Source of the DNA: a virus
Lineage: Duplodnaviria; Caudoviricetes
DNA length: 24,829 nucleotides
Strand: one strand, 5' to 3'
IMG/VR virus record: IMGVR_UViG_3300036713_000194
Coordinates: 1-24,829 of that record
In this document: positions 1 to 24,829 of the stretch, one piece after another
Position numbering within the stretch: the first letter of the stretch is position 1
Layout: every line of letters begins with the position of its first letter
Notes under the pieces: generated by a model
What the model saw: only the letters and a program-made list of their open reading frames with translations
Database searches by the model: none
Told to the model about the DNA's origin: nothing
Position numbers and translations under genes: made by a program

Positions 1-120
1 GTAGAATCGCCAACACTATCTAACGACTTAGGAACACAGGTTTCCACACAAGGTTCCAAGTATTTAAGTAATGATGAGTCTAAGGCTGCTATAGCCAGAA
101 TGCTCAAGTGGGAAGAATAA
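1..120 (+). CDS. 3' end of probable capsid scaffolding protein (partial)
   Basis: Frame 1 is open from the window edge: VESPTLSNDLGTQVSTQGSKYLSNDESKAAIARMLKWEE*. It lies directly upstream of the major capsid gene and ends in a short amphipathic helix, as scaffold proteins do. Function inferred from position. Confidence 0.55.
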   Translation, partial: VESPTLSNDLGTQVSTQGSKYLSNDESKAAIARMLKWEE

Positions 121-154
121 TAACAACAAACTAACTTAAATAAAGGAGTCTAAA

Positions 155-1360
155 ATGTCTTTAGATTTAACTTCATTCGCTTCGGCGCTTAAACAACACT
201 ACACTGATCAAAGAATTGAAAACATGGTTTACAAAGATAATCCTCTTCTAGCTATGTTATCTAAGTACGAAAACTTTGGTGGAGAAAACCTTAAACTTCC
301 AATCAAATTTGGAATTCCTCAAGGTCGATCTGCTACTTTTAGTACTGCTCAATCTAACAAAACTAACTCTCAATACAAAGCTTTCTTACTTACTCGTAAC
401 AAAGATTACTCTCTTGCTTCTATCGATAATGAAACTATCGAAGCTTCTAAAGGAAATGCTAACGCATTCATCGAAGCTGCTACTTCTGAAATCGATGGTG
501 CTATCGAAAGTGCTACTCGTTCACTAGCTATCTCTCTTTACGGATCTGGTTCTGGTTCAATCGGTCAAGTTGCTACTGGTTCAACTGGTACTTCAATCCA
601 ACTTAAAAATGTTGAAGATGTAACTAACTTTGAAGTAGGAATGGAAATTGTAGTTTCTACTGCTGATGGTGGTGGATCTGTAAAATCTGGATCTGTAACT
701 GTTAATGGTGTAAACAGAGACTCTGGTGTTCTAACTGTAGATGCTCAAACTGCTATCGATGGTGGTTCTGGATCTGCTAATGATGACTTCATCTTCGTAG
801 AAGGTGATTATGATCTTAAAATTAAAGGTCTTTTAGCTTGGCTTCCAAACAGTGCTCCTACTAGTGGAGATAACTTTTTTGGCGTTGACCGATCTTCAGA
901 TGCTACTCGTTTAGCTGGTATTCGTTACGACGGATCTGCTCAGCCAATCGAAGAAGCTCTTGTAGATGCTGCTGCTAGAGTTGGTAGAGAAGGTGGAAAG
1001 CCTGAGTACTGCTTCATGAGCTACAGCAAATTTTCTGATTTAGAAAAAGCTTTAGGATCTAAAGTTCAATACATTGATCACAAAGTTGGTGAAATCGGAT
1101 TCAGAGGAATCATGATTCACGGACCTCGTGGACCAATCAGATGTATCCCTGATCAAAACTGCCCAGAAAACAAAGCTTTTATGCTTTCTATGGAGCACTG
1201 GAAACTTTACTCTCTTGGTAAAGCTCCCAAGATCTTAGATTCTGATGGACTTAAAATGTTAAGAGAAACTAATGCGGATGCTGTAGAAGTTCGAGTTGGG
1301 TACTATGCTCAATTAGGATGTAAAGCCCCTGGTTTCAACGCTAACATCACTCTTTCTTAA
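155..1360 (+). CDS. Major capsid protein (HK97-fold type)
   Basis: 401 aa; AAGGAG RBS at 143-148; high-expression codon style (ATC/ATT, GGT, GCT, TCT). N-terminal LKQHY..IENMVYKDNPLLAML and C-terminal VEVRVGYYAQLGCKAPG resemble capsid proteins of uncultured phages. Heads the structural cluster. Confidence 0.85.
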   Translation: MSLDLTSFASALKQHYTDQRIENMVYKDNPLLAMLSKYENFGGENLKLPIKFGIPQGRSATFSTAQSNKTNSQYKAFLLTRNKDYSLASIDNETIEASKGNANAFIEAATSEIDGAIESATRSLAISLYGSGSGSIGQVATGSTGTSIQLKNVEDVTNFEVGMEIVVSTADGGGSVKSGSVTVNGVNRDSGVLTVDAQTAIDGGSGSANDDFIFVEGDYDLKIKGLLAWLPNSAPTSGDNFFGVDRSSDATRLAGIRYDGSAQPIEEALVDAAARVGREGGKPEYCFMSYSKFSDLEKALGSKVQYIDHKVGEIGFRGIMIHGPRGPIRCIPDQNCPENKAFMLSMEHWKLYSLGKAPKILDSDGLKMLRETNADAVEVRVGYYAQLGCKAPGFNANITLS

Positions 1361-1370
1361 TTTTTAATAT

Positions 1371-1402
1371 AAGCTCTTTAGCCTTTATGGGCTAAGGAGC
1401 TT
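1371..1402 (+). terminator. Stem-loop after capsid gene (terminator or mRNA-stabilising hairpin)
   Basis: AAGCTCTTTAGCC-TTTATG-GGCTAAGGAGCTT, 13-bp stem with one G-U pair. No clear downstream U tract. Confidence 0.5.
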
Positions 1403-1414
1403 CTAGGACTAACT

Positions 1415-1612
1415 ATGGAAGACATGAAAAAAAACTTTGCTGCAGCTTTAAAACAAAAGTACTCTAAGTATAAAAAGTCTAAAGCAGCTAGAGATAAAAT
1501 ATCTAGTGAAATGAGAAAAAAACTTAAAAATAAAGAGCATGCTTCTATGAAAGATATGTTTCGAGCTAAGCAAGCAGCACAACTTGAACATAAACAAAAA
1601 CACAAAAAATAA
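1415..1612 (+). CDS. Small, highly basic (Lys-rich) hypothetical protein
   Basis: 65 aa, AGGA RBS, fits the gap between the capsid gene and the next gene. Confidence 0.65.
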   Translation: MEDMKKNFAAALKQKYSKYKKSKAARDKISSEMRKKLKNKEHASMKDMFRAKQAAQLEHKQKHKK

Positions 1613-1654
1613 TCGCAGCCCTCATTGCCGAGGTCTGACTAAAAGGAGATTATC

Positions 1655-1990
1655 ATGGCAAACAGAAGATTTCAAAGACACCAATCATTAGAAAAAGAGA
1701 TGAAAAGCATTCAGCTTGTTATCAGCACTGATGGATCTGGAGACGTAAGCTCAATTGACGGAGCTGGTGTTGCTTCAGTTTCTCACTCAACTAACCAATA
1801 CACAATTACTTTAGAAGATTCTTACAGTAAGTTAATGGGAGTTTCAGTAATCGGTGGAGTTGCAGCTTCATTTCACGTAGACTCTCACGACGTAGTTTCT
1901 GCTAAAACAATCGTAGTAGAAGCATCTGCTACTCAAGCTTCTTCAGACATTTTCGTGGTTGTTGACGTTAAAAACTCTAGTGTAAAATAA
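1655..1990 (+). CDS. Probable high-copy capsid decoration/virion protein
   Basis: 111 aa, beta-rich (S/V/D), AAGGAG RBS, codon style like the capsid gene (no ATA seen). Confidence 0.6.
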   Translation: MANRRFQRHQSLEKEMKSIQLVISTDGSGDVSSIDGAGVASVSHSTNQYTITLEDSYSKLMGVSVIGGVAASFHVDSHDVVSAKTIVVEASATQASSDIFVVVDVKNSSVK

Positions 1991-2002
1991 TAGGAGCCTA
2001 AA

Positions 2003-2278
2003 ATGCCATTGCCAATAGATGAAAAGAAAAAAGGCGCAATACTTTTAAAAATTAGAAAAAAACTTAGTGGCTATAGCGACTATGATTCTATGAAAGAAGA
2101 AGTAATGAAGCCTAAAAAAGTAGAAGATGGAGCAGAAGTTGAGTACAATCAAAATGGCTATGACGTAGCCGCAGAAGAACTAATCAGCTCTATTAAAAGC
2201 GGCGATGCAGGAGCACTTAAAAGCGCACTTAAGTCTTTTATAACACTCTGCATGCTAGAAGAAGAAAAAGAAGACTAA
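2003..2278 (+). CDS. Hypothetical phage protein
   Basis: 91 aa, AGGAG RBS, helical C-terminus AAEELISSIKSGDAGALKSALK. Confidence 0.7.
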   Translation: MPLPIDEKKKGAILLKIRKKLSGYSDYDSMKEEVMKPKKVEDGAEVEYNQNGYDVAAEELISSIKSGDAGALKSALKSFITLCMLEEEKED

Positions 2279-2289
2279 AAAGGATTAAT

Positions 2290-2313
2290 AGCCCCCGAAT
2301 GAGGGGCTTTTTT
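2290..2313 (+). terminator. Rho-independent terminator
   Basis: AGCCCC-CGAATGA-GGGGCT followed by a T run; closes the head gene block. Confidence 0.8.
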
Positions 2314-2327
2314 ACACAGGAGATACC

Positions 2328-3029
2328 ATGTCTATCACACTTGCACAATTAAGAGAAAGATCCAGAGAGCGAGCAGATATGGAAGAAAGTCAATTTGTTG
2401 ACGATACAGAATTAAATTATTACATAAACAGTTCAATCGCAGAATTGCATGATATATTAGTACAATCTTACGGAGAAGACTACTACGTAGAAGAAACAAC
2501 TTTTACTACAGTAGGCGGACAAGAATCATACGAGCTTTCAACTATATTCCCAAATAATGATTTTTACAAACTAAGAGCCTTAGACGCAAAGCTAAACGGA
2601 GACGATTACTTTACACTAAAGCCATTTAACTTTAATGAGCGTAACAGGTTTCAACACTTCGGAGTATGGGACTATATCGGAATTACAAACGTACGATACA
2701 GGCTAGTAGGAAACAAGTTAAGACTTAGCCCAGCACCAGATTCAAATATAGAAGTAAGAGTATGGTACATACCTAAAAGTACAGAACTAGTAGACGACAC
2801 TGATACATTTGACGACATCAACTACTACGCAGAATACGTAATAGTAGATGCAGCTATTAAAATGTTAAATAAAGAAGAGTCAGACGTAAGCGTACTTATG
2901 GCGCAAAAAGCAGACTTAAAAAGACGCATAGAGGAATCATCTAAAAATAGAGATGCAGGAGAACCAGAATCTATATCAGATATTTATATCGAAAATGACG
3001 ACTTTTTCTACGGTCGAACTAGGAGCTAA
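2328..3029 (+). CDS. Head-tail adaptor / connector protein (P22 gp4 / T7 gp11-like role)
   Basis: 233 aa with N-terminal TL.QLR.R.R.RADM...FV.D.EL..YIN and later L.L.P.P....V.VWY and Y.EYVIVDAAIK, the pattern typical of phage adaptor proteins. Located between head genes and the nozzle-like gene. Confidence 0.7.
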   Translation: MSITLAQLRERSRERADMEESQFVDDTELNYYINSSIAELHDILVQSYGEDYYVEETTFTTVGGQESYELSTIFPNNDFYKLRALDAKLNGDDYFTLKPFNFNERNRFQHFGVWDYIGITNVRYRLVGNKLRLSPAPDSNIEVRVWYIPKSTELVDDTDTFDDINYYAEYVIVDAAIKMLNKEESDVSVLMAQKADLKRRIEESSKNRDAGEPESISDIYIENDDFFYGRTRS

Positions 3030-3031
3030 TA

Positions 3032-3361
3032 GTGGCTCGAAATAATAGCGTAAAAGCATTTAAAAAAATAGATGCTAAAGACAGAGAAGTAAAGCAAGTA
3101 CAAGAAAATGTAGAACAATTTGCAAAATACGTTTTAAACTTTACACCATTAGACGGAGTTTTAGTAAAAGATATATGCTTAGAAGCTGGAGTATCTAATG
3201 AAATTAAGCACAAACTAGGACGCAAACCACTCGGATGGTTTATAGTAAGAAAAAGAGCAGACTCTAGAATATGGGATTTACAAGATACAAATCCTCAACC
3301 GACTACGAGTCTAAGTATAGCATGCTCCCATGCAGTACAAGTAGACATTTGGATTTTTTAG
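3032..3361 (+). CDS. Small virion/tail structural protein
   Basis: 109 aa, GTG start with AGGAG RBS. Short N-terminal coiled coil, then HKLGRKPLGW beta domain seen in fibre-associated proteins. Confidence 0.6.
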   Translation: MARNNSVKAFKKIDAKDREVKQVQENVEQFAKYVLNFTPLDGVLVKDICLEAGVSNEIKHKLGRKPLGWFIVRKRADSRIWDLQDTNPQPTTSLSIACSHAVQVDIWIF

Positions 3362-3370
3362 GAGATAATA

Positions 3371-4027
3371 ATGGCGACAACTTTTATGAATTTAGACCTA
3401 CCAACACCTACGGTCACATTAGGACCGGAGTGGGCTACAGACCTAAATACAGCTATAGAAACTATAGACTCACACGATCATACAAGCGGAAAAGGAACTC
3501 AGGTACCTACAGCAGGTCTAAATATAAATGAAAACTTAGACTTTAACTCTAATAAACCATTTAGCCTACTAAGCACTCAATACATTAACAACGGATCAAC
3601 ACTAACAGGAGCCTCAAATGCCTCATCAGTCTACGTATCTAGTGGAGATCTCTATTTTACTAATTCTGGTGGTGTTGCAATTCAGATCACCTCTGGTGGA
3701 GCTCTTGCTTCGACTCCTGGTAATGCTCAACTATTTGAGACGACGAGTGTTGCCGGCGACATCGCTATTAGCGCCTCGGATACCTTTGTTTATCTTATTG
3801 TTGATACTACTTCTCCTCGTGCTATAACCCTACCTTTAGCTAACTCAGTTTCAACAGGTAGAATTTACATAATCAAAGATGCATCTGGACAATCATATAC
3901 AAATAATATAACCGTTAATGTATCAGGATCAGATACTATAGATAATGAATCTTCTCTAATAATAGCTTCAGATAATTCAAGCACCATGATAGTTGGAGAC
4001 GGTTCTTCAGCATGGCACAAATCATAA
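3371..4027 (+). CDS. Tail fibre/spike-associated virion protein
   Basis: 218 aa. N-terminal L.LPTP....P.WA..LN....ID.HDH anchor-type motif. C-terminal ITLP...GRIYIIKD..G....NNITV....DTID domain (T4 gp9/gp10/gp34-like repeat), paralogous to 14390-14722. Confidence 0.7.
   Translation: MATTFMNLDLPTPTVTLGPEWATDLNTAIETIDSHDHTSGKGTQVPTAGLNINENLDFNSNKPFSLLSTQYINNGSTLTGASNASSVYVSSGDLYFTNSGGVAIQITSGGALASTPGNAQLFETTSVAGDIAISASDTFVYLIVDTTSPRAITLPLANSVSTGRIYIIKDASGQSYTNNITVNVSGSDTIDNESSLIIASDNSSTMIVGDGSSAWHKS
3618..3827 (+). CDS. Candidate nested (+1 frame) small membrane protein, possibly holin-like
   Basis: 69 aa; AGGAG at 3607-3611, 6 nt before ATG; two to three hydrophobic segments flanking RRR. 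Host gene codon usage shifts over the same interval. Confidence 0.5.
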   Translation: MPHQSTYLVEISILLILVVLQFRSPLVELLLRLLVMLNYLRRRVLPATSLLAPRIPLFILLLILLLLVL

Positions 4028-4036
4028 GAGGTTAAT

Positions 4037-6994
4037 GTGGCTTTACCAAAAAGACTTATATCCATTCCTTTTCAAGTTGGTATAGATACCAAAATAGATG
4101 AAAAGCAAGAAAATATAGGATACCTAAGACGGTTAGAAAATGCTATCTTTGATACCTTAAAAAAATTAAGAAAAAGAAACGGATACGAATTAATAATTAC
4201 TAAAGATATCAATAATAACTCTATATTAAATGCAAAAACTTTAACTAAATTTAGAGACGAACTTGGATTAATGACAGATAACCAATACTACTCTAGATCA
4301 GAAGCTATTGATAAATGGACAAATAAAGGTAAAATTTTTAGCGCTTTTCCAACTTCTAGCCCAGTAACTAGAGATGATTACAGCAAAAGCAATGTAGATT
4401 TAGTTTCATCAGACAATCTAAATGCATTTACATATGAAGATTCTAGAGGAATTCGGCTAACCATTAAAGACAATCAAAGTGGAAACTTTATCTTATCCGA
4501 TGCTTCTATTAGTGCCACAGGAACTAAGCCTAGAATTACTAATATCCAAAATACTTTATTTATATTCTACATAGATGGAACAGATATTAAATATAAAACT
4601 GTAAATCTAATAGCACCTACAACAATAAGCTCAGAATCTACTGCAGTCTCAGATCTAAATGCTACTGATAAAATATATGACGTTGCTGCTGCAGCAAATA
4701 AAAATATTATAAGCTATAACAACACAGGTGCAGTACTAAGCGTACTATCTGTAGATTTAATAGGAAATATAAGCTCTATCGTAACTGTAGCCGGAGAAAC
4801 TCCTAGCAAAGCTATAGACGTATATACCGACGCTAACGACAGAATACTTATAACCTACTCAAACGGAACAGAAGTAAAAATAAACATAAGAGCTCTAACA
4901 ATAACTGGAGAAATATTAGCAGCTACAGTTATAGAGACAATATCAGATGCAGTAAATGTAACTACCATTCAGCGACCAGATAGCTCAGACTACATAACTT
5001 TTTACGAAATAGAAGCAGCATCAGCTAAAGACACTTACGTAAAATCAAACACAGTAGACGTTGCTGGAACAGTAGGAACGGCATCAGTACTCATTAGAAG
5101 CGTAGGATTAGCCTCAAAAGCATTTTCAACAAATTCTAAGTACTATGTTACTACAGTGCACCAATCAACTTTGCAAAGCACATACTTTGTAGTAGAATCT
5201 GACGGCTGTATCATTAGTAAAATAAGCCCAAGCATCGGAGGCGGATTAACCCCCATGCTACCTAAAGTATCATTACTCGAAGAAAATAAGTTTGTAATAG
5301 GCTCACTCATTAAGGGAAAAACAGTAACTGACGACGGAACTTTCTTTTCCGTACTAGGAATTAACAGCACAGAACTAAACTTTAATATCAGCGATCCATA
5401 CCAAAACGACGAACTAGGAGACAACCTGCACATTACAGGCGGAACTCTTAAAATGTACGACGGTAACGTAGTAGTAGAACACGGCTTTCAATTATTTCCA
5501 GAAGACAAAGTAGATGGAGGAACAGCAACTACTGGCGGATCAATGGAAGATGGAACATACCAGTACAGCGCAGTATACGCCTGGACAGATAATTATGGAC
5601 AAATCCACAGATCAGCTCCATCTATACCTATATCAATTACTCTATCAGGAGGAACAGCTACTCAAACTCAGACAGTTACAGTACCTAGCCTTCGTCTGAC
5701 AGATAAAGAAAATGTAATAATAGAGCTTTACAGAACTGAAGCTGGCGGAACAATTTTCTACAAAGTAACTTCAACAACTAGTCCAACATTTAATGATCCT
5801 ACTGTAAACACTGTAGACGTCACAGATACGGTATCAGATACAGACTTAATAGACAATGAAATTTTATACACTACTGGTGGATTTTTAGACAATATTCCAG
5901 CCCCTTCTAGCCAAATAATAGAAGCACATAATGATCGTATATTTTTAGCAGGACTAGAAGATAGAGATAAAATAGTATTTAGTAAAATAAGAGACGAAAA
6001 TGAGCCGGTTGAGTTTAACGATACTCTATACAAATACGTATCCAACGTAGGTGGCTCTATTACAGCAATGCAGACAATGGACGACAAGCTAATAATATTC
6101 AAGCAGGATGCTATATTTTACATATCTGGAGATGGTCCAAACGATTTAGGCGAACAAGATACTTTTATTGAGCCTGAACAAGTAAGCTCAGAAGTAGGAG
6201 CTATTGATGGAAAATCAGTAGTTTTAACACCACTGGGCACCATGTTCAAATCAAGAAAAGGCATATACCTATTAGACAGAGGACTTTCTTTACAATACAT
6301 CGGAGCAGCAGTAGAAGATTTCAATGACTTAACAGTAACTAGTGCTGCAGTTATATCGGACAAAAACCAAGTCCGGTTTACAACTAGAGAAGGTGAGTGC
6401 TTAGTATACGACTTTTACGTACAACAATGGACCACTTTTGGAAATCATAGAGGAGTAAGTGCAGTAGTGCTAAACGAAGACTACTACTATCTTAGACCAG
6501 ATGCTGTACTATACAAAGAAGACGATGATAAGTTTAATGATCACGGATCTAGTATAGATCTAAGCCTTGAAACAGGATGGATATCTTTTGCACAAGTTCA
6601 AGGATTTCAACGAGTTTACAAATTTTACCTTTTATCTAAGTTTAAAAGCAAGCACAAGCTCCGCATACGAGTAGCTTATAATTTTAATGAAGCTTTTACA
6701 CAAGAAAAAATAATAGATACAGCAGATTTTACAGACGATACTGCATACGGAGAAGACTCGCCTTACGGAAATCCAATAACTAAGGCATATGGTGGGGACG
6801 GAAACGTACATCAAATTAGATTAGATTTAAAAACTCAAAAATGCCAATCAATTAAAATACGCATTGAAGAAATTCAAGACCAAGAAATAGGTGAAGGTCT
6901 TAGTATTTCTAACATGTTATTTGAGGTAGGCGTAAAAGGTCAACGACTAGCAGTCGATAGATCTAATACTTACGGAACATCAAAAGGAGAATAG
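4037..6994 (+). CDS. Tail nozzle / tail tubular protein B-like (podovirus; P22 gp10 / T7 gp12-like role)
   Basis: 985 aa, GTG start, beta-propeller-like composition. Motifs seen in podovirus nozzle proteins: N-terminal ..LENA.F....L.KRNG, H.DRIFLAG....FS, LIIFK..AIFYI.GDGP, FKS.KGIY.L, LVYD....QW..F, plus an Ig-like insert (GTYQY.AVY.W.D..G...RSAPS). Confidence 0.7.
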   Translation: MALPKRLISIPFQVGIDTKIDEKQENIGYLRRLENAIFDTLKKLRKRNGYELIITKDINNNSILNAKTLTKFRDELGLMTDNQYYSRSEAIDKWTNKGKIFSAFPTSSPVTRDDYSKSNVDLVSSDNLNAFTYEDSRGIRLTIKDNQSGNFILSDASISATGTKPRITNIQNTLFIFYIDGTDIKYKTVNLIAPTTISSESTAVSDLNATDKIYDVAAAANKNIISYNNTGAVLSVLSVDLIGNISSIVTVAGETPSKAIDVYTDANDRILITYSNGTEVKINIRALTITGEILAATVIETISDAVNVTTIQRPDSSDYITFYEIEAASAKDTYVKSNTVDVAGTVGTASVLIRSVGLASKAFSTNSKYYVTTVHQSTLQSTYFVVESDGCIISKISPSIGGGLTPMLPKVSLLEENKFVIGSLIKGKTVTDDGTFFSVLGINSTELNFNISDPYQNDELGDNLHITGGTLKMYDGNVVVEHGFQLFPEDKVDGGTATTGGSMEDGTYQYSAVYAWTDNYGQIHRSAPSIPISITLSGGTATQTQTVTVPSLRLTDKENVIIELYRTEAGGTIFYKVTSTTSPTFNDPTVNTVDVTDTVSDTDLIDNEILYTTGGFLDNIPAPSSQIIEAHNDRIFLAGLEDRDKIVFSKIRDENEPVEFNDTLYKYVSNVGGSITAMQTMDDKLIIFKQDAIFYISGDGPNDLGEQDTFIEPEQVSSEVGAIDGKSVVLTPLGTMFKSRKGIYLLDRGLSLQYIGAAVEDFNDLTVTSAAVISDKNQVRFTTREGECLVYDFYVQQWTTFGNHRGVSAVVLNEDYYYLRPDAVLYKEDDDKFNDHGSSIDLSLETGWISFAQVQGFQRVYKFYLLSKFKSKHKLRIRVAYNFNEAFTQEKIIDTADFTDDTAYGEDSPYGNPITKAYGGDGNVHQIRLDLKTQKCQSIKIRIEEIQDQEIGEGLSISNMLFEVGVKGQRLAVDRSNTYGTSKGE

Positions 6995-7007
6995 TGCTAA
7001 AAGTAAC

Positions 7008-7039
7008 TTTACAATTTAATTTTTTTTTAGTATTATAAT
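7008..7039 (+). promoter_or_regulatory. Sigma70-like promoter upstream of ejection protein genes
   Basis: TTTACA (7008-7013), 17 nt, TATTAT (7031-7036), with an overlapping TATAAT at 7034-7039. AGGAG RBS follows. Confidence 0.55.
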
Positions 7040-7055
7040 TATAGGAGAATAAAAA

Positions 7056-8285
7056 ATGGGCAAAGGTAGTTGGACAAACAGAAGATTTAGAGGCTTATAC
7101 GAGCGTGGAATCGAAGGCACTGGAGAAGCTAGGTCTAGAGCCGACGCACTACGTAGACGTGGAGAAACAGAATCTAGAAAAGCTATAGCAGGTCAAGATA
7201 GACTAGCAGGACAACTTGGAGAAGATGTTCAAGCCCGTAGAGGACTTGTAGATCGTTTAGAAGCTCAAAGTCGTGGAGAAGGTCCATCTTTAGCTGAAGC
7301 ACAAATGAGACAATCTCAGGATCGAAGCCTTGCTCAGCAACTTGCAGCAGCAGGTCGTACCAGAGGTTCTGGAGGAGCAGCAGCTCAAAGACAATTAATG
7401 AGAAGTCAACAAGCTGCAGCACGTGACATCGCACAACAATCAGCAGTAACTCGCATGCAAGAACAGCAAGCCGCTCAACAACAACTTGGATCTTTAGCAT
7501 CCCAAAGCCAGCAGCAACTAGGTGCCCAACTAGCCGCTAGACAAGCTTTAGGATCGCAACAAGATCTAGCAGCTCAACAACTTGCCAGGCAAATAAATCA
7601 ACAACAGTTTGAAGCCCAAAGAGCAGCAGTAGCCGGTAGAGGTGCTCATAGCATGGGGCGTAGAGGTGCAGAATTAACTCAAAGAGGTCAAGATATTGGT
7701 CTTATGGGAGCTGGACTTAAGGCAGGAGGAACAGCTTTAGCTGCATTTGCACCCTCTGATAAAAACCAAAAGAAAAATATTAAAGTAGAATCTAAAAATA
7801 ATAATACAAATAAAAAAGATAATGAAAAAGAAGATAAAAAGAAAGAATCTATAAAATCTGCTATATCAGGTCTAGGATCTGGAATAGAAGATGTAGCATC
7901 TACTTCAAAATCTGAAGGAAGAGCTATGATGAGACAGGCACAAGCTCAGTTATCAGACAAAAATAAAAAAGAATCAGTTTCATACTCAGATAAAAATAAA
8001 AAATCAAATAAAGATTCTATGAATTCTAAAGATTTTTTAGATAAGTTAAAAGCGTATAGTTACGAGTATAAAAACCCATCCATACCTGGAGCTGGAGAAG
8101 GTCGTCACTTTTCTGTAATGGCTCAAGATCTTGAAAAAGCAGGAAAAATTGGAAAAAGCATGGTAAAAAATACTGAGTATGGAAAAATGGTAGATTACGG
8201 AAAGGGATTTGGATCAATTCTAGCTGCCCAAGTACAGTTAAATGAAAGACTTAAAGAATTAGAAAAAAAGAAAAAGAAATCTTAA
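7056..8285 (+). CDS. Probable ejection/internal virion protein with C-terminal peptidase S74-like intramolecular chaperone domain
   Basis: 409 aa. Q/A/R-rich helical N-terminal part, Gly-rich hydrophobic segment, then SDKNQKKNI ... FLDKLKAYSYEYK ... VMAQDLEK ... MVDYGK ... QLNERLKELE, matching the S74 pattern (SDxxxK..I, xAQEV, VDY, terminal coiled coil). Confidence 0.7.
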   Translation: MGKGSWTNRRFRGLYERGIEGTGEARSRADALRRRGETESRKAIAGQDRLAGQLGEDVQARRGLVDRLEAQSRGEGPSLAEAQMRQSQDRSLAQQLAAAGRTRGSGGAAAQRQLMRSQQAAARDIAQQSAVTRMQEQQAAQQQLGSLASQSQQQLGAQLAARQALGSQQDLAAQQLARQINQQQFEAQRAAVAGRGAHSMGRRGAELTQRGQDIGLMGAGLKAGGTALAAFAPSDKNQKKNIKVESKNNNTNKKDNEKEDKKKESIKSAISGLGSGIEDVASTSKSEGRAMMRQAQAQLSDKNKKESVSYSDKNKKSNKDSMNSKDFLDKLKAYSYEYKNPSIPGAGEGRHFSVMAQDLEKAGKIGKSMVKNTEYGKMVDYGKGFGSILAAQVQLNERLKELEKKKKKS

Positions 8286-8297
8286 TAGGAGCTTAAA

Positions 8298-10127
8298 ATG
8301 GCTGAAAATATAAATAATGAACAACCTATGATAGAAGACACAGTGCCTGTGGAAGAAATAGCTGCTGAACAGCCAATAGTAGAGCAGCCAATAGTAGAGC
8401 AGCCAGTAGCTGAGCAGCAAGTAGTTGAGCAGCCAGTTATAGATCCTATAACTCAACAAGAAATTATACAGCCCCCACTAGCTCCTGTACAGCCAGTAGA
8501 GCCAGTACCTCCAGTTCTAGAACCAAAACAAGACTTACCATCTACTACAGAATCTCAAATAGAAACTCAACAAAATGCAGATCGTAGATATCAAACAGCT
8601 ATAACTAGAATAAAAGCTAGAACACCTAACATGGCTGGAACTCCATCTCAGGATGATATTATAAATGAGTTGAAATTAATGGAACAAGAAGACTTTGCCG
8701 CTGTAGAATTAGAAAAAGAAAGGCAAGGCGCAATAGAAATTGAAGAGCAACAATTAATAAATGAGTATCAAGCTAAAAAAGATTTCATGCTTAGCAAAGG
8801 TTATAAATTTGAAGAAGATCCTGAAATGGAGCAACTTATAGCTAAAAAAGAAGGAGAGTTAGCACTAAAAGCAAGTCTAGATGCTAGAGAAAAAAAAGGT
8901 TTACAAGATGCTATAGATAAAGCCTCTACTCCCACAGAAGAAGACATTTTAATAAAACAAGCTCCTTTAAAAGAAAAAAGAGCGGAAAAAGAAGCTAATG
9001 ATAGACAAATAGCTTCAGAGAAAAAAGACTTAGAAGATTTTAAACAAAAAACAGAAAACGACTTTAAGGCAGTACAGGATGCTTTAGATAAATATAGGGA
9101 CCATAAAATAGACTCAGGAAGATATCTAAGAGATATGGACACTGGTCCAAAAGTATTAATGGCAATAGCACTTGCTATGTCTTCTTATGGATCAGCGATT
9201 ACCAAAACTGAAGACACTGCATTTAAAATGCTACAAGACGCTATAGATAAAGATGTAAAGCAGCAAATAGAAGCAGGAAACGTAAAAAAAGAACATGCGG
9301 AACTTCTGTTATCTAATCATTACAAAAAAGCCGCAGAAGAAATTAGCAAAAAAGAGTTAATAATAAAAGATAAAGAGTCTAGAGTAAAAATGAATAAAAT
9401 GGCTCAAGAAATGGCTCTAAAATCAAAAGAATATGAAAACCTTCAAAGACAAAAAATAATTCAAAAAGCTATATTAGAAGGAAAGGGAGATGATGTACCT
9501 ATATATTTTTTAGACGAAGGTGCGCAAAAACAAGCAAGAGAGTTAAATAACACATATAGATCAGAAATAGATAAAATAGGCATAGGAGACATGCTAGTAA
9601 ATTTAGAAACTATGCAAAGAAATATAGAAGAAAACTCCGGTCCTGCCGACGCATCTTTAATATATCTATTTTATAAAACATTTGACCCCACTTCAGTAGT
9701 AAGGGAAGGAGAGTTTAAAACATTAAAGGATATAGGAGCATTTTTAGAAACTCCTGATGGAATGGAATTAAACGCTAAAATCCCTTCATCATTAAAAAGA
9801 CTTGTAGCAAAAATGACTACCGGCGAAATGCTTACAAAACAACAAAAACAAAATTTAATAAAATCAGTAGTAAATAAAAATAAAGCAACTTTAAACAGGG
9901 TAGACAAAGTAAATAAAGAATTTACTAAATTATCAAGATCTTACGGAATACCATCTAAAGCAGTAGTCACAAAAGGATATAAAATTTCAAATTACACCTC
10001 CCACTCAGCAAAAGCTAAAAATGAGAAAAATATTGAAAGTGTTCTAAACACTCCTAAATATAAAAATGCAACTAGAGAAGAGGCGATAAATGCATTAAAA
10101 GAAAAAGGATTGTGGCACAAGGAATAA
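8298..10127 (+). CDS. Probable internal virion / DNA ejection protein
   Basis: 609 aa; acidic Pro-rich N-terminus, long coiled coils, one hydrophobic helix (VLMAIALAMSSYG), and DASLIYLFYKTFDPTSVVREGEF, a motif I recall from podovirus internal proteins. Located after the nozzle-like gene. Confidence 0.6.
   Translation: MAENINNEQPMIEDTVPVEEIAAEQPIVEQPIVEQPVAEQQVVEQPVIDPITQQEIIQPPLAPVQPVEPVPPVLEPKQDLPSTTESQIETQQNADRRYQTAITRIKARTPNMAGTPSQDDIINELKLMEQEDFAAVELEKERQGAIEIEEQQLINEYQAKKDFMLSKGYKFEEDPEMEQLIAKKEGELALKASLDAREKKGLQDAIDKASTPTEEDILIKQAPLKEKRAEKEANDRQIASEKKDLEDFKQKTENDFKAVQDALDKYRDHKIDSGRYLRDMDTGPKVLMAIALAMSSYGSAITKTEDTAFKMLQDAIDKDVKQQIEAGNVKKEHAELLLSNHYKKAAEEISKKELIIKDKESRVKMNKMAQEMALKSKEYENLQRQKIIQKAILEGKGDDVPIYFLDEGAQKQARELNNTYRSEIDKIGIGDMLVNLETMQRNIEENSGPADASLIYLFYKTFDPTSVVREGEFKTLKDIGAFLETPDGMELNAKIPSSLKRLVAKMTTGEMLTKQQKQNLIKSVVNKNKATLNRVDKVNKEFTKLSRSYGIPSKAVVTKGYKISNYTSHSAKAKNEKNIESVLNTPKYKNATREEAINALKEKGLWHKE
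8367..8441 (+). repeat. Five degenerate 15-bp tandem repeats (EQPIV-type)
   Basis: GAACAGCCAATAGTA / GAGCAGCCAATAGTA / GAGCAGCCAGTAGCT / GAGCAGCAAGTAGTT / GAGCAGCCAGTTATA. Confidence 0.85.
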
Positions 10128-10128
10128 T

Positions 10129-12513
10129 ATGGCAGATGATAAAATAAAAATAAATTTAGATGATGTTACAGGAATAGAGGCTCCGGACAATGAGTACTAT
10201 GGAGTAGAGTCCGAATTGCCAGAATTAAAATCAGATCTAACTCCTGAAGATATTGAAGAAGTAGGTAAAGAAATCGAACTAGAAAGAAAGTATGGAGATA
10301 GAAGCTTAGAAGCTTTTGGCTTAGGAGCTGCTTCAGGATTAACATATTCTGCCTCAGAACTAGCTGCAATTAAAGCAGGACTATATACTAGAAAAGAACT
10401 AAAAGAAATTAAAAAAAGAAATGCTTTAGAATTTTACGGAGGAGACATAGGAGCTTCAATAGCAGCCGCTGCAGCATCTGGAGGAACATCCTTAGTAGGC
10501 AAAGTAGCAGCTAAAACTGCTCCATCTTTAATAGCAAAAGCTAGTCAAAAAGCAGGTAAAGAAATATTAAAAACTCTGACTAAAAACGCCGCAAATAAAA
10601 AATTTACTAAAAAATTAGTCGAAAAAGTATCAGCAGAAAATCTAGGATCGGCTATGGAAGCAGCAGCTTTTAACGTCCATGATCTACTAAGAGAAGATAT
10701 ACTAGGAGATGCTGAGTTTAACGCTACCAACGCACTTGTCGCAGCAGGAACAGGAGCAGTGATGGGAGGAGCAGCTAGTAAACTTTTTGGAGGAGTTCAG
10801 GCTACCATACCCAAAGCTAAAGACATCGCTGATAAATCCGCAGCAAAATTAAAATTGGGATTTATGGACCCAATAAAAGCAACAAAAAAAGCATTTAAAA
10901 TAAAAGATACATCTTCATTTTCTAAGTCTTTCGATGATCCAGAAGAAGCTAAAAAAATTATGAATTTTCTTTATGACGAAGGTCTATTAGATAAATTTGA
11001 TTCAAGTAGTAAAGTTTTAAAAAAATTTGAAGCTATAAAAGAAAAGTCTATAAAAGGATTAGATGAGGCATATGAAACTTTAGACAGTGCTATATCAAAA
11101 AAAGGAATTGATGAGTTAAATAATGTAGATACAATAGTACCAGTAATGAAGTCCTTAGACGATCAAGTACAAAGATTAAAAAAATCGGTCAGTGAAGGAG
11201 ATAGAATACAAGCTAGAGCTCTAGAAAAAATAGTTAATAATATAGATGAAGTACATTTAGGAGGAAATCTAAAAGAAGGTCTTCCATTAACATACGAAAA
11301 ACTAAAACCATCGCAGCTTAGAACTCTTAGACAACAACTAGATTCTAATATAAAATTTGAAAGTGTAAAAGATCCTACAGAGTTTGAAAACGCAATATAT
11401 CAAGCAAGAACCATGTTAAATGAAACATTATATAAAAAAGCTGAGTTAGTAGATGAGAATTTATTAAACAGTTTAAAAAAGAATAATCAAGGTTATAGCC
11501 TATCTACTAAATTCTTAAATCCTAGAAATACTCAAGTAGGAAAAATGGCTGACGAAGATATAAGCAACATATTAAACATAAGAGACATGATGATGGGAAT
11601 GACTGGAGCTATAATAGACCCAACAGTTACCGGAACTATACTAGGAGGAAAAGCTCTATTAAAATCAAAAGCATTTAACAAGTACATAGTCGCTGCACAC
11701 GTAGAAAGAACAAACAAAGAAATTGTTAAAAAAACTAATAGCAGCCTTAATAGATTTTTTAAAAATACAAACTTGGCAAAGTTAAAGCAGCTTAAAGAAC
11801 CTGCAAAAAAATACACTATATTAAAATCCGCAATTGCCATGGACGAAAAAGGGAAAAAACCGCTAGATAAAAAACAAGCTCTAAATAATATAAGAGCAAA
11901 TATAGATAAGTATAAAGATCCTAATGTATTAGCAGAAAAACTAATAAGAAATACAGCATCTTTAAATAATTTTGCACCAAATACAGTACAAGCAGTAACT
12001 CCAATGATCAACAACATGGTCCATTTTATAGATGATAAGATTCCTAAAAAAATAACAGCGCAAGGAACTATACAAACTCTAAAAAATAATAAAGACTATA
12101 CTCCTTCTAGCATTGAAATGGCAAAATTTGAAAGATATATGGAAGCTATAGACAATCCTATGTCAGTATTAGATGATTTAGAAAAAGGATCTTTAACTAG
12201 GGAAAAAGTAGAAGTATTGGAAAATATATATCCGAATCTATATAAACGAATACAAGATCAATCTATGGAATATATAGCTAACAACCCAGATACTTTAAAT
12301 TATCAACAAAGATTAAAAATAGGGACATTATTAAACATACCAGCGGATACTGCTTTAATTCCTAGAAATATTGGACTACTTCAAGCTAACTTTGGAGCAG
12401 AACAAGAAGAAAGAGCACAAAGAGCTCAAAGTGAAAGTTTAGGAAAATATGAAGCACTAGACATGGCTGATGATGAAATGTCGTCAATAGAGCAAGTAGA
12501 AAAAAGAAACTAA
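10129..12513 (+). CDS. Probable large internal virion / ejection protein
   Basis: 794 aa, alpha-helical, with several Gly/Ala-rich hydrophobic stretches (AFGLGAASGLT, GASIAAAAASGG, LVAAGTGAVMGGAAS). Third of three genes in the ejection-protein position. Confidence 0.6.
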   Translation: MADDKIKINLDDVTGIEAPDNEYYGVESELPELKSDLTPEDIEEVGKEIELERKYGDRSLEAFGLGAASGLTYSASELAAIKAGLYTRKELKEIKKRNALEFYGGDIGASIAAAAASGGTSLVGKVAAKTAPSLIAKASQKAGKEILKTLTKNAANKKFTKKLVEKVSAENLGSAMEAAAFNVHDLLREDILGDAEFNATNALVAAGTGAVMGGAASKLFGGVQATIPKAKDIADKSAAKLKLGFMDPIKATKKAFKIKDTSSFSKSFDDPEEAKKIMNFLYDEGLLDKFDSSSKVLKKFEAIKEKSIKGLDEAYETLDSAISKKGIDELNNVDTIVPVMKSLDDQVQRLKKSVSEGDRIQARALEKIVNNIDEVHLGGNLKEGLPLTYEKLKPSQLRTLRQQLDSNIKFESVKDPTEFENAIYQARTMLNETLYKKAELVDENLLNSLKKNNQGYSLSTKFLNPRNTQVGKMADEDISNILNIRDMMMGMTGAIIDPTVTGTILGGKALLKSKAFNKYIVAAHVERTNKEIVKKTNSSLNRFFKNTNLAKLKQLKEPAKKYTILKSAIAMDEKGKKPLDKKQALNNIRANIDKYKDPNVLAEKLIRNTASLNNFAPNTVQAVTPMINNMVHFIDDKIPKKITAQGTIQTLKNNKDYTPSSIEMAKFERYMEAIDNPMSVLDDLEKGSLTREKVEVLENIYPNLYKRIQDQSMEYIANNPDTLNYQQRLKIGTLLNIPADTALIPRNIGLLQANFGAEQEERAQRAQSESLGKYEALDMADDEMSSIEQVEKRN

Positions 12514-12529
12514 GTAAAAGGAGAAAGTT

Positions 12530-12607
12530 ATGATTTTACTAGGAATAGTATTATTTACCGTTATTTTATTAGAAATGTTTGAAACTGGAGACATTGAAAT
12601 TAAATAA
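12530..12607 (+). CDS. 25-aa hydrophobic peptide (absent from ORF track)
   Basis: MILLGIVLFTVILLEMFETGDIEIK*; AAGGAG RBS 6 nt upstream of ATG. Confidence 0.55.
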   Translation: MILLGIVLFTVILLEMFETGDIEIK

Positions 12608-12622
12608 CAGCTAAACTATAAT
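12594..12622 (+). promoter_or_regulatory. Sigma70-like promoter
   Basis: TTGAAA, 17 nt, TATAAT; followed by a small hairpin AGCTG-GAAAA-CAGCT (12630-12644) and the AAGGAG RBS of 12665. Confidence 0.65.
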
Positions 12623-12664
12623 AACGACTAGCTGGAAAACAGCTTAACCCAAAAGGAGTCCTTA

Positions 12665-13015
12665 ATGGCACGAAAAAACGTAATTAAAGGCTACAAACCC
12701 TTCGATGAAGTAGACATCTCGTCTAACCAAGATTCAGAAGAAATTGTAGTTACAAATCTAGACAAAGCATCAATCCATGTTATGTGGAGCGGAAGCAGCC
12801 CAGTAGGCACTATGGTAGTACAGGCTAAAAATGGAGAAAAAGGAACCTACTACAACTTAGAAGGTTTAGACGCTATCTCTATTACAGGCAATAGTGGAGA
12901 CCATGTTATAATATTTTCCGACATGCCCTTTACGCACCTAAAAATATCATTTACTAACACGTCCGGTACTGGCTCCATGACAGCCAATATGACCGCTAAG
13001 CAGATAGGAGGATAA
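12665..13015 (+). CDS. Small beta-sandwich virion protein
   Basis: 116 aa, alternating beta-strand pattern, strong RBS, first gene of the fibre cluster. Confidence 0.6.
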   Translation: MARKNVIKGYKPFDEVDISSNQDSEEIVVTNLDKASIHVMWSGSSPVGTMVVQAKNGEKGTYYNLEGLDAISITGNSGDHVIIFSDMPFTHLKISFTNTSGTGSMTANMTAKQIGG

Positions 13016-13016
13016 C

Positions 13017-14381
13017 ATGGCAGTTTTTACATACCCACCAGCAGGCTCCATTTCAATTTCAGGAGGAGCTACAGAAGCCAAGCAAGATACTATTATAACC
13101 GAATTAGGCGATGTTAATACTGAGCTCGATAGTCAAACCACGCTTTTAACCTCATTAGACGGAAAAGATTTTGCTACTCAGACAACGCTTAGCGCTTTAG
13201 AAGGCAAAGACTTTGCTACCCAAACTACTTTAAGTGCTTTAGAGGGCAAGGACTTTGCTACTCAAACTACACTAGCAGCTTTAGCAGCTACAGACTTCGC
13301 CACTCAAACCACTTTAGCAGCTTTATTAACTGAGCTTCAAGCTAAAGCAGACTTAGCAGAGACACAACCTGTAAGCGCTGCCTCTTTACCGTTGCCAACT
13401 GGCGCTTCAACTGAAGCAACGCTAAGCTCTTTAGAAGGCAAGGACTTCGCTACACAAACTACACTAGCAGCTTTACTAACCGAGCTGCAAGCTAAAGCAG
13501 ACTTAGGAGAAACTCAGCCTGTGTCAGTAGCCTCTCTACCACTTCCAAGTGGATCAGCTACAGAAGCCAAACAGGACTCGGCAATAACAGAACTGCAACA
13601 AATTGAAGCAGACATTGAAGACACCAATAACCGACTTGGTGAAGTAAGCGCTACTCCAACTTCAAATACAGTATTAGAACGACTACAATCTATCCAAGCC
13701 AAGTTAGATGCTCTACAGACCGAACTTGAGGCAAAAGCAGACTTAGCAGAAACTCAACCTGTAAGCCAAGCTAGTCAACCGTTGCCCACTGGAGCAGCTA
13801 CAGAAGCAACGTTAAGTTCTATTGATGGCAAGGACTTTGCTACTCAAACTACAAGTGCTGCCATCCTGACTGAGTTGCAAGCTAAAGCCGATGTTACTGA
13901 AACGCAACCCGTAAGTGCAGCATCGCTTCCACTACCAGCCGGTGCCGCTACAGAATCCACGCTATCATCTATCGATGGAAAAGATTTTGCTACTCAAACT
14001 ACCATGGCTGCCTTACTTACTGAATTAGAAGGAAAAGCTGATCTAGCTGAAACGCAACCTGTAAGTGCAGCATCATTGCCCTTGCCTGCAGGAGCTTCAA
14101 CGGCTGCAAATCAAAGTACGGCAAATACTAGCCTTGATAACATTGACACAAGCTTAAATAATATTGAGTCCGATGCTAACAATCTTAATGCTCGTCTAGC
14201 AGGTGCCCTAGTACCAGCCGCTTTTGACTACATTGCTCTAACCTATGTTGCAGCAGGTAACGGAGCCGGAGAAGTTGAAACAGCCACATACAAAACTGGT
14301 GGAGCCGCAGGAACTACAGTAGCCACTTTAACCTTAGCCTACGACGGGTCAAACAGACTGTCTAGCGTTACTAAAACTTAG
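13017..14381 (+). CDS. Repetitive fibre-shaft protein
   Basis: 454 aa; seven DFATQT motifs and five TQPVS.ASxPLP.G units; C-terminal beta domain ending VATLTLAYDGSNRLSSVTKT. Confidence 0.7.
   Translation: MAVFTYPPAGSISISGGATEAKQDTIITELGDVNTELDSQTTLLTSLDGKDFATQTTLSALEGKDFATQTTLSALEGKDFATQTTLAALAATDFATQTTLAALLTELQAKADLAETQPVSAASLPLPTGASTEATLSSLEGKDFATQTTLAALLTELQAKADLGETQPVSVASLPLPSGSATEAKQDSAITELQQIEADIEDTNNRLGEVSATPTSNTVLERLQSIQAKLDALQTELEAKADLAETQPVSQASQPLPTGAATEATLSSIDGKDFATQTTSAAILTELQAKADVTETQPVSAASLPLPAGAATESTLSSIDGKDFATQTTMAALLTELEGKADLAETQPVSAASLPLPAGASTAANQSTANTSLDNIDTSLNNIESDANNLNARLAGALVPAAFDYIALTYVAAGNGAGEVETATYKTGGAAGTTVATLTLAYDGSNRLSSVTKT
13155..14100 (+). repeat. Coding repeats: 42-bp (14-aa) and 150-bp (50-aa) units
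   Basis: EGKDFATQTTLSAL-type units in tandem, then DFATQTTLAALLTELQAKADLAETQPVSAASLPLPTGASTEATLSSLEGK-type units. Synonymous sites differ between copies. Confidence 0.85.
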
Positions 14382-14389
14382 GAGGCACC

Positions 14390-14722
14390 ATGGCTTTAAA
14401 ATTTAACCCTTTTACGGGTAACTTTGACATAGTTAACGATGCTATCCCAGTGCACGACGTAGAAGCTCAAGCATCAGCCTTTAACGCTGAAGCCGGTAAA
14501 ACCTATATGGTAACTGGTACTGCCTACACCATTACTCTGCCAGCCTCACCAGCTACAGACGACTACATAGTCATAAAAGATGCAGCGGGCAATGCAAGCA
14601 CTAATAATAAAACAGTGTCAGGAAACGGCAATAATATCGACGGCAGCGCAACCCATGTTATTAACAGCGACTACGCCTCACACCGATACGTATTTGACGG
14701 ATCTAACTGGTTTATAGTATAA
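14390..14722 (+). CDS. Small fibre-associated protein
   Basis: 110 aa; N-terminal KFNPFTGNFD motif; TITLPASP...D.IVIKD..GN..TNN.TV.GNG.NIDG domain paralogous to the C-terminus of 3371-4027; AGGAGG RBS. Confidence 0.7.
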   Translation: MALKFNPFTGNFDIVNDAIPVHDVEAQASAFNAEAGKTYMVTGTAYTITLPASPATDDYIVIKDAAGNASTNNKTVSGNGNNIDGSATHVINSDYASHRYVFDGSNWFIV

Positions 14723-14723
14723 T
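14694..14723 (+). promoter_or_regulatory. Sigma70-like promoter
   Basis: TTGACG (14694-14699), 18 nt, TATAAT (14718-14723), pointing into the longest intergenic region. Confidence 0.45.
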
Positions 14724-14763
14724 TAGTACTAGGTAGTCTCAAAAGAACTAAAAAGAACTAAAC

Positions 14764-14789
14764 AGGGCTATATAGCTACATATAGCCCT
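14764..14789. terminator. Perfect 10-bp inverted repeat (possible terminator, better U tail on the minus strand)
   Basis: AGGGCTATAT-AGCTAC-ATATAGCCCT, preceded by AAAAGAACTA x2 (14741-14760). Confidence 0.55.
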
Positions 14790-14924
14790 TAAAATCTAAA
14801 GCAAAATATAACACTATAACATAAAAGAACCTACAAGGGCTTAAAAACCCTCATAGTTAATAAAATCAACAACTTAGCTTTATCACTTCAAAGTGCTAAA
14901 ATTAACTACATAGGAGAACACAGA

Positions 14925-16991
14925 ATGAGCTTTATTGGTAAAAATATAAGCCTAAATACGCTTAAACAGAACGGACTAAGTGCAGCCCCAACTAGCCCCG
15001 TCGAAGGCATGATCTACTACGACGACGGTACTACAAATACTGAAGGTCTATATATATACAGAGACTCTGCCTGGGAATTTGTCGGAACAAAAATAGACTC
15101 TCAAAAGCTTAACCCCCTAGATGCCGATCCAGGCTCACCAATTCAAGGACAGTTTTTCTACTCAGATGGTACTAGCCGCTCGGAAGGCTTATACGTCTAT
15201 GACGGAACTCAGTGGAAAACAGTTGGTAGTGGGTCTAGCGGCATAAACTATATTGAAAATAACGATGCTGAAGGTGGGACTACAGGATGGTCAACATATA
15301 ACGACTCTTCTGAGGTTCCAGTCGACGGTACTGGAGGAAGTGCCAGTATTCTATTTACCGCTTCTAGCTCAAGCCCGCTTAGAGGAACTAAAAGTTTTTT
15401 AATTGAGAAAAATGGCGCAGCTTCAAGGCAAGGTGAAGGGATTAGTTATGATTTTAGCATTGAAGATGCTGATAAGGGTCAGTTAGCCGCAGTTAGTTTT
15501 GACTATAGCGTTACAGCAGACTATAGCACTGACAATATTAAAGTATATTTGTACGATGTTACTAACAGCCGACTTATAAACCTAGTTGAAGCCGGTGTAG
15601 AAGCAAAAAGCCCTGCAGGAAAGTATCTAGGATATGGAACTTTTAGTGGTGGATCAACATCTTACCGAGTTTTAGTTCACATTGGAAGCAACGATACAGA
15701 CGATTACGATATTAAAATTGACAACTTTAGAGTAGGTCCAGCAGATTCAAAGATGCTTACAAATAATAATGACGTCTACTTTTTAGGAAGGGGATCTACT
15801 ACAGGATCTATAACATCCGATGTTACTCCAATAGGCTTTACAACCGTTACGGATACTCACGATGCCTATAGTACAGACACTTTTACTGCTCCTGAATCTG
15901 GCTACTATTTAATTAATATATCCGTAAGACTGGGGACTGCTGACGATGCTTCAACCGGAGTATTCGTAAACGGAGTACAAAAACAAAAAATAATTAGCCA
16001 CTTAATTGAAAGCACTACTAGTGAAGTTGGTTCAGCTACATTATATCTAGAAGCCGGAGATGATGTTACTTTTATTAAAGGATCAGGAAATAATACTGTT
16101 ACTGACGATGCATTAAATACTTGGCTTTCAATTATTAAAATTGGAAAATCTCTCAACGAATCAGACTCAAGCGGTCGCACAGTTTATGTATCTGGACAAG
16201 GATCAACAACTGGAGCCGTAACTTCGGATGTTACCCCAATAGGATTTACGGAAGTTACAGATACTCACGGAGCTTGGAGTGGAGATCAATTTACAGCCCC
16301 GGAAAGCGGAATTTACCAAGTTTCTTCTATGGTAAGATTAATAACTCCAGACGATGGTTCTATAGATATTTATAAAAACGGATCAGTATATAAACAACTA
16401 ATACAAACACTGTCAGAAGATTCCTCATCCGGTTCTGGATCTACCTCAATAGAATTGCAAAAAGGCGACGTTCTGGAATTAAGAAAAGGTTCTGGTAACT
16501 CAACTATAAATAACGACATAAGAAGGACGTGGATAGATATTACTAAAATCGCAGAACTGCCCGATGTTATTCAGCCTAATTTTAAAAAGTTTCAGACCAA
16601 GATATTGACTTCGGATGTAACATCTAACGGAGACATATCAGATTTTCAATTTGATAATTTAACAATCGGAAAAACTTACGAAGTAAAAGGACAGTTACTT
16701 TATCAAAGTACTGCTTCTGGAGAGGCTACTTTTGAAATTAAATATAACGATGCTGCATCAGATGCAGGAAATGTATATGGAAGACATATAAAATATACTG
16801 ACTCAAGTTCTGGCTCGGAAAATGAGATGTATTATCCAAGTGTAGTTTTTACGGCTACCACAACTAGCTTATATATAAGAGCACAAAGTTCGTTTAGTTC
16901 TACTAGAAAATTATTAGGGAATGGTCTAAGAACAGAGTCTTATATTACTTTAGTAGAGCATAATAATTACACAGAAGTAGATACATTCTAA
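14925..16991 (+). CDS. Multidomain tail fibre / receptor-binding protein with tandem C1q-like domains
   Basis: 688 aa. Two P.SP..G..YY.DGT...EGLY.Y....W repeats (Mtd N-terminal-like), a CBM-like jelly roll starting NYIEN.DAE..TTGW, two F....DTH.A.S.D.FTAPESG.Y domains (gC1q pattern), and a C-terminal beta-sandwich. Confidence 0.75.
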   Translation: MSFIGKNISLNTLKQNGLSAAPTSPVEGMIYYDDGTTNTEGLYIYRDSAWEFVGTKIDSQKLNPLDADPGSPIQGQFFYSDGTSRSEGLYVYDGTQWKTVGSGSSGINYIENNDAEGGTTGWSTYNDSSEVPVDGTGGSASILFTASSSSPLRGTKSFLIEKNGAASRQGEGISYDFSIEDADKGQLAAVSFDYSVTADYSTDNIKVYLYDVTNSRLINLVEAGVEAKSPAGKYLGYGTFSGGSTSYRVLVHIGSNDTDDYDIKIDNFRVGPADSKMLTNNNDVYFLGRGSTTGSITSDVTPIGFTTVTDTHDAYSTDTFTAPESGYYLINISVRLGTADDASTGVFVNGVQKQKIISHLIESTTSEVGSATLYLEAGDDVTFIKGSGNNTVTDDALNTWLSIIKIGKSLNESDSSGRTVYVSGQGSTTGAVTSDVTPIGFTEVTDTHGAWSGDQFTAPESGIYQVSSMVRLITPDDGSIDIYKNGSVYKQLIQTLSEDSSSGSGSTSIELQKGDVLELRKGSGNSTINNDIRRTWIDITKIAELPDVIQPNFKKFQTKILTSDVTSNGDISDFQFDNLTIGKTYEVKGQLLYQSTASGEATFEIKYNDAASDAGNVYGRHIKYTDSSSGSENEMYYPSVVFTATTTSLYIRAQSSFSSTRKLLGNGLRTESYITLVEHNNYTEVDTF

Positions 16992-17001
16992 GGAGCTAAC
17001 G

Positions 17002-17262
17002 GTGGACAATAAAGATACTAAAATAATAATCCACAAGCTAGAATCTATGGAAACCAGAATAGGTGCTATAGAAAATCTACAAGGTATCCACAATGCCCAC
17101 CTAGAGTCCCACATGAAGCGCACTGAAAACGTAGAAGAAGCCCTATTGCCTATCAAAGACCATGTTAACCAAATGAAAGGTGCCGGCAAACTACTAGGAG
17201 TACTAGCCGTAATAGGCTCAATAGCCACAGCAGTACTAGTAATACTTAATGGAGGCTCATAG
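17002..17262 (+). CDS. Small membrane protein (coiled coil plus C-terminal TM; holin/XhlA-like)
   Basis: 86 aa, GTG start, AGGAG RBS, C-terminal LLGVLAVIGSIATAVLVIL. Confidence 0.55.
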   Translation: MDNKDTKIIIHKLESMETRIGAIENLQGIHNAHLESHMKRTENVEEALLPIKDHVNQMKGAGKLLGVLAVIGSIATAVLVILNGGS

Positions 17263-17540
17263 TGGATAAAAAGAAAAAAGAATTTGCGCTAAAAATAGAG
17301 CATAAAAATCCAAAAGGCGGATTAAACCAAAAAGGTCGAGATGCTTACAACAAAGCTACTGGCTCAAATTTAAAGGCTCCAGTAAGTGCTAAAGCAGCAA
17401 TAAAATCAAAAGCAAAGGCTAAAAGACGCAAATCTTTCTGTGCTCGCATGAAAGGAATGAAAAACAAATTAACAAGTGCTAAAACAGCAAACGATCCAAA
17501 TAGTCGTATAAACAAATCACTAAGAAAATGGGACTGTTAA
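17262..17540 (+). CDS. DUF6321-like conserved basic phage protein
   Basis: KNPKGGLN.KGR..YN..TGSNLKAPV ... RRKSFCARM.GMK.KLTS.KTA.DP.SRINKSLRKW.C matches my recollection of this widespread phage family of unknown function. Confidence 0.75.
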   Translation: MDKKKKEFALKIEHKNPKGGLNQKGRDAYNKATGSNLKAPVSAKAAIKSKAKAKRRKSFCARMKGMKNKLTSAKTANDPNSRINKSLRKWDC

Positions 17541-17541
17541 T

Positions 17542-18219
17542 ATGAAAGAATATACAAAAAAAGAATTTAACCGCATTATAGCTCAGGCTAAAAAAACCAA
17601 AACTAAGGAAGAATATGAAAAATTTCGTCAAAAAATGTCTCAAGGCGCTAAAGAGGGAAAATTTAAAGTTGTTGACCGGGCTCCAGGCTTTACAGAGCGC
17701 ATTAATACCTCGCAAACCTCTAAAGGTAAAGGCTATACAGAAAAAATTTCAGACAAAAAAGTAACTAAAGGAGATTTTAGCGCTCCAAAGTATAGCGAAA
17801 AAGCCGAAGTTAAAAAAGTCTCTAAAATTAGTGACTGGGAAGATAAAATAGCTAAAGCTAGAAAGTCCTCCAAGCTTAAACGCTTGGCTAAAATTGGACG
17901 AAAGCTTAAAGGCTTGCCAGTAGTAGGCGCTATAGCAGCTCTAGCTACAGGAGAGGATGCTACAGCCGCAATGCCCATACTAGGCTCAGTAGAGTCTCTA
18001 GGTCGAGGATCAGACCTTACAGATAAGCAAAAACGTATGAGCAGAGAGCAGCAAAAGGCAGAATTTGAACGCAACGTAAGAGAAGCTAAAGAGCGCAACA
18101 AGGGCAAAAATCTACGCCCTGTATCGCTAGCCGAAAACGTGCAAAACTTTTTCAAAAAGCGCAAAAAAGAAGCAGAAGAGCGTCAGCGCCAAAAAATGCA
18201 ACAAAATACCAAAACCTAG
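17542..18219 (+). CDS. Basic hypothetical protein with central hydrophobic segment
   Basis: 225 aa, K/R-rich, with LKGLPVVGAIAALATG..ATAAMPILG in the middle. Confidence 0.65.
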   Translation: MKEYTKKEFNRIIAQAKKTKTKEEYEKFRQKMSQGAKEGKFKVVDRAPGFTERINTSQTSKGKGYTEKISDKKVTKGDFSAPKYSEKAEVKKVSKISDWEDKIAKARKSSKLKRLAKIGRKLKGLPVVGAIAALATGEDATAAMPILGSVESLGRGSDLTDKQKRMSREQQKAEFERNVREAKERNKGKNLRPVSLAENVQNFFKKRKKEAEERQRQKMQQNTKT

Positions 18220-18269
18220 TTATAGCTCGCAAATAGATTAAGCTAAAACTAAGCCTAATAAGGACTCTA

Positions 18270-18737
18270 ATGAGTAAAAATAAGTGTAACGAAAACGACG
18301 TATTTACCAGAGGTGGAGCAAATCCACAAAACTCTGAATATGCAAATACCGTTGCTGATTACACTAATACAGCCACAGGCGACAACATAATAGAATCAAT
18401 GACCTGCGATGCTAGCGTTACAGTTGGAGACGTAGTAAGGCTAAATGCTGGAACAGTGGTAAAAGCTCAAGCTAATAGTCTAACAAATTCAAATATTATA
18501 GGGATATGTGTTGTAAAAAATAGCTCTACAGACTGCAACGTACAGGTAACGGGCTACACAGCATCAGTATTTGGAGGATTAGACACTACTAAAAAATACT
18601 ATCTAAGCGATTCTACAGCCGGAGCAGTTACAACCAACCCACCTACAGCCTCAGGCTCCTATGTTATACGAATTGGAACTCCTAGATCAGCATCTAGCAT
18701 AATAATACAGATAGAACGAGTAGTAAAAAGAGCTTAA
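18270..18737 (+). CDS. Capsid decoration/cement-like protein (DUF2190-like fold)
   Basis: 155 aa; V.VGDVV......V.KA.A......IGI ... GL.....YYLS...G..T..PPT.SG..V..IG pattern, shared with the C-terminus of 19203-20243. Confidence 0.55.
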   Translation: MSKNKCNENDVFTRGGANPQNSEYANTVADYTNTATGDNIIESMTCDASVTVGDVVRLNAGTVVKAQANSLTNSNIIGICVVKNSSTDCNVQVTGYTASVFGGLDTTKKYYLSDSTAGAVTTNPPTASGSYVIRIGTPRSASSIIIQIERVVKRA

Positions 18738-18767
18738 ATTAAAAACATAATAAACAAAGGAATATAA

Positions 18768-19202
18768 ATGACTAAAAAAGTAACTAAAAAAGCATCAAAG
18801 AAAAAAGTAACTAAAAAAGTTGCAGAACCTAAAAAAGATATAGAGCCTATAGAGCCTATAGAGCCTATAGAGCCTAAAGAGTCAAAAGAAAAATGCTTAG
18901 AAGAAGTAGAAATGCTAAAGTTAAACGCTAACCACAACGAACAAGCAGAGCAAACTCTACTAATGCAGTTAACGCAAAAAGATATTGCCTTGATAGAAGG
19001 ACAAAAAAACATCTTAAAGCAAAAAGTAACTATCATGGACTATGAAATCCAACGACTAAATGAAAAAGTCAAGACAAACAAGCAGAAACTTGAGCAACTT
19101 AAAGAGAAACATCGTAAATTTATAGAAGAACTTAAAAACAAACATGGGATTGAAGGTGCATTTGGCTATGATCCAGACACCGGAATCCTTAAGGAGGACT
19201 AA
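18768..19202 (+). CDS. Coiled-coil protein with Lys-rich N-terminus
   Basis: 144 aa; KKVTKK repeats, (IEP)4, long heptad coiled coil, C-terminal GYDPDTG hairpin. Confidence 0.7.
   Translation: MTKKVTKKASKKKVTKKVAEPKKDIEPIEPIEPIEPKESKEKCLEEVEMLKLNANHNEQAEQTLLMQLTQKDIALIEGQKNILKQKVTIMDYEIQRLNEKVKTNKQKLEQLKEKHRKFIEELKNKHGIEGAFGYDPDTGILKED
18840..18875 (+). repeat. Perfect 9-bp tandem repeat (ATAGAGCCT x4)
   Basis: Directly visible; encodes IEP x4. Confidence 0.95.
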
Positions 19203-20243
19203 ATGGCTAAACAATTTATTTTTGTAGATTCAAACGGAGACTACGAAGAAAGTGCAGGTGCTTACGAGCAATCTGATTTTATTAACTCTTCAGCGGGCGT
19301 TGCCGATGCTGGAAAACCAATCGTACTTGATGCTGCTGGTAAAATTGATGCATCAATGCTAGACTTTGGATCAATCGATCACGGTTCATTATCAGGCTTA
19401 GCTGACGACGACCACACTCAGTACATCCTAGTTGACGGTACTAGAGCTTTCACTGGTGATCAATCAATGGGATCTAATCAATTAACAAACGTAGGAGATC
19501 CTACAGTTTTAACAATTGACTCAGCTTCTGATGATGCAATTCCTATGAGCTTACTAGCTTCTACAGCTAACGGCGAAGGTGCTGCAGTAATCGGTATCGA
19601 AGATGCTAGCTCATACTACACAGGAACAAGCATGGAAGCAGCTCTTAATGAACTAGAAGCTCAAATTGGCGGTGCTACTTCTAGTACTTTTGATTTTACT
19701 GAAAACAACGTACTTGCAGACAACGATGCTATCTATGCAGCTTTAGAAAAGTTGGATCTTAAGCATGGTGACTACGCTTCAACTGCAAACGGAGAAGGTG
19801 CTTCTCTAATCGGTGTTGAAGATAGTGCCGGTAACTTTACTGGAACAGATGTTGAAGCTGTACTAGCAGAACTTTACACTCTAGCTTCTAACGAGTACGA
19901 TCAAGAAGTTTCTAACACTGGTGCAAATGTTGACGCAGGTGACTTAGTATATTTCAGTGCTAACGATACTGTAAGTCCAATGCCTATCTCTAGTAATAAC
20001 TACGGTGTTGGTATTGCTTTAGAAACTGTACTATCTGGAAACCCTGTTAAATTTGCTGCTAACGATGCAGTAGTTACTGGTGTTCTTACTGCTGCTACAG
20101 CAGGAGACAAGTACTACTGGGATGGAAGTGCTTTAACTGCTACAATTCCATCTGGATCTGGACAGTATGTTTGGCAAGCTGGTGTTGCTAAAAATGCTAC
20201 AGACTTACTTATCAAATTAAAATTTGTTAAGAAAAACGCCTAA
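19203..20243 (+). CDS. Probable high-copy head fibre / decoration protein
   Basis: 346 aa, acidic; DHGSLSGLADDDHTQY motif; duplicated ASTANGEGA..IG.ED....TGT..EA.L.EL unit; C-terminal DUF2190-like domain. Codon style like the capsid gene; followed by a terminator-like hairpin. Confidence 0.65.
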   Translation: MAKQFIFVDSNGDYEESAGAYEQSDFINSSAGVADAGKPIVLDAAGKIDASMLDFGSIDHGSLSGLADDDHTQYILVDGTRAFTGDQSMGSNQLTNVGDPTVLTIDSASDDAIPMSLLASTANGEGAAVIGIEDASSYYTGTSMEAALNELEAQIGGATSSTFDFTENNVLADNDAIYAALEKLDLKHGDYASTANGEGASLIGVEDSAGNFTGTDVEAVLAELYTLASNEYDQEVSNTGANVDAGDLVYFSANDTVSPMPISSNNYGVGIALETVLSGNPVKFAANDAVVTGVLTAATAGDKYYWDGSALTATIPSGSGQYVWQAGVAKNATDLLIKLKFVKKNA

Positions 20244-20259
20244 TCTATAGGCTTTTAAT

Positions 20260-20290
20260 AGGCAGGGGCTTTGTAGCCCTTGTCTTTATA
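20260..20290 (+). terminator. Probable Rho-independent terminator
   Basis: AGGCAGGGGCT-TTGT-AGCCCTTGTCT (11 bp, two G-U pairs), followed by TTATA. Confidence 0.6.
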
Positions 20291-20314
20291 ATAAAAACGT
20301 AAATAGGAGCTAAC

Positions 20315-20839
20315 GTGGCTGATGATGTAAAAGTATTAATTGTAGAGCGTAATGGAACCGAACTGGATTTCCAAGAAGAATATGCGCTTGATGCTGAAAA
20401 CATTCCAGCAGATAATGTTACCAACGGTCTTACTGGCACCGATATACAAGCTCAGTTAGATGAATTAGCTGCTGGAGGTGGTACAGGCGCTAGTCCAGGT
20501 TTTAGCTTTGGACGTTCTGGAAATTTATCATCTGGAGCTTACTTAAATAATGAATCAGTTCCCTCAAACGTAACAGGACGACCAGTTGAACTAGCCGATG
20601 CTCTTATTACTCAGATATCGGTTTCTAATCAAAATTCAAATACATTCGAAATCGCCATAGAAGAACATGATGGTATTACATATACTGAGTTGGCTACTAT
20701 AAGCCTAACAGCTCAAAGATCTAAAAAACAAACTTATAGTGTCTCTATAACTACTGGAAAAGAATTAGCGGCTAAAGTTAAATCTGGCTCAGCTAAAAAT
20801 CCTGTAGTAACTGTTTACGTAAAAGGAGATGCTAGCTAA
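20315..20839 (+). CDS. Virion fibre/decoration protein
   Basis: 174 aa, GTG start, AGGAG RBS; AENIPADN..NGLTGTDIQAQLDEL neck motif then a beta-sandwich. Confidence 0.6.
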   Translation: MADDVKVLIVERNGTELDFQEEYALDAENIPADNVTNGLTGTDIQAQLDELAAGGGTGASPGFSFGRSGNLSSGAYLNNESVPSNVTGRPVELADALITQISVSNQNSNTFEIAIEEHDGITYTELATISLTAQRSKKQTYSVSITTGKELAAKVKSGSAKNPVVTVYVKGDAS

Positions 20840-21534
20840 TGAAAATACTTAAAAATACTACAGGCTCAATAATAAATATAATAGCTTTAGGTTTGCCAAT
20901 TCCGGCTTCTGGGCAAATAACTATAGAGGTTACTGACTACATACTGTTAGCCAGTTCTGACTCTGTAACAGAATTAACTCCTTTAATAACTAGCGGAGAT
21001 GTAGTTGTTAATGATGGTACTGAAGACTTGAGTGTTGCTAGAGGAATAGCATACATAAAACATCCAGACAATGCCTATAATCAAAAATTTGATCCAACTG
21101 GTTCAGTACTAACAGAAACTAATACAGAATTGGCAATTAAAGAAGCTTCTACTACAGCAGATACTGCACTCAATACACCTAGATATACTTTAATACTGCA
21201 GCATAATGGTACAGTTTCTAATAATACTTTTCTAGGCTACAGTTCTTTAATACCTGGAGACTCTACTCCAGTGATTATACCTACAAAATCAAATTTAGGA
21301 GAATTTGCATTTAGTAACTCTAATAGTAGTGCAGATTATACTTTAGAGTTTAGAATAAATTCTACAACTGGTACAGCATTTTACAATGTCTCAAAAACAA
21401 ATACTCAATTTTTTGTAGATGATATCATTGATCAAGACTTTCAGCAGGGTGATGAAATATATGTTAAGTATGTAGATAATGGAAATAACGCATCTGATGC
21501 ATCAGTATTATTGCAATTTAAAGCATTACCATAA
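20839..21534 (+). CDS. Virion fibre/decoration protein
   Basis: 231 aa, TAATG overlap with the upstream gene. N-terminal domain resembles 21544-22365; C-terminal domain resembles 20315-20839. Confidence 0.6.
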   Translation: MKILKNTTGSIINIIALGLPIPASGQITIEVTDYILLASSDSVTELTPLITSGDVVVNDGTEDLSVARGIAYIKHPDNAYNQKFDPTGSVLTETNTELAIKEASTTADTALNTPRYTLILQHNGTVSNNTFLGYSSLIPGDSTPVIIPTKSNLGEFAFSNSNSSADYTLEFRINSTTGTAFYNVSKTNTQFFVDDIIDQDFQQGDEIYVKYVDNGNNASDASVLLQFKALP

Positions 21535-21543
21535 GGATTAGAC

Positions 21544-22365
21544 ATGAGTTTTACAGTATGTTATATAAAAAATATTGACACAGTTAATCACAGTATTGTA
21601 GGAAAAGAGATAGTTCCTAATGAAGAATATCAGATACCAGATGAAAAGCGCATAGCAGCAGGTAACAATTCAGACATATTAGATAAAATTAGTTCTGGAA
21701 AATTACAAATAGGTAATGGAGCATCTTACTATACTACTACCGCAGATCAAATTAATAGATTAAAAAATATAGACTTGTTAGAAGTAGATGAAGAAGGTAG
21801 GCAAATAAATAGAACCGCCTATGGTAAAAAAGGCTGGACCTATATAGGGCACCCATTTGAGTTTACCACATCAAAGATAAATAGTGTACATTCTAAAGAC
21901 TGGAAAAATGCAGACAGGGCAGATTATATATTAAAATTTTATAAATCAGATGGAACTGAGGTAACTACTCAATCAGATATAGACACATACTGTGTAGAAA
22001 CGAGATTAACTATAAAACCAGACTACGACTATGAAGTAATTGCAGGAACAGTAGATATTCATACAGCCATAACCACTGATGTTAGAATGTGGGTTGTAGG
22101 GGGAGTAATAGATAGTACTACAAACCTTCCATGGGAATATCCAGCTTCAAGTGGAGTATATCATGCTAAAGAATTTGCAGGAGGTATAAATTTTAAATAT
22201 ATAGGAGTAGATCAAAAAATTGAAACAGATGGAAGAGCAGCTAAATATATGAGTAAAACTTCCACAGGAGTTCCATTTAATACAAATCAATTTCAAGTAA
22301 TAATAAGACATCCAGTAGGAGAAAAGCATGATTTTATGCTAACATTGGAGTACTTTAGAGCATAG
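21544..22365 (+). CDS. Probable virion structural protein
   Basis: 273 aa, beta-rich, N-terminal domain similar to that of 20839-21534. Confidence 0.55.
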   Translation: MSFTVCYIKNIDTVNHSIVGKEIVPNEEYQIPDEKRIAAGNNSDILDKISSGKLQIGNGASYYTTTADQINRLKNIDLLEVDEEGRQINRTAYGKKGWTYIGHPFEFTTSKINSVHSKDWKNADRADYILKFYKSDGTEVTTQSDIDTYCVETRLTIKPDYDYEVIAGTVDIHTAITTDVRMWVVGGVIDSTTNLPWEYPASSGVYHAKEFAGGINFKYIGVDQKIETDGRAAKYMSKTSTGVPFNTNQFQVIIRHPVGEKHDFMLTLEYFRA

Positions 22366-22366
22366 C

Positions 22367-22888
22367 ATGAAAACAGAACTTAAAATAGTATTTACAAAAT
22401 CTATAGTTAAAATACCTATATTTTCACGTCTTATAATGTGGTGGACTAATAAGCCATACAGCCACGTTGCTCGTGAAGTTACTAGGCATGATTGGGGAGC
22501 CGGCTACTACCAAGCCAGTGAAGGCAATGTTAACTACGAGCATGAATCTATTTTTAACACTAAGCACAAAATAGTAGCAGAGTATACACTTTTAGTAGAC
22601 AAAGAATTAGAACTCGAAATACGTAAATCATGTTGGCAAGAATGCGGTAAAAAATATGGCATGTTACAAAACTTAGGAATTGTTTTAATAGACTTAGGAC
22701 TTATATCTAAAAATCCTTGGAAAGAAGGTCGCAATTGCTCAGAACTTATATATTTAAAAGTATTAAAAAAAATGTGCTCAAAATTAAACTATAATCCAGA
22801 TACTATAAAACCGCATGAAATAGAAAAAATAATAAAAACACACTTTAAACAAAATCCCAATAACACTTGGGAATTAAAAGGAGAATAA
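22367..22888 (+). CDS. Permuted papain-like NlpC/P60 (YiiX/YebB-like) amidase/peptidase
   Basis: S.LI.W.T..PYSHV (His), GKKYG, NCSELI (Cys), then P..I. His-before-Cys order is diagnostic of the permuted family. Confidence 0.75.
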   Translation: MKTELKIVFTKSIVKIPIFSRLIMWWTNKPYSHVAREVTRHDWGAGYYQASEGNVNYEHESIFNTKHKIVAEYTLLVDKELELEIRKSCWQECGKKYGMLQNLGIVLIDLGLISKNPWKEGRNCSELIYLKVLKKMCSKLNYNPDTIKPHEIEKIIKTHFKQNPNNTWELKGE

Positions 22889-22889
22889 C

Positions 22890-23057
22890 ATGGCAGTATT
22901 AAAACAAATTGGAATGGCTTTACTATCAGCTTTAATGACAGAAGCTTTTGTAAAAGAAATTATTATTTTTTTACTAGAAAAGTTAGTAAAACTTAGCGAT
23001 AACACTGTAGACGACGAACTCGTCGCTAAAGTTAAAGAGGCTTTATTAAAGAAATAA
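22890..23057 (+). CDS. 55-aa small phage protein (absent from ORF track)
   Basis: MAVLKQIGMALLSALMTEAFVKEIIIFLLEKLVKLSDNTVDDELVAKVKEALLKK*; AAGGAG RBS; DNTVDD motif common in small amphipathic phage proteins. Confidence 0.75.
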   Translation: MAVLKQIGMALLSALMTEAFVKEIIIFLLEKLVKLSDNTVDDELVAKVKEALLKK

Positions 23058-23521
23058 AAGAAACCTTTGAGCTTCCCATTGGCACATTTTCAATTAATAA
23101 AATGTATCACAAACAGCGTTCGTTTAAAACTAGGGAAGCTATAGAGTGGTCGTATAACGTCCATAATCTACTAAATCGAGACCAGGATCAAGAGAAATTA
23201 AAAAGGCTAAGGAATACTTTTGATCCAAAGTCTCATTATTATACAGTAGAGATATGGGCTGCTATGCCCAGTTTTTTTACTAAAAAAGGCAATATTAGCT
23301 CTAGAACGCATGATGTAACTAACTTTGAAAAGCCCCTATTAGACCTTTTAACAGATCCAAAGTACTATAACATAGAGCCTCCAGCAGGCTGTCAAAACTT
23401 AAATGTTAATGATAAAATATTCTGCGACTTAGTATCAAAAAAAAGACCGTCAAAAGACGGTCAAGCACGTTTAATAATTACAATAGGGATTAAAGACCTT
23501 AAAGACCTTGATCCGCTATAA
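23054..23521 (+). CDS. RusA-like Holliday junction resolvase (start uncertain; first ATG at 23102)
   Basis: FELPI..FSINKMY N-terminus, D-V-T-N-F-E-K-P-L-L-D (DxxNxxK) and NVNDK..C.L...K motifs of the RusA family. Confidence 0.65.
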   Translation: MKETFELPIGTFSINKMYHKQRSFKTREAIEWSYNVHNLLNRDQDQEKLKRLRNTFDPKSHYYTVEIWAAMPSFFTKKGNISSRTHDVTNFEKPLLDLLTDPKYYNIEPPAGCQNLNVNDKIFCDLVSKKRPSKDGQARLIITIGIKDLKDLDPL

Positions 23522-23822
23522 TGTACAGCAATTCTCCTGTTTCTTTATGCGTAGCAGTTATTATAGGTCCATACTTCTCTACAGCTCTTAACATATCATG
23601 AGAATCTGCCATAAAATCCCACTCAGTTACAGTATCATACTTAGCATTTAACTGCTCTTGAAGCATTTCTGTATGTTCATGAATCTTTTGCATATCACGA
23701 CCGAATTTTTCCATAATAGCATCATATCCATCTTTCCACTCTTTATCAAAAGCATCAAACTGGTCTAAATCTACCGGCAAACCGGATTGTCTAAATGTTT
23801 TTACTTTAAGCACTTCGCTCAT
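23499..23822 (-). CDS. Hypothetical acidic protein
   Basis: 107 aa, AAGGAG RBS on the minus strand; its 3' end overlaps the convergent RusA-like gene by 23 bp. Confidence 0.7.
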   Translation of the reverse strand: MSEVLKVKTFRQSGLPVDLDQFDAFDKEWKDGYDAIMEKFGRDMQKIHEHTEMLQEQLNAKYDTVTEWDFMADSHDMLRAVEKYGPIITATHKETGELLYIIADQGL

Positions 23823-23824
23823 AG

Positions 23825-24370
23825 TTACTCCTTATAATCAAATAATTCTAGCATGTTAATATCGTCCAAATATATAGCTACCTTAGTCTTTCTATACCAA
23901 GGCACCTTACACTCTCCATATAGCCCATGTTCTTTCAACAAACCGCATTTAATAATACCCAATATGCGCACATTTTTACCATCTACTTCAGTAAATATAA
24001 AGTACTCATTGTCTTTAGGATTATTAACTACTTTATCATACCTCTGCAACAGCCAACTATGTCCATACCGCTTACTTGATATCACAGATTGACTCTTTAC
24101 ATGATATATAGCATCGTCAGCCATTAAATCAGCTTCAAAGCTTTTACGCTTAACCTCATATATCTTCATATCAGGCTTAGAAACCTTAATACCTTGATCC
24201 CGTAAAAACTTATAAGCGCCCCATTCTCCTACAGTACCGATAATAACATCTTCAACCATTTTAGGCACACTAGATTCTCCACGATATTTATACTCATCAG
24301 CGCTTAATCCAATACGATCATGGGCAAAGTTTACACACTTTTTATATATATAATCACTTATCTTTATCAT
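23825..24370 (-). CDS. Putative PD-(D/E)xK restriction-endonuclease-fold protein
   Basis: 181 aa; G.VGEWGAY..L helix, ADL and HVKSQ motifs correspond to E...D...xK core positions. Confidence 0.5.
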   Translation of the reverse strand: MIKISDYIYKKCVNFAHDRIGLSADEYKYRGESSVPKMVEDVIIGTVGEWGAYKFLRDQGIKVSKPDMKIYEVKRKSFEADLMADDAIYHVKSQSVISSKRYGHSWLLQRYDKVVNNPKDNEYFIFTEVDGKNVRILGIIKCGLLKEHGLYGECKVPWYRKTKVAIYLDDINMLELFDYKE

Positions 24371-24377
24371 TACTAGC

Positions 24378-24803
24378 CTATAGTAGTAACAGAAGTACGC
24401 TCAAAACACTTCCAATAGTTAATTGATTAATAGTACTTTTTTGACTCTTATTCTGCTTTTTAAGATCTTTAACAAGCTTATCTTGCTCCTTAATAACCTT
24501 ACCCTGCTTCTTAATAGCCTCATTTTGTTCTTTAGCAGTATCAATGCACTTTTCAAGCACTCCAGGGCACGTAACTATATTACTTTCTACCCTAATTTTG
24601 TTCCAGTCAATGTCCTCTTTAGGATTTTTATCCACAGCCTTATTCAGCTCCAGATCCTCTTTAGGATTTTTCTTTATCTCCTTCTGGACCTTGGTTTTCT
24701 TCAACTTGGCTTTCTTCAGCGGATTTTCCTTGACTTCCTTGGCTATAATCGGTGTACAGATCCATAAGCTCAGTATAACTGTCATTAGCTTCTTTAACTT
24801 CAC
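24378..24803 (-). CDS. Exported coiled-coil protein with signal peptide and C-terminal TM (spanin-like?)
   Basis: 141 aa, GTG start with AGGAGG RBS; MKLKKLMTVILSLWICTPIIA signal; coiled coil; ends LTIGSVLSVLLLLL. Confidence 0.6.
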   Translation of the reverse strand: MKLKKLMTVILSLWICTPIIAKEVKENPLKKAKLKKTKVQKEIKKNPKEDLELNKAVDKNPKEDIDWNKIRVESNIVTCPGVLEKCIDTAKEQNEAIKKQGKVIKEQDKLVKDLKKQNKSQKSTINQLTIGSVLSVLLLLL

Positions 24804-24828
24804 GTTTTGCCTCCTTTTTGGCTTTGTT
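24661..24828 (-). CDS. 3' end of an upstream gene overlapping the 141-aa gene (partial; i-spanin-like?)
   Basis: Open from the window edge: NKAKKEAKREVKEANDSYTELMDLYTDYSQGSQGKSAEESQVEENQGPEGDKEKS*, with genome-typical codons (GAA, AAA, GCT, CAA). Confidence 0.55.
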   Translation of the reverse strand, partial: NKAKKEAKREVKEANDSYTELMDLYTDYSQGSQGKSAEESQVEENQGPEGDKEKS

Positions 24829-24829
24829 A

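Follow-up and report, generated by a model that had tools for sequence, protein, structure and literature searches.

On the + strand of a phage genome fragment, at positions 3618 to 3827 of the window (the whole stretch of 24,829 nucleotides that was analysed), there is a 69-codon open reading frame (ORF) contained in the +1 frame of a gene for a 218-aa putative tail protein (P0001; 3371 to 4027, + strand). Judging from its sequence, this ORF may be a young, lineage-restricted overprinted gene for a small leucine-rich membrane peptide, P0002, a reading to which we give a probability of about 40%. The last +1-frame stop before it, a TAA, is at 3603-3605 and its own stop, also TAA, at 3825-3827, giving a stop-to-stop ORF of 3606-3827 in which the ATG at 3618 is codon 5. 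Six nucleotides 5′ of this ATG lies a Shine-Dalgarno (SD)-like AGGAG (3607-3611, + strand), made from the host codons ACA GGA GCC (Thr-Gly-Ala). The complete AGGAG-N6-ATG (3607-3620), with the 69-codon ORF behind it, had been pointed out in a first-pass annotation of this DNA and is present as described there; its context is AGGAGCCTCAAATG, to be compared with AGGAGCCTAAAATG for the gene starting at 2003.

The start signal of the nested ORF is of real-gene quality. On the + strand of the window there are 22 sites where AGGAG is followed by a start after 4 to 9 nucleotides, and 16 of these are annotated gene starts; the 6-nt spacing, which is that of the nested ATG, is also the modal one (11 of the 16). 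The duplex formed with the anti-SD has an energy of -6.6 kcal/mol, within the range of 26 real starts (median -7.3). Among the 235 internal off-frame ATGs, six have an equally strong SD, the nested one included, and the other five head ORFs of 4 to 6 codons. Both the SD and the ATG derive from a conserved host motif, Thr-Gly-Ala-Ser-Asn-Ala. An assembly artefact was rejected, the identical sequence being present in 5 contigs from different assemblies; at least half of the sequence's sampled words are present in 18 public runs, and freshwater, sediment and marsh are among the sources of runs containing the phage. Programmed frameshifting was rejected as a way into the +1 frame, since inspection by eye of the region near 3603-3620 showed no apparent slippery site. 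Metatranscriptome contigs from 2 public runs cover 3000-3430 only and have no bearing on the ORF either way.

The first-pass annotation took the host gene for a virion fibre gene, and the modelled structure agrees: the protein resembles a virion tail protein of the tail-fibre or tailspike attachment type, in an SU10-like podophage structural module. Neighbouring genes match Pfam SU10_MCP and SU10_adaptor, and the host gene comes two genes after the SU10-type adaptor. The AF2 model used has a mean pLDDT of 80.8 (an earlier one, from 5 sequences, was too poor at 53.5 and was not used), and its fold is like that of the N-terminal region of CBA120 TSP4, the top Foldseek match (residues 1-335, E 2.8e-7, TMq 0.38), and of attachment proteins of the T4 gp9/gp10 type (gp9, 1e-3; gp10, 7.5e-2), with phage KP1 baseplate chains among the further matches. 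A PHROG ‘baseplate protein’ match is weak, and a PDB sequence search with the host alignment gave nothing below E 0.6. Fibre and spike relatives of 396-877 aa have only their first ~110 residues in common with the host protein; across the family, whose members are 185 to 877 aa long, this part is joined to many C-terminal parts.

Codon usage in the host gene flips over the nested ORF, as had been reported. The change-point fit, composition profiles, codon tables and shuffle z-scores delineate a patch at 3647-3823 (+ strand; host codons 93-151) where silent sites go from A to T, i.e. a 59-codon island poor in A and rich in T at third positions (A3 and T3) in an otherwise A3-rich gene. At four-fold degenerate sites, A3 amounts to 4/32 in the patch versus 26/51 in the flanks (p=4e-4). 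The counts of NTA codons for Ile, Leu and Val given in the first-pass annotation are exact (13/15 upstream, 2/15 inside and, with codon 152 counted, 11/16 downstream), and the difference between inside and outside, 2/15 versus 24/31, has a Fisher p of 6.6e-5; both NTA codons inside do precede a T, and the ATA-A at codon 152 does provide the nested stop. Thr, Ser and Gly codons shift from A-ending to T-ending, while an ACG-ACG pair, credited with creating an Arg-Arg-Arg cluster in the nested frame, supplies two of the three Arg. Rare NCG codons account for 4 of the 16 TCN/ACN codons in the patch versus 4.9% elsewhere (p=0.007), and all four are read as Arg in the +1 frame; the codon for Arg150 is CGT, and AGA in the seven relatives shown. 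Over 3600-3850 the AT skew passes from about +0.3 to -0.3 and GC goes up to 0.45, and the base content of 3618-3827 is 0.20 A and 0.36 T, compared with 0.38 and 0.26 for the whole window. Once amino-acid composition is controlled for, no T3-minus-A3 excess in the window is larger; its z in the best 45-codon frame is 4.9, a value reached in 0 of 200 shuffles. An optimal-codon island of the capsid type is rejected: the choice among Asn, Tyr, Ile and Phe codons in the patch (T10:C3) is like that of the genome (66% T) and unlike that of the capsid gene (31% T; p=9e-4). A diversity-generating retroelement target is rejected too, the A being lost at third positions and the protein conserved; no reverse transcriptase match was found among the 76 ORFs scanned in G001, the genome of a second lineage considered below.

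The length of the ORF was compared with chance by within-gene synonymous-codon shuffling (2000 shuffles, 56 gene-frames tested in the window). The 69-codon ATG-started ORF was reached in 0.05% of the shuffles (p=0.0005) and the 73-codon open +1 run in 0.3% (p=0.003), and three other gene-frames of the window also gave p<0.01 in this test; with 56 gene-frames tested, Bonferroni correction brings the range to about 0.03-0.17, so that the result is only borderline. The caveat entered in the first-pass annotation, that stop avoidance is partly circular, was well placed: a T in the third position of a host codon falls in the second position of a +1 codon, which reduces the codon flip, the stop-free frame and the hydrophobic product to a single observation. 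Likewise, the abundance of Leu (25/69) and the hydrophobicity of the product are not independent evidence, because they follow from a host rich in Ser, Thr, Ala and Gly with T at position 3.

The predicted product, MPHQSTYLVEISILLILVVLQFRSPLVELLLRLLVMLNYLRRRVLPATSLLAPRIPLFILLLILLLLVL, has no Cys and has as its C-terminus IPLFILLLILLLLVL, ending in ...LLLLVL with no charged hydrophilic tail. On a crude Kyte-Doolittle scale (19-residue window) the scores are 2.5 for residues 49-67 and 1.8 for residues 4-22, and only the regions ~49-69 and ~4-22 pass as membrane segments; the middle segment, which contains Glu and Arg, is at 1.25-1.5. A comparison of P0002 with 5.8 billion clustered proteins returned 40 candidates, none at E<=0.01, there was no family match in Pfam or PHROGs, and recognition by a protein language model was low (1108, best score 0.81) and uninformative. 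The suggestion that the product is a holin-like, lysis or exclusion protein thus fared less well than the rest of the first-pass annotation, for there is neither a family match, nor a charged C-terminal tail, nor a lipobox Cys, nor an endolysin match among the ORFs of the window that were scanned. P0002 does not show the hallmarks of a holin (no Pfam/PHROG holin match, no charged tail, no adjacent endolysin gene), nor those of an embedded o-spanin similar to Rz1, as it has no lipobox Cys and the host is a tail protein gene, not an i-spanin gene. The window represents only ~47% of the genome, so the phage could have its lysis cassette in the remainder.

We compared the host gene with 72 distinct homologues, all of which are at most 61% identical to the window's own copy (win). 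Relatives between 61% and 100% identity were not found in searches of viral and genome contigs, the single match to P0001 in genome contigs was at 28% (a Caldilineaceae MAG), and blastn of 3000-4400 against 50,697 phage records gave no match. The window's lineage, represented by 5 near-identical contigs, and L006/L050 have an SD-ATG followed by an open frame, and a search of viral contigs for the SD-ATG-plus-motif DNA pattern hit only the window's lineage (four times) and the contig of L006. The +1 frame of L052 is open for 44 codons and is not hydrophobic. About 70 of the 72 homologues have +1 stops or lack the SD or ATG; early or multiple stops are found in the nearest relatives of win (L009, L005, L048) and in those of L006 (L013, L012, L048, L010). 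Such defects in close homologues were what the first-pass annotation had set against its own proposal; they are indeed frequent, but the ~70 homologues concerned, being at most 61% identical, are not close ones, and those few copies that are close show no difference over the ORF. Non-conservation nevertheless implies that a real gene must have been born twice independently or lost many times. Within the host gene, the 5 contigs and DNA runs X14, X18, X17, X15 and X1 vary at a single position, 3502 (G/A), outside the ORF, while DNA run X3 gave no coverage; as there is no other variant in 2074-5241, a test for reduced synonymous variation has no power.

Conservation of the nested arrangement across relatives, as looked for from the outset, was thus found only in part: it is repeated in one non-sister lineage, that of L006, and L006/L050 alone share the patch among the 72 homologues. 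L006 has AGGAG-N6-ATG at the same site, its own T patch (host codons 83-122 by change-point fit, beginning at the ATG codon) and a 44-codon hydrophobic +1 ORF. It belongs to a supported clade (100/97) in which L013 is its sister (98/97) and from which win is excluded, and all four of its clade-mates are devoid of the patch; L013 (71%) was the only closer relative of the L006 protein in viral contigs beyond the loci already in the set. When the T3 excess after host codon 83 is calculated with amino acids controlled for, L006/L050 come first among the 72 homologues (z 4.8), the window's own copies are at 2.8-3.4, and the next homologues at 2.2 and 2.0. A strong SD with an ATG at this site is present in 3 lineages, all with +1 ORFs of at least 44 codons, as against 2 of the 12 lineages where the ATG has a weak SD (Fisher p=0.02). 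The nested products, 69 and 44 codons long, match at ~21 of 44 positions, in a comparison made by eye only. Further T3 patches are found in G001, the genome of L006: one in the terminase gene (z 6.2-6.7, with a 67-codon ATG-started hydrophobic +1 ORF), absent from six relatives, the window's own lineage among them, and one in the adaptor gene (z 4.7). The G001 patches likewise follow the genome-type and not the capsid-type codon choice. Their occurrence elsewhere in G001 indicates that patches can be a property of a genome, which makes L006 weaker as an independent replicate.

There is a real possibility that the ORF arose as a by-product when a local patch was recoded synonymously for another reason: the host nucleotides or their translation would have been subject to selection, or to a mutational process, that stripped A from silent sites over ~60 codons, the SD and ATG would be accidental, and any peptide would be functionless. 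Host codons ending in T inevitably leave the +1 frame hydrophobic and without stops, and the capsid gene (155-1360; T3 0.49) displays the same mechanical cause, since, being T3-rich, it has a 91-codon open +1 run without a second gene. Its bias, however, is gene-wide and of a high-expression type (C-ending Asn, Tyr and Ile codons), whereas the patch is bounded, of another type and situated behind a strong SD-ATG. In G001 the patches in the terminase, adaptor and fibre genes are all on conserved protein segments and all open in the +1 frame, and one process acting on the genome as a whole is a more economical account of them than three new genes. Sister lineages are without the ORF, and chance alone would produce 3.2 internal AGGAG-N5-8-ATG motifs in the genes of the window, where 4 are observed. 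The segment also has a slight general T3 excess over the 72 homologues (mean z 0.29, 62% above 0), and the terminase segment of two other genomes, G003 and G004, leans to T3 (z 1.8 and 1.4). On the other hand, no cause was found, as capsid-type codons, RNA structure, Rfam, antisense ORFs and promoters or terminators all gave negative results. A by-product would also leave unexplained why the two strongest patches of the 72 directly follow a strong SD-ATG that is rare (3 lineages), and why NCG codons are enriched and all residual NTA codons are in non-stop contexts.

We find it rather improbable that the patch is a gene-conversion or recombination tract acquired from a relative with T-ending, A-poor codons, the ORF being a passenger, even though several facts would fit. 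Tail-fibre genes are mosaic, with the ~110-residue N-terminal part combined with varied C-terminal parts; SNPs that distinguish the window from the other contigs are clustered, in 1628-1798 and again from 5242 on, beside identical DNA; T3-rich members of the family exist (L016, with a T3 of 0.51-0.57, L034 and L038); G001 contains several homing-endonuclease-like genes; and the patch of win is flanked by two conserved host motifs. But a donor of this kind, which the first-pass annotation had listed as an argument against an overprinted gene, was looked for and not found, either among 95 loci or in the phage collection, and the amino-acid phylogeny is concordant, with the same relatives nearest inside and outside the patch. 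Amino-acid identity between win and its nearest relatives is 0.61 in the patch and 0.53-0.61 outside, and that between L006 and its sister L013 is 0.80 in the patch and 0.60 and 0.76 outside, while the distant T3-rich relatives are at only 0.33-0.56 to the L006 patch. Given this concordance, only a very close relative whose codon usage was nonetheless very different could have been the donor. Where residues are identical, codon identity does fall in the patch, to 0.12-0.39 for L006; of six pairs of its patch-free clade-mates, five are at 0.39-0.66 and the sixth at 0.35. Nucleotide identity between the patches of win and L006 is 0.60-0.62, the same as in the flanks, so the two have no tract in common. 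Lastly, a nucleic-acid element constraining the silent positions (structured or protein-binding RNA, antisense transcript or gene, DNA site) would account for a compositional shift that is sharp, strand-asymmetric and at the same place in two lineages, but is very improbable, as RNA folding is no better than in shuffles (z -0.17 and +0.48), Rfam has no match at E<=1, antisense open runs reach 34 codons at most, no excess of promoters or terminators was found, and across the patch the nucleotide identity of the two lineages is no more than 60-62%.

If 3618-3827 is an overprinted gene, the late fibre mRNA would carry the nested ORF, ribosomes would start at the internal ATG, and the peptide would enter the inner membrane of the bacterial host through its N-terminal (~4-22) and C-terminal (~49-69) segments. 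Selection for non-polar residues and against +1 stops would then have driven the synonymous recoding of the host frame. The logic would be that of phiX174, where, according to the review PMC8227390, the T-rich third positions of gene D become second positions of E and give this protein a Leu-rich membrane segment. As for the role of the peptide, hydrophobicity alone lets us guess at an effect on the timing of lysis or on a holin, at depolarisation of the membrane, or at the exclusion of other phages; that it is specifically lytic seems improbable at best. A more general scheme, which we regard as unlikely, is that this phage group repeatedly creates hidden membrane peptides in conserved virion and packaging genes: where synonymous choice happened to produce a strong internal SD-ATG, selection would recode the 40-70 codons behind it from A- to T-ending into a stop-free Leu-rich +1 protein. 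The same fibre-attachment site would have undergone this independently in two lineages, one of which would have repeated it in its terminase and adaptor genes, and we would be seeing de novo gene birth in parallel and at an early stage.

The consequences differ according to whether the ORF is translated. If it is, it would be a very young overprinted gene of a tailed dsDNA phage, placed in a structural and not in a lysis gene. A second copy would have arisen independently at the same site, and there would be a rare chance to date how silent-site recoding gave birth to a membrane protein and to compare the event in different lineages. Small membrane proteins with a possible effect on lysis or exclusion would then also be escaping the standard annotation of environmental phages. 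If it is not, bounded A-to-T silent islands on conserved fibre, adaptor and terminase segments are an unexplained codon-usage phenomenon, and one that yields convincing false overlapping genes, which matters for screens of phage genomes for hidden ORFs.

Among known systems, E of phiX174, within gene D, is like P0002 a same-strand +1 ORF wholly inside an older gene and with its own start signal, although the two are without sequence similarity. The T3 bias of phiX174 is genome-wide; here, in contrast, there is a 59-codon island in an A3-rich gene. Other differences from E are that the host gene encodes a tail protein of a dsDNA podophage, that the phage group appears, by eye only, to have ordinary lysis-type genes, and that the nested ORF is kept in only 2 of ~70 lineages. 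A second comparison is with Rz1 of lambda, a small +1-frame gene which is embedded in a gene of a tailed dsDNA phage (Rz) and has its own ribosome-binding site, as P0002 does. But the Rz1 product is secreted as a lipoprotein and has a lipobox Cys, its gene lying inside the lysis gene of its functional partner, while P0002 has no Cys and a virion host gene; furthermore, embedded spanins are conserved across relatives and the nested ORF is not. Holins and pinholins are similar to the nested products in size (44-69 aa) and in having one to three hydrophobic segments, but P0002 lacks the charged tail, the endolysin neighbour and the holin family match. As a separate observation, a distinct 64-aa ORF of G001, which has a charged tail in addition to two hydrophobic segments, looks more holin-like by eye.

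An AGGAG at 3607-3611 (+), 6 bases before an ATG at 3618, opens a 69-codon ORF in the +1 frame of the host gene, 3618-3827 (+), with its TAA at 3825-3827. The first-pass annotation had described all these elements correctly, and its hand counts of NTA among Ile/Leu/Val codons were exact: 13/15 before the ORF, 2/15 inside (both with T next) and 11/16 after it (Fisher p=6.6e-5 for the drop inside). The patch, a stretch of the host gene poor in A and rich in T at third codon positions (A3 and T3), extends over host codons 93-151 by change-point fit and ends 1 codon before the nested stop; over it, AT skew goes from about +0.3 to -0.3 and GC reaches up to 0.45. In 2000 within-gene synonymous-codon shuffles, an ATG-started ORF of this length arose in 0.05% and an open run as long in 0.3%; given the 56 gene-frames in the window, the nested ORF is borderline after correction, and three other gene-frames also gave p<0.01. 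The observation is real and statistically unusual. Its best single explanation, to which we assign a probability of about 0.4, would be a candidate young, lineage-restricted overprinted membrane peptide; a by-product of recoding ranks just after it, and recombination third.

Open frame, hydrophobicity and codon flip amount to a single piece of evidence, because T3 yields all of them. By the geometry of the code, a T3 of the host frame becomes the second codon base of the +1 frame, where T gives Phe, Leu, Ile, Met or Val and excludes stops, so that the annotation's own caveat about circularity, stop avoidance being part of how the ORF was defined, was borne out. Host sequence rich in Ser/Thr/Ala/Gly, when combined with T3, mechanically gives poly-Leu/Val in the +1 frame (Leu accounts for 25 of the 69 nested residues), and the same cause leaves an open +1 run of 91 codons in the capsid gene, which is T3-rich too. 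The precedent proposed earlier, phiX174 E within D, comes nearest as to mechanism, the same code geometry being at work there (review PMC8227390), but not as to family. The central question is the origin of the patch.

The T3-minus-A3 excess with amino acids controlled for, measured in 72 distinct homologues over the 45 codons after host codon 83, was highest in L006/L050, a single non-sister lineage (z 4.8); the window's own copies reached z 2.8-3.4 and the next homologues 2.2 and 2.0, against a family mean of 0.29. L006 also has AGGAG-N6-ATG as in the window, a hydrophobic nested +1 ORF of 44 codons, and a patch (host codons 83-122, change-point fit) that starts at the nested ATG. The tree pairs L006 with L013 as its sister (98/97), within a clade that also has L010, L012 and L048 (100/97); the window gene lies outside. 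The open +1 frame that had been looked for in homologues is closed by early or multiple stops in all four L006 clade-mates and in the window's nearest relatives. Three lineages (window, L006/L050 and L052) combine ATG with a strong SD at the nested-start site, and an ORF of at least 44 codons follows in 3/3 of these versus 2/12 of the lineages having ATG with a weak SD (p=0.02); the L052 product is not hydrophobic.

On the window + strand, 16 of the 22 AGGAG-N4-9-start sites are annotated gene starts, 11 of these 16 with 6-nt spacing, and the nested start, with a duplex energy of -6.6, falls where real starts do (median -7.3). Of 235 internal off-frame ATGs, the nested one is among only 6 that are this strong, and the other five lead ORFs of 4-6 codons. 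Against the start signal as evidence weigh the near-chance count of internal AGGAG-N5-8-ATG (4 observed versus 3.2 expected, synonymous shuffling) and the origin of the motif in conserved host residues, Thr-Gly-Ala-Ser-Asn-Ala, in common codons. Internal AGGAG in + strand gene bodies is mildly depleted (37 versus 48 expected, p=0.02, synonymous shuffling), all 37 being in register xxA-GGA-Gxx. In the window, just one further internal off-frame ATG combines an SD energy of -6 or below with an ORF of at least 30 codons: this start (duplex energy -6.0) opens a 49-codon ORF with a very basic product at 17615-17764 (+), in the +1 frame of the gene 17542-18219. AAGGAG-N6-ATG precedes a free-standing 25-codon ORF at 12530-12607 (+), in the otherwise empty gap 12514-12664; its hydrophobic product, MILLGIVLFTVILLEMFETGDIEIK, may represent an unannotated small membrane protein.

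It is also possible, if slightly less probable, that some recoding process, whatever its nature, made the patch and that the nested ORF is a by-product. Among 185 genes of four genomes, bounded T3 islands with z of at least 4.5 were confined to the window fibre gene and to three G001 genes, G001 being the genome of L006: its fibre gene (L006 itself), its terminase (z 6.2-6.7) and, more weakly, its adaptor gene (36155-36838, z 4.7). The island in the terminase large subunit (L099:8479-9951; G001 28479-29954) covers host codons 151-217, from Walker B to the motif III segment, with T3 0.60 and A3 0.07, and holds a 67-codon ATG-started hydrophobic +1 ORF without a good SD. It is missing from six relatives, the window's own lineage among them, and versus the sister genome G004 amino-acid identity is ordinary and codon identity lowered. 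Two readings fit: several nested genes of recent origin in G001, or a genome-level process that makes islands, with L006 then no clean replicate; the multiple islands of G001 weaken the nested-gene case. At L098:10342-12150 (-), G001 carries a tandem of three paralogous ORFs; low-complexity Ala/Ser/Tyr/Asp sequence makes up their C-terminal halves, where 42-44 of 45 third codon positions are T.

Recombination is an unlikely origin of the patch, even if the population is a mosaic in which SNPs cluster at 1628-1798 and from 5242 on. Compared with four further contigs from this phage, the window has 10 SNPs in 170 bases at 1628-1798 and about 67 in 1.4 kb at 5242-6640, the DNA between being identical among the contigs; the two clusters resemble tracts of within-population recombination. 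A patch recombined from a T-biased relative, the counter-explanation raised at first pass, was looked for among the 95 loci collected (22 full-length homologues codon-aligned), and neither these, nor a phage-collection nucleotide search, nor an SD-ATG-plus-motif DNA pattern in viral contigs gave a donor. The nearest relatives of the window gene (L009, L005 and L048, 58-60% aa) are equally near in the patch and outside. The L006 patch is closest to its sister L013 (0.80 aa identity, ordinary for that clade), yet its codon identity at identical residues is down to 0.12-0.39, versus 0.39-0.66 in five of six pairs of patch-free clade-mates and 0.35 in the sixth. Because amino-acid identity is normal and codon identity lowered, a distant T3-rich donor was rejected, and the patch appears to be silent-site turnover in place.

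Optimal codons, an RNA element and an antisense gene fail, like the distant donor, as explanations of the patch. Codon choice in the capsid gene favours T at four-fold sites and C at Asn/Tyr/Ile/His; at Asn/Tyr/Ile/Phe the patch (T10:C3) resembles the genome (66% T) and differs from the capsid gene, where T is 31% (p=9e-4), and it uses the rare codons GCC, ACC, ACG and TCG. With four-fold A3 at 4/32 in the patch versus 26/51 in the flanks (p=4e-4), the pattern is one of A avoidance rather than capsid-type optimisation. Over the patch, there is no Rfam match and no promoter or terminator excess, folding is no better than that of shuffles, and antisense open runs do not exceed 34 codons.

As for the putative overprinted peptide, a clustered-protein search gave no relatives, Pfam and PHROGs no family match, and language-model recognition was low; on a crude scale, only two hydrophobic segments are convincing, and Cys is absent. 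Among the contigs and runs compared, the host gene shows no variation that could gauge constraint on the ORF. Nothing beyond hydrophobicity points to a function. The suggested holin-like or lysis role found no backing: the peptide lacks a charged C-terminal tail, and no endolysin or holin match occurs among the scanned ORFs of the window (half of the genome lies outside it). By eye, G001 has a lysin-like ORF and, separately, a 64-aa holin-type ORF with two hydrophobic segments and a charged tail, and therefore the nested peptide need not act as a holin there. Judged by eye, the 141-aa ORF at 24378-24803 (-) looks like a unimolecular spanin: it combines an N-terminal signal and lipobox-like segment with a coiled, Lys-rich middle and a hydrophobic tail at the C-terminus. 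G002, another genome compared, has a similar ORF at 41460-41771. In the window ORF, both same-strand alternative frames are unusually open, and the gene call may need checking.

The window, a 24.8-kb fragment (about 47% complete) from an uncultured virus record, carries an SU10-like podophage structural module (Pfam SU10_MCP at 155-1360, SU10_adaptor at 2328-3029). The product of the host gene, 3371-4027 (+), is 218 aa long; with its AlphaFold2 model (mean pLDDT 80.8, 19-sequence alignment), Foldseek matched the CBA120 tailspike TSP4 in its N-terminal attachment region (E 2.8e-7, TMq 0.38), phage KP1 baseplate chains, and T4 gp9 and gp10. With relatives of 396-877 aa the protein has only the first ~110 residues in common, and the initial label of virion fibre gene is therefore about right, the predicted product being a small tail protein of the fibre/spike attachment type. 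The protein of 14925-16991 (+) has BclA_C/C1q-like domains, and its gene a 78-codon open +2 run (p=0.007, synonymous shuffle) with only a 4-codon ATG-ORF inside. A paralogue of host protein residues 140-213 (42% identity) lies at 14501-14707 (+), in the gene 14390-14722, whose 110-aa product matches tail-fibre and tailspike PHROGs; similar second copies are present in G001 and G002.
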